Positions 1 to 64,000 of a stretch of 64,000 bases of DNA are shown one piece after another; positions within the stretch are counted from its first letter, which is position 1, and every line of letters starts with the position of its first letter. Source of the DNA: Opitutales bacterium (lineage in GTDB: Bacteria; Verrucomicrobiota; Verrucomicrobiia; Opitutales; UBA2987); contig CBDDEL010000015.1 in NCBI GenBank assembly GCA_965226885.1, forward strand, positions 576,001 through 640,000, given 5' to 3'. The position numbers were made by a program, and so were the translations under genes. A model generated the notes under the pieces. It ran no database searches, was not told the DNA's origin, and saw only the letters and a program-made list of their open reading frames with translations.

Positions 1-1
1 G

Positions 2-568
2 GTGGCTCGTGAAAAAGGCCATCAGGCCAAAATCGCCTCCGCCCTGGTTGAAGCCTATGCCCTCGAGGAGGAATACGATTGGACGCAGGCCCGCAATACC
101 TTTCTCAGAGTGCTCGATCTGGACAACCAAAACGAGGAGGCGCTCGAAGGGTTGCGGCGCGATGGGGAATACCTGCGCAGTCTGCTCAGGTATGAAAAAT
201 TCCTCACCGACGCCAGCGATTTTGCGGCCAGGGGGGAATTTCAGAAAGCTATCCGGGCTTTTAACGAAGGCATGATATCGAAACTATCCTACCTTACCCT
301 GACCCCCGAATATCAGGATTTAAAAAGCACCTTGAGCGAACAGAGCCAGCCAGTGAGGATTAATTTTGTCTCCGATGGAAAAACCTGGGTGAGCATCGCG
401 GGGTTCCAGATGATCGGAAAATTCGAGCAGCATCACCTGCGTATTTTACCCGGCAATTACCGCGTCCGGGGCCGGCGTAAGGGTTACCGCGATATCGTGC
501 TGGAGGTAAGAATTCGCAATGACAGTAGTTTTGGCGACATTCAGATAATTTGCACCCAAAGGATTTAA
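2..568 (+). CDS. C-terminal part of a TPR-like/PEGA-domain protein (5' end outside window)
   Basis: Open from window edge; helical segments followed by a beta-rich PEGA-like tail (LRILPGNYRVRGRRKGYRD). Confidence 0.55.
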   Translation: MAREKGHQAKIASALVEAYALEEEYDWTQARNTFLRVLDLDNQNEEALEGLRRDGEYLRSLLRYEKFLTDASDFAARGEFQKAIRAFNEGMISKLSYLTLTPEYQDLKSTLSEQSQPVRINFVSDGKTWVSIAGFQMIGKFEQHHLRILPGNYRVRGRRKGYRDIVLEVRIRNDSSFGDIQIICTQRI

Positions 569-696
569 AAACGGGAAAACAAGTATTAGCAGGCGAAATA
601 TCATTGCCGCATCCTCAGCGAACAGCGCCCTTTTTACCGTCATCATTTGAATTTTAAAAAAACGACCCACGCAACAATCTCCAAAGGATAAAGCAA

Positions 697-1587
697 ATGA
701 GCAATTCACGAAAAAACACCCTAAGCAAAGCACTCCCCGCAATCGGCATTGCCTTTAGCGCGTTGATCTGGATGGGCGCTCCGAGCGTGTCGAGGGCGGC
801 CGATCCCGATATATTTGACGGCGATTTGGTAATCCCGGACCCCGTGGTAAAATATGGTCTCAAGAAAATCCTCGAGAATATAAAAATCAAAATGCCGGGC
901 CTACCCCAAATGGGCTCTCAGGGAAGTTCAGGTTCATCAGGAAGTTCAGGCGGCTCCATGGGTTCTTCCGGCGGTTCTGGGGGATTGCCGATGGGATCTT
1001 CCGGTTCCGGTGGCTCGCTCCCATCTTTGGGCAAGAGCGGTCAATCGGGAATTGGGATGCAAGACGGGGACAGCCTCGGCTTGGGCCAGGGAGATAACCA
1101 AGGTTTAGGCCAGAAAAAAGGTGATGGCCAGATGCCGGGCCAAGGCCAGGGTCAAGGCGAAGGGCAGATGGAGGGTCAAGGCGAAGGGCAGATGGAGGGT
1201 CAAGGCGAAGGGCAAATGCCGGGGCAAGGTCAGGGCAATGGTTTGGGCAATAACGGTTCGGAAGGAGGCATGATTGCGCAAGGCGACCAGGCAGGCGAAG
1301 GTCCCATGGGCGAAGGTTCCATGGGTAATGCCGATGCCGCAAATACAAGCGGCGACCAAAAAGGCGGCAGCCAGGGGATGAAAGGCGACAGCATGGGCGG
1401 CCACATAACCATTGGCGACGTTTCCGAAATGATTGAAATGGCCGGCGATCAAGGAGGCGATAGCGATTCAGGCAAAGCAGAAGGTGCCGAATCCGGAACA
1501 GCGAGCAAAGGGCCTCCCATGGCCGGAAAAAACCGTGGACGCGCCTCCGGCGTGGAAAGGGGTGAATCGATTCCTTCGGACCTTTAA
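697..1587 (+). CDS. Secreted Gly/Ser/Gln-rich low-complexity protein
   Basis: 296 aa; signal peptide ending SRA-A; GS/GQ-rich body; non-repetitive ends (DPDIFDG ... GVERGESIPSDL). Confidence 0.75.
   Translation: MSNSRKNTLSKALPAIGIAFSALIWMGAPSVSRAADPDIFDGDLVIPDPVVKYGLKKILENIKIKMPGLPQMGSQGSSGSSGSSGGSMGSSGGSGGLPMGSSGSGGSLPSLGKSGQSGIGMQDGDSLGLGQGDNQGLGQKKGDGQMPGQGQGQGEGQMEGQGEGQMEGQGEGQMPGQGQGNGLGNNGSEGGMIAQGDQAGEGPMGEGSMGNADAANTSGDQKGGSQGMKGDSMGGHITIGDVSEMIEMAGDQGGDSDSGKAEGAESGTASKGPPMAGKNRGRASGVERGESIPSDL
1150..1218 (+). repeat. 24-bp coding tandem repeat (GQGEGQME) x~2.9
   Basis: GGTCAAGGCGAAGGGCAGATGGAG at 1150 and 1174, partial copy at 1198. Confidence 0.9.
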
Positions 1588-1591
1588 ATAA

Positions 1592-2395
1592 ATGAATTTA
1601 ACTAAGATAAAAATGAAACACCTCTTTGGCCGCCTCTGGACATTCGCAGCCGTCTCCGTCTCTTTGTTTATGGCGTTCACCAGCCTGAACGCCAAATCTA
1701 TCGTTCTCCCGGTAGAAGCCATTGACGACACCGCCTCAATGAGCGCCGAAGAGTTCAACCAAAAACACCAGGGAATTGATGTCTCTGGTTATTATCCCGA
1801 CGATCCGGGCTACTATGTCGCCTACACCCATGAAAACCTGACCTATTATTTCGGCCCTCTGGACGAATACATCGAGGCGATCAACTGGAAGGATAAACTG
1901 GCCGCCGTGCGCGAAGAAGTCATTTACAAACGACCCACCCTCGGCAGCAGCGAAGTCGTCATTTACAACTTTAGCCTCGAAACCATCGAAGAGCACGGCC
2001 GCAATATGAAGCAAGAGGAGGAGGCTGGCCGTAACGGCTCATCCAGAGGTGAATTCGGGCAAATGACCGGGCAGTCGGGCCAAACCGGCGACCTAGGCCA
2101 GGAATCCGGCATTTTACTGCCCCAAGGCCAATCCGGCCAGCAGCAGGGCCAAAACGGCCAGCAGCAAGGGCAAATGGGCAGCCAATCGGGTAGTGGTCAG
2201 CAGGGTTCTCCCATTTTTCAGCTTCCGGGCAGCCAGCAAAGCCAACAATCGGGCCAAAGCGGCTCAAGCGGCAGTTCCAGCAGCAGCGGCGGTGGGTCTT
2301 CCGGCGGCGGCTCCAGTAGCAGTTCCGGCGGTGGAGGCGGGGGCGGTGGCAAACCCAGTTGGTGGCAAATTATCAAGGGCATCTTCGGCGGTTGA
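1592..2395 (+). CDS. Secreted protein with globular N-domain, Gln/Ser/Gly linker and amphipathic C-terminal tail
   Basis: 267 aa; signal peptide (LNA-K); starts 4 bp after the previous stop; ends KPSWWQIIKGIFGG. Start may be 1613. Confidence 0.75.
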   Translation: MNLTKIKMKHLFGRLWTFAAVSVSLFMAFTSLNAKSIVLPVEAIDDTASMSAEEFNQKHQGIDVSGYYPDDPGYYVAYTHENLTYYFGPLDEYIEAINWKDKLAAVREEVIYKRPTLGSSEVVIYNFSLETIEEHGRNMKQEEEAGRNGSSRGEFGQMTGQSGQTGDLGQESGILLPQGQSGQQQGQNGQQQGQMGSQSGSGQQGSPIFQLPGSQQSQQSGQSGSSGSSSSSGGGSSGGGSSSSSGGGGGGGGKPSWWQIIKGIFGG

Positions 2396-2449
2396 AACAA
2401 CCCTTTGCTCCAGCCCCATACGGGATTGGAGCGTTCCCCATACGTTTCG

Positions 2450-2929
2450 ATGGTTGATTTATTCGATCTGGCCCAAGAGCAGGCGAAGCGCACTCAGGCC
2501 AGCTGCGATGATTGGCTGGTAGTTTTGAATAACGCCAAGTCTTGCCTGGCCAAATCCAGTTTCGGAGCCAGCGCCCAGCGTTCTTTGGCAGAGGCCAGCG
2601 CTTCGCCCCGTCAATTTCAGCTCATGGCGGACGCCTTGGCCGAACACAATTTAAGCGGTTCGGATGATAAAAAAGATGGCTGGCCTCTGTTGGTGGAAAA
2701 TGTCGATGAATCTCCCTATACCTTGAATGAATGGCTGGAAGCCTGGGAATTTTTCCACCATTGGCTGCAAAACCGGAATCGACGGGCAAGTTTTTCCAAT
2801 AGGCTCGGTTACCTGGCCTGTTGCGGCCAATACCTCGAAGGCAAGGCCATTTTTCCGGCATTCATCGTCCTGCTGGAAGAAATGCTGGAGGGGTACGGTT
2901 TCGAGGGTGATGAGACTGCCAACGCTTAA
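2450..2929 (+). CDS. Hypothetical protein
   Basis: ORF co-oriented with the upstream cluster; ATG at 2450 preferred over TTG at 2405. Confidence 0.6.
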   Translation: MVDLFDLAQEQAKRTQASCDDWLVVLNNAKSCLAKSSFGASAQRSLAEASASPRQFQLMADALAEHNLSGSDDKKDGWPLLVENVDESPYTLNEWLEAWEFFHHWLQNRNRRASFSNRLGYLACCGQYLEGKAIFPAFIVLLEEMLEGYGFEGDETANA

Positions 2930-2962
2930 ATTATCGGATTATTCTATTAGCTAACCGAACAA

Positions 2963-5900
2963 TCATTTGACGAAGTCGCCTTGGGCGACAGATTTTCCTG
3001 CTAACCTCAAATGCTCTTGTGCTTTAGCGGATCCATAAGCTGCCCCGATACGAAGGAAAATAACTCGTAGATCATCCAACATCAGGTAAAGAGACGGTAT
3101 CAGGATCAAGGTGATGACGGTTGCAAAAAGAATGCCGAAGGCCAGGGACACGGCCATGGGGGCGAGAAACCGGGCCTGCAGGCTGCGCTCCATGAGCATG
3201 GGGGTGAGGCCCAAAAAAGTAGTCAGCGAAGTCAGCAGAATGGGCCTGAAACGCCGGATACCGGCCCAGCGAATGGCCTCGAATCGCGGCATACCCTCGT
3301 TTTCCCGGCGGGTGATGAAATCGACCATGACAAGGCTGTCGTTTACGACTACGCCGGTCAGGGCGACAATTCCGCAAAATGATAGAATGCTCAATGAAAG
3401 CCCCAGAACCAAATGCCCGAAAATCGCTCCCACAATCCCGAATGGGATGACCGCCATAATGATTAAAGGTTTGATGTAGGACCGCAGAGGCACCGCCATG
3501 AGGGCATAAATGATGATGAGGGCCAAAAAGAAGCCTTGCATGAGGCCACCCATGGTTTCCGCCTGCTCCCGGCTTTCTCCCTCCAAGGCATAACTCACCC
3601 CCGGATATTTGGCTAAAAGAGCGGGCATGAATTCTTTCGTAATTTCATTGATTACCACATGCGGTTCGATGGTATCCTTATCCACCGAGGCCCTCACGTT
3701 GACCACCCGTTTGCGGTTGATCCGTGTGATGCGGGAAAACCCGCGCCCCATCTTGGCTTCGGCCACCGAAGAAAAGGGCACTTCTTCCCCGGAAGGTGTG
3801 CGCACACGCATGTTTTCCAGGTCCCCCAATGAACGGCGTTCATCTTCGGGATAGCGGACCATGACCCGAACCTCGTCCTTGCCTCTCTGTATCCGCTGGG
3901 CCTCGGCCCCGTAAAAGCCCTGGCGAACCTGCCGGGCCAGATCGCTCAAGGTGAGTCCGAGTACTTCCGCCTCCGGCTTGATGGCCAATTGGATTTCCTG
4001 TTTTCCGCCACTGAAAGTGTCCTTAATATCGAATATCCCGTTAAAATCGGCCAGTCTGGCTTTGATTTCCTCGGCCGCGGCGTCGAGCTGGTCGAAATTG
4101 TCCCCTTCCAACTGAAAATCGATGGCCGCGGCGTCATAGCCGGTGGTCCCGGAAAAACTCAAATCGATGGCGCCCGCGATGGGGCCGACTTTTTCCCGCC
4201 AGCGATTGACCACCTCAATGGAATCGATCATGCGGTTTTCGCTCGGTTTTAATTCCACGAATAGGCGGCCCAGGGTTTCACCGGAAGACCAGGAAATGGT
4301 GTGCTCGATGATGGAACCATTTCCATCTCCGAATTCTTCGCGCATTTCGCGGTCCAATGCATGAATGGCCTGCTCCACCTTGTATGTGGCGGCTTCCGTC
4401 ACCGTGGCCGGTGTGCCCTCAGCCATTTCCACTGAGGCACGGATAAAATCGCTGGGAATATTGGGGAAAAAGACGTTGCGCACGATCCCGCTTTTGACCA
4501 CCCCCACACTCAGGATGATGCCCGCAAGAAATAGGGAGACGGTGGTGTAGCGATGGCGCAGGGAAAGTTCCAGAACGGGCCGATAGACCTTTTCCACAAA
4601 ATTCTCCAACCCGTGGCTGAAGCCCCTTTGAATGCGCATGAAAGGCCCCCAGCCCTCCTTCGGTTTTTCCTTGATCTTCATATGGGCCAGGTGAGCCGGT
4701 AGGATAAGCTTGGACTCGATGAGGGAGAAAAAGAGGCACAAAATCACCACCAGGGCGATTCCGGACCACATTTTTCCAGAAGGGCCCGGCACCATCAGCA
4801 TGGGCAGAAAAGCGGCGATCGTGGTGAGCACCCCAAAGGTGGCCGGCAGGGCGACTTCCTGGGCGCCTTTGATCACATTTTCAATGCCAGGCCCATCCTT
4901 TCGAATGGTGGTGTAAACATTTTCCCCGATAACGATGGCATCGTCCACCACGATGCCCAGAACGAGGATAAAACCGAAAAGGGTGATCATGTTGATGGAA
5001 ATGTCCACCAGGCCGGTCGGCATCAGCCAGATAGCGCCCAAAAAGCAAACCGGCAAACCCACCATAACCCAAAAGGCCACCCTTAAACGCAAAAACATGG
5101 CCAGGGAGATGAACACAAGGACACCGCCCAGGGCCATGTTTCTCAGCATCAGGTTGAGGCGCCCTTTCAGTAACCGCGAGGCGTCGGCCCAATAAGCCAG
5201 TGAAATGCCGGCCGGAAGCTCTTTGTTTTTTTTCTCGATATAGGTCCTCACCGCGGCGGCCACGGTAAGGGCATTTTGATTACCGACACGGTAAATACGT
5301 ATGCCAAGGCTGGGCTTGCCATCGAATTTGAAGAAGAAATCGGAGTCATCAAACCCGTCCACCACCCTGGCAATATCTCCCAGTAGCAGGCGCGTACCGT
5401 CTTCCTGTGTGAGCAGAACCAGTTGCTCAAACTCCCGGCCGACATAAGCCTGGCCCTTGGTTCGTAAAAGTATCTCGCCCCCCACCGTCTTGATGGAGCC
5501 GGCCGGCAAATCGAGGGAGGACTTGCGCACGGCCTGGACCACCTGGTCGAAAGTCAATCCGTATTGGCGAAGGGTAGATTCGGAGACCTCAATGGAGATT
5601 TCGTAAGCACGCACCCCGTCCATTTCCGCCTGGGTTACTTCCGGCAAGGCGGTAATTTCATCGCGCACCATTTTGCCGTATTCCTTCATCGTACGCTCAT
5701 CGACATCGCCATAAATCTGCACCCACATGACCTCGTTTTTCGTTGTCTGCTCGTAAATGACCGGCTTTTCCGTTTCCGCCGGAAATGTAGAAATGGCGTC
5801 CACCCGCAGCTTTATTTTATCAAGCATATCGAGCACTTCGTAGCCATTTGCGATTTCCACGTCCACCCGGCCACCTCCTTCATAAGCGCGCGAAGTAAGC

Positions 5901-6154
5901 CTTTTTACCCCCTCGAGGTCCTGCACGGCTTCTTCGATCTTGACGCAAACGCCTTCCTCGGCCTCCTGCGGGGCGGCCCCCCGATAAGACACCCGAATGG
6001 TAATCTGGTTGAGGGAAAACTCCGGAAAAAACTCTTTCTTGATCTGAATGGCGGAAATCAAGCCCATGACCATGATGCCGACCATGAGAAGGTTGGCCGC
6101 CACCCCGTTACGGGCAAACCAGGCGATGATGCCCTTGTGGGTATCGCCGCTCAT
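2963..6154 (-). CDS. RND efflux permease (AcrB/AcrD/AcrF family)
   Basis: 1063 aa; GIVVDDAIVIGEN and RFRPILLTSLTT motifs; 12-TM layout with two periplasmic loops. Confidence 0.95.
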   Translation of the reverse strand: MSGDTHKGIIAWFARNGVAANLLMVGIMVMGLISAIQIKKEFFPEFSLNQITIRVSYRGAAPQEAEEGVCVKIEEAVQDLEGVKRLTSRAYEGGGRVDVEIANGYEVLDMLDKIKLRVDAISTFPAETEKPVIYEQTTKNEVMWVQIYGDVDERTMKEYGKMVRDEITALPEVTQAEMDGVRAYEISIEVSESTLRQYGLTFDQVVQAVRKSSLDLPAGSIKTVGGEILLRTKGQAYVGREFEQLVLLTQEDGTRLLLGDIARVVDGFDDSDFFFKFDGKPSLGIRIYRVGNQNALTVAAAVRTYIEKKNKELPAGISLAYWADASRLLKGRLNLMLRNMALGGVLVFISLAMFLRLRVAFWVMVGLPVCFLGAIWLMPTGLVDISINMITLFGFILVLGIVVDDAIVIGENVYTTIRKDGPGIENVIKGAQEVALPATFGVLTTIAAFLPMLMVPGPSGKMWSGIALVVILCLFFSLIESKLILPAHLAHMKIKEKPKEGWGPFMRIQRGFSHGLENFVEKVYRPVLELSLRHRYTTVSLFLAGIILSVGVVKSGIVRNVFFPNIPSDFIRASVEMAEGTPATVTEAATYKVEQAIHALDREMREEFGDGNGSIIEHTISWSSGETLGRLFVELKPSENRMIDSIEVVNRWREKVGPIAGAIDLSFSGTTGYDAAAIDFQLEGDNFDQLDAAAEEIKARLADFNGIFDIKDTFSGGKQEIQLAIKPEAEVLGLTLSDLARQVRQGFYGAEAQRIQRGKDEVRVMVRYPEDERRSLGDLENMRVRTPSGEEVPFSSVAEAKMGRGFSRITRINRKRVVNVRASVDKDTIEPHVVINEITKEFMPALLAKYPGVSYALEGESREQAETMGGLMQGFFLALIIIYALMAVPLRSYIKPLIIMAVIPFGIVGAIFGHLVLGLSLSILSFCGIVALTGVVVNDSLVMVDFITRRENEGMPRFEAIRWAGIRRFRPILLTSLTTFLGLTPMLMERSLQARFLAPMAVSLAFGILFATVITLILIPSLYLMLDDLRVIFLRIGAAYGSAKAQEHLRLAGKSVAQGDFVK

Positions 6155-7395
6155 ATCTCCTCGTCCCCGTCCGGTTCTTCTGTGGAAACCACATTTTCCT
6201 CGAAAGCGGGGTCTTCGCCGCCGGCCTCGTCTGCGGCCATCTGCGTAGTTACCTTCATTCCGTCCACCACAAATTCCAGAGCGGTCAAGCAGACTTTATC
6301 GCCATCTTCGATACCGGCCCCGATGATAACATTTTCCGTATCGGTGCGAATCACTTCCACATCCCGGCCTTCCAGGGTATTTGCCGCATCGACCACCAGT
6401 ATGCGGTTATTCTGCCTCAGGACGTGGCGCGGCAGGATGACGGCATCTTCGACCGTTTTCCCCCGGATTTCAGCTTTCACAAACATGCCGATCTGGAGGG
6501 GTGGACGGGCGCTCCCCGCTTCCTGCCGGTAGGGATCTTGCACCTGGGCAACGGCGTAGATAACCCTGCTGCGAGGATCGACAACCCCTTCAGTCCTCAC
6601 AATGAGTCCATCCCAGGTGTAACGGTGGCCTCCGAAATCGGCCTCTAATTGAACATACAGGCTCGCTTTTTCCCCGTCGTTTCCCTGGTAGGCATAGGGA
6701 AGGTCCACATAGGGAATGTCATGGCTGGGGATGGGAAGCCTCACTTCCACATAGTTGATGGCAAATATTTTGGCCAGCATTATGCCGGGGGAAACAAATT
6801 GCCCGAGATCGGCATTCTTTTCTTTTACCATGCCCGCGTAGGGTGCCCGAATGTGTGTGCGTTCAAGATCGCGCCGGGCTTTTTCCAAGTCGGCTTCTGC
6901 CGATCTTACATTGGCCTCGGCATCGATTAACTGTGGCTTACGCAATACCAGCTCGGTGGCCTCGCCATTGCCCAGGTTCCCCCAGTCTTTGAGGGCCTGC
7001 TCCGATTGCGCTATTTCCTGGGAGAGGCTTAATTTAGCCTTGGCCAAAACGGATTCGGCGCGGACCAGGGCCACCTCGTAATCGCTCGAATCGATTTCCA
7101 CCAGCACGTCTCCCACTTCAAAAAAACCTCCCGCATAGAGGGAAGGCGAGATGGCGGTGATCTTTCCCGAGACTTGTGGAATTAAATCGGTTTCGGTGCG
7201 AGGTACCACCGTTCCCTGACTCTTGACAATGAACGTGACAGCCCTTTTTTCAGCTGTCACCACAGCGACAACGGTGGGCAGAATTTTGCGCGGTTCCTTT
7301 TCCGGTTTGGACTTGAAAAGTACCAAGTTATAAGTGCCCAGACCCGCAAAGAGCAGGATTACGATAGGCAGCGAAATTCGGTAATGCATCTTCAT
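6151..7395 (-). CDS. RND periplasmic adaptor (membrane fusion protein)
   Basis: PQVSGKI, lipoyl-like half motifs, LERTHIRAPYAG; ATGA overlap with the permease. Confidence 0.93.
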   Translation of the reverse strand: MKMHYRISLPIVILLFAGLGTYNLVLFKSKPEKEPRKILPTVVAVVTAEKRAVTFIVKSQGTVVPRTETDLIPQVSGKITAISPSLYAGGFFEVGDVLVEIDSSDYEVALVRAESVLAKAKLSLSQEIAQSEQALKDWGNLGNGEATELVLRKPQLIDAEANVRSAEADLEKARRDLERTHIRAPYAGMVKEKNADLGQFVSPGIMLAKIFAINYVEVRLPIPSHDIPYVDLPYAYQGNDGEKASLYVQLEADFGGHRYTWDGLIVRTEGVVDPRSRVIYAVAQVQDPYRQEAGSARPPLQIGMFVKAEIRGKTVEDAVILPRHVLRQNNRILVVDAANTLEGRDVEVIRTDTENVIIGAGIEDGDKVCLTALEFVVDGMKVTTQMAADEAGGEDPAFEENVVSTEEPDGDEEI

Positions 7396-7632
7396 GGCAG
7401 AGGATTCCTTTGTTCCCAACAATTGGGGCGGTTTTTTTTGAGACGCTGAAAAACGATAAAAAGTTTCAATTAATATTAAAGTAAAAGAAAGTCCGGCCAG
7501 ACGTCACATCAAACAATGTGCCTCAAAGTGGGAATAGTTTAGATTATTTCGATTGCTTCGCAAGCATTTCGGTGTTATCAATAATGGCTCTTTCTTCCTT
7601 ACGTCCTGCAGGGCGATCCTGCCAATACTACC

Positions 7633-8745
7633 GTGAACTTATGTTTCCCAACCCTGCTCCCTGGAAAAGCCGCCCATCGAATGGCAGCTGGCGCGGCCTT
7701 ATGGTTATTGGTTGCCGGATGCGTTGTTCCGGCCACCCGGCCCATGGTGGTCGATCAGGCAAAGCTCGAACGGGAGCGCTATCATCAACAGGCCATCGCC
7801 CTGGAAAGTCAGCTTTTTGACCAGATGCGGTTGCACCGGGTGGCCTTTCCCATCCTCCAGGCGGCGGTTCCTTTTACGAAGGAACGCACAAGGGCTTACC
7901 TCGGCCTTTATTATGCCAACAAATACTCGTTTTCAGAAAACTTCAGGGAATCTGCGGAAAAGCAGTTCGGGCTGGAGGAAAAACTTAAAGTCCTGGAGGT
8001 AATCCCCGATTCGCCAGCCGAGTTGTCCCATGTGGAAAAAGGAGACATTCTCCTCAAACTGAACGGGGAACAGGTTCCTTCCGGGAAAGATGCGGCCATC
8101 GGTTTTGCAAAAATTCTGCAGCATGACCTGGTGCCGGGAGCGGAGGTCTCGCTGACCGTTTTGAGGGATGGCGATCCGCTGGAACTGTCCATCACGCCGG
8201 CCGCCATTGCCGATTTTACGCTTTTGCTCAGCTCCAAACAAAGCGTCAACGCCAAAGCGACCGGAAAAAAAGTCGTCATCAACCGGGGAATGCTGCGGTT
8301 CGCGGAAACGGACACCGAGCTGGCCTATGTCCTCAGTCATGAAATCGCCCACAACGTAATGCGGCATGTGCGCGCGGTTATGGTCAATTACACATTAGGA
8401 ACCCTGGTCGATATCGGGGCGGCCAGCTTGGGGGTGATCACCGGCAATGCAGTCGGGGCCATGGCGGCTTATTCCAAGGCGCCCTCATTCGAGTCCGAGG
8501 CCGACTATGTGGGTCTATACATCATGGCCCGGAGCGGGCAGCCAGTGGAAGGGGCGGCCAACTTTTGGCGGCGCATAGCGGCAATCGATCCGGGCTCCAT
8601 CCGAAAGCGCATCCTGGCCACACATCCAGCCAGTCCCGAACGCTTTGTCGCCCTTGTAGACACTATCGAAGAGATTCAATTCAAAATAGCCGAGGGCCAG
8701 CCCCTCAATCCGGAGCTGCGAAAAAAACAGGCATCGCCGCCATAG
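7633..8745 (+). CDS. M48 metallopeptidase lipoprotein with PDZ domain
   Basis: Lipobox LVAG-C; PDZ-like DSPAELSHVEKGDILLKLNG; HEIAH, ESEAD and THP motifs. Confidence 0.88.
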   Translation: MNLCFPTLLPGKAAHRMAAGAALWLLVAGCVVPATRPMVVDQAKLERERYHQQAIALESQLFDQMRLHRVAFPILQAAVPFTKERTRAYLGLYYANKYSFSENFRESAEKQFGLEEKLKVLEVIPDSPAELSHVEKGDILLKLNGEQVPSGKDAAIGFAKILQHDLVPGAEVSLTVLRDGDPLELSITPAAIADFTLLLSSKQSVNAKATGKKVVINRGMLRFAETDTELAYVLSHEIAHNVMRHVRAVMVNYTLGTLVDIGAASLGVITGNAVGAMAAYSKAPSFESEADYVGLYIMARSGQPVEGAANFWRRIAAIDPGSIRKRILATHPASPERFVALVDTIEEIQFKIAEGQPLNPELRKKQASPP

Positions 8746-8797
8746 ACACTGTTTTTTTTGAGACGAAAATTCAGGAACGGGTAGCGATACAACGCCA

Positions 8798-10919
8798 TTA
8801 TTTCACCTTTTCCTTCTCAACCGCAGTATTCCCCGTATCTACATAATAGTAATTAGTAATTTTGATATTTATTGTAATAATAATAATCGGAGCCCTTGGT
8901 ATCGACGAAGTTCAATATAAATCCGAAAACGTTGACTCCCCGCTGGTTAAGCCGCTCAAGGGAAGACCGCACCTGCCGGGCCTGAGTATAACCGGAGCGA
9001 ACCGTGAAAAGGACCCCGTCCACCCTGGTGGCAAAACTTGAGGTGTCTTCTGTTGCCAATAACGGAGCGGAATCGAAAATGACATAGTCATAACGTTCCT
9101 GTAATAGAAGGCAAATTTGTCCCATGCGGTCGCTCAAAAGCAATTCCCCAGGACGCTCCGGATATTCACCGGTGGAAATAAAATCGAGGTTTTCAATGCC
9201 GGTTTTCTGAATGGTTTCGGAAAGTGGCAGTTCTTCCAGGATAATTTCACTCAATCCTTTGGATTTATTCAGTTTGAATTCCTTGTAAAGCGCCCCACGG
9301 CGCAAATCCGCATCCACCAGGATGGTTTTGGAGGAGGTCAAAGCCAGCGTTATGGCCAGATTTGATGAGATGGTTGATTTTCCCTCGGAGGGAACAGCGC
9401 TGGTAACGATGAAGCTAGTCGGCTGCGCTCCTTCTTTTTCCATGAAGAGGATAGATGAACGCAAAGTGCGGCAAGCCTCCGCAAAAAGATAACGGGGGTC
9501 TTTGGGCTGGAGCAGGTCCATACCGGTTTTATGGGCCAGCTTCTGGTAAGGAATAATGCCCATGATGGGCAGATCGAAACGCCGGAACGCCGGGTTAGGT
9601 CTTCCCCAGAGATAATGCGGTTGTCCAGGGTTCCCAGAAGGAAAATCAGCCCAAAACCCAGAACGATGCCAGCCACCCCGCCCTGGACAAAATTACGGAC
9701 GATTTGCACCGGGATAGGATGAGCTGGGCTGGCGTCTTCAAATACGGCAATGGTTTCCTGGCCGAAATTTTCATTCAAGTCGAGGTTCTGAATGGTTTCG
9801 AGGAGGTTTTCATAAAGGTTGCGGGAGCGATTCAATCGGGATTGCAGACGTTCATACTCTGCCTGGCGCCGGCTGTAATCGAGGGCTGTCAATTCCACAT
9901 CCGAAATTAAAGCGGCCAAATTATCGATCTGGATCTTGAGAATGCTCTTTTGCGATTCCAGTTTTTTCAATCCCTGGCGACGATAAATTTCCAGGTAATT
10001 TTGAGTCCTTTCGATCTCGCCGTTAAGACCCATAATTTTGGGATGCCGGGGCTTCAAATAGATGGAAAATTCATCCTTCTCGGCCATTAGCTGATCATAG
10101 ATCGCTTTTTGCTGCCGGTACTGCGGACTTATCTCCTGAACGTTGCGGCTGACCAGATCGCTGTCCCCCTCAATTCCCTCGGGAATTCCACCGTCGAGGT
10201 ATTGATCGAGGCTGAGGGTCTCCAGCATCCGGAATTTTGTTTTCAGGTCGGCCATATTGCTCTTCAGCTTGACCAGATTGTAGCCGGCGGAGTCTCCCTC
10301 TTCTTTCACAAAAACCAGGTTGTTCTCTTTTTGGAATTCCACCAGAGCGCTTTCCTGATGGTCGATCTCCGTTTCCAGGCTCATCAGTTCCTCTTTAATT
10401 TTTAGCAGCGCCCTGCCGGAGGTATTGGACCGCGTCTCCTTTTTATAATTGGTATATTCCTCCATGCAGGCATCCAAAAAGGCGCGCGTGTATTGCGGTT
10501 CGCCACCTTCGGCCGTAAGGACAAAAATGGACGTCTCGGGCTGTTGGCCTACGCGCAATTGAATAAGAATCGGTTTGAGTTCAGGCCTCAAGGCGGCCAG
10601 TCGATCGCGGGCTCGGTTTTGCACAATAGGGCTGCGCATCAGCTCGCTTTGGGTTCCCCAGAAATAGGCCAGGGAATCCTTGATAACCTGGCTGTTGGGA
10701 AAGGATACCTGCGATTCCACAATCATTTTGCCCTGGCTGACGTATCGGGCCTCACGCTGCATTTCTTCATAGGCCTGATAACCAAGGCCAAGGCTCAGAG
10801 TTGGGATGAATATCCACCAATACTTCTTGAGCAATATCTTTCCCCCGGAAAAACCAGGCATGGAAGTTTTCCGACAATTCGGCGCTCTGTTCCTGTTCCT
10901 CGAAAGCGACTTCTTTCAT
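8798..10919 (-). pseudogene. wzc: Wzc-like polysaccharide co-polymerase/tyrosine autokinase with three lesions
   Basis: TSAVPSEGKS, DADLRR, DSAP and Tyr cluster; probable +1 in C-run 10842-10846; 8-bp duplication 9578-9593; 7-bp duplication 8848-8861. Removing them restores one ORF from ATG 10919 to TAA 8798. Confidence 0.88.
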
Positions 10920-11872
10920 TGGATCATAAACCTTCGCTCTTTCACTCTGATGATATCGTCCGGCTCCACGGCTGGATCGAGACTACGCAACCCGTCTTCC
11001 AAGATGGCCTGCACATTGACTTCGACCATCCTTTCGCCTTCGGGCAGATTCGGATCGGCTTTTATCAATACAACCCTCTTCCGATTGGCATATTGTCCAA
11101 ACCCACCGGCCTGAAAAATAGCCTTGCTTACGGTGAAGTCCTCTTCGATGGGAATATCGTAATTGCCCGGGTTTTTGACTTCACCCCAAATATAGAATTG
11201 CCCCCCGGCCTGGGCAAGCTTTGGTACAAGAATATAATCCCCGTCCTTGAGCTCCATATCGTCGTCGAAATTGCCGGTGGTAAACATTTGATTGACATCG
11301 ATTTCAATCCTATCCTCCCCATCCTCGCTCTCGGGATTGTCGCGGATGAGAGTGACTTTTTCGGCATCAGCCCCCGATTTAAAACCGCCCGCGGCGTTCA
11401 CTGCGGCGCTCACCGTCAGGATATCGTCTGCCGGAAGCGGCAATGGGCCGGGATGCAGGACCTCTCCCAGCATGGTAATTTCGCCAAGATTATCGGTAAA
11501 TTGTGGGTAATCCACCAGGACCGTGGCCCGATAATAAAAATCCACTTCGAGCAATGATTTGATATCGTAGGCCAACTGCTGGCAGGTTTTCCCCACGGCA
11601 TCGACCTTGCCAAGCAAAGGAATATCAACCTCCCCCCGAGGATTTACAAGGAGCGCAAGCGGTCGTTCGCGATCTTCCTCCACCGTGTAAGTAAGACGAT
11701 TGCCTATGCGAATGAGCCGTTCCCGGTCGAGCAGACTCATCCGGTTGGGCACATCCGAAGTTATCGAATCCGCAGCCGCCATGGGAATTAACCGAGGAAA
11801 GAAAAGGAGGCCGGCCGCCAGGATAAATCTTCCAAAACGGATGTTGAGAAAACTTTCCGAGTTAAAAATCAT
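10916..11872 (-). CDS. Polysaccharide export protein (Poly_export + SLBB domains, Wza-like)
   Basis: VNPRGEVDIPLLGKV and two SLBB repeats (GEVxxPG...AGGF); ATGA-coupled to wzc. Confidence 0.85.
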   Translation of the reverse strand: MIFNSESFLNIRFGRFILAAGLLFFPRLIPMAAADSITSDVPNRMSLLDRERLIRIGNRLTYTVEEDRERPLALLVNPRGEVDIPLLGKVDAVGKTCQQLAYDIKSLLEVDFYYRATVLVDYPQFTDNLGEITMLGEVLHPGPLPLPADDILTVSAAVNAAGGFKSGADAEKVTLIRDNPESEDGEDRIEIDVNQMFTTGNFDDDMELKDGDYILVPKLAQAGGQFYIWGEVKNPGNYDIPIEEDFTVSKAIFQAGGFGQYANRKRVVLIKADPNLPEGERMVEVNVQAILEDGLRSLDPAVEPDDIIRVKERRFMIQ

Positions 11873-12318
11873 AATTTATGGAAAATTCAAATCGGTTCTG
11901 ATTGTAGCTTCTAGTCGGGATATTAGTCGGGATATTGGAAGTTTTTTCCGTATATCGGTATTCAAGGTTCCAGCTTATCGGATAATTTTTAAAATTGGCT
12001 CCGTAATTTATTTGCAGCATGCGGCGGTCATAGGATTCCGGGCTAAGGCCTCCGGAGTCCGTTCCACTTTCAAAGGAGACCAGACCGGTCACGGTAGTGC
12101 GGGTAAAGGGTGACCAATTGAATGAGTATTGCACGCGATTTACAAGCTGGGAGTTGGAAATAAGTCCCAAATTGTTTCGTCTATAATAAGCCAAAGCATG
12201 GCTGAATTTTCTGTTCAACTCGTGACGCAGCAAAATTTCCCCGTTTAAGCCGGAAACATCGCTATCATCATTGTTGGTTCCGGAGTTATCGAATAGGATC
12301 GAATTCCAGCCTAAGTTA
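11862..12318 (-). pseudogene. 3' remnant of an EPS-associated outer-membrane beta-barrel
   Basis: Alternating beta-strands, C-terminal FSINYDF; 5' part replaced by an IS at 12319; in-frame 12-bp duplication 11912-11935 (NIPTNIPT). Confidence 0.7.
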
Positions 12319-14135
12319 GAGGCTGTCCCAAAAGGGTGATTTTTGCGAGGGCTTTTGATAGGCGCTCATTTTAGAGGTATTTGCATTTGGGAGAGTATCA
12401 ACTTTGCTCTCCTATGACGTTAGGATACTGGTTTTGGGGTCCGGTTGCCTGGTTTTCTTTGTATGAGCCGACAGTAAGGCTGTGAAAAAGTATTGTCCTT
12501 GCTTTTCCGCTCTCTAGGCCGCCGCTTTGGTTTTTAGTTCGTCTTGCTGGGCCAGCATCTTGGCTACTTTCCATAGGTTGTGCGAGAGTACCGACCAGGC
12601 TACGCTGATCGAGCGGTTGGCAAAGCCTTTGCTGCGCAACCGCCCGGCCTGCCAGCGATTCTTCAATACCCCGATCCGCCCTTCGGTGCTGGCCCGGCGC
12701 TTTTGCAATTGTCTGAACAGTGGTTCCTCCATCCGTTTTTTCAACTGCTTCGGATCGCGTGGACAGAGCGCGTCGTAGATTCCCTCCTGGGCTAACTGCC
12801 GGCGGGCCCGCTGGGAGGCAAATCCCCGGTCCGCGCACATGGCCGCTATGGGTTCTTCCAGGTTGAAGCGGTTCTGTCTTTGCAAACTCTCTTGCATTTG
12901 TTCATTTTCGCTTGGAGTTCGGCTGCCGTAGAGTTTCCAGTCCAGCAGGTACCCTTCAACGCTTTCTCCCAAAAACAGGGTGTTGCCGAACTCGACCTCT
13001 TGGCCCGCTTTACCTCGCACAATCACCTGCCCATCGAGTTCGTAAACACTCAAGACTTTCTCTGCGTTTTTCACCTGGCGGCCGCCAATGATCCGCTCGT
13101 GCGCCTGTTTGATGACCACCGGGATTTGCTCGCTCATGCGCTCCATCCGGGCGAGGATCTGTTGGACCTGTTTTTCGCTGTAATCGCTTTGCTCCCAGCA
13201 GGCTTGCAATAATTCCCGGTGACTGCGGGCATGCTCCCCGATCCGTTTGAGCAGCTTTTTCATCTGCCTCAAGATACCCTTGCGCTGCCGCGCGCTGTCC
13301 TTTCGCCGCCGGCTGTGGGTCATCTGTATGCACAGCCGATTCATCTGCCGAGCCAAGGGCTCCGGTTCGATCGGCATGCGATGGCGCACACCGGCCTTCT
13401 CGCGGATCAGCCGGATCGCTTTGAGCAACGTGCCGGCTACATCCTTGAGTAATACCCAGTCCGTCGGCCAATGAATGTTAGCCTCCAAACAGGTGCCGTC
13501 GATCAGGCAAATGGTGGTGTCAATCGGCTTGTCCAATCCCACCTGCCGGGCCAGAAGGGCATCGCCCACCACCTCAGTCAAGGTCCGGTGCAAGGCCCTC
13601 AACTGCTCTTCGCTGAAAAACTTCGAGGCCCGCTCCAGGGTGCTTTTGGAGATGCCCCTGATGCCATCGATCTGCCGGACACGGCAAAAGTCGGCCAACA
13701 GATCGCTGCTGCCCAGAGCCCGCGACAAATGCCGAAACGAAATCCCTCCGAGCAGACGGCCCAGCGTATCCATGCGCAGTGCCTTGATGGCAAAACTGGC
13801 CCGCTGCCGCCGGGCCTTTAGACCCATTGGCGGCCACCCCTCCAAGGCCAGCTCAATGGCCTGCGATTCCACCTCCGAGTCGATCAGCAGCCGATCGATT
13901 CGATCAATGGTGGCGCGGAAGTTATCGTCATCGAGGCACCGGTCGACCACAGTTAAAGCTGGACGCAGGAGGCATTGGATGGCTATATTTTTCATAGAAA
14001 GGGCTATATTGATTTTCGCTAACTCAATTATAGAACCCTTTTTTGGCCGGATCGAGCAAAAACTTGCTCTTTCCGGCTCTTTTTATCAACGTCATCCAGT
14101 TGACTATAAAATCTTTATATTTTTGGGACAGCCTC
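12319..14135 (-). mobile_element. IS5/ISNCY-like element, copy 1
   Basis: IRs GAGGCTGTCCCAAAA / TTTTGGGACAGCCTC; left flank TAAGTTA; right flank fused to an IS1 fragment with no TSD. Confidence 0.9.
12514..13995 (-). CDS. DDE transposase, IS5/ISNCY-like, intact (493 aa)
   Basis: IDGTCLEANIHWPTD, GKAGQEVEFG, ADRGF, RASTEGRIG motifs. Confidence 0.85.
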   Translation of the reverse strand: MKNIAIQCLLRPALTVVDRCLDDDNFRATIDRIDRLLIDSEVESQAIELALEGWPPMGLKARRQRASFAIKALRMDTLGRLLGGISFRHLSRALGSSDLLADFCRVRQIDGIRGISKSTLERASKFFSEEQLRALHRTLTEVVGDALLARQVGLDKPIDTTICLIDGTCLEANIHWPTDWVLLKDVAGTLLKAIRLIREKAGVRHRMPIEPEPLARQMNRLCIQMTHSRRRKDSARQRKGILRQMKKLLKRIGEHARSHRELLQACWEQSDYSEKQVQQILARMERMSEQIPVVIKQAHERIIGGRQVKNAEKVLSVYELDGQVIVRGKAGQEVEFGNTLFLGESVEGYLLDWKLYGSRTPSENEQMQESLQRQNRFNLEEPIAAMCADRGFASQRARRQLAQEGIYDALCPRDPKQLKKRMEEPLFRQLQKRRASTEGRIGVLKNRWQAGRLRSKGFANRSISVAWSVLSHNLWKVAKMLAQQDELKTKAAA

Positions 14136-14379
14136 CACCTACAGCGACTTTTGGAGCACTTATGATGAAGTCTTTCCTCATAACCGATCCGTGGGAAAAG
14201 AAACCGGTGAAACGGCCCATGTGGAACGATGGAACAATACCCTGCGCCAACGACTGGGTCGTTTCACACGCAAAACCCTCTCCTTTTCCAAGCTTAAGAG
14301 TATGCATGAAACCTGTCTGAGACTTTTCATTCATCAATATAATCAAGAATTAGCCACCATTCCTACTTAATACACTACC
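14136..14379 (+). mobile_element. IS1-family 3' fragment (end of insB plus IR)
   Basis: Reverse complement of the terminal 244 bp of the 802-bp element; ends TAATACACTACC. Confidence 0.9.
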
Positions 14380-14466
14380 CCGGAATCATGGGTTCTCTGG
14401 GGATATTCGTATGCACCCTGACCCTGAAAATGACGCTCATGGTCATCTTCGGAGCATTCGGGCTAG

Positions 14467-16034
14467 CCCGGATATTTCATGAAGGGTAAAGTTTGGCTCG
14501 TTATTGCTATTGGAGATGGATTTCTTTGTATTTTGAGCAGATCGTCTTGATTTTTAGGTGTTTTTCAGGGTGTAGAGACACTGCCCCCTTTCCCCCATTG
14601 GTTCGGTAGTGCCGGGGGCAGCACCAATGCACCCTTTAGGTTGGCACCAATCGGCGGGCCGCATGGTTGAAAAGACTGGCCCAAGGATAACTCTCACTTA
14701 GGTGAAAGTGAATCGTTCGGGTGTTGCGCACGATGACCGCTCCGATCTTGATTAATTTGAGCCGCAGGGTGTGGCATTGGGCCCGCGCCCACTTCGTCCC
14801 TTTTAAGGCTAACCGGCGCATGGCTTCCATCAAGGTGTAGGCCAGCGCCGACAAGAGCAATCGCCACTGATTGGCCCACCATTGATGGGCGCTGGTGCGC
14901 TCGCTGAACAATTGCATCTGTTCCTTGATTCGGTTCTCCATTTCACCGCGGCCACAGTATACCTTGTCGTAAAGCTCCTGGGGATCGCCCGGCAGGTTCG
15001 TCACCACGAAGCGCGGGTTGGACCCCTGTGCGGTGTGTTCGGCTTTATGGATGACCAACCGCAGCCATCGCCACGAATCGGCAGCATAGACGAAGTCCTG
15101 GAATAACCGTTGTTTTTTACCCCTTAGTTCGAACCATTCTTTGGCCTGCTTTTGCAACTGCTGGGCGTCTTGCTGCAAGCGTGCATTGCGAGCCATCCCC
15201 ACGATGTAACTAACTTCGTTGCGGTCGCACCAAGAGAGTATCCGGTCTCGACAAAATCCACTGTCGGCGCGCCAAATAATCCGCGTACGGGGCCAGCTTT
15301 GGCGAATCCGTTTAACCAGCAATTTGAGGATGGCCCCGGCATGCTTGCTGGCATCGATCTTGCTCGGCCGCAGGTAGGCCACCAGCAGCTGATCACCGCA
15401 AAAAACATATAGCGGCAGAAAACAGTAATGATCATAATAACCGTGGAAAAAACGTCCCTCCTGGAGCCCGTGCACCGGATTGTCGGTGGCGTCAAAGTCC
15501 AGGATGATCTCTTCGGGTTCCTCGGCAAAGGAGCCCATGAACTGTTCGACCAACAGCTCGTTTACCGCAAAGGCCGCCCGCCGATCCTGCCCGTTTTCAA
15601 AACGACACAAAGTCGGCGCGCTGGCCAACGTTTCAATGCGCCCCGTTACCGTTTGCTAACAATGGATCGTGGCGCAGGGTATCAAAGTCGTTCAAATCCT
15701 CATAGCCCGCCACCAGCCCGTAAACGCGCTGCCGCAGCATCCCCAATACCTCATGGCGTACTTTGCCCTTCTGCCGTTTGTCCACTAACTGTCGGGCCGC
15801 TCGTTCGGTCAAGCCCAACTGCCGATCCACTTCCCGGATCAAAAGCAGTCCGGCATCCGAAGTAACCTCTCCGCCCTTGAAATCAACCCGCACACGGCGG
15901 CCTTTTACCCTTGTCAACTGTAGCTTTAATTGTTTACCTTTTGTCATCGCTGATATTGCTTTAATTATTGATCTATCCTGCTGTATATCAGCAGTTAAGC
16001 ATATCAACGATACTTTTTTTACGAAATATCCGGG
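14467..16034 (-). mobile_element. IS1380-family element, frameshifted transposase
   Basis: IRs CCCGGATATTTC; 1-bp insertion at ~15657 relative to sister copies; flanks CTAG/TTAG do not match. Confidence 0.92.
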
Positions 16035-16554
16035 TTAGCTGACCCTTAACACCATATCGTGTCGCGATCCCGTAGTTCGGCGCCATATGCCCGCGGTCAA
16101 AGCCACTATTGGTGTAATCATCATGACGAACTTGGGACAAGGTTCGCATATCGACCATAAAACGGGATGGCCGAGGCGGAGAAGAGACAGCACCAACCCT
16201 AAACATCCGATAAGCTACCCAAGCGGGGGTTTTCCTGGTCTCATCGTAACCGACGATATAGCCGGTATTTTCAAGGACCAGGAGTTGGTGAGGATAGTTG
16301 GTTGATCGAGGAATACCGGCATAAATGTGCAATGAATTTTTTTTGGCTGCTTCCAATACTCTTTTTGGAACAGTGATCGCGATGCTGTCAGTCCGGGAGG
16401 TCTGGTTCCCGTGCTTCGCTCTCTCCTGCCCACCGTGGTCACGTTTTAGAAGCCAGAAGCCCAACACACCACAGATGATCCCAAGGGTGAAGATCAAGAC
16501 ACCGCGGGAAGAACCAGATCGGTTGTAACATTGTTTGCAGGAGCGCAGCCTCAT
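16035..16554 (-). pseudogene. DNA/RNA non-specific endonuclease, 3' truncated by IS1380
   Basis: PAWVAY, DDYTNSGFDRGHMAP motif; N-terminal TM; reading frame runs into the IS end. Confidence 0.85.
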
Positions 16555-16668
16555 GGGAGAAACTTTAATTATTTACTAATAAAGAGTAAAGTTCTGATCA
16601 AGCTTCATGGATGTTGTAGGGCATGCACTCGCGTTATCTCAGGGTATAGTTTTTTTCAGGTGAAAACG

Positions 16669-16820
16669 GCCCCACACCGCCACAAACTCCCATGGAACAA
16701 GCCCACCTGCCCCTCTTGTGGCATCAATTACCTCAATCCAGGGGCCAATATCATCTGTCCGGGTGTAAGGTTCCCATACCTGCACCTGATATTCTCCTAA
16801 ACTATTCCATAGGGTCAGCC
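16669..16820 (-). pseudogene. Fragment of an unknown gene (paralogue of 19553-19705)
   Basis: WEPYTRxDDxGPWIEVIDAxRGAGGLVP is shared with the second fragment. Confidence 0.6.
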
Positions 16821-17476
16821 GGCGATACCCTGAAATCACTAATCTCCAGGTCCAGATTATGGTTTACCCGGAGGCCGGCATGGCCGTCACTGTTGAGTAG
16901 ATCAGAACGGGCAATGCTTTTCACCTCTTCCCCGTTTACATTGAATTGCATTTTGTCGGCACCCACAATCACCGACAATTGATTCGTAGCACGCCCTCCC
17001 TCGTCCTTCTTATTCACCGCGGCGTGCTCGGTCCAGTCCACAATAATGTGCGTATCTGCATCATCTCGCTGTTTAATGAGATACCTCCCGTCCTGTCGAA
17101 CTAGGAAGTAAAGATAGCGCTGGTTTGCTGCGTCCAGATCGCTGCCGCCAAAGAACACACCGTATGCCTCCGGATGTGCCAGTGCCTTTGCTTGCGTGAA
17201 GCTGCACTGCACTGTGTATTTACCCTGCCGAACATCAACCGCGCGGTAATAGATTGCCGCTGGCCCTGATACGATTTGATAGCCCTTCGCGCCTACCACG
17301 AACTTTAAGTTTGATGGGTCCGCTGTTGGTCTGTCCAGCCGGACGAGCCAACCTTCGGGCAAGTGGCCGTTGCCGATGATCTGGCGGTCAGGGTCGTGTT
17401 CATGCTTCTCATGGTGTTCAGCAAACAGCGGAGTTACCACCGCAAAGAGAAAAGTAAACGGAATGATTATACACAT
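16802..17476 (-). CDS. Secreted beta-sandwich protein, DUF1080/lectin-like
   Basis: GGAGG RBS before ATG 17476; signal peptide LFA-E; YLYFLVRQDGRYLIK ... GLRVNHNLD. Confidence 0.6.
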   Translation of the reverse strand: MCIIIPFTFLFAVVTPLFAEHHEKHEHDPDRQIIGNGHLPEGWLVRLDRPTADPSNLKFVVGAKGYQIVSGPAAIYYRAVDVRQGKYTVQCSFTQAKALAHPEAYGVFFGGSDLDAANQRYLYFLVRQDGRYLIKQRDDADTHIIVDWTEHAAVNKKDEGGRATNQLSVIVGADKMQFNVNGEEVKSIARSDLLNSDGHAGLRVNHNLDLEISDFRVSPADPME

Positions 17477-17775
17477 ATAACCCTCCAAATCTGTAATCCT
17501 GGATGCATTGATCCGGTTTATCAAATGATGCGTATGAACTGTTGAAATTATCGCCATCTGGAGCTTTCGAGAACATTTTGCGCCTTTCAATCCACTTTGG
17601 CAATCGTCAACCCTGCTAATTCAGGCAAAGAATCGCCCTGTCCCTGAGACAGTCCCCAAACTTGACGGACACCCAGAATTGTCGCGTTTCTTGCCTACTT
17701 ATTAATTGACTGAAATTCCCGTGGAATGTAGAAGTGGCGTTTCGGATACTCAAACATTCACTAGGAGAATATATC

Positions 17776-19329
17776 ATGTCTACAGTAACATTGTCACCGG
17801 CTGACATTCAGGCCTTCACTGCGGACGATTTCACCGCGCCCGCAGTCTTTACCAGCTTTTGTTCCAATGGCGGAAAACCGCTTAACGGTATGATCGGCGG
17901 AGAGCTTGTTTCCGGTTCGATGAACGCCATAGTTGAGGTGATTAACCCTGGTACAAAGGAAGTCCTCGCGACGGTTTCGGAGATGGGCTGGGATGAAGTG
18001 AACCTCGCCGTGGAGAGCGCTAATCGTGCCTACAACGGCGGCTGGAAAAACACATCCGTGGATGAGCGTGCAACGCTCCTCATGAAGCTTATCGAGCTCT
18101 TCGAACAAGATCTGGATGTTTTTCTGGCCTGTGAGATATTGAACGGAGGAAAGGTTTCGGAACTGGCAAATGGGGACGTAGGGGCCGTTCGGCCCTGTGC
18201 TGAGTATTTCATTGAGATCGCGCGGCAGATGCGCTTTGGCGACGGCGAGAAAATGGAGGTCATGGATGGTGTAGAGGGTTGTCCTTTTGTGGAACCATGG
18301 GGTGTGGTCGCCGGGATCATTCCCTGGAACTACCCGGTTGTACTGGCGGCATGGTTCATGATGCCCGCGCTTATGGCCGGGAACTGCATCATCATCAAAC
18401 CAAGTGAAGAAACGCCGCTCAGTGCCCTTTATATTGCCAAATTAGCACACGAAGCGGGTTTCCCGCCAGGTGTGATCAATGTCCTACCGGGGAGAGGCGA
18501 ACTGACGGGCAAGTTCATTGCCGAGCATCCGGGTGTCCGTTATATTGCCTTTACCGGTTCTCCGGGAGTGGGTCAGAGTATCCTGCGGGCCGCCGACAAG
18601 CATGGCACGCGGGTGAAACGCGAGATGGGCGGAAATGGTGCGGCCATAGTTTGTGCCGATGCTGATCCTGAACTGGTAGCTCGCTTGATTGGTAAGAACG
18701 CGAACCAGCACTATGGGCAAACCTGTTGTACGATCCATCGCGTATTTGCACAGCGTGAAATTTTCGATGATTTCATGGGCGCAACGGAAGCGTTCTTTAA
18801 CGAACTCAAGGTGGGCAATCAAGCGGTGGAGGGAACTCAGCTCGGCCCTGTGGTGAATTCCCGGCAACCTGTCCGCATCCTCGAAGGAATAGAGTTTGCC
18901 AAGGCGAACGGCGCGGAGGCGATCCTCGAAGGTGGCCGTGCCTCCGTATCCGGTTACGACGGGTTCTACATGAAGCCGACATTGCTTCGATCAGGGAAGG
19001 GTTCCGACTGCAACCCGAGGGAAGTCTTCCATACCTTCCTCAACGTTCAGCCGGTGGATTCAGTCGAACAGGCCATTCGATTCGCCAACAACACCCGCTA
19101 CGGTCTCGGTTCGAGCGTCTGGACCAAAGACCTGGAGCTTGGCACGCGTATCGCCAAACAGTTCAGGGACGGAACCGGTCAGGTAAACTGCCATAATACG
19201 ATCGCCTACGGCATGCCCTATGGTGGCCAGGGAATTTCCGGCGGTCCTGGTGGGGGTGTTAACTGTGCCGAAACGCTGCGCGATTACACCAAGACCAAGG
19301 CGATCTACGTGGCCAAGTATCCCGGTTAA
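17776..19329 (+). CDS. Aldehyde dehydrogenase family protein
   Basis: AGGAG RBS; IIPWNYP, KPSEETP, FTGS, EMGGN (catalytic Glu), GQTC (catalytic Cys). Confidence 0.93.
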   Translation: MSTVTLSPADIQAFTADDFTAPAVFTSFCSNGGKPLNGMIGGELVSGSMNAIVEVINPGTKEVLATVSEMGWDEVNLAVESANRAYNGGWKNTSVDERATLLMKLIELFEQDLDVFLACEILNGGKVSELANGDVGAVRPCAEYFIEIARQMRFGDGEKMEVMDGVEGCPFVEPWGVVAGIIPWNYPVVLAAWFMMPALMAGNCIIIKPSEETPLSALYIAKLAHEAGFPPGVINVLPGRGELTGKFIAEHPGVRYIAFTGSPGVGQSILRAADKHGTRVKREMGGNGAAIVCADADPELVARLIGKNANQHYGQTCCTIHRVFAQREIFDDFMGATEAFFNELKVGNQAVEGTQLGPVVNSRQPVRILEGIEFAKANGAEAILEGGRASVSGYDGFYMKPTLLRSGKGSDCNPREVFHTFLNVQPVDSVEQAIRFANNTRYGLGSSVWTKDLELGTRIAKQFRDGTGQVNCHNTIAYGMPYGGQGISGGPGGGVNCAETLRDYTKTKAIYVAKYPG

Positions 19330-19552
19330 CCAACGCTTCCGGGAGGATTGTCGCCCCGAGCATCGTAGTGCCCACAATTATTTCCCTGGACCTCTTACAC
19401 GCATAGGGAATCTTTGTAACGGTTAAGAAAAACAGAGGGCAGGTGAACATTTGGATAAAGGCTGCCAATTTCTAGCAACCGTTCTCGAAAGGGGGCGGCC
19501 TCTTTACCTTTTGATATTGGCCGAAAATAGGGTAGTGACCATTTATTAATTA

Positions 19553-19919
19553 CCCCTTATACCGCCGTAAACTCCCTTGGAACAAGCCCACCTGCACCTC
19601 TTGCGGCATCGATCACCTCAATCCAGGGGCCAAGGTCATCTGGCCTAGTGTATGGTTCCCATATCTCAGTCTGATATTCCCCTGAACTATCCCATTGGGT
19701 CATCCTGAACTGCTCACCATCGAGGGTTGCTATCGGGTAATCCTGACACTGCCTTGGAATCCCCTTAGCCACGATTTTCAAGTCTGGGCGGCCTTATGCT
19801 CATGGGCTTTAAGGGTGTATTTCCAGGCGTTTTTCTGCCACACACGATGTTCATCCCACTCCGGCGAACTTCGCCAGCCCACATGCAATACATGAACGCC
19901 AGTGCCAACAGGCTGGGAG
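19553..19919 (-). pseudogene. Frameshifted fragment of an unknown gene, truncated by IS1
   Basis: Two frames (...WKYTLKAHEHKAA / LKIVAKG...PREFTAV); the 3' part resembles 16669-16820. Confidence 0.55.
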
Positions 19920-20721
19920 GGTAGTGTATTAAGTAGGAATGGTGGCTAATTCTTGATTATATTGATGAATGAAAAGTCTCAGACAGGTTTCATGCATACT
20001 CTTAAGCTTGGAAAAGGAGAGGGTTTTGCGTGTGAAACGACCCAGTCGTTGGCGCAGGGTATTGTTCCATCGTTCCACATGGGCCGTTTCACCGGTTTCT
20101 TTTCCCACGGATCGGTTATGAGGAAAGACTTCATCATAAGTGCTCCAAAAGTCGCTGTAGGTGGCACATCTTTTGTAGGCCCGTGGCAGACGCTCGTAAA
20201 GTTCCCGGCAACGATACCAATCCCGAGGCCCAATGGCATAGGAGAGGATTTGACGGGTGCGTCGGCAAAGAGCGATCCAAACCCATTGGGCATCGCTCTT
20301 GCGCCCCACAAAAGACCACAGTTCGTCCAGTTCAATGACATCATGGCGGCGGGCCGCAAGAATCGTGCTTTTGAGCGGTCGCAGCGATTGTCGTTTCTTT
20401 TAACCAACTCAAAACGGTGTTGGGACTCACCCCGAAGGCGCGCTGTAAACCGCGTAGACTGCTGCGTTCCTGATAGACTCGAAGGATCATTTCTTTTTGC
20501 TCTTCGGTGTATTTCACTGTGGGGTTTTCGCGGCTTTGTTTACCACAATCATGGCAGCGGTAGCGCTGTTTATGGTTGGGCGTCTTGCCAAATTTAATGA
20601 TATTTTCACTTCCACAGTGCCGACAATTAATAATTTTAGTAACCATGCACTAAGAATAAACTGCCTAACGCTATTTGTACAGCTAAAAATACAAAATAAC
20701 ATTCTTTTTTTATACACTACC
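19920..20721 (-). mobile_element. IS1-family element (802 bp; insA 20341-20646, insB to 19929)
   Basis: IRs GGTAGTGTAT; Zn-ribbon CxxC...CxxC plus HTH InsA; DDE InsB; A8 slip site broken at 20397; terminal 19 bp duplicated at 20722-20740. Confidence 0.93.
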
Positions 20722-20751
20722 TCTTTTTTTATACACTACCGGCTGGTCTAG

Positions 20752-21097
20752 CCCGGATATTTCATGAAGGGTAAAGTTTGGCTCGTTATTGCTATTGGAG
20801 ATGGATTTCTTTGTATTTTGAGCAGATCGTCTTGATTTTTAGGTGTTTTTCAGGGTGTAGAGACACTGCCCCCTTTCCCCCATTGGTTCGGTAGTGCCGG
20901 GGGCAGCACCAATGCACCCTTTAGGTTGGCACCAATCGGCGGGCCGCATGGTTGAAAAGACTGGCCCAAGGATAACTCTCACTTAGGTGAAAGTGAATCG
21001 TTCGGGTGTTGCGCACGATGACCGCTCCGATCTTGATTAATTTGAGCCGCAGGGTGTGGCATTGGGCCCGCGCCCACTTCGTCCCTTTTAAGGCTAA
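20752..21097 (-). mobile_element. IS1380 3'-end remnant
   Basis: Matches the last 346 bp of the other copies; preceded by CTAG; cut at an internal CTAA by the next IS1380. Confidence 0.9.
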
Positions 21098-23480
21098 CCC
21101 GGATATTTCGTTAAAAAAGTATCGTTGATATGCTTAACTGCTGATATACAGCAGGATAGATCAATAATTAAAGCAATATCAGCGATGACAAAAGGTAAAC
21201 AATTAAAGCTACAGTTGACAAGGGTAAAAGGCCGCCGTGTGCGGGTTGATTTCAAGGGCGGAGAGGTTACTTCGGATGCCGGACTGCTTTTGATCCGGGA
21301 AGTGGATCGGCAGTTGGGCTTGACCGAACGAGCGGCCCGACAGTTAGTGGACAAACGGCAGAAGGGCAAAGTACGCCATGAGGTATTGGGGATGCTGCGG
21401 CAGCGCGTTTACGGGCTGGTGGCGGGCTATGAGGATTTGAACGACTTTGATACCCTGCGCCACGATCCATTGTTGCAAACGGTAACGGGGCGCATTGAAA
21501 CGTTGGCCAGCGCGCCGACTTTGTGTCGTTTTGAAAACGGGCAGGATCGGCGGGCGGCCTTTGCGGTAAACGAGCTGTTGGTCGAACAGTTCATGGGCTC
21601 CTTTGCCGAGGAACCCGAAGAGATCATCCTGGACTTTGACGCCACCGACAATCCGGTGCACGGGCTCCAGGAGGGACGTTTTCTCCACGGTTATTATGAT
21701 CATTACTGTTTTCTGCCGCTATATGTTTTTTGCGGTGATCAGCTGCTGGTGGCCTACCTGCGGCCGAGCAAGATCGATGCCAGCAAGCATGCCGGGGCCA
21801 TCCTCAAATTGCTGGTTAAACGGATTCGCCAAAGCTGGCCCCGTACGCGGATTATTTGGCGCGCCGACAGTGGATTTTGTCGAGACCGGATACTCTCTTG
21901 GTGCGACCGCAACGAAGTTAGTTACATCGTGGGGATGGCTCGCAATGCACGCTTGCAGCAAGACGCCCAGCAGTTGCAAAAGCAGGCCAAAGAATGGTTC
22001 GAACTAAGGGGTAAAAAACAACGGTTATTCCAGGACTTCGTCTATGCTGCCGATTCGTGGCGATGGCTGCGGTTGGTCATCCATAAAGCCGAACACACCG
22101 CACAGGGGTCCAACCCGCGCTTCGTGGTGACGGGTAGTGTATTAAGTAGGAATGGTGGCTAATTCTTGATTATATTCATGAATGAAAAGTCTCAGACAGG
22201 TTTCATGCATACTCTTAAGCTTGGAAAAGGAGAGGGTTTTGCGTGTGAAACGACCCAGTCGTTGGCGCAGGGTATTGTTCCATCGTTCCACATGGGCCGT
22301 TTCACCGGTTTCTTTTCCCACGGATCGGTTATGAGGAAAGACTTCATCATAAGTGCTCCAAAAGTCGCTGTAGGTGGCACATCTTTTGTAGGCCCGTGGC
22401 AGACGCTCGTAAAGTTCCCGGCAACGATACCAATCCCGAGGCCCAATGGCATAGGAGAGGATTTGACGGGTGCGTCGGCAAAGAGCGATCCAAACCCATT
22501 GGGCATCGCTCTTGCGCCCCACAAAAGACCACAGTTCGTCCAGTTCAATGACATCATGGCGGCGGGCCGCAAGAATCGTGCTTTTGAGCGGTCGCAGCGA
22601 TTGTCGTTTTTTTTAACCAACTCAAAACGGTGTTGGGACTCACCCCGAAGGCGCGCTGTAAACCGCGTAGACTGCTGCGTTCCTGATAGACTCGAAGGAT
22701 CATTTCTTTTTGCTCTTCGGTGTATTTCACTGTGGGGTTTTCGCGGCTTTGTTTACCACAATCATGGCAGCGGTAGCGCTGTTTATGGTTGGGCGTCTTG
22801 CCAAATTTAATGATATTTTCACTTCCACAGTGCCGACAATTAATAATTTTAGTAACCATGCACTAAGAATAAACTGCCTAACGCTATTTGTACAGCTAAA
22901 AATACAAAATAACATTCTTTTTTTATACACTACCTGGTGACGAACCTGCCGGGCGATCCCCAGGAGCTTTACGACAAGGTATACTGTGGCCGCGGTGAAA
23001 TGGAGAACCGAATCAAGGAACAGATGCAATTGTTCAGCGAGCGCACCAGCGCCCATCAATGGTGGGCCAATCAGTGGCGATTGCTCTTGTCGGCGCTGGC
23101 CTACACCTTGATGGAAGCCATGCGCCGGCTAGCCTTAAAAGGGACGAAGTGGGCGCGGGCCCAATGCCACACCCTGCGGCTCAAATTAATCAAGATCGGA
23201 GCGGTCATCGTGCGCAACACCCGAACGATTCACTTTCACCTAAGTGAGAGTTATCCTTGGGCCAGTCTTTTCAACCATGCGGCCCGCCGATTGGTGCCAA
23301 CCTAAAGGGTGCATTGGTGCTGCCCCCGGCACTACCGAACCAATGGGGGAAAGGGGGCAGTGTCTCTACACCCTGAAAAACACCTAAAAATCAAGACGAT
23401 CTGCTCAAAATACAAAGAAATCCATCTCCATCTCCAATAGCAATAACGAGCCAAACTTTACCCTTCATGAAATATCCGGG
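21098..23480 (+). mobile_element. IS1380-family element interrupted by IS1
   Basis: Both IRs present; transposase split at RFVVT/NLPG; flanks CTAA/TTAG come from two different host elements. Confidence 0.92.
22133..22934 (-). mobile_element. IS1-family element (802 bp), intact
   Basis: Perfect 8-bp TSD TGGTGACG (22125-22132, 22935-22942); A8 slip site between insA and insB. Confidence 0.95.
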
Positions 23481-25271
23481 TTAGAGGTATTTGCATTTGG
23501 GAGAGTATCAACTTTGCTCTCCTATGACGTTAGGATACTGGTTTTGGGGTCCGGTTGCCTGGTTTTCTTTGTATGAGCCGACAGTAAGGCTGTGAAAAAG
23601 TATTGTCCTTGCTTTTCCGCTCTCTAGGCCGCCGCTTTGGTTTCTAGTTCGTCTTGCTGGGCCAGCATCTTGGCTACTTTCCATAGGTTGTGCGAGAGTA
23701 CCGACCAGGCTACGCTGATCGAGCGGTTGGCAAAGCCTTTGCTGCGCAACCGCCCGGCCTGCCAGCGATTCTTCAATACCCCGATCCGCCCTTCGGTGCT
23801 GGCCCGGCGCTTTTGCAATTGCCTGAACAGTGGTTCCTCCATCCGTTTTTTCAACTGCTTCGGATCGCGTTGACAGAGCGCGTCGTAGATTCCCTCCTGG
23901 GCTAACTGCCGGCGGGCCCGCTGGGAGGCAAATCCCCGGTCCGCGCACATGGCCGCTATGGGTTCTTCCAGGTTGAAGCGGTTCTGTCTTTGCAAACTCT
24001 CTTGCATTTGTTCATTTTCGCTTGGAGTTCGGCTGCCGTAGAGTTTCCAGTCCAGCAGGTACCCTTCAACGCTTTCTCCCAAAAACAGGGTGTTGCCTAA
24101 CTCGACCTCTTGGCCCGCTTTACCTCGCACAATCACCTGCCCATCGAGTTCGTAAACACTCAAGACTTTCTCTGCGTTTTTCACCTGGCGGCCGCCAATG
24201 ATCCGCTCGTGCGCCTGTTTGATGACCACCGGGATTTGCTCGCTCATGCGCTCCATCCGGGCGAGGATCTGTTGGACCTGTTTTTCGCTGTAATCGCTTT
24301 GCTCCCAGCAGGCTTGCAATAATTCCCGGTGACTGCGGGCATGCTCCCCGATCCGTTTGAGCAGCTTTTTCATCTGCCTCAAGATACCCTTGCGCTGCCG
24401 CGCGCTGTCCTTTCGCCGCCGGCTGTGGGTCATCTCTGTGGGTCATCTGTATGCACAGCCGATTCATCTGCCGAGCCAAGGGCTCCGGTTCGATCGGCAT
24501 GCGATGGCGCAAACCGGCCTTCTCGCGGATCAGCCGGATCGCTTTGAGCAACGTGCCGGCTACATCCTTGAGTAATACCCAGTCCGTCGGCCAATGAATG
24601 TTAGCCTCTAAACAGGTGCCGTCGATCAGGCAAATGGTGGTGTCAATCGGCTTGTCCAATCCCACCTGCCGGGCCAGAAGGGCATCGCCCACCACCTCAG
24701 TCAAGGTCCGGTGCAAGGCCCTCAACTGCTCTTCGCTGAAAAACTTCGAGGCCCGCTCCAGGGTGCTTTTGGAGATGCCCCTGATGCCATCGATCTGCCG
24801 GACACGGCAAAAGTCGGCCAACAGATCGCTGCTGCCCAGAGCCCGCGACAAATGCCGAAACGAAATCCCTCCGAGCAGACGGCCCAGCGTATCCATGCGC
24901 AGTGCCTTGATGGCAAAACTGGCCCGCTGCCGCCGGGCCTTTAGACCCATTGGCGGCCACCCCTCCAAGGCCAGCTCAATGGCCTGCGATTCCACCTCCG
25001 AGTCGATCAGCAGCCGATCGATTCGATCAATGGTGGCGCGGAAGTTATCGTCATCGAGGCACCGGTCGACCACAGTTAAAGCTGGACGCAGGAGGCATTG
25101 GATGGCTATATTTTTCATAGAAAGGGCTATATTGATTTTCGCTAACTCAATTATAGAACCCTTTTTTGGCCGGATCGAGCAAAAACTTGCTCTTTCCGGC
25201 TCTTTTTATCAACGTCATCCATCAACGTCATCCAGTTGACTATAAAATCTTTATATTTTTGGGACAGCCTC
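23481..25271 (-). mobile_element. IS5/ISNCY-like element, copy 2 (frameshifted, one IR lost)
   Basis: 13-bp duplication 24423-24448 splits the transposase; 52 terminal bp missing at the IS1380 junction; flank TATACTA. Confidence 0.9.
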
Positions 25272-25607
25272 TATACTAAAAGCCATATAGTGAACTTTTA
25301 TAATTATAAAATAAAGTTATATTGAAAAGTGGGTACACAGTTGCAGCGAAAATGCCAATTATTGACGAACACCCACCTGCCAACCCCAGGGCTACCTGAA
25401 TAAATAAAACCAACAGAAAGCTAGTGTAGTTAAACTGTTGGTTATCAAGGGCGTGTAGGTTAAACGTTCCATATTACCTGTTAAATAGGTGCAAAAAAAT
25501 CCTTGAATGGGTGGGTCATTTGAATAGGTGGGTCATTATGGCACAGCACATTATAAAATATGTTTATCATTAGATGCAAAGGGAAGAACCCATGTAGAAA
25601 GGACGAA

Positions 25608-25730
25608 ATGGAAACGATCTGGGCATACGGCGGTGTGAGCACCAAATAACAGAACTATGAACGACAAAAACTTGAAATATTACAATACGCCAACCGGGAA
25701 GGCTGGATGATTGAGCGTGATTGAGCGTTT
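25608..25730 (+). pseudogene. Serine recombinase (resolvase/invertase) N-terminal remnant
   Basis: METIWAYGGVSTK*QNYERQKLEILQYA resembles YxRVST..Q...Q; internal TAA; 10-bp duplication at 25709. Confidence 0.65.
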
Positions 25731-25922
25731 TTGCAATCAATGGGGTGTGAAAAATCTCCTATCTACTTGATGGTTAAGAGGGGTTAATAGAAAATATTAT
25801 TTTGCATTTTTTTGAGAAAAAAGCTTGCGGTTTGTTGGTTTATGTGTTCTGGTGTTCACTATTATGAGAAACCGACCAAAACACCGATGTTTCAGAAAAC
25901 GCAGGTTTCATTGTCTATGCGC

Positions 25923-26027
25923 GAATGCTAGAATTTTTGACCACGGATTACACGGATGAACACTGATAATGAATGCTGGATTTTTTGACCACGGATTACA
26001 CGGATGAACACTGATATTGGATGCTGG
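25923..26027 (+). repeat. 48-bp direct repeat x2 plus partial copy
   Basis: Identical core TTTTTGACCACGGATTACACGGATGAACACTGATA at 25934 and 25982. Confidence 0.9.
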
Positions 26028-26067
26028 TTGAGGTATTTTTAACCAGAGAGACTCACATTATAATTGT

Positions 26068-27801
26068 ATGAAAATCTGCGAATTTATTAAAAGAATCGGA
26101 AACGAAATTGTTGTTTCTGTTATGCGTCCGCTTTTTAAGATTCCGGGGCTGTTGCTGTTGGCCGCATCGGTTTCTATTATGACGGCACAGGCGGAAGATG
26201 GCGCTGATTTTATGGTTGACGCCATGAAGTCGAAACCGATTACGGGTGAGCCTTATGAACTGGACGGTAATCGCATCGTTTTCACGAACTGGTATTTTAT
26301 ACGCCCGGGAAACCTCCTCTGGCTCAATGAGGCCGGCGAATACATCAACACGGTAGAAGAAAATGTTGAAAACCCGGTTTATGGGCCCTGGGACGCGCAG
26401 ATGGACCGGCCGTCCTCGCCTTACGGAATTGAGATTAAAACACAAGCCGCCGAGCGGGCTGGTCCCATCCTGAAGCGGAAATATCCCTGGGAAGAAGGCT
26501 ATGTCATTTTCAAAACCGTGGTCAAGGACGGCAATAAATACAAAGCCTGGGGGAAAAGCCTGCCCGGCAGCAGTTGTTATTTCGAGTCCGATGACGGGAT
26601 GAACTGGGAACGGCCGATCCTGGGACAAAAGGAATTTAACGGGAGCAAGGAGAATAATCTGTTGAAACCGGGACTGGAAGGGACTGTTTTTATCGACCCG
26701 AACGCGCCGCCGAAGGAAAGGTACAAAAGCATTCGGGGCCCAAGAATAAATGTCGAAGAGTTTCAATCTTTTGTCGAACGCCATCCGGACAAATGGGAAA
26801 GCCGTGCAGTCAGGGGACCGTGGCAAAACCCGGAAAAAATTCGTGCCCTGGCCGGCGCTGTTTCACCAGATGGCATTCACTGGAAACACCTTGATGATTT
26901 TTTTACGGTGGAACATTCCGACGGAATGGAGACCGGTTATTACGACATTCACCTGAAAAAGTATGTCATCTATACGCGCACCTGGATGGTTGGAAACCGC
27001 TCAGCCCGCTGGACGGGCGATCCGCAGACCATGACCTGGATGGGAGAGAAGCATGGTTCCGGCCGACGGGTCATCGGGCGCATGGAGAGCGATTACTTCG
27101 GCGGATTTCCCGTATCCGAACCAGTCATCGTTCCGGTGCCCGGAGAAACTTCGCCTTCCGAGGTTTTCTACACCAGCATCCGCACGACCATCCCCGGCGC
27201 TCCCGAACAGCATCTGATGTTTCCCACCATTTGGGACACGCGTGACGACACTTCGAGCATCGGCCTATGGACCAGCCAGGACGGCAAGCTCTGGAACCGG
27301 ATTCCCGGTCCTCCGGTTCTGGAAACGGCTGAATTCGGGCAATGGGACGGGGGCTGCATCTTCTCTTTTCCCAACCTCATCGAATTGCCTAACGGAGACT
27401 TCGCGCTGCCCTACAAAGGTTATAATCTGCCCCACAAATATCCGCGCGGCGCCATGACCTTGTCCACCGGCTACGCTATCTGGCCGAAGGGCCGGATTGT
27501 GGCCGTGGAAGCGAAGGAAGTGGGGGGATTCGCCACTGTGGGTATAATTCCTCCGGGCCGCACTTTGCGCATTAATGCCTTAACCAAGCGGGCCGGCGGC
27601 ATTCGCGTTGAAATCGCCAAAATCGATGATTCTGTTGTCGCGGGCCGCAGTTTTGAAGAATGCGATATCATCCAAGGCGACCAGTTTTGGAAAACTGTTA
27701 GCTGGAATGGAGAATCGGACCTCGGTTACAAGGACGGCGACGGTGTCGTTATTCGGTTCCAAATGGATCGCGCCAAGTTATTCGGTATCGAGTTTCAATG
27801 A
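26068..27801 (+). CDS. Secreted glycosidase-like beta-propeller protein
   Basis: Signal peptide (AQA-E); Asp-box-like SxDGxxW x3; C-terminal INA...GGIRVEI domain. Start may be 26122. Confidence 0.7.
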   Translation: MKICEFIKRIGNEIVVSVMRPLFKIPGLLLLAASVSIMTAQAEDGADFMVDAMKSKPITGEPYELDGNRIVFTNWYFIRPGNLLWLNEAGEYINTVEENVENPVYGPWDAQMDRPSSPYGIEIKTQAAERAGPILKRKYPWEEGYVIFKTVVKDGNKYKAWGKSLPGSSCYFESDDGMNWERPILGQKEFNGSKENNLLKPGLEGTVFIDPNAPPKERYKSIRGPRINVEEFQSFVERHPDKWESRAVRGPWQNPEKIRALAGAVSPDGIHWKHLDDFFTVEHSDGMETGYYDIHLKKYVIYTRTWMVGNRSARWTGDPQTMTWMGEKHGSGRRVIGRMESDYFGGFPVSEPVIVPVPGETSPSEVFYTSIRTTIPGAPEQHLMFPTIWDTRDDTSSIGLWTSQDGKLWNRIPGPPVLETAEFGQWDGGCIFSFPNLIELPNGDFALPYKGYNLPHKYPRGAMTLSTGYAIWPKGRIVAVEAKEVGGFATVGIIPPGRTLRINALTKRAGGIRVEIAKIDDSVVAGRSFEECDIIQGDQFWKTVSWNGESDLGYKDGDGVVIRFQMDRAKLFGIEFQ

Positions 27802-27826
27802 TCGAACGACTAGTTTTGTAAGGGTG

Positions 27827-30655
27827 TTATTCGAGTTCGATCCTTACTTCAGAGAGATAAGGAGTAGGACCTCCATTGGGAGTTGTCAGCCGGGCACGGT
27901 ACTGAATCCAGGAGCCGTTGACTCCCGTTATTGGCGAGCCGCTTCCAGTATGCCAATCGTCGACGCCTAGGGGTCCCCGCCATGTTACCGATGACAGACC
28001 TTCTTTGGTCGCCGATCCCCGTAATTGAAATTTTACCATGGTCGCGTGGGGAGTTTCAGCTTCCCAACTGATGGCAACTGGCTTTTCTCCCCCGGAAATG
28101 TGATGAGCGGAAGAATAATAATCCTCGTAAAGGCCGCGGTCATAACTATTGCCCACATCGCGTAAATTTAAACCACTGGGACCTCCGGCCATAACTTCCC
28201 AACGGTTATCGGGAGAAAATCCCTCCGGTCCGCCCCAATAAAGCATTGACTTGGTGGTATGGCGGTGCGGTTCCGGTCGAAGGGTGGAGCCTGACCTGCG
28301 ATGGTTTGCGACTAGAATATCGAGGTAGCCGTCGCCATCGTAATCGAGAGTTTCTGAACCGGATGAACCGTAAGTGGGCAGCTCAATACGAGGGCGGACA
28401 TTAAATCCCTTGGCATTTCCGAAATAAATCAGCGCGGGGCGGTTCCCGCTTACCTCGCCCCCGTAACTGGTCAGGAATATGTCGAGCCATCCGTCCCGGT
28501 CGAAATCGGTAATGCTGTTCTGATAGGGAACATAGGAGCGGATCTCATCCCGCCAGTTATTCGAAAATCCTTCTGAGGATCCGTAGTAAATAAAGGAAGA
28601 TTTTTCAGTCCCTTCCGGCGGGCCGCGTTGAGGAAAAATGAGATCGAGCCAACCATCCCGATTGAAGTCCGCTCCTTTGATGTACATGAGGTGATCCAAG
28701 CGACCAAGATCGATTTCGGAAGAATGTTCATTGGCGAAGCCCGCAGAACCACCCCACCAGATAGTGACAAAACCGTCCTTGAGTTGTCCTGCAATGTCGA
28801 GCCATCCATCCTTGTTCAAATCCATCAACAAAGGTGCCCGCATTCGATTGGTTTGAAACGGTATTACGGTCCTCAGGTCGTGTTGAAATCCTATTGATGA
28901 ACCCCAGAAAATTGGGAAACCGCGTTTGTCGGGATCGTCCAAATCGACGCTGACACCACCCGCAACCATATCAAGCCAGCCGTCTTTATTGATATCGGCA
29001 ATGCGAACGCCGCCATAAGCCATATCCATGGATAGGTTAGTAGGTCCGAGAAAATCATTGTTCAGAGAATCTCCCCAATAGATGACTAGCCCCTGCTGCT
29101 TGTGGTTTACGCCCGAAACGAAGTGGGAATTGGCCAGCGCCAGATCGACCGCTCCATCATCATCAAGATCGGCATGCCCGTGACCGAAGACATGATGAGT
29201 CGGAAGACCAGTCCGGCGTTCCGGGGTGAAGTTTCGAGTGCCATCGCCCCAATAGATGTGAGTGGTCGAAGCGCCATCGCGAAACCCCCCTTCATCGTTA
29301 AAAAACACAACATCGGGTCGTCCATCGTTATTCAAATCCCCGATGGTATTGGCCATGGAGCCCTGGGTTGCCAATTGGGAGTGATGGCCAAAGGAAAATC
29401 GCCCGTTTACGTTCCAGAAGACATAAGAAAGCAAGCTGTGCTGGTTGGTAACGTTGGCATTACTGACAACAAGTTCCGGCAGGCCATCGCCGTTGAGGTC
29501 TCCCGCGCTCAGGCCGGAAGCTCCGAGAGTAGGCAGCGAAAGCGGCTCACGGGTGGAAAAATCTTTGCCATCGGAGTAAAAGACGAAGGATTGAGTCCAG
29601 GTGGCTCCACCCGGTGTGGAGTAGTTGGCAACTGCCACATCGTCCAGGCCATCGCCGTCGAAATCGGCCAGAACCACATCGCGGGGAGTATCGACGGGCA
29701 GAGTAACGGAATGGACGGGATCGAATCCTGCTACGCTGCCAAACAATACTTTGACACCCCCCGAAATGCAGATTGCCAGGTCTGGAAATTCGTCATTGTT
29801 CACGTTTCCAATGGCCAGGGCTTTACCGCCCTGAGACAGTTCCTGCCGCGCTTCCGTGTCAATAAAGGCATTTCGGGTCGAGTAGAAAATATATGTTTTG
29901 CCCGATGCCAGGGCAACGAGGTCCTCCGTGCCGTCTTTGTCGAGATCTGCGGAAGCAACATTTTGAGCGCCTTTGTTTTCAAAAGTCAGGTTCAGGCGAT
30001 TGGCGGCGTCAAAACCTTTCGGTGAATTCCAGTATATGAAGCTCATCCGGGGGCTATCCGGGTCGTTGGATTGCCACCGACAGCCGATGACCAGATCGAG
30101 CCAGCCGTCGCCATTAAAATCGCCCACCGCCATGTCGGTGCCGCGAAATGCCGGCAGCTCCGTGCGTCGTTCGGTAGTGAATCCATCTTTTGCCCCGTAA
30201 TAAATCCAGGTATCGACGTTACCGTAGTGGCTGTCGGAATGGTTGACCACTGCGAGATCGTTCCAGCCGTCTTTATTGAAATCGGCGACCAGTCCGCCTC
30301 TCGATCCGTTGCCGGGAAGTTCGATGCGGCTTCGCCCATCGATGTCCGTTCCATTATTGAGATAAATGTAGGTGTTTTCCTTTTCGGTGTGGCCGTGGCC
30401 GCTCGGCATAACGATATCGAGGTAGCCGTCGCCGTTCAAATCCCAGCGATTGATAATCTGGATGCGTCCCCGGGCGGAAACGTAAATATTGCTCCCCGCG
30501 TCGAGAAAGGTTCCATTCCGAAAATCCTCGAATGAATTCTCTGTCCAAACGGAGGCGGCATAAGCGCTATGGACAATGAAGAAGGTTACCAAACCGGTAA
30601 CAAGAGTAGATAGCAGACCCCGGCTCCAGTTAATCGAAGACGAATTATTTCTCAT
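27827..30655 (-). CDS. Secreted FG-GAP/VCBS repeat protein
   Basis: 942 aa; signal peptide AYA-A; many DxNxDGxxD repeats. Confidence 0.9.
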   Translation of the reverse strand: MRNNSSSINWSRGLLSTLVTGLVTFFIVHSAYAASVWTENSFEDFRNGTFLDAGSNIYVSARGRIQIINRWDLNGDGYLDIVMPSGHGHTEKENTYIYLNNGTDIDGRSRIELPGNGSRGGLVADFNKDGWNDLAVVNHSDSHYGNVDTWIYYGAKDGFTTERRTELPAFRGTDMAVGDFNGDGWLDLVIGCRWQSNDPDSPRMSFIYWNSPKGFDAANRLNLTFENKGAQNVASADLDKDGTEDLVALASGKTYIFYSTRNAFIDTEARQELSQGGKALAIGNVNNDEFPDLAICISGGVKVLFGSVAGFDPVHSVTLPVDTPRDVVLADFDGDGLDDVAVANYSTPGGATWTQSFVFYSDGKDFSTREPLSLPTLGASGLSAGDLNGDGLPELVVSNANVTNQHSLLSYVFWNVNGRFSFGHHSQLATQGSMANTIGDLNNDGRPDVVFFNDEGGFRDGASTTHIYWGDGTRNFTPERRTGLPTHHVFGHGHADLDDDGAVDLALANSHFVSGVNHKQQGLVIYWGDSLNNDFLGPTNLSMDMAYGGVRIADINKDGWLDMVAGGVSVDLDDPDKRGFPIFWGSSIGFQHDLRTVIPFQTNRMRAPLLMDLNKDGWLDIAGQLKDGFVTIWWGGSAGFANEHSSEIDLGRLDHLMYIKGADFNRDGWLDLIFPQRGPPEGTEKSSFIYYGSSEGFSNNWRDEIRSYVPYQNSITDFDRDGWLDIFLTSYGGEVSGNRPALIYFGNAKGFNVRPRIELPTYGSSGSETLDYDGDGYLDILVANHRRSGSTLRPEPHRHTTKSMLYWGGPEGFSPDNRWEVMAGGPSGLNLRDVGNSYDRGLYEDYYSSAHHISGGEKPVAISWEAETPHATMVKFQLRGSATKEGLSSVTWRGPLGVDDWHTGSGSPITGVNGSWIQYRARLTTPNGGPTPYLSEVRIELE

Positions 30656-31653
30656 AGCGAAAAGACGAAGAGTGGTTGTATGTATTCACAACGCCGTTGT
30701 ATGTATTCACAACGCCAATTGCCATGAATATTTTGAAATTTCAGCTTAAAGCGTTGGCAATGGCTAAAATGGATTGCCAGGCCCCCCAGACGGCGAGAAG
30801 AAAAAGCGCGGCTAGAATGAGATTCTCCCACCATTTGTTGCGATACTCGAAACCGATGAATTTTTTCCGGGAGGTAATGTACCAAAGCCCGCCCGATAAT
30901 ACGGGAAGCACAATCACTCCGGCAGCGTTGGCAATAAGAGTGAGCGAGATAAACCCGGGCATGTTCGGGAGGGACCAGATCAACGGTGAAAACAGGCACC
31001 ATAATGCGACAAAACGATAGATTTTGGAATGGCTGACATCTTCCTGGACAACTTTCGTCGGTTCCGTAGAACGGCTTATCTTGACGATGTCGCATAACAT
31101 GTAACTGTAGCCAATGGCGTTGCCGATGATTGAGCTGTAGAGGGCGGCAAAAACGCCCAGGTAAAAAATGGGGCCGCCAAATTTACCCAATACAATCGTT
31201 AGAAGATTAGCCAGGTCATCCAGGCTTTCCACGGTGATTCCTTTGGGATTGAGAATCTCCGCACCGACCGTCCAGACGGAAAGATCGAGAACGATCAGGA
31301 CAAGGGTTCCGAAGGCCAGATCGTAAAGTTGCAAGCGCCGGAACTTCGGCCCAATCCAGCCTTTTTGCTGAATGAAATAGGGATAAAGAAGGTTGGCGAT
31401 GGAACCGCCCACGGCGCCGATCAAGGCAGTTACCACAAGGATGACGCTAAAGGAGCCCTTCTGTTCCGGCATAGCGAATAGAAAGACTCCCTTTGCCGCC
31501 TGAATGGGGCTGGGACCGCTCCAAAGGGCTACCCCTATAAGCGACACGCTGAGAATGGCCAAAAGAACATAAAATACCTTTTCAATATGTCCGAAGAGAC
31601 CGCGTAAAACTAATACTGCGGCGACCAATACCCAGAAAATCGACCAGTACTAG

Positions 31654-33220
31654 CCCGGATATTTCGTAAAAAAAGTATCGTTGATATGCTTAACTGCTGA
31701 TATACAGCAGGATAGATCAATAATTAAAGCAATATCAGCGATGACAAAAGGTAAACAATTAAAGCTACAGTTGACAAGGGTAAAAGGCCGCCGTGTGCGG
31801 GTTGATTTCAAGGGCGGAGAGGTTACTTCGGATGCCGGACTGCTTTTGATCCGGGAAGTGGATCGGCAGTTGGGCTTGACCGAACGAGCGGCCCGACAGT
31901 TAGTGGACAGACGGCAGAAGGGCAAAGTACGCCATGAGGTCTTGGGGATGCTGCGGCAGCGCGTTTACGGGCTGGTGGCGGGCTATGAGGATTTAAACGA
32001 CTTTGATACCCTGCGCCACGATCCATTGTTGCAAACGGTAACGGGGCGCATTGAAACGTTGGCCAGCGCGCCGACTTTGTGTCGTTTTGAAAACGGGCAG
32101 GATCGGCGGGCGGCCTTTGCGGTAAACGAGCTGTTGGTCGAACAGTTCATGGGCTCCTTTGCCGAGGAACCCGAAGAGATCATCCTGGACTTTGACGCCA
32201 CCGACAATCCGGTGCACGGGCTCCAGGAGGGACGTTTTTTCCACGGTTATTATGATCATTACTGTTTTCTGCCGCTATATGTTTTTTGCGGTGATCAGCT
32301 GCTGGTGGCCTACCTGCGGCCGAGCAAGATCGATGCCAGCAAGCATGCTGGGGCCATCCTCAAATTGCTGGTTAAACGGATTCGCCAAAGCTGGCCCCGT
32401 AAGCGGATTATTTGGCGCGCCGACAGTGGATTCTGTCGAGACCGGATACTCTCTTGGTGCGACCGCAACGAAGTTAGTTACATCGTGGGGATGGCTCGCA
32501 ATGCACGCTTGCAGCAAGACGCCCAGCAGTTGCAAAAGCAGGCCAAAGAATGGTTCGAACTAAGGGGTAAAAAACAACGGTTATTCCAGGACTTCGTCTA
32601 TGCTGCCGATTCGTGGCGATGGCTGCGGTTGGTCATCCATAAAGCCGAACACACCGCACAGGGGTCCAACCCGCGCTTCGTGGTGACGAACCTGCCGGGC
32701 GATCCCCAGGAGCTTTACGACAAGGTATACTGTGGCCGCGGTGAAATGGAGAACCGAATCAAGGAACAGATGCAATTGTTCAGCGAGCGCACCAGCGCCC
32801 ATCAATGGTGGGCCAATCAGTGGCGATTGCTCTTGTCGGCGCTGGCCTACACCTTGATGGAAGCCATGCGCCGGTTAGCCTTAAAAGGGACGAAGTGGGC
32901 GCGGGCCCAATGCCACACCCTGCGGCTCAAATTAATCAAGATCGGAGCGGTCATCGTGCGCAACACCCGAACGATTCACTTTCACCTAAGTGAGAGTTAT
33001 CCTTGGGCCAGTCTTTTCAACCATGCGGCCCGCCGATTGGTGCCAACCTAAAGGGTGCATTGGTGCTGCCCCCGGCACTACCGAACCAATGGGGGAAAGG
33101 GGGCAGTGTCTCTACACCCTGAAAAACACCTAAAAATCAAGACGATCTGCTCAAAATACAAAGAAATCCATCTCCAATAGCAATAACGAGCCAAACTTTA
33201 CCCTTCATGAAATATCCGGG
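31654..33220 (+). mobile_element. IS1380-family element (1567 bp), intact
   Basis: IRs CCCGGATATTTC; 4-bp TSD CTAG. Confidence 0.95.
31741..33051 (+). CDS. IS1380 transposase
   Basis: GGEVTSDAGLLL, LDFDATD, RADSGF, YCGRGEMENRIKE. Confidence 0.95.
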   Translation: MTKGKQLKLQLTRVKGRRVRVDFKGGEVTSDAGLLLIREVDRQLGLTERAARQLVDRRQKGKVRHEVLGMLRQRVYGLVAGYEDLNDFDTLRHDPLLQTVTGRIETLASAPTLCRFENGQDRRAAFAVNELLVEQFMGSFAEEPEEIILDFDATDNPVHGLQEGRFFHGYYDHYCFLPLYVFCGDQLLVAYLRPSKIDASKHAGAILKLLVKRIRQSWPRKRIIWRADSGFCRDRILSWCDRNEVSYIVGMARNARLQQDAQQLQKQAKEWFELRGKKQRLFQDFVYAADSWRWLRLVIHKAEHTAQGSNPRFVVTNLPGDPQELYDKVYCGRGEMENRIKEQMQLFSERTSAHQWWANQWRLLLSALAYTLMEAMRRLALKGTKWARAQCHTLRLKLIKIGAVIVRNTRTIHFHLSESYPWASLFNHAARRLVPT

Positions 33221-33282
33221 CTAGGGCGCACCGAATCCAAAGAGTTTGGCCGTCGTTTCACCAACCCCTTTAATCAAAAATG

Positions 33283-34084
33283 GGTAGTGTATTAAGTAGG
33301 AATGGTGGCTAATTCTTGATTATATTGATGAATGAAAAGTCTCAGACAGGTTTCATGCATACTCTTAAGCTTGGAAAAGGAGAGGGTTTTGCGTGTGAAA
33401 CGACCCAGTCGTTGGCGCAGGGTATTGTTCCATCGTTCCACATGGGCCGTTTCACCGGTTTCTTTTCCCACGGATCGGTTATGAGGAAAGACTTCATCAT
33501 AAGTGCTCCAAAAGTCGCTGTAGGTGGCACATCTTTTGTAGGCCCGTGGCAGACGCTCGTAAAGTTCCCGGCAACGATACCAATCCCGAGGCCCAATGGC
33601 ATAGGAGAGGATTTGACGGGTGCGTCGGCAAAGAGCGATCCAAACCCATTGGGCATCGCTCTTGCGCCCCACAAAAGACCACAGTTCGTCCAGTTCAATG
33701 ACATCATGGCGGCGGGCCGCAAGAATCGTGCTTTTGAGCGGTCGCAGCGATTGTCGTTTTTTTTAACCAACTCAAACCGGTGTTGGGACTCACCCCGAAG
33801 GCGCGCTGTAAACCGCGTAGACTGCTGCGTTCCTGATAGACTCGAAGGATCATTTCTTTTTGCTCTTCGGTGTATTTCACTGTGGGGTTTTCGCGGCTTT
33901 GTTTACCACAATCATGGCAGCGGTAGCGCTGTTTATGGTTGGGCGTCTTGCCAAATTTAATTATATTTTCACTTCCACAGTGCCGACAATTAATAATTTT
34001 AGTAACCATGCACTAAGAATAAACTGCCTAACGCTATTTGTACAGCTAAAAATACAAAATAACATTCTTTTTTTATACACTACC
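33283..34084 (-). mobile_element. IS1-family element (802 bp)
   Basis: IRs present; 8-bp TSD with one mismatch (CAAAAATG / CAAAAAGG). Confidence 0.93.
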
Positions 34085-34417
34085 CAAAAAGGAGCCATAG
34101 AAATGCCCGAAAAAAAGACCGACAAATCCAACGAAAATGGGAACCCATGGATGGATCCTCTTCAGTCCCGCCATAACGCTTTCACCGTGTTGGTTGCAAA
34201 GCTGATACTTGGCAATTATGGAAACGAATATGAAGCGTACGAAAAGAGCTATCGCCATCGCCCACATCAGCGAATAACCATAGTTGCCTCCCGCCACGGC
34301 CGAATCGACCAAGTCCCCGGCGCCCAGCCAGGTCAGGGCCATAACGATTCCCGGACCAATGGATCTGATGTATTGGCCGAAAGATTTTGGTATCTGAACT
34401 TCAGATTTTGTCATAAT

Positions 34418-35745
34418 TGATGTGCACTGGAAAAAGTGGACACGAGATTCTCCTAAATGGAGAATCGAAGCATGGGAAGAAGACGCTTTAGTATAGAGTT
34501 CAAAAATGAGGCAGTTCAACTGATGATACTCGATGGTCTGAGCGCCACCGAGGTATCGACCAAACTTGGGGTCAACACCAACCAATTGTATAGGTGGAAG
34601 AGGCTCTATCTGGACGATCAGCAGGGCGAAGCCACCTCAAAGCGACAGAGCAGTCCGAAGGAGATGGCGGCCGAGATAGATCGTCTTCGCAAAGAGCTGC
34701 GCCGCTCGGAGCGGATCAACCAGATACTAAAAAAAACGGTGGGCTACTTTGCCAAGGACGAACAATGAAGTACCAGTTTGTCAAAGACAACGAGGGGCGC
34801 TTCAAGATCGAGGAAATATGCTCGGCGATGGGGATTTGTCGCAGTGGCTATTACTGCTGGAGGCACCGAGCGCCCTCGGCCCGGCGGATCGAGGACGAGG
34901 GAATCAAGGGGGCGATCCTGAAGGTACACAAAGAGGCCAAGGGCCGCTATGGGCATCGGCCAATGCACCGCCATCTGAAGGATGATGAGGGCATCGATTG
35001 CGGCCGTGACCGGGCTCTGCGTCTGATGCGTGAAATGGGAATCAAAAGCACCCAGAGTAAACGCTTTAAGCCATTAAGAACCAACAGTAACCATCCCTAT
35101 GGTTACAGCCCCAATGTGCTTAAAAAGCATGGCCAGCCGACCCATATCGACGAGGTCTGGGTGGCGGACACGACCTACCTACGGACCCTGGCCGGTTGGA
35201 TGTACTTGGCCACGGTGATGGACCTGTTCAGCCGACGCCTGCTGGGCTGGAGCGTTTCCAACCACAACGACGCGAAGCTGGTTGGCAAGGCCCTCAAAGC
35301 CGCGGCCATGACCCGCGGCACACTGCGCACCGGGATTATTCATCACAGCGATCGGGGCAGCCCCTACGCCAGCGACGACTATCAGAGGCTGGTCTCTGAA
35401 CTAGGCATGAAGCCGAGCATGAGCGCCCAAGGCAACTGCTACGACAACGCGGCCATGGAATCGTTCTACGGCCGCTTCAAGACCAGCACGATTCGAGGCC
35501 GCCACTTTGCCGACGAGCGCGAACTGCGATCAACTGTCTTCGAATACGTGGAAATCTTCTACAACCGATATCGCAAACATTCCTCTCTGAGTTACCAAAG
35601 CCCAGTCCAATTCGAGGAAAATATTTGCCCCCCATGGGGGGCAACGAGAAAACAAAACCCTTTACCAAAACAAGCCGCCTGACACACTAATCAATAAACA
35701 ATGAATATAAGAGAATCCCGTGTCCAACAAATCCAGTACACGTCA
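34418..35745 (+). mobile_element. IS3-family element (orfA 34457-34768, orfB 34765-35682)
   Basis: TG...CA ends, ~35-bp imperfect IRs, TSD TAAT; HTH OrfA; WVADTTY, HSDRGS, DNAAMES in OrfB; A-run at the overlap. Confidence 0.95.
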
Positions 35746-35998
35746 TAATAAAGTATTAAAAGAGAGTGGTTGATAAATAAGTTGTTTGTGGTTTATTAAG
35801 AATAAATTTGGATTGGTTACAACAAATAATCCATAGTCTTATTCTGCCACGAAAAATGAAGATAACCATAAGGATATTAAGGCATGAAAACGAGCCTCCC
35901 CGAAGCTACTTATCTGACCCATGAATTTTCCCCATGCGCCATGGAATGCAATTTTGGGATTGATTGATTCGATCAAAAACAGATCTAGGTCAAAAAGT

Positions 35999-37177
35999 TC
36001 AGATGCGCTTTCTTACGGTGAAAAAAGTACCGCGAACGATTCTTTCGTCTTCCTCGTCGACTTCGTGATAGACCTGGATTGTGTCGGGGGCGACTTCCAG
36101 AATGTAATTGTAAGCTCCGGTATTTCCAAACTGGAATGCCCCTTTCCAGGTTTGCCCGTTGTCGTCTGAGAATATCAACCAGTTGCCGGGCCGGCTGTAG
36201 GTACAAACAATTATCCCGTTGCGCATGGTTACGAGATTCGGGCATACGCCTCGATCCGCTATCTGGACCGGAGGCGTCCAACTACGCCCGGCGTCGCTCG
36301 AACGCGAACAGTAAAGGGGAGTGGGGAAAAGGGTGGCGGCAGCTTCATTGCGCCCGCCTGACCGCATCACGCAGATGAGATCTCCGTTTGGCGCAAGGGT
36401 CAGATCCGCTTCGCGGAAGCCTTCCTGGGTAATGGCCGGAACAATCGCGGTTGGGCTGACACGGCTGGGAGGTATACTCAGGCCGACTTGTTCGTGATCC
36501 TTGGGGACGCCGCGCCCCAGCATCGTATCATAGGCGACCAGGACGTGATTGCCCCAGGTGCGGCCTTTATCCTTGGAGAAAACAACGATGGTGCGGTATT
36601 TCCTCTGGTTCAGAGCGGGGGGATAACCATCGCAAAGAACGGTGTCGCCCTCGTAGTTGCCGTACATCGTGCCGATGAGATTGCCATCTGGGAGCTCAAG
36701 GATGCCGTGGTGAAAGAGAAATCCGTCCACCCGGCTCCCGCTTCCTGTCACGGTATAGGAAGCGTTCGGAATGTCGATAACCGCCTCCTCCTTTTTCACG
36801 GTTTTCCAATTATCGAGCGACCGGCGCTGGTTGGCGGTGAACTTGCCATCGGGCCTTACCTTCGAATTGCGCCCGACTGCAAGAATCTCGCGGCCCAGGT
36901 CGATTGCGACCTTTTCTCCGGGTCCCTCCGGGCCGTGCTCGAACGTATGCCCGCCGTCCAGAGACCAAAAACTTTCATCCTTGGAGCCCACAACAATACG
37001 TCCATCGTCAAACATAAAAGCCATTGCCGTCTTGTGTGAGGGTATTGAAACGTAATCGCCGGTCCGAACATCAATACCCGGGATGTCAGGAATTTCCGCA
37101 AAGTAGCGTTCCGCGTAAGCAGACGCTGTGACAAGCATCAAGCAAAGGGCGAAATTGAAGGTATTTCGTAGTTTCAT
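35999..37177 (-). CDS. Secreted BNR/Asp-box sialidase-like protein
   Basis: Signal peptide AYA-E; five SxDxGxTW-type Asp boxes. Confidence 0.8.
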   Translation of the reverse strand: MKLRNTFNFALCLMLVTASAYAERYFAEIPDIPGIDVRTGDYVSIPSHKTAMAFMFDDGRIVVGSKDESFWSLDGGHTFEHGPEGPGEKVAIDLGREILAVGRNSKVRPDGKFTANQRRSLDNWKTVKKEEAVIDIPNASYTVTGSGSRVDGFLFHHGILELPDGNLIGTMYGNYEGDTVLCDGYPPALNQRKYRTIVVFSKDKGRTWGNHVLVAYDTMLGRGVPKDHEQVGLSIPPSRVSPTAIVPAITQEGFREADLTLAPNGDLICVMRSGGRNEAAATLFPTPLYCSRSSDAGRSWTPPVQIADRGVCPNLVTMRNGIIVCTYSRPGNWLIFSDDNGQTWKGAFQFGNTGAYNYILEVAPDTIQVYHEVDEEDERIVRGTFFTVRKRI

Positions 37178-38656
37178 TTAATGAATTAGGTCGAAACTAA
37201 ATAAGGAGCCGTTTGTCCAGGAAAATTCAAACTGCACCTGTTGCCCTTGGAGTGTCGAAAGATCCTTTCCCCAACTTACCCCATGCCTGAGTGAATCCCC
37301 ATTCACAGGCTGGCAATCCACAAAATCGAAATCTTCGAAGGTGTCTCCATTTTTGTCCAACACGCGTACGCGTAGAGCACCCTGAAAACCTAAAATGTCG
37401 GCGTTGACGGTCATAGATCCCGCCTTCAATATGGCGGGCGCGGTCACCAGCCGCCCCTCCCCGAAATCCGCGTCCCATGATACATATCGATCGCGCTTCA
37501 TCTTTGCCATCCCGATCTGACGCTCCCTGAACCGTTCCGCCTTGTGGCCGCGAGCATAACCGCCATAGTAAAGGTAAACTTCGTCGCCGACCAGCACCTG
37601 ACAATCGACCCAAACGTGGGCGCGGTCCCATGAACCGGATCTGGAATTCCGGTCCAAGAACGGTTCGATGTCGCGCCGCCAGGTGCGTCCGTCCCGGCTC
37701 CATGCCAATGTGGTGTATCCGATCCCGGCAGCTTTTCGTTCAGGATCGCCCAAATTCGAAGACACCATATTGGGCTCGGCGTTCAGGTCGTCCCGCAGCA
37801 CCTTAACCAGTCCCAAAAGCAAATAGCCGCGCCTTAAAATGCCATTCATGCAATAAAATTGCGTTTCTCCCCAATCACCCATTTCTGGTTGGATGATCGA
37901 CCATGGTTTCTCCCAATTAACCAGATCCTTGCTGACGCTCTGATGAGGGATGCGACGACGGATGCCCGACCAAGTCGAACCCGCCGTAACATTGATCGAC
38001 ACAAACGCAATGTATTGCTTGCGTATGGGATCCCATTGAATCGAATTAATATCGTGGTTGTGTGGCAGGACGACTCCGGGTCGAAGCATCTTCCACTTTA
38101 GACCGTCCGATGAAACGGCGATTTTCAAACCGCCAACTCCGTCTTCATCTTTTCCCCAGAAACCGTAGGCGAAACGCTCCGCAAGTTGCCCGAAATCCTT
38201 CCCACGGTCCAGCACGCTGGCGCCGAATTGGATATGGTCCGGATCTTCCAGAACCCGATGGGGACGATTCCAGTGGATGCCGTCCCGAGAGGTGATATGT
38301 CCCAAGTGGGATTGCGACCTATTTTCCGGCGTATTGTACCACATGCGAAACATACCATCGTCTGGATATTGCACAACGGTTATGTAGGGTTGAAAATTTT
38401 CGTCTTCGAGGGAAGTTACGACCGGATGCGGAAGCCGCTCCGGTTCATGTATGGTTCGACGGATGTTGGCCTGATCATAAATCAGCAACTGGTCGAGGAG
38501 CAGGTAGGGTCCCGGCTCGTAGGCAAATTCCGGTTGGTTGCTCTGTTGGGCCATCAACAAGTGGGAACCACCCAAAATGGAGAGGACCGTCAAGAAATTT
38601 AACAACGGATGCCGGCGGCCGGGGAGGATTAGCGTACTTGTGCGATTTAATATCAT
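37178..38656 (-). CDS. Secreted glycosidase-like beta-propeller protein
   Basis: SxDGxxW repeats, YLYYGG, C-terminal NAD...LRVRV domain; architecture like 26068-27801. Confidence 0.7.
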   Translation of the reverse strand: MILNRTSTLILPGRRHPLLNFLTVLSILGGSHLLMAQQSNQPEFAYEPGPYLLLDQLLIYDQANIRRTIHEPERLPHPVVTSLEDENFQPYITVVQYPDDGMFRMWYNTPENRSQSHLGHITSRDGIHWNRPHRVLEDPDHIQFGASVLDRGKDFGQLAERFAYGFWGKDEDGVGGLKIAVSSDGLKWKMLRPGVVLPHNHDINSIQWDPIRKQYIAFVSINVTAGSTWSGIRRRIPHQSVSKDLVNWEKPWSIIQPEMGDWGETQFYCMNGILRRGYLLLGLVKVLRDDLNAEPNMVSSNLGDPERKAAGIGYTTLAWSRDGRTWRRDIEPFLDRNSRSGSWDRAHVWVDCQVLVGDEVYLYYGGYARGHKAERFRERQIGMAKMKRDRYVSWDADFGEGRLVTAPAILKAGSMTVNADILGFQGALRVRVLDKNGDTFEDFDFVDCQPVNGDSLRHGVSWGKDLSTLQGQQVQFEFSWTNGSLFSFDLIH

Positions 38657-38922
38657 ATTTCTGCTTTGTATTGGCTGGAAGCGTGAGGTTAAAAGTCTGA
38701 TAATCGAATTTAAAAGGAAACTATACAGCGAAATCGCCCTTGCATTGCAGATTTCCGTTAATAATACGGGATCGCACCCCGGCAGTCCAGGGATTTATCG
38801 TGATTTTGGCAACAGATCAGCATACTTCTTCCAATAAATTATTAAAGCCTATCTGCTTAAAATCTAGTGACAACTCGATCAATTGCTGTTCCCATAATTC
38901 AGTGACCAAGTGTTATGGTGGC

Positions 38923-39716
38923 ATGGATTATATTTTCCATTTCTATCTGCATCTCACTCAAACTACATACAAAAATATTTCCTTCCAAACCAAATTTAAA
39001 CGAGACACGAATTTTTTCGCTGTCGGATTGCTGTCTCTGGCACTGATGGGTTGCTCGGCGGAAAAGGCCGGGGTTGTGTTCAAATACAGCCACTCACAGC
39101 CAGAACAATCACCGCGCAGCCAATCCATGATATTCTTTGAGAAGGAGTTGGAGGCGCGTTCGAGCGGGCGCATACAGGTCGAAAATTATTTCGCCGCGGT
39201 TCTGGGGAACGAACGCGAAATGATGGATATGGTTGCGATGGGTACGCTTCAGGGGACGCGGGGCGGACTCTTCATCGACGCCAATCCGAAATACGCGATT
39301 TATATGCTTCCATTCATGGTGGAGAATTGGTACCAGGCTTTGAGGCTGATCAAAAGTGATTTCACAAAAAAAATCAATGAAGATGCCCGATCCAACGGTT
39401 TCCACATTCCGGCCACGGGAATTTCTCAAGGCTTCCGCGCCCACACGAACAACGTTCGCCCGGTGAAGTCGCCGGAAAATCTGAAGGGGCTGAAAATGCG
39501 CGTGCCACCGCAGGAGGTCTATCGGGCACTCAAAACCGGTGTTCTCGACGGACAGGACAACCCACCGTCAAACATCTGGGATTATAAGATTTTCGAAGTC
39601 CAGAAATATATGACCGTGACTAACTACGCGACAGGGCCGGACCCCTTCATGGTAAATCTCGATTGGTATAACTCGCTCCCAGACGATCTTAAGAAGATAT
39701 TCGACGAAGTCGCAAT
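38923..39716 (+). pseudogene. dctP: TRAP substrate-binding protein, internally deleted and 3' truncated by IS1
   Basis: LMG-C lipobox; LKGLKMRVP joined directly to EVYRALKTGVLDGQDNP; start uncertain. Confidence 0.8.
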
Positions 39717-40518
39717 GGTAGTGTATTAAGTAGGAATGGTGGCTAATTCTTGATTATATTGATGAATGAAAAGTCTCAGACAGGTTTCATGCATACTCTT
39801 AAGCTTGGAAAAGGAGAGGGTTTTGCGTGTGAAACGACCCAGTCGTTGGCGCAGGGTATTGTTCCATCGTTCCACATGGGCCGTTTCACCGGTCTCTTTT
39901 CCCACGGATCGGTTATGAGGAAAGACTTCATCATAAGTGCTCCAAAAGTCGCTGTAGGTGGCACATCTTTTGTAGGCCCGTGGCAGACGCTCGTAAAGTT
40001 CCCGGCAACGATACCAATCCCGAGGCCCAATGGCATAGGAGAGGATTTGACGGGTGCGTCGGCAAAGAGCGATCCAAACCCATTGGGCATCGCTCTTGCG
40101 CCCCACAAAAGACCACAGTTCGTCCAGTTCAATGACATCATGGCGGCGGGCCGCAAGAATCGTGCTTTTGAGCGGTCGCAGCGATTGTCGTTTTTTTTAA
40201 CCAACTCAAACCGGTGTTGGGACTCACCCCGAAGGCGCGCTGTAAACCGCGTAGACTGCTGCGTTCCTGATAGACTCGAAGGATCATTTCTTTTTGCTCT
40301 TCGGTGTATTTCACTGTGGGGTTTTCGCGGCTTTGTTTACCACAATCATGGCAGCGGTAGCGCTGTTTATGGTTGGGCGTCTTGCCAAATTTAATGATAT
40401 TTTCACTTCCACAGTGCCGACAATTAATAATTTTAGTAACCATGCACTAAAAATAAACTGCCTAACGCTATTTGTACAGCTAAAAATACAAAATAACATT
40501 CTTTTTTTATACACTACC
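39717..40518 (-). mobile_element. IS1-family element (802 bp), no TSD
   Basis: IRs present; flanks GTCGCAAT / AAATCAGG differ; both neighbouring genes lack their 3' ends. Confidence 0.93.
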
Positions 40519-40858
40519 AAATCAGGTGGTCGAATTGGCGCCTTTTCCGGTTTATGACAGCCTGCAACAGTTCAACCGACCGTCTCGGGTTCGGCCCGGC
40601 CAGAGAGCAGTTGAAACACCACGCCGCCTCCACCGGTTGGAGCGCATTGGGCACGCTGTAAAAATCGCCCGCCGCCAGGACAACCCAATGGCCGTCTTTT
40701 TCAAAAGCCAGCAGAGGCCGCGGCGGATGCAGGTGTTTGTGCGCCGCCAGAATCCAGTCGCTGCCCGAGCAATAGGTGGCGATGCCGGGCGTTGCCGCCA
40801 CGGCGGTGTCGAATTCGCAGGCGCGACGCTTAAATTCCTCCAGTCCGAATTTCCGCAC
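40519..40858 (-). pseudogene. Probable GNAT-family protein N-terminus, truncated by IS1
   Basis: Follows tsaD; YCSGSDW...PVEAAWCFNCSLAG resembles N-termini of CelD/BcsL-type GNATs; frame runs into the IS. Confidence 0.45.
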
Positions 40859-40871
40859 TTTCGGCCGCCTT

Positions 40872-41921
40872 TCAATCGAGGGTCAGCGACGGGTAAAAAG
40901 AGAGCGAACGATCGCTGTCGGGATGAATTCCGTGCGGGTCCGCGAAGGCGGCAAAAGCAATCATGGCGGCATTGTCACCGGTGTGATCGGGGCGGGCCGC
41001 GAAAAAAGGAAGCCCGGTTTTTTCCGCCAACCGGGAAAAGGCGGAGCGCAGCCGCCCGTTGTTGGCCACCCCTCCCGACAATCCTAGACTGGCAAAATTC
41101 TCCGTATTGAGAACCTGGCCGGTTTTGCGAACCAGCGCATCGACCACCGCTTCCTGGTAGCTGGCGCAAAGATCGGAAAAAGAGGATTCCAGGGCGGCAT
41201 CGTCCATTTTTTCCAGGCGGTAGCGAAGGCTCGTTTTCAATCCTGAAAAACTGAATTTCCTCTCGCCAGTGTGGTAAAATGCCCTGGGGAACTGAAATGC
41301 GTCCGGGTTTCCCGATTCCGCTCTTTCCTCGATGGCCGGACCTCCCGGAAAACCCAGTCCCAGCAATTTGGCCCCTTTGTCGAGAGCCTCTCCGGCCGCG
41401 TCGTCCACCGTGCGGGCGATCATTTCAAATTTGTTGCCGGGATGGATGACGAAGAGGAGCGTGTTGCCCCCGGAAACGATGAGGCCGAGATGGGGCAGCA
41501 GTTTTTGCAGATTTTTCTCAAAATTGTCGGGATTTTCCTCATGCAAGTTAATGAATGGGGAAAAGGCGTGCCCGCGCAAATGGTTGACGCCGGCCAGGGG
41601 CGCTTTCCAGGCGAGGGCCAGGCTTTTGCCCAGGGCCACTCCGATTGCCAGGCAGCCGGCCAGACCCGGCCCGCAGGTAACCGCTATTTTATCCGCTTTG
41701 CCACCCTCCAACAATTCCATTACCTTTTCCAGCAAGAGAGGGAAATTGGTCAGGTGTTCGCGACTGGCCAGGTCGGGTACGACCCCGCCGTATTCGCCAT
41801 GCAGGGCGATCTGGGTATGCACCCATTCCCCCCGAAGTCCCCGCGCCGGGTCGAACAGAGCCAGGGCGGATTCATCGCAGGAACTCTCAATGGCGAGGAT
41901 CACAGGAGCATTCAAGGGCAT
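40872..41921 (-). CDS. tsaD: tRNA N6-adenosine threonylcarbamoyltransferase
   Basis: [57 protein letters not shown]. Confidence 0.95.
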
Positions 41922-42002
41922 ATGACAGAGAAAATCAAAACATCCGGCGGCAAAATGCAATGTTGTGTTGCCGCGGTCGAAAAGGGGCTACTTATTTCAA
42001 TC

Positions 42003-43031
42003 ATGCAAGCCATTGTAAAAAAAGAAGCGGGACCCGGCCTGGCTCTGAAAAGAGTGCGCATTCCGGAGCCGGGCCATAACGATGTCCTCATCAAAGTGCT
42101 CAAGACTTCCATTTGCGGGACCGATGTGCATATCGACCTGTGGGACGACTGGGCGGCAAAAACGATCAAGGCGCCCATGATTATCGGCCATGAGTTTGTC
42201 GGCCGGGTCCATGCCCTGGGCAAGAACGTGCAGGGTTCTCAAAAAGGGGACCTGGTCACGGGCGAGGGGCATCTTGTCTGCGGGCATTGCCGCAATTGCC
42301 TGGCCGGACGGCGGCATTTGTGCAGTAATACGGTGGGGGTGGGGGTGCATCGCGACGGCGCTTTTGCCGAGTATGTCTGCATACCGGCCACCAATGTCTG
42401 GCATGCCGATCCGGCCATATCCACCGAGGTCATTTCCTGTTTCGACCCTTTGGGCAATGCAGTGCATACGGCGTTGACTTACGATCTGGTGGGGGAAGAT
42501 GTCCTCATAACCGGGGCCGGGCCCATCGGCTGCATGGCGGTGGCCATTGCCAAACACGCGGGGGCCCGCCATGTCGTGGTGACCGACCTCAACCCCTACC
42601 GGCTGGACCTGGCCCGCCAGATGGGCGCTTCCGTAGCCATCGACCCGCGCAGCGAATCATTAAAAGATGTGAAAAAGCTGCTCGATATGAAAGAGGGCTT
42701 CGATTTTGGGTTGGAAATGTCCGGCAGTCCGCAAGCCCTCAGCGAGATGATCGACGTCATGTTCCACGGCGGGAGCATCGCCCTACTGGGTCTGCCCTCC
42801 AAGAACATCACCATCGACTTGAACTCCATCATCTTCAATGGGCTGACCTTAAAAGGCATCTACGGGCGCAAAATGTACGAGACCTGGTATAAAACCACGG
42901 TCATGCTACAGGCCGGTCTCGACATCGAACCAGTGATCACCCACCGCTTCCATTACACCGAATTTCAAAAAGGCTTCGAACTAATGAAAAGCGGCCAATG
43001 CGGAAAAGTCATCCTCGTCTGGTCGAAGTAA
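42003..43031 (+). CDS. tdh: L-threonine 3-dehydrogenase
   Basis: [45 protein letters not shown]. Confidence 0.95.
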
Positions 43032-43043
43032 AAGACACCTTGG

Positions 43044-43943
43044 TCAAAAATTTTCCTGTTCGGCGTAGGCGCAAGTTGCCGGTGTGCCATCCGCCTCTTT
43101 GAATATGGAATAGTATTCCTTGCGGGGAATTACCATGTTATCCGCGCTACGGTAGTGAAATTGAACAGCCCGGCGGCGTTGGGGGGATCGATTGGGCGGT
43201 GTTTCATGAGGCATCATGCTGGAAAAGAAAAGTACGCCGCCGGCCTTTATTTCGATCGGCTTCGCCTGAGAGGGATCGATGCGGCCTTTCATGATCTCGC
43301 AGTCGTAGGTGTGATGGTGCCGTAGGGGGCCAAGCTGGTGCCCTCCAGGAATTACATGCATACAGCCGTTTTCGGCTGTGGCATCGTCCAGGGCTAGCCA
43401 CACACCACAAACCTTTTCAAGTTTTTGAATGGAAAAATAGGCGTTATCCTGATGCCAGGGTTTCTCTGTCCCAATCAGTGGCGGTTTAATCAGCCCCATG
43501 GTTTGGTAGTGCACGGGATTCGAGCCGAGGATGGACCTCACGACCCCTTGCAGCTTGGGGTGGTTTTTCGTGAGATAAATGAAGTGGGGCGTCTCGTTCT
43601 GGAAATTCATGAATTTGCGGACATTCAGCACGAGTTCCTCCAATTTATCGGGATGGGGTTCGTAACCCGCCTCGAGCCAGAACCCGCATTCCCCCCCTTT
43701 TTTATTGAAGCGAGCCCCTGAGTAATTTGTTTTGCGGCCATCGTTCAGCGTCCATTCAGCCAATTCTTCGTTGAAGGCGTATTTGCGGATTATGTTTGAG
43801 ATATCGGCGAGGGCGGCCTCCACCTCATGCCGGGAAAGGGCGTTTTCAAACGCAAGATAACCCTGTTCGTTATACAGTTCCAATTGCCTCAAGGTGAGGG
43901 TTTCGGGGCAATCCTCAAAACGTGAATCTATCGTTTCAGTCAT
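43044..43943 (-). CDS. PhyH-family Fe(II)/2-oxoglutarate dioxygenase
   Basis: KPWHQD, WLALDDATAENGC, PHETPPNRS...RRA. Confidence 0.9.
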   Translation of the reverse strand: MTETIDSRFEDCPETLTLRQLELYNEQGYLAFENALSRHEVEAALADISNIIRKYAFNEELAEWTLNDGRKTNYSGARFNKKGGECGFWLEAGYEPHPDKLEELVLNVRKFMNFQNETPHFIYLTKNHPKLQGVVRSILGSNPVHYQTMGLIKPPLIGTEKPWHQDNAYFSIQKLEKVCGVWLALDDATAENGCMHVIPGGHQLGPLRHHHTYDCEIMKGRIDPSQAKPIEIKAGGVLFFSSMMPHETPPNRSPQRRRAVQFHYRSADNMVIPRKEYYSIFKEADGTPATCAYAEQENF

Positions 43944-44129
43944 GGTAGCGATCTTATCATGTCAACAGCTAAACAGTAAAAAGACACGGGAGGCAAATAT
44001 TTGTTATTTTGTGTTTTTTGCTGTTTTTTTTGAAGTTTAATCAAACGGAGCCAACGGTAGTGTCCTAATTTGGAATGTCTTTTTAACTGGAAATATTCTC
44101 AAATATGTGCAATATTGCATAAAAAGGGG

Positions 44130-44201
44130 TAGTGGAGGTATGGGGACTTGCACCCCAAGCGGTCACAGGTGTAGAGCAGGTCGCCGCACTCTGCTACCCC
44201 C
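44130..44201 (-). ncRNA. Putative tRNA-like RNA (acceptor stem plus T-arm, no anticodon arm)
   Basis: GGGGGTA/TACCTCC 7-bp stem with G3-U70, A73, T-arm TGGGG-TGCAAGT-CCCCA; ends CTA rather than CCA. Expression not shown. Confidence 0.5.
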
Positions 44202-44207
44202 TTTTTG

Positions 44208-45197
44208 TCAGCCTTCTTCAAAGTCCATTGGTATAGTTTCATTGAATTTTGGTGCAGCTATATCTAGTTTTCTCTTGAACTCATCCCAAGAATGACAGGT
44301 TTTCATCAAAAACGTAACATTTGAAATATGTTGTTTCAATTCGGGAACACCGTAATCCTCTGTGAAATGCTGGTGATGTTTTCTCGCACGACCCCCAGAA
44401 GTGGTTCGTGGATTCTTTTTCTTTAATTCGGAAAGGACTTTAGGGGCCATTCTGTTGTAAACTATATCATTTGTCCAGTGGCCCACATATTGGGGTTTTT
44501 GAGTTCCTTCGCCGTCAGGGAAAGATAATTCTTTTAAACGAAAAAGTTCCTTATAAAAACTCGGGTTAAACCGACGAGTCCATTTTGACCATTCATCTTT
44601 AATATATTTATCCAGAATTTTTTGTAAGGCCAATTTGTCTCTGATTTCTTGATAGCCAGTGACCTCATCCACTAACGCAATAATGCCGACCTTTGCTAAG
44701 ACCCGTGTAATTATTTCGCACTGGTCAGCAATCTCTCGCTGTTGTTTATTTAACCCCGGTGAGCGTTTACGTGCTTCAAGAACGGCATCACAAATTCTTG
44801 GCAAGATCGTTGCTTCGTAGGCAACTGCCGGAACCCCTCCACGTCCGGGGCGAATGAATCTTATAGGACGATTTAGCTCCATGGCCAAGTCATTCTCGAT
44901 AAACGGTTTAAGGTATTCTTGAGACAGAAAACCCTTCAATATCGCCCCATGGGATTGTCCAAGCCCTAAAGCTTCTTGCATACCTCTTCCAGACAATACG
45001 CGAGTACCATTATCAAGAACATAGCATTCAAGCTTTTGATTGCCTAAGCTTAATTTATTATCGGCCGCACCCCATTGGGCCCTTGGTAGGCTCCACTTGG
45101 CTTTAGCCGCTTTTGAGGCAATTTCCTTTCTGGTTTTAGCATCGAGCTTTTTCGCCCGTGCTTTACCGCCTTTAGATTGCATAGATTTATCTTCCAT
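44208..45197 (-). CDS. P63C domain protein
   Basis: ALVDEVTGYQEIRDKLALQ, FYKELFRL, GHWTNDIVY, KHHQHFT; basic N-terminus SKGGKARAKKL. Confidence 0.85.
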   Translation of the reverse strand: MEDKSMQSKGGKARAKKLDAKTRKEIASKAAKAKWSLPRAQWGAADNKLSLGNQKLECYVLDNGTRVLSGRGMQEALGLGQSHGAILKGFLSQEYLKPFIENDLAMELNRPIRFIRPGRGGVPAVAYEATILPRICDAVLEARKRSPGLNKQQREIADQCEIITRVLAKVGIIALVDEVTGYQEIRDKLALQKILDKYIKDEWSKWTRRFNPSFYKELFRLKELSFPDGEGTQKPQYVGHWTNDIVYNRMAPKVLSELKKKNPRTTSGGRARKHHQHFTEDYGVPELKQHISNVTFLMKTCHSWDEFKRKLDIAAPKFNETIPMDFEEG

Positions 45198-45259
45198 GCA
45201 TAGAAATAAATATTATTTTATGCTTGCAAGCAAGCTTTTTTTATGAAAATCTTTTATGC
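45198..45259. promoter_or_regulatory. Divergent 62-bp control region with a 12-bp palindrome
   Basis: TGCTTGCAAGCA at 45221-45232; both start codons lie in TATGCATG. Confidence 0.55.
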
Positions 45260-47655
45260 ATGGCAAATAAATTATCTACCTCCAAAAAAGTTCTCGCTGT
45301 TTCTGCCCTTTGCGAAGGCTCCTCCATCCGTTCAATCGAGCGAATGACAGGCATCCACAGGGATACAATCATGCGCCTGGGCGTCCGTATAGGTCAAGGA
45401 TGCGCCGCTATCATGGATGAAAAGATGCGTGACTTGCCATGTAAGGATTTGCAGGTCGATGAGATATGGGGCTTTATTGGAAAGAAGGAAAGGAATGTCT
45501 ATTACGGTGAACTCGGAAAAGGTGATATATGGACATTCATTGCGCTCGACAGTGAAAGTAAGCTAATTCCTTCGTTCCGGGTTGGCCGACGTGATACCGT
45601 GACAGCACAGGCATTTCTTGAAGATTTGGCTTCCCGCATGAAAAACCGTGTCCAGCTTTCCAGCGATGCGCTACGGGCATACAGGGATTGTGTCGAAAAG
45701 GCTTTTGGCTGTGAAGTCGACTACGGGCAGATTGTAAAAATCTTCGCCCAAAGCGATGTTGAAGCACAGCGTAGGTATAGCCCACCCCAAGTCATTTCAG
45801 TTACGCGAAACCCTATTGCTGGCAATCCTGACAAATCCCGAATCTGCACAAGCCATATTGAGAAGCAAAACCATACCTTGCGGATGCACTGCCGCCGATT
45901 GAGCCGTCTGACTAACCCGGATATTTCATGAAGGGTAAAGTTTGGCTCGTTATTGCTATTGGAGATGGATTTCTTTGTATTTTGAGCAGATCGTCTTGAT
46001 TTTTAGGTGTTTTTCAGGGTGTAGAGACACTGCCCCCTTTCCCCCATTGGTTCGGTAGTGCCGGGGGCAGCACCAATGCACCCTTTAGGTTGGCACCAAT
46101 CGGCGGGCCGCATGGTTGAAAAGACTGGCCCAAGGATAACTCTCACTTAGGTGAAAGTGAATCGTTCGGGTGTTGCGCACGATGACCGCTCCGATCTTGA
46201 TTAATTTGAGCCGCAGGGTGTGCCATTGGGCCCGCGCCCACTTCGTCCCTTTTAAGGCTAACCGGCGCATGGCTTCCATCAAGGTGTAGGCCAGCGCCGA
46301 CAAGAGCAATCGCCACTGATTGGCCCACCATTGATGGGCGCTGGTGCGCTCGCTGAACAATTGCATCTGTTCCTTGATTCGGTTCTCCATTTCACCGCGG
46401 CCACAGTATACCTTGTCGTAAAGCTCCTGGGGATCGCCCGGCAGGTTCGTCACCACGAAGCGCGGGTTGGACCCCTGTGCGGTGTGTTCGGCTTTATGGA
46501 TGACCAACCGCAGCCATCGCCACGAATCGGCAGCATAGACGAAGTCCTGGAATAACCGTTGTTTTTTACCCCTTAGTTCGAACCATTCTTTGGCCTGCTT
46601 TTGCAACTGCTGGGCGTCTTGCTGCAAGCGTGCATTGCGAGCCATCCCCACGATGTAACTAACTTCGTTGCGGTCGCACCAAGAGAGTATCCGGTCTCGA
46701 CAAAATCCACTGTCGGCGCGCCAAATAATCCGCGTACGGGGCCAGCTTTGGCGAATCCGTTTAACCAGCAATTTGAGGATGGCCCCGGCATGCTTGCTGG
46801 CATCGATCTTGCTCGGCCGCAGGTAGGCCACCAGCAGCTGATCACCGCAAAAAACATATAGCGGCAGAAAACAGTAATGATCATAATAACCGTGGAGAAA
46901 ACGTCCCTCCTGGAGCCCGTGCACCGGATTGTCGGTGGCGTCAAAGTCCAGGATGATCTCTTCGGGTTCCTCGGCAAAGGAGCCCATGAACTGTTCGACC
47001 AACAGCTCGTTTACCGCAAAGGCCGCCCGCCGATCCTGCCCGTTTTCAAAACGACACAAAGTCGGCGCGCTGGCCAACGTTTCAATGCGCCCCGTTACCG
47101 TTTGCAACAATGGATCGTGGCGCAGGGTATCAAAGTCGTTCAAATCCTCATAGCCCGCCACCAGCCCGTAAACGCGCTGCCGCAGCATCCCCAATACCTC
47201 ATGGCGTACTTTGCCCTTCTGCCGTTTGTCCACTAACTGTCGGGCCGCTCGTTCGGTCAAGCCCAACTGCCGATCCACTTCCCGGATCAAAAGCAGTCCG
47301 GCATCCGAAGTAACCTCTCCGCCCTTGAAATCAACCCGCACACGGCGGCCTTTTACCCTTGTCAACTGTAGCTTTAATTGTTTACCTTTTGTCATCGCTG
47401 ATATTGCTTTAATTATTGATCTATCCTGCTGTATATCAGCAGTTAAGCATATCAACGATACTTTTTTTACGAAATATCCGGGCTAATGCTTTCAGCAAGA
47501 AACTGGAAAATTTCAAGGCGGCTGTGCCCCTCAACTTTGCTTACTACAATTTCGTCAAGATTCACGGCTCTATCCGTTGCACTCCTGCGATGGAAGCAGG
47601 TGTCACGGATTCAATCTGGACAGTCAGCGATCTAGTTGAAATGATTGAGAAGTGA
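45260..47655 (+). pseudogene. Single-ORF IS1-family transposase split by IS1380
   Basis: HTH (EGSSIRSIERMTG), QVDEIWGFI, SSD, TSHIEKQN; rejoined across CTAA it reads RLTNAFSKK, 274 aa. Confidence 0.88.
45916..47482 (-). mobile_element. IS1380-family element (1567 bp; transposase 46085-47395 open)
   Basis: IRs present; TSD CTAA (45912-45915, 47483-47486). Confidence 0.95.
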
Positions 47656-47939
47656 AGGATATTGCAGACTTAGCCGACGCGATCACAGTCATGCACGGCT
47701 GTGATTGTCGCTATATAGGTTCAAAGCTCGTCAAAGAGGTTTTCCAAGGGCAAGTAGCATGGGAAGGCGAAGTCGAGATATTTGACCTTAAAGACCACTC
47801 TAAAACCAATACCTGCTATGCGTGGAGCTACAAAGACAACAAGGGAGAAAATCAATATGTCACTGTTTTACAAATACCGCCTGTAGATTCGGCAGAGACG
47901 GCAGTCAAAGCAGTGATTGCAAATCAGAAATCAACATGA
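47652..47939 (+). CDS. Small hypothetical passenger protein (95 aa)
   Basis: GTGA overlap with the transposase stop; MHGC...WEGEVEIFDL..H...CYAWS. Confidence 0.7.
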   Translation: MKDIADLADAITVMHGCDCRYIGSKLVKEVFQGQVAWEGEVEIFDLKDHSKTNTCYAWSYKDNKGENQYVTVLQIPPVDSAETAVKAVIANQKST

Positions 47940-49651
47940 GTCATTTTAGAATAAATAAGCTTAATATAGAGGCTGTCCCAAAAATATAAAGATTTTATAG
48001 TCAACTGGATGACGTTGATAAAAAGAGCCGGAAAGAGCAAGTTTTTGCTCGATCCGGCCAAAAAAGGGTTCTATAATTGGGTTCTATAATTGAGTTAGCG
48101 AAAATCAATATAGCCCTTTCTATGAAAAATATAGCCATCCAATGCCTCCTGCGTCCAGCTTTAACTGTGGTCGACCGGTGCCTCGATTACGATAACTTCC
48201 GCGCCACCATTGATCGAATCGATCGGTTGCTGATCGACTCGGAGGTGGAATCGCAGGCCATTGAGCTGGCCTTGGAGGGGTGGCCGCCAATGGGTCTAAA
48301 GGCCCGGCGGCAGCGGGCCAGTTTTGCCATCAAGGCACTGCGCATGGATACGCTGGGCCGTCTGCTCGGAGGGATTTCGTTTCGGCATTTGTCGCGGGCT
48401 CTGGGCAGCAGCGATCTGTTGGCCGACTTTTGCCGTGTCCGGCAGATCGATGGCATCAGGGGCATCTCCAAAAGCACCCTGGAGCGGGCCTCGAAGTTTT
48501 TCAGCGAAGAGCAGTTGAGGGCCTTGCACCGGACCTTGACTGAGGTGGTGGGCGATGCCCTTCTGGCCCGGCAGGTGGGATTGGACAAGCCGATTGACAC
48601 CACCATTTGCCTGATCGACGGCACCTGTTTGGAGGCTAACATTCATTGGCCGACGGACTGGGTATTACTCAAGGATGTAGCCGGCACGTTGCTCAAAGCG
48701 ATCCGGCTGATCCGCGAGAAGGCCGGTGTGCGCCATCGCATGCCGATCGAACCGGAGCCCTTGGCTCGGCAGATGAATCGGCTGTGCATACAGATGACCC
48801 ACAGCCGGCGGCGAAAGGACAGCGCGCGGCAGCGCAAGGGTATCTTGAGGCAGATGAAAAAGCTGCTCAAACGGATCGGGGAGCATGCCCGCAGTCACCG
48901 GGAATTATTGCAAGCCTGCTGGGAGCAAAGCGATTACAGCGAAAAACAGGTCCAACAGATCCTCGCCCGGATGGAGCGCATGAGCGAGCAAATCCCGGTG
49001 GTCATCAAACAGGCGCACGAGCGGATCATTGGCGGCCGCCAGGTGAAAAACGCAGAGAAAGTCTTGAGTGTTTACGAACTCGATGTGCAGGTGATTGTGC
49101 GAGGTAAAGCGGGCCAAGAGGTCGAGTTCGGCAACACCCTGTTTTTGGGAGAAAGCGTTGAAGGGTACCTGCTGGACTGGAAACTCTACGGCAGCCGAAC
49201 TCCAAGCGAAAATGAACAAATGCAAGAGAGTTTGCAAAGACAGAACCGCTTCAACCTGGAAGAACCCATAGCGGCCATGTGCGCGGACCGGGGATTTGCC
49301 TCCCAGCGGGCCCGCCGGCAGTTAGCCCAGGAGGGAATCTACGACGCGCTCTGTCCACGCGATCCGAAGCAGTTGAAAAAACGGATGGAGGAACCACTGT
49401 TCAGACAATTGCAAAAGCGCCGGGCCAGCACCGAAGGGCGGATCGGGGTATTGAAGAATTGTAAACGCCGGGATGAAACCGGTACGGGGGTCGGGGTAAA
49501 ACCGGTACGCTTGGAATAAGGTTTAGGTTAGTAATTGCAGGTACGTCAAGGTTTAGCAGGTACGTCAAGGTTTAGGGTTTGGGAGTTGGTTTTGGGGATT
49601 GGCTTGGGGTCGGTGAGGAGGCCGGAGGCCGACGAGCCGGGCCCAAGGCGT

Positions 49652-50362
49652 TTATTGTTTTGTGCCACGGCGACGGCGTCGAGCATCGCGCAAGCGGTAG
49701 CTTTGCCCGTTGGCTTCGAGGATATGCACCCGATGGGTGAGTCGGTCCAGCAGAGCTCCGGTGAGCCGTTCGGAACCGAGCACTTCGATCCAGTTCTCAA
49801 AGGGCAGGTTGGTGGTGACGATGAGACTGGTGCGCTCGTAAGCGCGGCTGACCACGTCGAAGAGCAGTTCGGAACCGGTCTTGGAAAAAGGGACGTAACC
49901 GAGTTCGTCGAGGATGAGTAGGTCGAGCCTTTCGAGTTGCTTCATGAAGCGCTGCAGGTCGTGGTTGTCGCGTTGCTCGAGCATATGGGTAACCAGGGCG
50001 GTGACCAGGTGCGTTTTACCGGTACCGGCGTTACCGAGGAGCAGCACGTTTTCGCGCTGGTCGACATACTCCCCGCGCATGAGCTCTCGGATGAGCGCTT
50101 CGTTGATCGAGGGCTGCGCTTCAAAGGCGAAGCTCTCGAGGGTCTTGAGCACGGGGAAACGGGCGTTTTTGATCCGCCGCTGGGCGGCCCGCTGTTCGCG
50201 TTCAATGAGCTCCCGTTCGACCAGATGCAACAAAAAGGCGGCGTAATCGAGCCGGTCCCGGGAACAAGCCGCGGCCACCGCCGGCCATTCGCGCAGGATG
50301 GTGGGCAACTTCAGTTTCTTGAGGTGATGGTGTAACAGCAGCTGGTTTTTTTCTTCCTTCAT
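49652..50362 (-). pseudogene. istB: IstB ATPase with probable in-frame deletion
   Basis: GNAGTGKTHL, LILDELGY, ALLDRLTH; the segment normally after Walker A appears missing. Confidence 0.7.
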
Positions 50363-51864
50363 AAAGCCCCTCCTGGAATCTTGAGCAGTTCGCTGTAGGC
50401 ACCGAGGTCAGGGGCGGCCACACGGACGTGACGCAGGTGTGGATGGCCGTCCAGCCGGAAGGTTCTGCTCCCGTAGTCTTCCTGAGGATAGAGATACTGG
50501 GCGATGGCCTCACGAGTCAGTCCCCCCACCCGCAGGGCCGAGACGACGGCCTGCTGCAAGGCCGCCATGGGGTGTTTCTCCAACAGCCGCAGCACCCGGA
50601 TATACTCCCGGGTGCCTTCGCCCCCGCATTGGCTTTCGAGCCGGCGTCTGAGGACCTGCAGGCACTGCGGCAACTGCCAGCCCGAGAGTGGGCGGGCGAA
50701 GTCCAAAGCGCCCGGTTTTTTCTCCAGCAAAGCCAGGTAGTGCACCGGCTCGAAAGAGACTTGCTCTTTATCCCAAATGCGGCGGTGCCGGGCCACCTCT
50801 TGGCCCCCACAGAAGATCACCACCTGCCGACAGGACCCTTCCACCACCACCGGATGGTGGGCGCAGCGCACCGGCACCGAATAGTCGTTGCACTCGAAGC
50901 GCACCAGCGAGAGGCTGCTGACGCAGGTCGAGCGTTTGCGGCTCGCTTCAAAGGGTATGGGCGGCAACGCCAGCATGACGGCGCGCTCCTCGGCCAGCAG
51001 TTCCTTTTTCACCGCCCTTTTCCCGCGTAATTTACGCTCCATGTCCCGCTCACATGCCTCCAACAGCTTTGCGTTGAGTTCCTCCAGGTCCCGAACCTGC
51101 GGTACCGGTACCAGGAAGTTGGCCCGGGCATAACGCACGATCCCCTCGACCACGCCCTTCTCGTTGGGCCGGGCGGGCAGACAGAAGTGTTCCTCGAACA
51201 GGTAATGGCTCTGTAGCTGCAGAAACCCGTCGGTCAGCTTGCGTTCACGCGAACCGATAATCTTACCCACCGCCACCTTCGAGTTGTCATAGCTGATGCG
51301 CCGGGGCACCGCCCCGAAAAACTCAAAAGCTCGCAGGTGCCCCTCCCAGAAGCTCTCCGTGCACTCCCGTTCGAACACCTGCACGAAAAAGGCATCGCTG
51401 TAGGGCAGGCTCATGGCAAAAAATGGCCGCCTACGCAATTGCCCCGCCTCCTTCACCAGGGCATGACCGAAGTCCACCTGTCCCTCCCCGGGGCGGTGCT
51501 CCAGCGGCACGAACACTTCCCGCCGCCTCGCTCGCAGCTCGGCCACCACCTCCTTGACCGCCGTGTAGCCCCCTTGGTAGCCCTTCTCCCGACCCAAACG
51601 CTGGTAGATCCGTTTGGCCGTATGGCGCTGCTTCTTGGGCACGTTCCGGTCCGCTTTGAGCACCTCCTCGATCCAGCCCACATACGGATCGATCTTGCGC
51701 TCTCGCCTCTTCTTGCGCCGGTATCCCGGCGGCTGGGAATAGGCCAGCATCTTTCCCAGGGTCTCCCAGTGCAGTCCCTCTTCTCGCATTACAGAGCGCT
51801 TGCTCTGCTTGTCCCGCAGCACTTTGTGCCGCACTCTTGTCCATTGCTTCATATCTCGATACAC
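50359..51864 (-). CDS. istA: IS21 transposase
   Basis: KQRHTAKRIY, GQVDFG, YDN, EKGVVEG, NDYSVP. Confidence 0.95.
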   Translation of the reverse strand: MYRDMKQWTRVRHKVLRDKQSKRSVMREEGLHWETLGKMLAYSQPPGYRRKKRRERKIDPYVGWIEEVLKADRNVPKKQRHTAKRIYQRLGREKGYQGGYTAVKEVVAELRARRREVFVPLEHRPGEGQVDFGHALVKEAGQLRRRPFFAMSLPYSDAFFVQVFERECTESFWEGHLRAFEFFGAVPRRISYDNSKVAVGKIIGSRERKLTDGFLQLQSHYLFEEHFCLPARPNEKGVVEGIVRYARANFLVPVPQVRDLEELNAKLLEACERDMERKLRGKRAVKKELLAEERAVMLALPPIPFEASRKRSTCVSSLSLVRFECNDYSVPVRCAHHPVVVEGSCRQVVIFCGGQEVARHRRIWDKEQVSFEPVHYLALLEKKPGALDFARPLSGWQLPQCLQVLRRRLESQCGGEGTREYIRVLRLLEKHPMAALQQAVVSALRVGGLTREAIAQYLYPQEDYGSRTFRLDGHPHLRHVRVAAPDLGAYSELLKIPGGAL

Positions 51865-52578
51865 TCCTCCTTTCTAGGATAAGCGTACCGGTTTTAAAGC
51901 GCCCTCTTTACCGTACCGGTTTTTCCCCGGCGTTTACAAAGAATCGCTGGCAGGCCGGGCGGTTGCGCAGCAAAGGCTTTGCCAACCGCTCGATCAGCGT
52001 AGCCTGGTCGGTACTCTCGCACAACCTATGGAAAGTAGCCAAGATGCTGGCCCAGCAAGACGAACTAAAAACCAAAGCGGCGGCCTAGAGAGCGGAAAAG
52101 CAAGGACAATACTTTTTCACAGCCTTACTGTCGGCTCATACAAAGAAAACCAGGCAACCGGACCCCAAAACCAGTATCCTAACGTCATAGGAGAGCAAAG
52201 TTGATACTCTCCCAAATGCAAATACCTCTAAAATGAGCGCCTATCAAAAGCCCTCGCAAAAATCACCCTTTTGGGACAGCCTCTAATATAGCCCCTCAAG
52301 GATTTAAGAAAGTATATGAGGTGAGAATAGAGGTAGCTCAATCCACATCTGACGAAGACGGCGACAGAATTTTTCTAGGGGCACCGTGTATCGGACCGAA
52401 AGAACTTGAATACTGGAAAAATCAATTGATTAGTCAGATTAAGAAACTTCGTTTCCCAAATTAGGACACTACCGAGCCAACCTATCGATTGACGGTTTTG
52501 GGGTTTTGTGATATCATGCATCACTTTTAGCGATCTGGTTATGCGAAACGAAACGAATTTATTTAGGGAGTGAATTTT

Positions 52579-53763
52579 ATGAAAAAGGCATTTAAGGAAT
52601 ATTTGGTGGAGGAGCTTCGGGGAATCGAGGCGGCGGGGCTTTTTAAGCGGGAGCGTTTTATTACGAGTCCGCAAAAGGCCCGCATCCAGGTGGGCGATGG
52701 GCAGGAGGCGCTTAATCTTTGCGCCAATAATTATTTGGGCCTGGCGGACCACCCGGAGGTGTTGGCAGCGGCCCGCGAGAGCCTGGATAAGCGCGGCTAC
52801 GGGATGGCTTCGGTGCGGTTTATTTGCGGAACCCAGGATATTCACAAGGAATTGGAGGCCAGGATTACCGCTTTTCTGGGGACCGAGGACACTATTCTCT
52901 ATCCTTCCTGTTTCGATGCCAATGGCGGGCTTTTTGAAACGCTTTTGAACGGGGAGGACGCCGTTGTCAGCGACGCCCTCAACCATGCTTCGATTATCGA
53001 TGGCATACGCCTTTGCAAGGCCGCCCGTTACCGTTACGGCAACAACGATATGGCCGACCTGGAAGCCAGATTGGGGGAAGCCCAGAGCCAGCGGTTCCGG
53101 CTCATCGCCACCGATGGGGTTTTTTCCATGGACGGCACCATCGCCAATTTGCAGGTCGTCTGCGAGTTGGCCGACAAATACGATGCCCTGGTTATGATCG
53201 ACGATTGTCACGCGGCCGGTTTCCTTGGCCCCAATGGCCGAGGCACTCATGAATATTGCGGCGTTATGGGGCGGATCGACATTATTACGGGCACCTTGGG
53301 GAAAGCCCTGGGCGGGGCCAGCGGCGGCTACACCAGTGGCCGGAAGGAAATCATCGAAATCCTGCGGCAGCGTTCCCGGCCGTATCTTTTTTCAAACTCG
53401 GTGGCCCCGCCCATTGTGGCGGCCTCAATCAAGGTTTTTGAACTGCTGGAGACATCTTCCGATCTACGGGAAAGGCTCATGGAGAACACCCGCTTTTTTC
53501 GCCGGGGGCTGACGGATTCGGGTTTCGTGATCAAACCGGGCGATCACCCGATCGTGCCAATTATGCTGGGGGAAGCCGCCCTGGCCCAGAAGTTTGCGGC
53601 CCGAATGCTGGAAAAGGGCGTTTATGTGGTCGGTTTCTTTTTTCCCGTCGTGCCCGAGGGGACGGCCCGCATCCGCATCCAATTGTCCGCCGCCCACAGT
53701 CGTCAGGACCTTGAGTTTGCCCTGGAGCAATTCGCTCAAACCAAGAGTGAGTTCGGGCTTTAG
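52579..53763 (+). CDS. kbl: Glycine C-acetyltransferase (2-amino-3-ketobutyrate CoA ligase)
   Basis: [42 protein letters not shown]. Confidence 0.95.
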
Positions 53764-53788
53764 AGAGCGTTCTAAAAGCTTGGCAGGC

Positions 53789-54075
53789 AGGCAACCTCCC
53801 CTATCGTGAAATTGCGTGAAACGTTTATAGAATCAATCAGCATGGAAAAAACTCGCATAACCCCCCTCCCCGACGATCCGGAGGCAACCTCCCCTATCGT
53901 GAAATTGCGTGAAACGTTTATAGAATCAATCAGCATGGAAAAAACTCGCATAACCCCCCTCCCCGACGATCCGGAGGCAACCTCCCCTATCGTGAAATTG
54001 CGTGAAACGTTTATAGAATCAATCAGCATGGAAAAAACTCGCATAACCCCCCTCCCCGACGATCCGGAGGCAACC
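53789..54075 (+). repeat. 93-bp perfect tandem repeat x3 plus 8-bp terminal microhomology
   Basis: AGGCAACC at 53789, 53882, 53975 and 54068; units identical. Confidence 0.95.
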
Positions 54076-54540
54076 GCAACGGATCGAAAATTCATTGAGC
54101 GCACTTATGAAATCGCCCGGGATGCGGTGGCCCATGGCAATCATCCCTTCGGGGCGCTGCTGGTGCGCAACGGCGAAATAATCATGGAAATTGAAAACTC
54201 CGTGGAAAGCATGCGGGACGTTACCAAGCATGCGGAGACGCGGCTCATCAGCGAGGCCACACAAAAATTCGATCTTCAGACTTTGGCCGAATGCGCTTTA
54301 TACACCAGCACCGAGCCCTGTGTCATGTGCTGCGGGGCCATCTATTGGACCGGTCTGAAAAAGATCGTTTACGGCGCCTCTGCCGATCAAATGATGAAAA
54401 TCTTAAGTTCGGATGAGTACAATGGTTTTCCGGTCAAGGAAATATACGCCCGTATGGCGCCGCAAGTGGAAGTGGTTGGACCTGTCGAAGAAAAGGAAGG
54501 ACTGGAAATTCACGCCGGGTTCCGGCCGACTTTTTCCTGA
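54028..54540 (+). CDS. Nucleoside/guanine deaminase family protein
   Basis: HPFGALL, HAE, STEPCVMC; alternative in-frame ATGs at 53842 and 53935 from the repeat. Confidence 0.88.
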   Translation: MEKTRITPLPDDPEATATDRKFIERTYEIARDAVAHGNHPFGALLVRNGEIIMEIENSVESMRDVTKHAETRLISEATQKFDLQTLAECALYTSTEPCVMCCGAIYWTGLKKIVYGASADQMMKILSSDEYNGFPVKEIYARMAPQVEVVGPVEEKEGLEIHAGFRPTFS

Positions 54541-54559
54541 CCGGAAGAGGCAACGAATT

Positions 54560-55009
54560 ATGAGCGACGAAGATTTGGGACCGACGGGGGCGATTCTCTA
54601 TGATTTGCCTTCACCCTACCAGGCGCACCCGTGCGGGCTGCTGCATTTGCCCCGGTTCATCGCTAAAATTCGTAAACACTTGGCCGGGGAGCTGCCCAAA
54701 TCCTACCAGCGGAATTTTACGCGGGGTTTTGACGGATTTCTTTGCCTTCATCTCGGCATCGACCCGCAAGATGTCATCAAGGCCGTCCGTCAAAGTGCCG
54801 ATGAGGAGGAATTTGAGGGGCGCCTGGCCGTGATTCTCCCTGCCGATGTGAAGGCTCCGGTGTGGAACCATAAACTGACGCACATGGGGATGAGCCCGAT
54901 GGGCAAAGCAAAATTGATGGAGGTAAAGGAAATCATGGGGCTTTCCCACCGGGATAATCTGGTGAACTTTGCCGATATGATCGATGCGGACGAAGGGCGG
55001 TTAAAGTAA
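54560..55009 (+). CDS. DUF5069-like protein
   Basis: LPSPY...GLLHLPRFIAKIR...GELP..Y; ends IDADEGR. Confidence 0.65.
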   Translation: MSDEDLGPTGAILYDLPSPYQAHPCGLLHLPRFIAKIRKHLAGELPKSYQRNFTRGFDGFLCLHLGIDPQDVIKAVRQSADEEEFEGRLAVILPADVKAPVWNHKLTHMGMSPMGKAKLMEVKEIMGLSHRDNLVNFADMIDADEGRLK

Positions 55010-55066
55010 ACTCGGGAACCTCACCTAACAGTTTGCATTTTCGCCGCCGTCATCTAGCTTTTCATT

Positions 55067-56506
55067 GTGAACCTGACGCGAAAATCGCTTTATGGGATCG
55101 CGGGAGCCTGGGCGGCCTCCTTGGGATTGGCTTTTTTGGCGGGGATCGCGGTGCACATGCAGTTCTCCGGCCAGAACGGCGACAGCTTGGGAATCCAGAG
55201 CGGTTTTGCAACCGAGATGGCTCTGGAGAGGCACCTGCTCATTCGCAAATTAACGGGAAAACCTCTGGAGCCGGCCGCGTCCGCAGAGAGTTTTTCGCCG
55301 CCCGTGCAGGAAGCCCTCAGCGCGGCCCTGACCAATGCCAATACGAATTTCCGCAACCACGCTTTTGCCGTAATTTTTTCAGGACTTGCTCATGGGGATA
55401 TTGGCGAAGCTGTCGATTTCGGCAACCAACTGCCGCCCGGTGTGCGCCGGGATGAAATTTTTGGCGCGCTGCTCCGGCGTTGGGGTGAACTGGATGGACG
55501 TTCCGCCCTGGCTTATGCCTTGGAACAGGCCAATACCAGCAACCGGAATGAAGGCATAGCCGGAGTTCTGGCCGGATGGGCCACCTACGATCCGCAGACT
55601 TCCTATCAATGGGCTCTGGCCAATCCAGGGGAAAACCCGTTCCAGAGCGAACGGCTGAATGCCGTCATTGGCCAGATTGCTACTGGTGATCCGGCCACGG
55701 CTTTTGCCTACGCTTCGGAACTGCCGGTGGATTCATTCCGCACCGGAGCCCTGCGCACCATTGCCGACCAACTTCATTCAGAGGGAAAACTGGGCATGGC
55801 ACTACCCTGGTTTGTCAATCTGGCCGAAGGGCCGGTAAAGGAAGTCGCCTTTGAGCATGTGGCCAGAATCTGGAGTTCCTACGAGCCGGTTTTCGCGGCC
55901 GAATGGGTGGAGCAAAATTCCCGGCAGGTCGTCCATGCGCAGGCCATGAGCGCGGTTGCCGCGACCTGGGGAAGAACGGATCCGCAGAGGGCCGCAGATT
56001 GGGCCAGTGAATTGCCGACCGGCAGGGCCAGGTCTGCCGGTGTTTCCGCCGCTGTCGGGACCTGGCTGGACCTGGGAGAAGTCAACGACGTAGCTGGATG
56101 GTTGAACCGTCAGCCAACGCACCTGGATTTTGACGACGCAGTGCGAAAAGTCACCTTGGCTTCAATGTATGACGATCCTGAAACGGCCATGTCCTGGGCC
56201 GAATCCATTATCGATGAGAACTTGCGCAGTGTCACCATGAACATTGTAGGCCAGCGATGGATGAGTCTCGATCCGGAAGCGGCCCAGGCTTTTTATGGTG
56301 ATTCAGAGCAGGAGACCGGACCGGCGGAAACCTACATCATCGGGGCGCCCGGATTGCAGGTTTTTCAAAGCGATTCCGGCCAAGACACTGAAGTTGAGCC
56401 TCTACCCACGCTGGATTCATTGCCGTTGCCCATCGATCCGGGCGTCAACGAATTGTATCCTCCGGAGGGAAACTTTGAAGATCTGATTCCCCTGGAATCT
56501 CCTTGA
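55067..56506 (+). CDS. Membrane-anchored helical-repeat protein
   Basis: N-terminal TM; repeated WxxxDPxxAxxWA units; acidic Pro-rich tail. Confidence 0.7.
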   Translation: MNLTRKSLYGIAGAWAASLGLAFLAGIAVHMQFSGQNGDSLGIQSGFATEMALERHLLIRKLTGKPLEPAASAESFSPPVQEALSAALTNANTNFRNHAFAVIFSGLAHGDIGEAVDFGNQLPPGVRRDEIFGALLRRWGELDGRSALAYALEQANTSNRNEGIAGVLAGWATYDPQTSYQWALANPGENPFQSERLNAVIGQIATGDPATAFAYASELPVDSFRTGALRTIADQLHSEGKLGMALPWFVNLAEGPVKEVAFEHVARIWSSYEPVFAAEWVEQNSRQVVHAQAMSAVAATWGRTDPQRAADWASELPTGRARSAGVSAAVGTWLDLGEVNDVAGWLNRQPTHLDFDDAVRKVTLASMYDDPETAMSWAESIIDENLRSVTMNIVGQRWMSLDPEAAQAFYGDSEQETGPAETYIIGAPGLQVFQSDSGQDTEVEPLPTLDSLPLPIDPGVNELYPPEGNFEDLIPLESP

Positions 56507-56527
56507 GACCGGGGCCGGACTTTTTGG

Positions 56528-57727
56528 TCAATAGCGAGTCATTTGTGGCTCGCACAAATCCGCCCAGGAATGGATTCCCCCAGCCATGCTGGCCGCCTTT
56601 TGGAGGCCTTTTTCCCGCAAAAACCGCGCCACCATGAGGCTTCGTTGGCCGTGATGGCAATAGATCAATATGGAACGGTCCCGGGGCAAGGCGTCGATCA
56701 TTGCCGGGACTTCCCTCATGGGAATATGATTGCTCCCGCTTATTTGGCACACCTCCGTTTCAAATCCCTCGCGCACATCGAGAAGGTAGGGTGGGTTTTC
56801 CGAATCGAGCCATTTTTTCGCCTCCTCAACGCCGACTTCAATGGGGTGTCCGCCATCTTCATTTTCCTCCCCGCCGGGAGGTATTTCCCCTTCCTCGGTG
56901 CGACAGCTGAATTCGTAATTTTCTTCGCTCAGTTTCAGAATGGAAGGATGGGTTCCACAGAGCGGACAAGCCGGTTCTTTGTTCAAACGAAGGGTGCGAA
57001 ACCTCATGGCCAGCGATTCGATGACCAGTAGCCTGCCCATCAGGTTTTGTTCGAAGCCGAGCAGAAATTTAATCGCCTCCATGGCCTGAAGACTGCCCAC
57101 CACCCCGCAGAGTGCGCCGAAGACGCCGGCTTCCTCGCAGTTGGGAATGGATCCCGGCTCCGGCATGTGTGGGAAAAGGCATCTGTAGCATGGTCCGCCG
57201 CCCGCCGGGTGAAATAGGCTCAATTGTCCCTCAAACTGAAAAATACTGCCATAAACAAGCGGTTTGCGGGTAAGAAAAGCGGCGTCGTTGACCAGGTAGC
57301 GAGTTGGAAAATTGTCCGATCCGTCAAGTATGAGGTCATAGCTGGAAAATAAGTCGAAGGCATTGCCGATGGTGACGCCTTGCGGATGTTCGCGAATGTC
57401 TATGTGCGGGTTGAGACCGCTTAACCGGGCGCGGGCCGAATCGATTTTGGGAGCGCCCACCATTTCGGTGCTGTGGAGTATCTGCCTTTGCAAATTATGC
57501 GCCTCCAGTTTATCCATCTCCGCCAGGCCCAAGGTGCCGACCCCGGCCGCCGCCAGATAAAGGGAAGCCGGACTGCCCAGCCCGCCCATGCCGATCAGCA
57601 GGACACGCGCGGCGGCCAGTTTTTTTTGCCCCTCCAACCCCACCTGGGGGAGAATGACATGCCGGCTGTAACGGGCAATCTCCTCCGGGGAAAGTTCAAC
57701 CGAAGGCGGTGGTAATGTTGTTTTCAT
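56528..57727 (-). CDS. moeB: Molybdopterin-synthase adenylyltransferase with rhodanese domain (MoeB/MoeZ)
   Basis: RYSRH, GMGGLGSP, NLQRQ, PCYRC, C-terminal YCHHGQRS. Confidence 0.92.
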   Translation of the reverse strand: MKTTLPPPSVELSPEEIARYSRHVILPQVGLEGQKKLAAARVLLIGMGGLGSPASLYLAAAGVGTLGLAEMDKLEAHNLQRQILHSTEMVGAPKIDSARARLSGLNPHIDIREHPQGVTIGNAFDLFSSYDLILDGSDNFPTRYLVNDAAFLTRKPLVYGSIFQFEGQLSLFHPAGGGPCYRCLFPHMPEPGSIPNCEEAGVFGALCGVVGSLQAMEAIKFLLGFEQNLMGRLLVIESLAMRFRTLRLNKEPACPLCGTHPSILKLSEENYEFSCRTEEGEIPPGGEENEDGGHPIEVGVEEAKKWLDSENPPYLLDVREGFETEVCQISGSNHIPMREVPAMIDALPRDRSILIYCHHGQRSLMVARFLREKGLQKAASMAGGIHSWADLCEPQMTRY

Positions 57728-57871
57728 CAAACCAGTACTCGTATCTCTTAAAAAACCCTGGTTCAGTAAAGTGTCAACCTTGCCGCTGAAATCGGATTCA
57801 CTCAAATTTTGATGAAAAAATTATTGAGTGGCCTTGAAAAACTTTTTTGGTGACAATACTCGTCAGAAATT

Positions 57872-58960
57872 ATGAGCCAGCGATTTGCCGTTATCATGGC
57901 CGGAGGGCGCGGGGAGCGTTTCTGGCCGCAAAGCCGTTTGACGCGGCCCAAGCACCTCTTGCCCATTGTCGGCGACACTACCATGCTTGAGCAAACACTG
58001 GCCAGGCTTGAGGGTCTCGTGCCGCCAGAAAATGTCTTTGTCATCACCAATCGGGAGCAGCGCGCTGGCGTGCTTGAAACCTGCCCCGGCCTTCTCCCGG
58101 CCAATGTCGTAGGCGAACCGGTGGGTCGAGACACTGCGGCGGCGGTGGGTTTGGCTGCAATTCTGGTAAAAACCAGGGATGCGGAGGGAACCTTTGTCAT
58201 ATTGCCAGCGGATCATGTCATTAAAAACAAGGAAGGATTCCGAACAACCCTGGAGACGGCTATTGAGACTGCGGAAAGCGGAAAATACCTGGTGACCGTG
58301 GGCGTAAAACCGGATAGTCCGGCCACCGGCTATGGTTATATTGAAAAAGGGGAACCCTTCATATCTTCGGAAAATGAGGACGTTTACAAGGTCAGACGTT
58401 TCGTGGAAAAACCCGACCTGCCCACGGCCGAGAAATACCTGAAATCGGGCGATTATTTTTGGAACGCCGGAATGTTCGTCTGGCAGGCGGATGTTATTGG
58501 ACGAGCCCTATCCCGTCATGCGCCAGATCTCTGGCAGGCTTTGGGTAAAATCGAGGATGGCATCCGAGGCGGGGAAAATCTGGATTCCCTTTTACAGGAG
58601 CACTTTCCAAAACTCGAAAAAATTTCCATTGACTACGCCGTAATGGAAAAAGCGGACAATGTCCTTACCGTGGAAGCCGGTTTCGATTGGGATGATGTGG
58701 GTGAATGGCCGGCCATTGCCCGGCACAATAAAAGCGATCCTGAGGGGAACATTTTACAAGGCGAGGGAATGATTCGGGACGGCTCCGGCAACATTGTCGT
58801 CAACGATGAAGGGCATTTCACGGCTCTTATCGGGGTGGACGATTTGATTGTGGTGCAAACCAAGGACGCCACATTGGTCTGCCCGAAATCGAAGGCCCAG
58901 GAAATAAAAAAACTGGTCCAGGATATAGCAAAAAATCCCGAATTGAAAAACCTGCTTTGA
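57872..58960 (+). CDS. manC: Mannose-1-phosphate guanylyltransferase (no cupin domain)
   Basis: MAGGRGERFWPQSR, FVEKPD, WNAGMF, SIDYAVME, WDDVG. Confidence 0.9.
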   Translation: MSQRFAVIMAGGRGERFWPQSRLTRPKHLLPIVGDTTMLEQTLARLEGLVPPENVFVITNREQRAGVLETCPGLLPANVVGEPVGRDTAAAVGLAAILVKTRDAEGTFVILPADHVIKNKEGFRTTLETAIETAESGKYLVTVGVKPDSPATGYGYIEKGEPFISSENEDVYKVRRFVEKPDLPTAEKYLKSGDYFWNAGMFVWQADVIGRALSRHAPDLWQALGKIEDGIRGGENLDSLLQEHFPKLEKISIDYAVMEKADNVLTVEAGFDWDDVGEWPAIARHNKSDPEGNILQGEGMIRDGSGNIVVNDEGHFTALIGVDDLIVVQTKDATLVCPKSKAQEIKKLVQDIAKNPELKNLL

Positions 58961-58991
58961 GATTACCGCACAGAAGCAGGTTAACTGGAAA

Positions 58992-59414
58992 ATGAATTAT
59001 TTGGGCATTGATTACGGAGAGAAAAGGATCGGCCTAAGTTTTGGCGATGAACTCGGGTTGGCCGTTCCTCTGGCGGCAGCTGCGCAAAAAACGAAGAAGG
59101 AGCGCCTGGCTTATATCGGGAAAATGATCGAGCAAAGAAATGTCACCGATCTGGTGGTGGGCTACCCTTTGAACATGGATGGTAGCGCCGGTTTCAAGGC
59201 GCGGGAGGTCGATGCTTTTGTCGAGTTACTGGATAATCGATTTGGGCTGCCTGTGCACCGGGCCGACGAACGGCTGTCAACCCATCAGGCCCAAAGCGAT
59301 TTGAAAAAAACGAGCAAAAAGACTAATCGTAAATCCGTCGAAATCGATTCTCGCGCGGCCACGGTCATTCTCCAGGATTTTCTTTACGAGCAAGAACAAA
59401 CTCCGACAGCCTGA
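58992..59414 (+). CDS. ruvX: YqgF/RuvX family nuclease
   Basis: GIDYGEKRIG, VGYPLNMDG, DERLST, IDSRAATVILQ. Confidence 0.93.
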   Translation: MNYLGIDYGEKRIGLSFGDELGLAVPLAAAAQKTKKERLAYIGKMIEQRNVTDLVVGYPLNMDGSAGFKAREVDAFVELLDNRFGLPVHRADERLSTHQAQSDLKKTSKKTNRKSVEIDSRAATVILQDFLYEQEQTPTA

Positions 59415-59420
59415 GGCAGG

Positions 59421-60839
59421 TCAATTAATCGGTTGGTTTCTTGAGGGGGGTTTTCTTTTTTTCATCCATTGCCGAAACTTTCCGCCGCGCCAGGGAGGAA
59501 ATTTTCTGACGCTGCGCCAGGCTTGCAGGGCCGGGATGGGGAAGGCCTGTCCGGGAGGATAATTGAGGGCGTAGCCTAAACGCAGAGCGGCTTTCCAGGC
59601 CGTCGGATTGGTGGACATAATTGCCCAAATGCCAAACGGGGGCGTCCCTGCGCCGGCTTTTTTGGGAGCTTCCCGTTTTCCTTTATCACGCAGGCGCAAG
59701 AGCAAGTCGGGGATAGGTATATCGACCGGGCACACCTCCCGACAAGCGCCGCAGAGGCTCGATGCCTTGGGCAGGTCCGCCAATTGGGAAAAGTTTTTCC
59801 CGGCCAGCAAAGGACTGAGAACCGACCCAACGGGCCCGCCATAAGTTCCACGATAGGCAAACCCTGTGGCCTGCCGATAGACCGGGCAGATATTCTGGCA
59901 GGCGCCGCAACGAATGCATCGCAAAATTTCCCGGCAGTTCGAGGCCAGCGCCTCGGTGCGTTTGTTGTCCACAAAGACGACGTGCATTTGCTGCGGCCCG
60001 TGGGGCTGCCCTTTGGCTTTGGGGCCCCCGATAAACTGGTTGTAAACGGTCAGCCGCTGGCCCGTCCCGGAGCGGGCGATGAGGTTGTGAAAAAGGGCCA
60101 GGTCACGGTCCCCGGGGATGATCTTTTCGATCCCCACAATGACGATGTGCAAGCGCGTGGCCGCCATGCAGAAACGGGCATTGCCCTCGTTTGTAACCAA
60201 AGAAATCCGCCCGCTTTGAGCCACCACGAAATTGGCTCCGGTGAGCCCGGCATCGGCATCCATATACTCTTTGCGCAAATAACTCCGGGCCCGCCGGGTG
60301 ATCACTTCCGGCTCGTCATTGTATTCCCCCAAACCTTCCCGTTCAAAACACCGGGCCACCTCCCGGCGATTCTTGTGGATAATGGGCGCAATGATATGGC
60401 TGGGTTGGTCGTTATCGAGCTGTACGATGAGTTCCCCCAGATCGGTCTCCACACTCTCGATGCCGTTTTTTGAGAGAAAGTCGTTCAATTCCGTCTCCTC
60501 GCTCAACATGCTTTTGCTTTTAACGATCTTTCGACAGTCGTTCTCCCGCAGAATGTCGAGGACGATCTGATTGCAGCGATCCCCCGTGAAGGCAAAATGC
60601 ACCTGCGCCCCATTTGCCCGGAGACTCTTTTCCGCCATTTGCAGGTAGTGGTCGAGATGATCCAGGGTGTGCTGTTTGATCTGCCCGGCCAGCCGCCGCA
60701 AACGATCGGGGTCGTCGTAATCCCGCTGAAAAGCAGCGACTCTCTTCTCGGCCAATGTAGAGGCCACCGAGTAAACCGCCGTTTGTCGATCCGGATTGGC
60801 ATCCCGGGCATAGCGATCGATTTCCTGGAAGGTTTTCAC
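59421..60839 (-). CDS. lutB: Lactate utilisation Fe-S protein LutB/LldF
   Basis: KSKSM, ETDLGE, TNEGN, CIRCGACQNICP; GTGA overlap with lutA. Confidence 0.92.
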   Translation of the reverse strand: MKTFQEIDRYARDANPDRQTAVYSVASTLAEKRVAAFQRDYDDPDRLRRLAGQIKQHTLDHLDHYLQMAEKSLRANGAQVHFAFTGDRCNQIVLDILRENDCRKIVKSKSMLSEETELNDFLSKNGIESVETDLGELIVQLDNDQPSHIIAPIIHKNRREVARCFEREGLGEYNDEPEVITRRARSYLRKEYMDADAGLTGANFVVAQSGRISLVTNEGNARFCMAATRLHIVIVGIEKIIPGDRDLALFHNLIARSGTGQRLTVYNQFIGGPKAKGQPHGPQQMHVVFVDNKRTEALASNCREILRCIRCGACQNICPVYRQATGFAYRGTYGGPVGSVLSPLLAGKNFSQLADLPKASSLCGACREVCPVDIPIPDLLLRLRDKGKREAPKKAGAGTPPFGIWAIMSTNPTAWKAALRLGYALNYPPGQAFPIPALQAWRSVRKFPPWRGGKFRQWMKKRKPPSRNQPIN

Positions 60840-61603
60840 AACAAGCCTCCGTTTTTCAGGGAATCGCGCAAAACCTGGGCCAGGTGCAGGCGCGGCAATT
60901 GCTTTCCCTCCTTGTCGATCATGCCTCCCAGATGGAGCAGACAACCCATATCCCCCGATACCAAAAAGTCCGGCCGGGTAGCGGCAATGTTTTCAATTTT
61001 TAATTGGCCCATGGCGGCGGATATATTGGGAAAACTGACGGAAAATGTGCCGCCGAAACCGCAGCATTGATCTTCTTCTCCGAACTCGGCTAATTCAAGC
61101 CCATCGATGCTGGACAGGAGTTGCCTGGCTGCTTCCACGCTGCCGGTTCCTCGACTGTGGCAGGAGCGGTGAAAGGCAATTTTGTGGGGAAAGTTACCCT
61201 CCCACTCGGTTTTCCCCAAGGCATTGACGATGTAATCGGCTAATTCCCAGGAACGTTCGGCGAGGTTTTCAACTTTGTCCAGGTCCTCTTCTTCCTCGAA
61301 TTCCAAGGGCGCTCCATGCACCAGCATAGCCGTGCAGGAGCCCGATGGCGCCACCACTGGCTCTTTGCCTTTGAATACTTCCAGGGTGTGCCGCACCACC
61401 TTGCGGGAAGCCTTCCAGTCCCCGGCATTGAATGCGGGTTGGCCGCAACAAGTTTGCCCCTCGGGAAAAACAACCTCGCAACCCAGGTATTCGAGCAATT
61501 CCACCGAGGCCTGAGCCGCGTCGTCAAAAAAGGCGTCGCAAATACAGGTGCCCATAAAAAGCAGTTTCTTTCCTTCCGGAATCCGGTGAGTATGTTGAAT
61601 CAT
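60836..61603 (-). CDS. lutA: Lactate utilisation CCG-domain protein LutA/LldE
   Basis: QTCCGQP, SGSC, CCGFGGTFS, GDMGCL. Confidence 0.92.
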   Translation of the reverse strand: MIQHTHRIPEGKKLLFMGTCICDAFFDDAAQASVELLEYLGCEVVFPEGQTCCGQPAFNAGDWKASRKVVRHTLEVFKGKEPVVAPSGSCTAMLVHGAPLEFEEEEDLDKVENLAERSWELADYIVNALGKTEWEGNFPHKIAFHRSCHSRGTGSVEAARQLLSSIDGLELAEFGEEDQCCGFGGTFSVSFPNISAAMGQLKIENIAATRPDFLVSGDMGCLLHLGGMIDKEGKQLPRLHLAQVLRDSLKNGGLL

Positions 61604-61619
61604 TTTTCTATATTCTTAG

Positions 61620-62027
61620 TTATGGCTTCGGATAACCCCGATGCTGAGGCAAGTCATCGTTTAAATCGATCCAGGAAATTTTATCTTCCAGCCAGATATG
61701 GCCCTTGGGCGGATAGAGGCCTGGATCGTCCATACTGCAAACGGTCACATCAATGTCATCCGGGTATTCGGGATGTTGAAAAGTCAGCGGAGTCCCGCAA
61801 TGAGGGCAAAAAGAGCGTACTCGATTGGCGTGTTCAATTTTCGCTGCGATACCTTTGACGACCTCATAATCCTTGAGCTTGCAAAATGCCCACGCCACAA
61901 AAGGCGCGCCACTCGCCCGCCGGCAATCCTCACAATGGCAATTATAGCCGATATCAACTTTCCCGCGAATGGCATAACGAATGGCCCCGCATAGGCAGCC
62001 GCCAGTTTCTTCTGATGAATGTTCCAT
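61620..62027 (-). CDS. GFA/CENP-V family protein
   Basis: GGCLCGAIRY, CHCEDCRR, FCPHCGTPL. Confidence 0.9.
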   Translation of the reverse strand: MEHSSEETGGCLCGAIRYAIRGKVDIGYNCHCEDCRRASGAPFVAWAFCKLKDYEVVKGIAAKIEHANRVRSFCPHCGTPLTFQHPEYPDDIDVTVCSMDDPGLYPPKGHIWLEDKISWIDLNDDLPQHRGYPKP

Positions 62028-62043
62028 GTTTAAAATGATAATA

Positions 62044-62841
62044 TCAATCGTGAACAGGCACAGTTTTACTATTTTTAATTAACTTTTTTCCAAGTTTTTT
62101 AAGATAATCGATGCGATCCTCGGTCAGAGGGTGGGTGCTGAAATATTTTCTCCAGGCGGATTTGTTCCCCTCGTTCTGCATTTTATCAAAAAATTCGAGG
62201 GCGCCAGAGATATCGCCGTATTTGTTTTGCACTAGGCGCAGCGCAAATTCGTCGGCTTCGCGTTCTTTACGGCGTGAGTAACCTTTTTCCGCCGCCTCCA
62301 GAGCCAAGTTAGCAGGGGAAAGGCCGTCGTAGTTGAATAGAAAGGTGGCCGCGATACTGAACAGCAATCCCCGGCTCAACCCTTCAATGATATGGCGATT
62401 TTCATGATGTCCCATCTCGTGGGCCAATATAAAGGCCATTCCTTTTTCCTTTTCCAGTAGTTCAATGAGCGGAGGTGTCAATCCGATGCCGCCTCCGGGA
62501 ACCGCCACGGCGTTGGGTTCAGGGTTTTCCAATATAAAAAGAGTGTAATCGAGGTCACGCAAAGATTCATCCGCCATCAACTTATCCAGGATTTCCTGAG
62601 GATAATCGAGCAGATCGGTGGCCGCTTCTTCATTTTTCGGGATATAGTAATCACCGGCCAGCTTTCGTTCCCAACGGTCGGGAATGAAATGGGAGATGCC
62701 GAGGGCCGCAAACCCGAGAAGGATGTAAATGATGACCAGGATCAAAACAAATCCGGCGATGGTTTTGAGACGATCCCCGGGCCGGCGCAGGCCCCTGGAT
62801 AGATCACCTGCTTCAGGGAGGGATTTAGGGACGAATTTCAT
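62044..62841 (-). CDS. M48 metallopeptidase
   Basis: NAVAVPGG, HEMGH, EREAD, STHP. Confidence 0.9.
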   Translation of the reverse strand: MKFVPKSLPEAGDLSRGLRRPGDRLKTIAGFVLILVIIYILLGFAALGISHFIPDRWERKLAGDYYIPKNEEAATDLLDYPQEILDKLMADESLRDLDYTLFILENPEPNAVAVPGGGIGLTPPLIELLEKEKGMAFILAHEMGHHENRHIIEGLSRGLLFSIAATFLFNYDGLSPANLALEAAEKGYSRRKEREADEFALRLVQNKYGDISGALEFFDKMQNEGNKSAWRKYFSTHPLTEDRIDYLKKLGKKLIKNSKTVPVHD

Positions 62842-63280
62842 CAGCGTAAGCCACTGCGGTGGCATAGGCCAAGGCTTCCACACAGCCGACTGATTTTTTC
62901 TTCCCCCTGGATATGCCGGAGGTTTCCACCCGTAAATTTAGGAATATATCGGCTTGAGGGCAGGATTCTTTCATGCGCAAAACAGCTTCCCGGCGCGCAC
63001 GATCGATCAAAGAAACGTAGGAGGCTATCTCCCCTCCAAAAAAATGCCTCAGGCCAGCCAAAAAGCGTTTGTAATAGTCAACCGAAACCACCACAGAACC
63101 CGTCGCCAATTGAAATTCTTTGACCGGGCGATCCTCGGGCAAATAATCGAAGTTGACGACCGGAATAGTCAATTTATCCAGTTCACGTTTATGAATACTG
63201 GCATAGTGACTCGATTCATTGCGTTTGCCCACAATAAAGCCTAAGATGAGTAAAAGGAGGAAGATGATCAGACTTTCCAT
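62825..63280 (-). CDS. Membrane-anchored YbjQ-like protein
   Basis: N-terminal TM; GGEIASY...DRARREAVLRM; ALAYATAV. Confidence 0.85.
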   Translation of the reverse strand: MESLIIFLLLLILGFIVGKRNESSHYASIHKRELDKLTIPVVNFDYLPEDRPVKEFQLATGSVVVSVDYYKRFLAGLRHFFGGEIASYVSLIDRARREAVLRMKESCPQADIFLNLRVETSGISRGKKKSVGCVEALAYATAVAYADEIRP

Positions 63281-63318
63281 GACACTCCAAGCGTTTCCGA
63301 TAATTCCCTTCCCATCCC

Positions 63319-63630
63319 CTAAACGCGAACCGCCGTGCCGTAAGCCAAAATCTCGGCCGCTCCCTGGGCCACCGAGGCGGTCGAAAAGCGAACATTGATA
63401 ACTGCATTGGCGCCCATTTCCCGAGCCTGTTCGATCATGCGTTCGACGGACTGGCGGCGGCTTTCCTGTAGTAGTTCGGTATAGCCTTTGAGTTCCCCCC
63501 CAACGATGTTTTTGAGCCCTGCCATGATGTCGCGCCCCACATGTTTGGCCCGGATGGTACTTCCCTAAACAATTCCGTAATGTTCGATAATGGGTTTCCC
63601 CGGAATGTTATCAATATTAGTCACGATCAT
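63319..63630 (-). pseudogene. YbjQ/UPF0145 protein with in-frame TAG at codon 22
   Basis: MIVTNIDNIPGK...YGIV*GSTIRAKHVGRDIMAG...AYGTAV; stop at 63565-63567. Confidence 0.85.
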
Positions 63631-63727
63631 GGCGAACTATCCTCGCTTAAAAATTCTTGCCACAGTAGGGGTATATGATTTTTTTCGATCAGGCTTTGGT
63701 CAAGGTAAATAACCGTTGGCGGCAGAT

Positions 63728-64000
63728 TCAGGAATGTTCAAGGCCGGGTAGATTTTCAACGATCAGCCGCCCGATATTGAGGGCTGCGGTGGCGGCCGGC
63801 GAGGGTGCGTTGCAGACATTGACGACACGCCCTGAGCTTTGGATAAAAAAGTCGTCCAGCAGCTTGCCATCCGGGAAAAGCGCTTGGGCGCGGATGCCTG
63901 CCGGGGCCGGTTCGAGGTGTTCCCCTCGAATTTCCGGAACAAGCCTTTGGAGGGCCGTGACGAAGGCTTTTTTGCTCAGGGAGCGCCACATTTCTCCCGC
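63728..64000 (-). CDS. lhgO: L-2-hydroxyglutarate oxidase C-terminus (5' end outside window)
   Basis: SLSKKAF...[22 protein letters not shown]. Confidence 0.85.

Follow-up and report, generated by a model that had tools for sequence, protein, structure and literature searches.

Background

The ends of IS1-family insertion sequences follow the pattern GGnnnTG, a feature listed in ISfinder. A passenger-carrying subgroup of this family with a single-ORF transposase (ISMhu11 type) is a known kind, the 'transporter IS' of Siguier, Chandler and colleagues. P63C-domain proteins are found in accessory regions of temperate phages, as in 933W (nin region) and in phage Lodos (close to the integrase gene). 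We know of no function for these phage proteins. Allo-tRNAs and irregular tRNAs of soil Acidobacteria were described by Mukai et al. (2017, Nucleic Acids Res 45:2776, PMC5389517). In the available text of that paper they have a G3:U70 pair and the wild-type anticodon UUA, and were charged with alanine in E. coli after a change of anticodon. They are located near toxin-antitoxin and transposon-related genes, and some are suggested to be regulatory rather than translational. Tn7-like transposons with defence cargo were reported by Benler et al. (2021, mBio), as cited in the available text of PMC13323075.

The window analyzed here is a stretch of 64,000 nucleotides from an Opitutales bacterium (contig CBDDEL010000015.1, positions 576,001 to 640,000). 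It contains an insertion sequence interrupted by three others (Table 1). The reading preferred here, with a probability of about 0.7, is that of a single inactivated copy of a single-ORF IS1-family 'transporter' insertion sequence, from a large clade present in Verrucomicrobiota and Acidobacteriota, with P63C as the regulator in its exchange slot, a 95-aa partner protein, and ORF68 as filler.

Table 1. Features of the element and of the insertions within it (positions in the window; TSD, target site duplication; IRL and IRR, left and right inverted repeats)
Feature	Position	Strand	Remarks
Left TSD copy	44048..44055	.	GAGCCAAC, 8 bp; one copy at the G003/G004 empty site
IRL	44056..44073	+	GGTAGTGTCCTAATTTGG, 18 bp; elements of relatives end in the same sequence
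tRNA-like RNA	44133..44201	-	Alignment to relatives
P63C-domain protein gene	44208..45197	-	329 aa (324 aa from second ATG), intact
Palindrome, operator-like	45221..45232	.	TGCTTGCAAGCA; between the divergent P63C and transposase starts
Transposase gene, first part	45260..45915	+	First 218 codons and 2 bases; D67, D136, E201
IS1380-family element	45916..47482	-	1567 bp, within transposase gene; TSD CTAA 45912-45915 and 47483-47486
IS1380-family transposase	46085-47455	-	
Transposase gene, last part	47487..47655	+	Last base of codon 219, 55 codons and stop
95-aa backbone gene	47652..47939	+	GTG start overlapping transposase stop
ORF68, first part	47936..47968	+	First 11 codons; ATGA overlap with 95-aa gene
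ISNCY/IS5-like element	47969..52283	+	Within ORF68; TSD TAATATA 47962-47968 and 52284-52290; split by IS21
IS21-family element	49460..51938	-	Within ISNCY-like element; istA 50359-51864, istB 49652-50362
ORF68, last part	52291..52464	+	Last 57 codons; stop TAG inside IRR
IRR	52456..52473	-	18 bp; exact reverse complement of IRL
Right TSD copy	52474..52481	.	GAGCCAAC, 8 bp; 7 bp ahead of the TTGACG hexamer upstream of kbl

Structure and family of the element

The first-pass annotation described perfect 18-bp inverted repeats with an exact 8-bp TSD, and both are confirmed. When up to 3 mismatches are allowed, the 18-mer occurs at just 2 sites in the window (0.01 expected in shuffled sequence). 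Both ends begin with GGTAGTG, as do those of the relatives, which fits the GGnnnTG pattern. The TSD length (8 bp here; 8 or 9 bp in those relatives, 62 of 80, with both ends) lies within the IS1 range of 8-9 bp. The unoccupied target anticipated near kbl is retained in two related genomes, with a single GAGCCAAC (G003) or a single CAGCCAAC (G004) upstream of the kbl orthologue and matching flanking sequence in each. The element inserted ahead of kbl, 15 bp before the likely -35 hexamer of that gene. The genome of the organism itself contains one copy of the IS1-type element.

After insertion, the transposase gene was interrupted by an IS1380-type element, present in at least 45 full-length copies in the genome, and ORF68 by an ISNCY-like element that was itself later struck by IS21; other copies display a joint from 49453 to 51939. 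Excision of the three later insertion sequences, with one TSD copy kept for each, yields 2525 bp and restores uninterrupted ORFs of 329 aa (minus strand), 274 aa, 95 aa, and 68 aa. The earlier reconstruction of the same length was therefore correct, and the gene overlaps that it listed are present in the sequence (GTGA at 47652-47655, ATGA at 47936-47939). The present copy is dead and is a single member of a large IS1-family clade.

The transposase has IS1 as its top family match (NF033558, 5e-19), followed by IS1595 (2e-5). The broken piece in the window scores under the curated cut-offs (PF03400, 23.0 vs 24.1 bits; NF033558, 68.9 vs 100 bits), and the intact transposases of L076 (35.2 bits), L071 (34.0 bits), and L029 (31.5 bits) lie above the PF03400 cut-off of 24.1. 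There are 7853 transposase relatives; many are named IS1 family transposase, and most of those listed carry PF03400 in precomputed annotation. All 34 transposases in an alignment share D67, D136, and E201. Without the IS1380-type insertion, the gene is a single uninterrupted frame of 274 codons, and the relatives have single ORFs of 269-279 aa. A classical two-ORF IS1 (insA/insB' with -1 frameshift) is ruled out by this frame. The DDE transposase acts on ends of the type GGTAGTGTCCTAATTTG and cuts its target with an 8-bp stagger. The initial description as one IR-bounded, passenger-carrying, single-ORF element of the IS1 family stands.

Backbone and exchange slot in relatives

The relatives examined were the best 80 of 148 transposase relatives from Verrucomicrobiota and Acidobacteriota. 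The same IR sequence and an exact 8- or 9-bp TSD bound 62 of these 80 elements, which range in size from 2017 to 6486 bp. P63C, the two small ORFs, and the tRNA-like RNA had at first been taken for one self-contained cargo module. This view is not upheld, since the parts distribute differently among the 80 relatives. The 95-aa gene accompanies the transposase in all 80 and therefore belongs to the backbone rather than to the cargo; in 72 it touches or overlaps the transposase stop, in 7 it follows after 0.3-0.6 kb, and in the remaining one it has another place. The RNA is found in 37 of the 80, mostly without P63C, and belongs to the family backbone. P63C occupies the slot beside the transposase gene in 6 of the 80, each with its own TSD at a different target. 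The backbone consists of the IRs, the transposase, and the translationally coupled 95-aa gene, joined by the tRNA-like RNA in about half of the clade. The slot reaches from the left end to the transposase gene, and its contents are exchanged among near-identical backbones. Minimal elements (L004, 2310 bp type) contain the RNA, P63C, the transposase gene, the 95-aa gene, and nothing more.

Defence or toxin genes are recognizable in 12 of the 62 bounded relatives. The cargo includes GmrSD (L011, L027, L039), PIN (L015, L028), Eco29kI and SmaI restriction pairs (L015, L061), RmrA-like M78 (L037, L059), SocA (L016), Zeta (L033, L074), and MazF (L076). PADLOC matches at E ≤ 1e-5 were obtained for 10 of 99 cargo ORFs, and the bulk of these ORFs are without any annotation. 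ORF68 is unbroken in a sister assembly, where an identical 68-aa protein is encoded on a contig of 28,887 bp. No relative of it was found in any of the places searched, and it appears to be an orphan filler in a second variable slot on the right side.

The fold of the 95-aa protein is predicted with confidence (pLDDT 94.8). Searches for similar structures gave nothing clear, with a TraM fragment as the top hit (Z 6.1) and no row of Foldseek reaching E 0.001. When the protein was modelled together with the transposase of L003, support for a complex was weak, the score being 0.46 (runs 0.46, 0.09, and 0.50; best control 0.01). In calibration, 58 of the 80 solved complexes attained this mark, as did 2 of 110 mismatched pairs; with scores of 0.60 or lower, just 7 of the 80 did so, together with both of those mismatched pairs. 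Contact agreement between runs was at least 52%, and the pLDDT of the partner was at least 76. A probable role of the 95-aa protein is to bind the transposase, either as its inhibitor or as an accessory factor.

P63C as a candidate regulator

The P63C protein scores 100.2 bits against Pfam PF10546 (cut-off 26.1), matches phrog_2384 over its full length (5e-107), and is homologous to 64 phage records at 37-48% identity, also over full length. Residues 42-180 resemble the N-domain of DdrC (Z 6.4, rmsd 4.0, 95 aligned), which Foldseek likewise places first (probability 0.8, E 0.04), as well as a Dachshund/Ski domain and the APSES domain of Swi6. These structure matches are weak, with Z below 8, low TM scores, and none at a Foldseek E of 0.001. 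The predicted N-domain is winged-helix-like and resembles DNA-binding domains. Of 49 metagenome loci, 22 have the motif TGCTTGC/GCAAGCA in the 160 nt ahead of P63C, vs a background of 0.056 per 165 nt. It also occurs upstream of P63C at metagenome loci without the transposase, and it is kept between P63C and the transposase gene in the 7 P63C elements. In other elements, a gene for a 62-aa ribbon-helix-helix-like protein fills the same place.

Because of its place, its predicted DNA-binding fold, and the TGCTTGC repeats, P63C is taken as a putative regulator of itself and of the transposase. In the mechanism proposed, the slot of this element would hold a phage-type P63C with a winged-helix-like N-domain and a TGCTTGC repeat operator, placed divergently from the transposase gene where others have the small ribbon-helix-helix gene. 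P63C would bind the candidate operator and set both its own expression and that of the transposase. By origin it is no dedicated transposon regulator, since an IS1-like transposase is missing from 29 of the 36 metagenome loci for which 1 kb or more of upstream sequence is available. On the transposase tree (a quick tree), the 7 P63C rows need 7 changes, at least 4 of them forced by well-supported branches; this scatter indicates that the module was swapped. Judged by its distribution (6 of 80, scattered on the tree), P63C alone behaves as a swappable module.

Alternatively, P63C may be a passenger that benefits or addicts the host and is spread by the transposon, as an exclusion or defence gene taken from phages or as one partner of an addiction pair, with no role in control of the element. 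An addiction or defence role is possible by association, because 12 of the 62 bounded relatives carry defence or toxin genes; recognizable cargo in these 62 is almost wholly of the defence or toxin-antitoxin kind, Zeta lies beside P63C in L033, a PIN plus Phd pair does so in L102, and the phage homologues sit in accessory regions. The association is weakened by the lack of any annotation for most cargo ORFs. PADLOC models (2023 library) gave no meaningful match to P63C (best E 0.009, 13.4 bits) and nothing for the transposase, the 95-aa ORF, or ORF68. The P63C model shows neither a catalytic nor a toxin-like domain, and no conserved neighbour gene serves as partner, the minimal L004 element having none. 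A passenger role is considered rather doubtful, and the position of P63C with its own operator-like repeats suits a DNA-binding regulator at least as well as addiction or defence. A type II toxin-antitoxin module was rejected, since no known toxin or antitoxin family is represented among the ORFs of the window element; relatives do carry such pairs.

The tRNA-like RNA

The tRNA-like sequence noted in the first-pass annotation is real and is seen by alignment to relatives, though ARAGORN (0 tRNA genes in the window) and Rfam (no tRNA match at E up to 1) are silent. The acceptor stem is GGGGGUA/UACCUCC with G3:U70 and discriminator A (A73), the T arm is UGGGG-UGCAAGU-CCCCA, and the arrangement of acceptor and T stems is 7/5 in 21 aligned copies. 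A D arm is present in relatives; the window copy is without a proper one. The window copy scores 43 bits in the RNA model, but is itself part of the training alignment of the model. Compensatory changes are found in 12 of 14 predicted pairs, and G3:U70 in 18 of the 21 aligned copies. The anticodon arm is irregular, with 3-4 clean pairs, one mismatch, and C at position 37. Its loop is CUUUACA in most copies and CUCUACA in the window copy. The loop can be read as CUA here and UUA in most relatives, or as UAC one base over. A canonical tRNA gene was rejected on the negative ARAGORN and Rfam results and the irregular anticodon arm.

The stretch could simply be a transcript-end or processing signal that ends the P63C mRNA and blocks read-through from outside. 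In this respect, it lies 1-11 nt past the P63C stop on the same strand in all 6 P63C relatives and abuts the stop in 7 of 7 P63C elements when the window copy is counted. It is flanked by AAAAA and UUUUU, has a long outer stem on both strands (-39 and -46 kcal/mol), and occurs in either orientation with respect to the transposase gene across the family. However, the fold energies beat those of shuffled sequences only modestly (z -1.6 and -2.2), a simple terminator scan did not report it, and a simple terminator would not preserve a T arm, G3:U70, an A discriminator, and an invariant UACA loop in 21 diverged copies. A mere signal of this kind is unlikely.

It is quite unlikely that the RNA works as a decoder or suppressor that accepts alanine and controls translation of the genes of the element. 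The conserved structure, the discriminator A, and loops readable as anticodons UUA or CUA are consistent with it, as is the precedent of soil allo-tRNAs charged with alanine in the available text of PMC5389517. The rare codon GTA is found at one column (Val159 of the window) in 40 of 77 transposase genes, which accounts for 40 of the 138 GTA codons in all 77; it is present at that column in 30 of 34 elements with the RNA vs 10 of 43 without. Also, the transposase gene ends in TAA or TAG in 23 of 36 RNA-bearing elements vs 6 of the 43 that have no RNA. A kinship-aware test, however, comprised just 4 independent pairs and gave no significant trend (median p 1), so that both links may reflect inheritance alone. 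The negative tRNA searches, the irregular anticodon arm, and the missing D arm of the window copy also speak against a decoder, as do the mutually exclusive UAC and UUA/CUA readings, the read-through tails of 0-67 codons past the transposase stop, which are not conserved, and the lack of an encoded CCA in most copies. It is very unlikely that the alanine-identity backbone RNA of the clade, with an anticodon loop of stop-codon or rare-codon type, is charged and gates transposase translation as a private translational switch paired with the fixed 95-aa partner; the signs of such a switch would be the rare GUA at codon 159 and the TAA stops of elements that have the RNA.

Comparison with known systems

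As passenger insertion sequences are already known, the dead single copy is unremarkable in itself. The family is of greater import; its members run into the thousands, among Verrucomicrobiota and Acidobacteria of soil and fresh water. Its core is formed by the transposase, the 95-aa partner (fold family unassigned), and, in about half, the alanine-identity tRNA-like RNA; literature searches returned no description of the 95-aa gene or the RNA. Through the slot, modules pass between near-identical backbones, and many of these modules are anti-phage or toxin genes; the family is thus a compact natural vehicle for the exchange of defence genes, and it sits in phyla with few genetic tools. It may account for odd soil-bacterial tRNAs beside toxin-antitoxin and transposon genes. 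The element also puts the phage P63C family into a small system open to experiment, with a candidate operator.

Classical IS1 (IS1A of enterobacteria) shares with the element a DDE transposase of the IS1 profile, ends of the GGnnnTG pattern, and a TSD of 8-9 bp. It differs in its insA/insB' frameshift and length of 0.77 kb; here there is one long ORF in 2.0-6.5 kb, with a fixed downstream 95-aa gene, a tRNA-like RNA, and a cargo slot. The ISMhu11 type, compared by description alone, agrees in its single-ORF transposase, passengers inside the IRs, and size of several kb. The P63C of temperate phages (ST933Wp35 of 933W; PHROG 2384) is homologous over the full length, but the gene here is part of an insertion sequence, where it points away from the transposase gene and has the tRNA-like RNA behind it. 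Allo-tRNAs, as far as the available text of PMC5389517 describes them, resemble the RNA in G3:U70 alanine identity, the UUA-type anticodon, and toxin-antitoxin or transposon-related neighbours. Their 12-bp acceptor branch is divided 8/4 or 9/3, whereas here a 7-bp acceptor stem is combined with a 5-bp T stem, and the RNA has an irregular anticodon arm and, in the window copy, no D arm. Membership in the allo-tRNA class was rejected on the 7/5 arrangement. Tn7-like transposons, as cited in the available text of PMC13323075, have unrelated machinery, and the element here is far smaller and without a target-selection module; the likeness is one of concept, in that a constant transposition core is combined with a variable, defence-rich load.

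Boundaries, target site and reconstruction

The element at 44056..52473 is an IS1-family transporter element, which is a known kind. Its 18-bp ends are exact reverse complements of each other, each flanked by GAGCCAAC, and with up to 3 mismatches allowed the end 18-mer occurs at only two sites in the 64-kb window, against 0.01 expected. Excision in silico of three later insertions, with one copy of each duplication retained, leaves 2525 bp carrying P63C (minus strand, 329 aa), a transposase of 274 aa, a 95-aa ORF and a 68-aa ORF (ORF68); the GTGA and ATGA overlaps between the rebuilt genes were confirmed. The bounded element proposed in the first-pass annotation, with its ends, duplication, rebuilt length and listed genes, is borne out on every point. 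The element is present as a single copy in its own genome (G000).

An empty site was found in the congeneric genome G003 upstream of the kbl orthologue (...AAACG GAGCCAAC GTATCAATTGACGG..., with GAGCCAAC once), and a second related genome, G004, has CAGCCAAC once in the same setting upstream of its kbl orthologue. The expectation of an empty site between phyH and kbl therefore holds for a single target copy upstream of kbl, but the adjacency of the two genes was not shown: phyH and kbl lie on separate contigs in G003, and no phyH match was found in G004. The target lies within a promoter-like sequence; in G000, G003 and G004 this sequence also precedes several genes, and the uninterrupted site is visible in the paralogous copies.

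Positions of the features of the element and its target in the window
Feature	Position	Strand	Remarks
Promoter-like target sequence	44006-44055 and 52474-52530		about 100 nt; TTGACG, 17 nt, TATCAT
Left end	44056-44073		18 bp
tRNA-like RNA	44133-44201	minus	acceptor GGGGGUA/UACCUCC, G3:U70, discriminator A
Palindrome TGCTTGCAAGCA	45221-45232		formed by TGCTTGC/GCAAGCA words
Val159 codon of transposase gene	45731-45733		
IS1380-family insert	45916-47482		1567 bp; duplication CTAA; within transposase gene
His15 codon of 95-aa gene	47694-47696		
ISNCY/IS5-like insert	47969-52283		duplication TAATATA; within last small ORF (ORF68)
IS21 insert	49460-51938		inside ISNCY/IS5-like element
Right end	52456-52473		18 bp

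State of the window copy

The window copy is dead and ordinary. Its transposase gene is cut after codon 218 by the IS1380-type insert. The host genome underwent massive IS expansion and holds at least 45 full-length, near-identical IS1380-type copies, about 40 of IS21 and about 10 ISNCY-like, several of them nested in one another. Contigs from four public sequencing runs were compared with window positions 44000-52600. Those of three runs (X1, X2 and X4, from three studies) span the left flank through P63C, and those of X1 and X2 extend 22 nt into the IS1380-type insert; among the contigs of the four runs there was no form with an intact transposase and none that bridges any nested element here. 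Coverage in the single RNA run reaches little beyond the nested IS copies and is hence uninformative on expression.

ORF68, which is ATGA-coupled and stops at a TAG supplied by the right inverted repeat, 9 nt short of the end, is a putative gene. An unbroken 68-aa protein on a separate 28,887-bp contig is identical to the 11 + 57 residues flanking the ISNCY-like insert, and this unbroken form is the sole database match; tblastn with the C-terminal part gave no match at the 80 genome loci or at 66 metagenome loci. Relatives carry unrelated small ORFs in the same place, several of them hydrophobic and many sharing that TAG stop. The small ORFs after the 95-aa gene in 21 relatives were considered as kin of ORF68 and rejected, as they align neither with it nor with one another, apart from a set of ribbon-helix-helix ORFs in acidobacterial elements and the C-terminal residues, for which the inverted repeat itself codes.

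Transposase and 95-aa protein

The best profile for the N-terminal piece of the window transposase is IS1 (NF033558, 5e-19), followed by IS1595 (2e-5), with scores under the curated cut-offs; intact relatives pass the Pfam cut-off. A word search recovered 7853 transposase relatives, mostly of 274-279 aa, many of them labelled IS1 family transposase and bearing PF03400. Residues D67, D136 and E201 are invariant across 34 aligned transposases, and all three lie in the piece retained in the window.

A homologue of the 95-aa protein was found in all 80 relatives examined (the best 80 of 148). In 72 of them its gene directly adjoins the transposase stop or overlaps it; in 7 it follows after 0.3-0.6 kb, and in the remaining one it has another location. 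Mean column identity is 50%, and W37, G39 and A84 are invariant (40 sequences). The predicted fold is a helix, a four-stranded sheet and a helix (pLDDT 94.8). No family was found for the protein in Pfam, NCBIfam, PHROG or PADLOC; a profile search of the PDB reached no better than E 0.34, a protein atlas search returned unnamed clusters, and Foldseek with the model gave nothing at E 0.001, the best Z of a wide search being 6.1. Predicted in complex with the transposase of relative L003, the protein scored 0.46 (runs 0.46, 0.09 and 0.50) against 0.01 for the best control, which is weak support: the mark used lets through 58 of 80 solved complexes along with 2 of 110 mismatched pairs, and the passing scores of 0.60 or less come from just 7 of the 80 solved complexes and from both of those mismatched pairs. 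At least 52% of contacts agree between runs, with partner pLDDT of at least 76. The 95-aa protein is probably a partner of the transposase.

The 28,887-bp sister contig encodes a 95-aa protein one residue off that of the window (H15Y); among 40 homologues, at least 90% have His15. On the metagenome contig L104, a 95-aa homologue (45-359, minus strand) stands head to head with P63C (440-1444, plus strand), with no transposase gene between them.

Architecture of the family and its cargo

The 80 relatives, drawn from a scan of one genome per species, show 53-74% identity and belong chiefly to Verrucomicrobiota and Acidobacteriota. The end sequence GGTAGTGTCCTAATTTG is conserved among them, and left and right copies with an exact 8- or 9-bp duplication were found at 62 of the 80 loci, bounding elements of 2017-6486 bp. 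None is a bare transposase; all hold extra DNA, mainly in the stretch from the left end to the transposase gene. In most relatives that have the tRNA-like RNA, a conserved gene of 62 aa, ribbon-helix-helix-like and encoded on the opposite strand, separates the RNA from the transposase gene. A small gene of this type, with the motif GRPK...VRL...W.R, recurs in the family (e.g. L012 3723-3911, minus; L059 3733-3921, minus; L017 5111-5296, plus); in verrucomicrobial elements it precedes the transposase gene and is divergent to it, and in acidobacterial ones it comes after the 95-aa gene.

In the 62 bounded elements, 162 ORFs of 70 aa or more lie outside the core; 129 of these were scanned, the shortest and any antisense to core genes being set aside. 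Identifiable families are nearly all defence or toxin-antitoxin, spread over 12 of the 62 elements: GmrSD (L011, L027, L039), PIN (L015, L028), Eco29kI and SmaI restriction enzymes with methylases (L015, L061), M78 peptidase with HTH or DUF4411 (L059, L037), SocA/Panacea (L016), Zeta (L033, L074) and MazF (L076). PADLOC matched 10 of 99 submitted cargo ORFs at E 1e-5 or better; most scanned ORFs have no family, and no metabolic or drug-resistance family occurs among them. A second inverted-repeat copy near the first, or the abutting end of a neighbour, is seen in L015 (2328, 2371), L034 (5214, 6331) and L061 (2692, 2701), which hints that elements of this family have inserted in tandem or into one another. 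Ordinary tRNA genes lie within a few hundred bases of L024, L063, L067 and L070, with four in a row at L070.

The earlier interpretation stands in part. An IS1-type element with passengers is supported; its reading of the 95-aa gene and the RNA as cargo is not, the former being fixed in 80 of 80 relatives and the latter belonging to the transposon. No literature naming ISMhu11, the precedent cited in that annotation, was found. In the literature searched on transporter IS and on IS1 elements with defence cargo, no description of this clade was found. The excerpts of PMC13323075 handle insertion sequences as gene interrupters only.

P63C

The P63C protein matches PF10546, and phrog_2384 along its whole length. 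A word search gave 3979 relatives, with 64 phage records at 37-48% identity; in phage 933W the gene belongs to the nin region, not the immunity region, with a methylase gene on one side and roi on the other. A sequence search of the PDB gave no matches. The main rival reading makes P63C a passenger defence or exclusion gene. In the model (pLDDT 83), the best matches of the N-terminal domain (residues 42-180) by two methods are DNA-binding domains, and these are weak: the N-domain of DdrC (Z 6.4, rmsd 4.0, 95 aligned; Foldseek probability 0.8), followed by Dachshund/Ski and Swi6 APSES, also weak. Since P63C takes the place of the ribbon-helix-helix gene, the reading favoured here is a DNA-binding regulator of divergent promoters.

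Six of the 80 relatives carry P63C, invariably divergent from the transposase gene and with their own duplications at different targets in all six. The words TGCTTGC/GCAAGCA are kept between P63C and the transposase start in these six and in the window element. They also occur within 160 nt upstream of P63C at 22 of 49 metagenome loci, some of them without any transposase, with at least 2 copies at 15 (background 0.056 per 165 nt). In a quick tree of the transposases the seven P63C rows need seven changes, at least 4 of them forced by well-supported branches, and the L062 transposase is nearly identical to those of L059 and L061, which hold restriction-type cargo. Among metagenome P63C loci that have 1 kb or more of upstream sequence, 7 of 36 show an IS1-like transposase. 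P63C and its putative operator thus form a self-contained module, one that moves into and out of the backbone.

The tRNA-like RNA

In the window RNA the T arm reads UGGGG-UGCAAGU-CCCCA and the loop CUCUACA. ARAGORN found no tRNA gene in the whole window, and Rfam gave no match in 43000-53500 at E up to 1. The RNA aligns to a family-wide element whose consensus has acceptor, D and T arms, with compensatory changes at 12 of 14 predicted pairs; G3:U70 is kept by 18 of the 21 copies aligned. Trained on 21 copies, the window copy among them, a covariance model located the RNA within the element in 37 of 80 relatives, including 17 not used for training, and additionally matched seven ordinary tRNA genes outside elements. 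In most relatives the RNA shares the strand of the transposase gene and precedes it by about 270-350 nt. In the seven P63C elements it is inverted and begins 1-11 nt past the P63C stop (L044, L045 and L062 being outside the training set). The RNA belongs to the transposon and not to P63C, because, of 46 metagenome P63C loci that extend 150 nt or more past the gene, only 3 have it there, all 3 with IS-type ends or the transposase.

Codon and stop usage give a lead only. The rare codon GTA stands at the Val159 column, before the invariant Lys160, in 40 of 77 transposase genes, which accounts for 40 of their 138 GTA codons; 30 of 34 RNA-bearing elements have it there, against 10 of 43 that lack the RNA. 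The transposase stop is TAA or TAG in 23 of 36 elements with the RNA against 6 of 43 without, the latter having mostly TGA (37/43). A kinship-aware test of the link between RNA and GTA, with just four independent pairs, gave no significant trend, and the tails that read-through past the transposase stop would add (0-67 codons) are without conservation. The RNA loop allows a UAC or a UUA/CUA reading, and the two exclude each other. In L005 (1958-2059) a 102-nt version keeps G3:U70, carries a long insert and has a D arm that looks normal, and the codon at the GTA column is TAC.

The family is of moderate interest for its combination of a fixed 95-aa probable partner, a tRNA-like RNA of alanine identity and a swappable, defence-rich slot. 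The closest printed description found, as far as the excerpts of Mukai et al. 2017 (PMC5389517) go, is that of soil allo-tRNAs with G3:U70 and anticodon UUA, which lie near toxin-antitoxin and transposon-related genes; in those excerpts the allo-tRNAs have 8/4 or 9/3 stems, whereas the RNAs described here are 7/5.

Follow-up and report, generated by a model that had tools for sequence, protein, structure and literature searches.

The closest described counterparts of the locus treated here are irregular tRNAs. The allo-tRNAs of Mukai et al. (Nucleic Acids Res 2016/17, PMC5389517) are irregular bacterial tRNAs from soil-type metagenomes, and according to the available text of that paper they often lie near transposon-related genes or toxin-antitoxin loci. 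Some of them combine G3:U70 with a wild-type UUA anticodon and inserted alanine in E. coli once they were given CUA, and the authors suspect that some allo-tRNAs are regulatory RNAs and not decoders (PMC5389517). Reduced tRNA architectures are the subject of a further source (PMC7609411), the accessible part of which describes the tRNA-Pyl of the Methanomethylophilus alvus type, with an unpaired A on the 3′ side of the anticodon stem and no linker between acceptor and D-stem, as well as D-arm-less mitochondrial tRNA-Ser, the D-arm having been lost in mitochondria with function kept.

Here, we analyzed a tRNA-like element on the minus strand of the window (44133..44201), the window being the whole 64-kb stretch of DNA under study, together with its relatives from other sources. 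The family to which it belongs consists of RNA genes that are tRNA-shaped, conserved, and covarying, bear alanine marks and a nonsense-type loop, and are found as terminal cargo of IS1-like transposons. Like the allo-tRNAs, as far as the available text of PMC5389517 describes them, its members are non-canonical tRNA genes from soil-type metagenomes with G3·U70, UUA in some cases, and a link to transposons. However, the allo-tRNAs have an 8/4 or 9/3 split and a long variable arm, whereas the family has a 7/5 split of acceptor and T-stem, no variable loop, a vestigial D-arm, and an extended, bulged anticodon-like stem. The motif strings of the family are absent from the available text of the supplement to that paper (PMC5389517). 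With tRNA-Pyl and the D-arm-less tRNA-Ser, as far as they are covered by the accessible part of PMC7609411, the family shares a CUA anticodon, a bulged A, a missing linker, a tiny D-loop, and a short or absent variable loop. The likeness to both is one of shape only, and the identity set differs. While the family carries the alanine marks, tRNA-Pyl has G73 and no G3·U70. From tRNA-Ala, in turn, the family retains G3·U70, A73, the GGGG start, and a canonical T-arm; it differs in lacking the 4-bp D-stem and the variable loop, in an anticodon-like stem of 9–11 layers instead of 5 bp, in C37, and in triplets of the type CUA/UUA/AUA in place of NGC. In addition, CCA is encoded in the host tRNA-Ala genes, but not in most family members.

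Read from 44201 to 44133, the 69 bases of the window element are GGGGGUA GC AGAGUGC GGCGACCUGCUCUACACCUGUGACCGCU UGGGG UGCAAGU CCCCA UACCUCC A, with G1 at 44201 and the discriminator A73 at 44133, as placed by the match to our covariance model R2 and by family covariation. The acceptor strands occupy 44195–44201 and 44134–44140, and the T-arm 44141–44157. A preliminary description, made from the letters of the window, had already recognized the 7-bp acceptor stem (GGGGGUA paired with UACCUCC) with G3·U70, the discriminator A, and a 5-bp T-stem (UGGGG/CCCCA) abutting the acceptor, and all of these stand. The 7-nt T-loop UGCAAGU likewise has the reported U54, C56, and A58, but a G at position 55.

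Judged from the window alone, the case for such an element is weak, since there is no ARAGORN or Rfam call, its stability is ordinary, and it occurs in a single copy. ARAGORN, which the preliminary description had proposed as a check, found 0 tRNA or tmRNA genes in the 64-kb window. Rfam gave no match of any kind in the window at gathering scores, and on 43800–44500 at E ≤ 10 only seven noise matches appeared, none of them to tRNA (RF00005), tmRNA, or Y RNA. On its own, the 69-mer folds with a z of −0.34, and 74 of 200 shuffles fold equally well. With a copy number of 1 in the 5.48-Mb host genome, a reading as a host repeat or MITE was dropped. A small ORF was also considered and rejected; by eye, the frame is open in the window and in L150, but in L140 and L151 a TAA or TGA codon ends it behind ‘LYT’.

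The relatives provide a different picture. Six metagenome sequences, without the window, went into model R2, which matches the window at 44129–44204 (−) with 67.4 bits (E 1.1e−13, on a rough calibration), the next-best R2 matches in the window scoring 16.8 bits. By this match, the window element belongs to a conserved family. Its members came from several searches. A metagenome scan for a T-arm-like pattern 46–76 nt from the terminal inverted repeat (TIR) of the transposon returned 18 loci, 14 of them distinct by printed sequence. Among these, L140, L141, L148, L150, L151, and L154 are clear homologues, and L147 and L156 distant ones. L145 and L146, neighbors of the same TIR, have an 8-bp acceptor and a long variable arm when assessed by eye; the others are a genuine tRNA-Ser (L143), a group II intron end (L149), a lone hairpin (L152), and a locus with nothing recognizable (L144). 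L111, truncated on its 5′ side, was obtained from a scan of viral contigs. A further scan dropped the TIR requirement but required the loop motif, and its yield of L202, L200, and L198/L199 is therefore biased toward that loop; L198/L199 is a canonical tRNA with the 8-nt loop CUCUACAC. Finally, L220 stems from a transposase-based sample of 31 viral loci, two of which had a model match.

In genomes, the family is rare and closest to tRNA-Ala, because covariance model R1, run on 150 genomes of the host phylum and on the host, returned nothing but genuine tRNA genes besides two matches in the host itself, and 21 of its 29 loci are tRNA-Ala. No reduced member was called by ARAGORN, RF00005 gave no match at the members (E-value threshold, clan competition), Rfam holds no family for these elements, and the L151 element had no blastn match in annotated plasmid and phage records. 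Whatever their function, these genes are thus overlooked by standard annotation.

Folding of eight sequences with RNAalifold resulted in an acceptor stem, a 2-bp hairpin GC-NGGNN-GC placed directly after the acceptor in the position of the D-arm, a long arm, and a T-arm, with no variable loop. In the long arm, two helices of 3 bp each are separated by a bulged A on the 3′ side; an internal loop and a final 2 bp follow, and a 7-nt loop closes the arm. The same three-way shape was obtained from single-sequence MFE folds of L151, L141, and L200. When 13 members were aligned to the model, standard pairs filled 95.9% of 270 pair cells; shuffled partners paired at 78.1%, a value as high as the observed one was reached by 0 of 500 shuffles, and partners slid by 1–3 columns were paired at 49%–60%. 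Compensatory, two-sided changes occurred in 14 of 22 pairs (39 cells), in an alignment that was fitted to the model and includes many close kin.

This consensus also corrects the preliminary description, according to which the RNA was anticodon-less and left no room for an anticodon arm. At the family level this is wrong, as RNAalifold and the pair counts back a long arm with a conserved 7-nt loop, which by alignment and consensus structure is the CUCUACA at 44170..44176 (−) in the window, with CUA as its middle triplet, at the tip of an arm that is mismatched in this copy. The reduced part of the molecule is the D-arm and not the anticodon arm, and the D-stem proposed earlier (AGAG/CUCU) is not conserved in the relatives. 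The alanine identity marks on a tRNA-shaped element were rightly noted: position 3·70 is G·U in 10 of the 12 members with both strands (G-C in L148 and L200), A73 is found in 12 of 13, and the window has both. The T-loop UUCRA is retained in 12 of 13 members, with UGCAA in the window. Measured against a canonical tRNA, the family has the 7-bp acceptor on a 5-bp T-stem with UUCRA loop, U33, and a 7-nt loop; it lacks a variable loop, a D-stem of 3–4 bp with G18G19 in its loop, and an anticodon stem of 5 bp, and most members have C instead of a purine at position 37.

The loop of the long arm follows the pattern CU-N-UA-CA. CUA is its triplet in the window, L140, L141, L148, L150, and L151, and also in L200 and L202, which were found with the loop-biased pattern. 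UUA occurs in L147 and L156, and again in L220, which has the loop GUUUAGA, G3·U70, A73, and an encoded CCA and lies approximately 260 nt upstream of an IS1-like transposase. Two relatives with a canonical cloverleaf and G3·U70 carry UCA (L058, 67 nt inside the same TIR) and UUA (L056, upstream of an IS1-like transposase). A triplet complementary to a stop codon therefore occupies the 7-nt loop, with the exceptions of AUA (L154, L111) and UAU (L035), and L019 has lost its loop. Since CUA, UUA, and UCA are all seen, all three nonsense anticodons are represented; U33 and A36 are invariant, and no triplets other than these three, AUA, and UAU were encountered, a pattern that was recognized post hoc and among members many of which are kin. 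The loop may also be read in an 8-nt register, for which L200 and L198 are examples. With such a loop, the family would be a tRNA-derived gene of the suppressor type and not a bare acceptor/T-arm minihelix. However, position 37 is C in most members, whereas decoding tRNAs nearly always have a purine there, and decoding would therefore be weakened.

The earlier suggestion that the element is carried by a transposon is borne out by the inverted repeats and the target duplication that bracket it. The IS1-like transposon spans 44056–52473 and ends in perfect 18-bp inverted repeats, the left TIR GGTAGTGTCCTAATTTGG at 44056..44073 (+) and its reverse complement at 52456..52473 (+). The 8-bp target duplication GAGCCAAC forms direct repeats outside the TIRs at 44048–44055 and 52474–52481. 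The distance from the left end to the tRNA-like element is 59 nt, and the element is directed outward. An N-terminal part of an IS1-like DDE transposase, divergent from the neighboring P63C gene, is located at 45224..45931 (+), identified by the NCBIfam IS1 model (68.9 bits, cut-off 100), by Pfam DDE_Tnp_IS1, and by tblastn to the L012 and L202 transposases. Its C-terminal remainder follows at 47486..47655 (+), where tblastn aligns residues 262–312 of the L012 transposase. In between, a nested IS1380-family element with a 20-nt inverted repeat and a transposase matching NF033539 (411.7 bits) interrupts the gene (45913..47485). A second nested element, with an ISNCY/IS5-like transposase and a 17-bp perfect inverted repeat, occupies 47967..52285 and was itself invaded by a 2.5-kb high-copy IS (~49460–51938). 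The transposon of the window is thus dead and thrice invaded.

Zinc-finger and DDE transposases matching the IS1 model, short TIRs starting with GGT, and an 8-bp target duplication place these elements close to IS1/IS1595-type insertion sequences with passengers. They represent a distant IS1 branch, as the transposases score under the NCBIfam cut-offs (95.4 bits for L012, against the same cut-off of 100). Unlike in the IS1/IS1595 type, the same 15–19-bp end flanks very diverse cargo, and its 15-mer was found in 106 stretches of viral contigs beside very diverse DNA. L019, from a metagenome-assembled genome, is a further element with these ends, 2.66 kb long and flanked by an 8-bp duplication of its own. 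Its cargo consists of a small ORF, an N6/N4 methylase, P63C, and the tRNA-like element; the transposase is absent. TIR and duplication are therefore present together both in the window and in L019. A divergent IS1-like transposase comes next in L140, L141, L148, L150, and L151, and in L202 the element lies 93 nt past another ORF and ~240 nt before a same-strand transposase. Among the 105 TIR ends listed from viral contigs, the model finds the element only at L111 and L035. The element is consequently cargo and not transposition machinery, because most elements with this TIR are without it.

In the window, the gene upstream of the element is a P63C-domain cargo gene of 329 aa at 44208..45197 (−) (Pfam PF10546, 1.1e−28). 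Its TGA stop (44208–44210) is followed after six nucleotides (CAAAAA) by G1, as the preliminary description had stated. A gap of 4–6 nt between the stop of the upstream ORF and G1 was found in 8/8 end-proximal full-length members, across three unrelated ORF families: P63C in six (the window, L019, L140, L148, L150, and L151), a ParA-like ATPase in L141, and an AAA_16 ATPase in L154. A tie to P63C as such was dropped, however. The tRNA-like element is absent in 22 of the 23 P63C loci on genome contigs, L019 being the exception, and neither of the viral-contig P63C loci L204 and L205 has it. With so few P63C loci carrying the element, and with ATPase partners occurring, the element is tied to the transposon and not to P63C. 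The AF2 model of P63C (pLDDT 73) has no PDB match at E ≤ 0.001, its best structural match being DdrC (E 0.017, TM 0.23–0.30), and the predicted structure gives no hint of RNA work. PADLOC reported nothing useful for P63C or its neighbors. RNA-library coverage came from a single run and a single contig and was confined to 44962–45133, inside P63C and outside the element.

With a probability of roughly 45%, we read the family as transposon-carried genes that encode a minimal tRNA with alanine identity, of the nonsense-suppressor type, of which the window would hold a worn copy; the function assigned to it is inferred. Such an RNA would be co-transcribed at the end of the upstream cargo mRNA, cut by RNase P at G1, 4–6 nt past the stop codon, trimmed by 3′ nucleases, and completed by CCA addition. 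AlaRS would then charge it via G3·U70/A73, and it would weakly read UAG as alanine, with UAA or UGA being read by other members. At the minimum, it would punctuate and end the cargo transcript. Several observations speak for this reading. Membership in the family is supported by the R2 match, obtained with a model that had not seen the window, and the RNA structure by the pair counts and the single-sequence folds. A tRNA ancestry is suggested by the predominance of tRNA-Ala among the R1 loci and by the canonical cloverleafs L058 and L056, which carry G3·U70 in the same transposon setting. The suppressor type is suggested by the restricted range of triplets, by the fixed U33 and A36, and by the occurrence of all three nonsense anticodons, and the consistent placement 4–6 nt past a stop codon agrees with the proposed reading. 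The irregular bacterial tRNAs with G3:U70 and UUA may serve as a precedent by analogy, as far as the available text of PMC5389517 goes. On the other side, AUA and UAU are not nonsense anticodons, C37 in most members speaks against a suppressor, the reduced members escape both ARAGORN and the Rfam tRNA model, and the inspected transposase and cargo ORFs showed no in-frame stop codon that would have to be suppressed.

A rather unlikely alternative, but the best of those considered, is that the element acts only in cis as transcript punctuation. The tRNA shape would merely recruit RNase P and RNase Z, the cargo mRNA would be cut just past its stop, and charging and decoding would be irrelevant. 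Transcription would thereby be stopped from entering the transposon end or the transposase gene, like the tRNA punctuation of mitochondrial transcripts, and the nonsense-type loop would be the least harmful state of an alanine-chargeable relic. The spacing of 4–6 nt, kept in 8/8 end-proximal members behind three upstream gene families, speaks for such a signal, and it fits the processing idea already raised in the preliminary description, which also put forward a decoy or an antitoxin-like RNA as conceivable roles. Moreover, the element always lies after a cargo ORF and before either the TIR or, at ~200–260 nt, a same-strand transposase (L202, L220, and L056). RNase P uses the tRNA elbow elements, D-loop GG and T-loop UUCRA, and both are retained in the family; C37 also favors this alternative, as it speaks against efficient decoding. 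However, a pure processing signal needs neither a conserved 7-nt loop with U33 and A36 nor G3·U70 and A73. In addition, the scarcity of the element among the listed TIR ends (only L111 and L035) indicates that it is not needed for transposition.

Weaker than the punctuation alternative, and improbable in our view, is a mimic of the tRNA-like domain (TLD) of tmRNA, that is, a TLD-only RNA that would bind SmpB, AlaRS, and EF-Tu and would either rescue ribosomes without tagging or, as a decoy, damp trans-translation. The TLD lacks a D-stem and a variable loop and has a long helix beside its T-arm, and TLD-only forms of tmRNA exist in mitochondria. The family resembles this domain (RF00023) in its alanine identity by G3·U70/A73, its unpaired or vestigial D region without a D-stem, its lack of a variable loop, and the long helix abutting the T-arm. 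The best Rfam match of six members at an E-value threshold is indeed tmRNA, covering both ends only, with 39.8 (L147), 33.9 (L035), 28.9 (L141), 28.7 (L151), 25.7 (L150), and 21.5 bits (L148), and the host genome contains two further 66-nt, TLD-only RF00023 matches (49.3 and 40.9 bits). The scores of all six members, however, stay below the gathering score of 47, and their two-ended matches are explained by the shared alanine identity together with the missing D-stem. The window copy has no tmRNA match even at E ≤ 10. Nothing in tmRNA corresponds to the conserved anticodon-like loop, the neighborhood of the element showed no smpB-like gene, and the canonical cloverleafs L056 and L058, with full D and anticodon arms, point to an origin from tRNA and not from tmRNA. 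Unlike tmRNA, the family has neither a tag reading frame nor pseudoknots, and for tmRNA proper a 69-nt RNA is too short to include the mRNA part.

It is very improbable that the tRNA likeness is incidental to a long imperfect hairpin that terminates transcription intrinsically behind P63C, possibly in both directions, or that the transposase recognizes as a DNA-level site. A 91-nt stretch that includes the A and U runs flanking the element in the window does prefer a single long imperfect hairpin, AAAAGGGGGUAG...CUACCCCUUUUU, at −34.1 kcal/mol (z −2.53). However, the family alignment largely refutes this fold: the outer GGGGUAG/CUACCCC pairing and the U run are absent from the relatives, the U run being a feature of the window copy only, and the compensatory changes in the relatives match the cloverleaf-like fold and would not be expected of a DNA binding site. 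The terminator scan also lists no site here. Least credible of all, with next to no probability left, is the idea that an integrase duplicated part of a host tRNA or ssrA gene and left it behind as an att-site relic. Typical att sites are tRNA-like 3′ halves, and L021 shows a T-arm-like fragment after its P63C gene, but the window element has both acceptor strands, lies internal to a transposon bounded by TIRs and target duplication, and recurs in unrelated metagenomes. It is also distinct from each of the four host tRNA-Ala genes and from the 3′ end of the host tmRNA, which settles the check proposed in the preliminary description.

Returning to the suppressor-type tRNA as the favored reading, a wider claim is conceivable but doubtful, namely that a widespread family of IS1-like transposons spreads alanine-charging suppressor tRNAs which jointly cover all three stop codons, including a D-arm-less form of ~69 nt that tRNA finders miss. 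It would represent a mobile function of ‘stop-codon softening’ or addiction and, at the same time, a natural minimal scaffold working on bacterial ribosomes. Should the family be active, the transfer of nonsense-suppressor tRNAs between bacteria would be a matter not of recoded phages only but also of transposons, the bacterial ribosome would be shown to accept a D-arm-less tRNA, and a compact scaffold of alanine identity would become available for genetic-code engineering. If its role is confined to punctuating transcripts, a mobile element would contain the bacterial equivalent of the tRNA punctuation known from mitochondria. No description of the element family was found in the literature searched, with mostly open-access coverage, on IS1595 passengers, tRNA-like sequences with IS, P63C, allo-tRNA, the tmRNA TLD, and suppressor tRNA.

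The interest lies in the family rather than in the window copy, an eroded sequence within a transposon that is itself dead and was invaded three times. The feature itself is real, and the copy is a decaying member of a conserved family. In the R2 alignment, two pairs of its long arm are mismatched, its D-loop AGAGU is without the GG of the other members, and its T-loop has G55, compared with UUC in all 12 other aligned members. With the D-loop GG, U55, and two arm pairs lost and the transposase of its transposon broken, the copy is degenerate and probably inactive. In one DNA run, three differences were observed over ~1.2 kb, two of them within the element, one of which restores a G-C pair; this concentration hints at relaxed constraint on the element in the host lineage.

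The place beside the terminal inverted repeat (TIR) that the mini-tRNA element occupies was also found to hold genuine tRNA genes. A tRNA-Arg(CCG) at locus L038 and a tRNA-Ser(GCT) at L143/L153 lie in the same position and orientation beside the same TIR, and tRNA genes therefore appear to recur as terminal cargo in the IS1-like transposon family to which the transposon of the window belongs. By visual inspection, two metagenome loci (L145 and L146) carry tRNA-like genes approximately 50-70 nt inside the same TIR, where the mini-tRNA also lies; with acceptor stems of 8 bp and variable arms that are long, these genes resemble allo-tRNAs. On viral contigs (L198/L199, about 1490-1565), a tRNA with a canonical cloverleaf and an anticodon loop of 8 nt (CUCUACAC) was found, for which ARAGORN called the 4-base anticodon 'ctac'; its loop sequence is common to the mini-tRNA family.

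One metagenome-assembled genome contains a non-autonomous derivative (L019:1443-4102) whose ends are those of the window transposon. This derivative is devoid of a transposase, and its cargo comprises a small ORF, an N6/N4 DNA methylase, P63C and the tRNA-like element, in which the loop region is shortened by a 7-nt deletion and 15 nt are inserted 5' of the 3' acceptor strand. At another locus, L021, the sequence downstream of the P63C gene includes GGTTCAATCCCCGCC, a fragment resembling a T-arm, and then a run of T; no matching 5' acceptor strand was found in the stretch viewed.

The host genome contains two sequences of 66 nt each (L188/L190 and L191; G000:C14:72494-72559 and G000:C10:392994-393059) that match the Rfam tmRNA family at its two ends only, with the mRNA part absent. 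Their scores were 49.3 bits, which exceeds the gathering score of 47, and 40.9 bits; they read GGGGGCG..GGAUUUCGA..GGCGGUUCGAUUCCGCC CGCCUCC A and possess the G3·U70 pair. Both are surrounded by a duplicated region of ~640 bp, and a small ORF of helix-turn-helix-like appearance follows directly downstream. The real host tmRNA is situated at C15:318749-319106.

The single transposon of the window was invaded by three nested IS insertions (45913-47485, 47967-52285 and 49460-51938). According to blastn, the 2.5-kb IS is present in well over 80 near-identical copies across the host genome. Five identical weak matches of the covariance model (14561, 20846, 23302, 33048 and 46010) point to five or more copies of the IS1380-family element within the window. 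At the left transposon end (about 44040-44055), contigs from DNA runs stop or diverge at 44047, beyond which they continue into right-flank-like sequence (AGCCAACCTATCC...), and in one DNA run an 18-nt repeat of the ATCAAACGC type is inserted after 44039. These observations may reflect related strains in which the target site is empty or paralogous.
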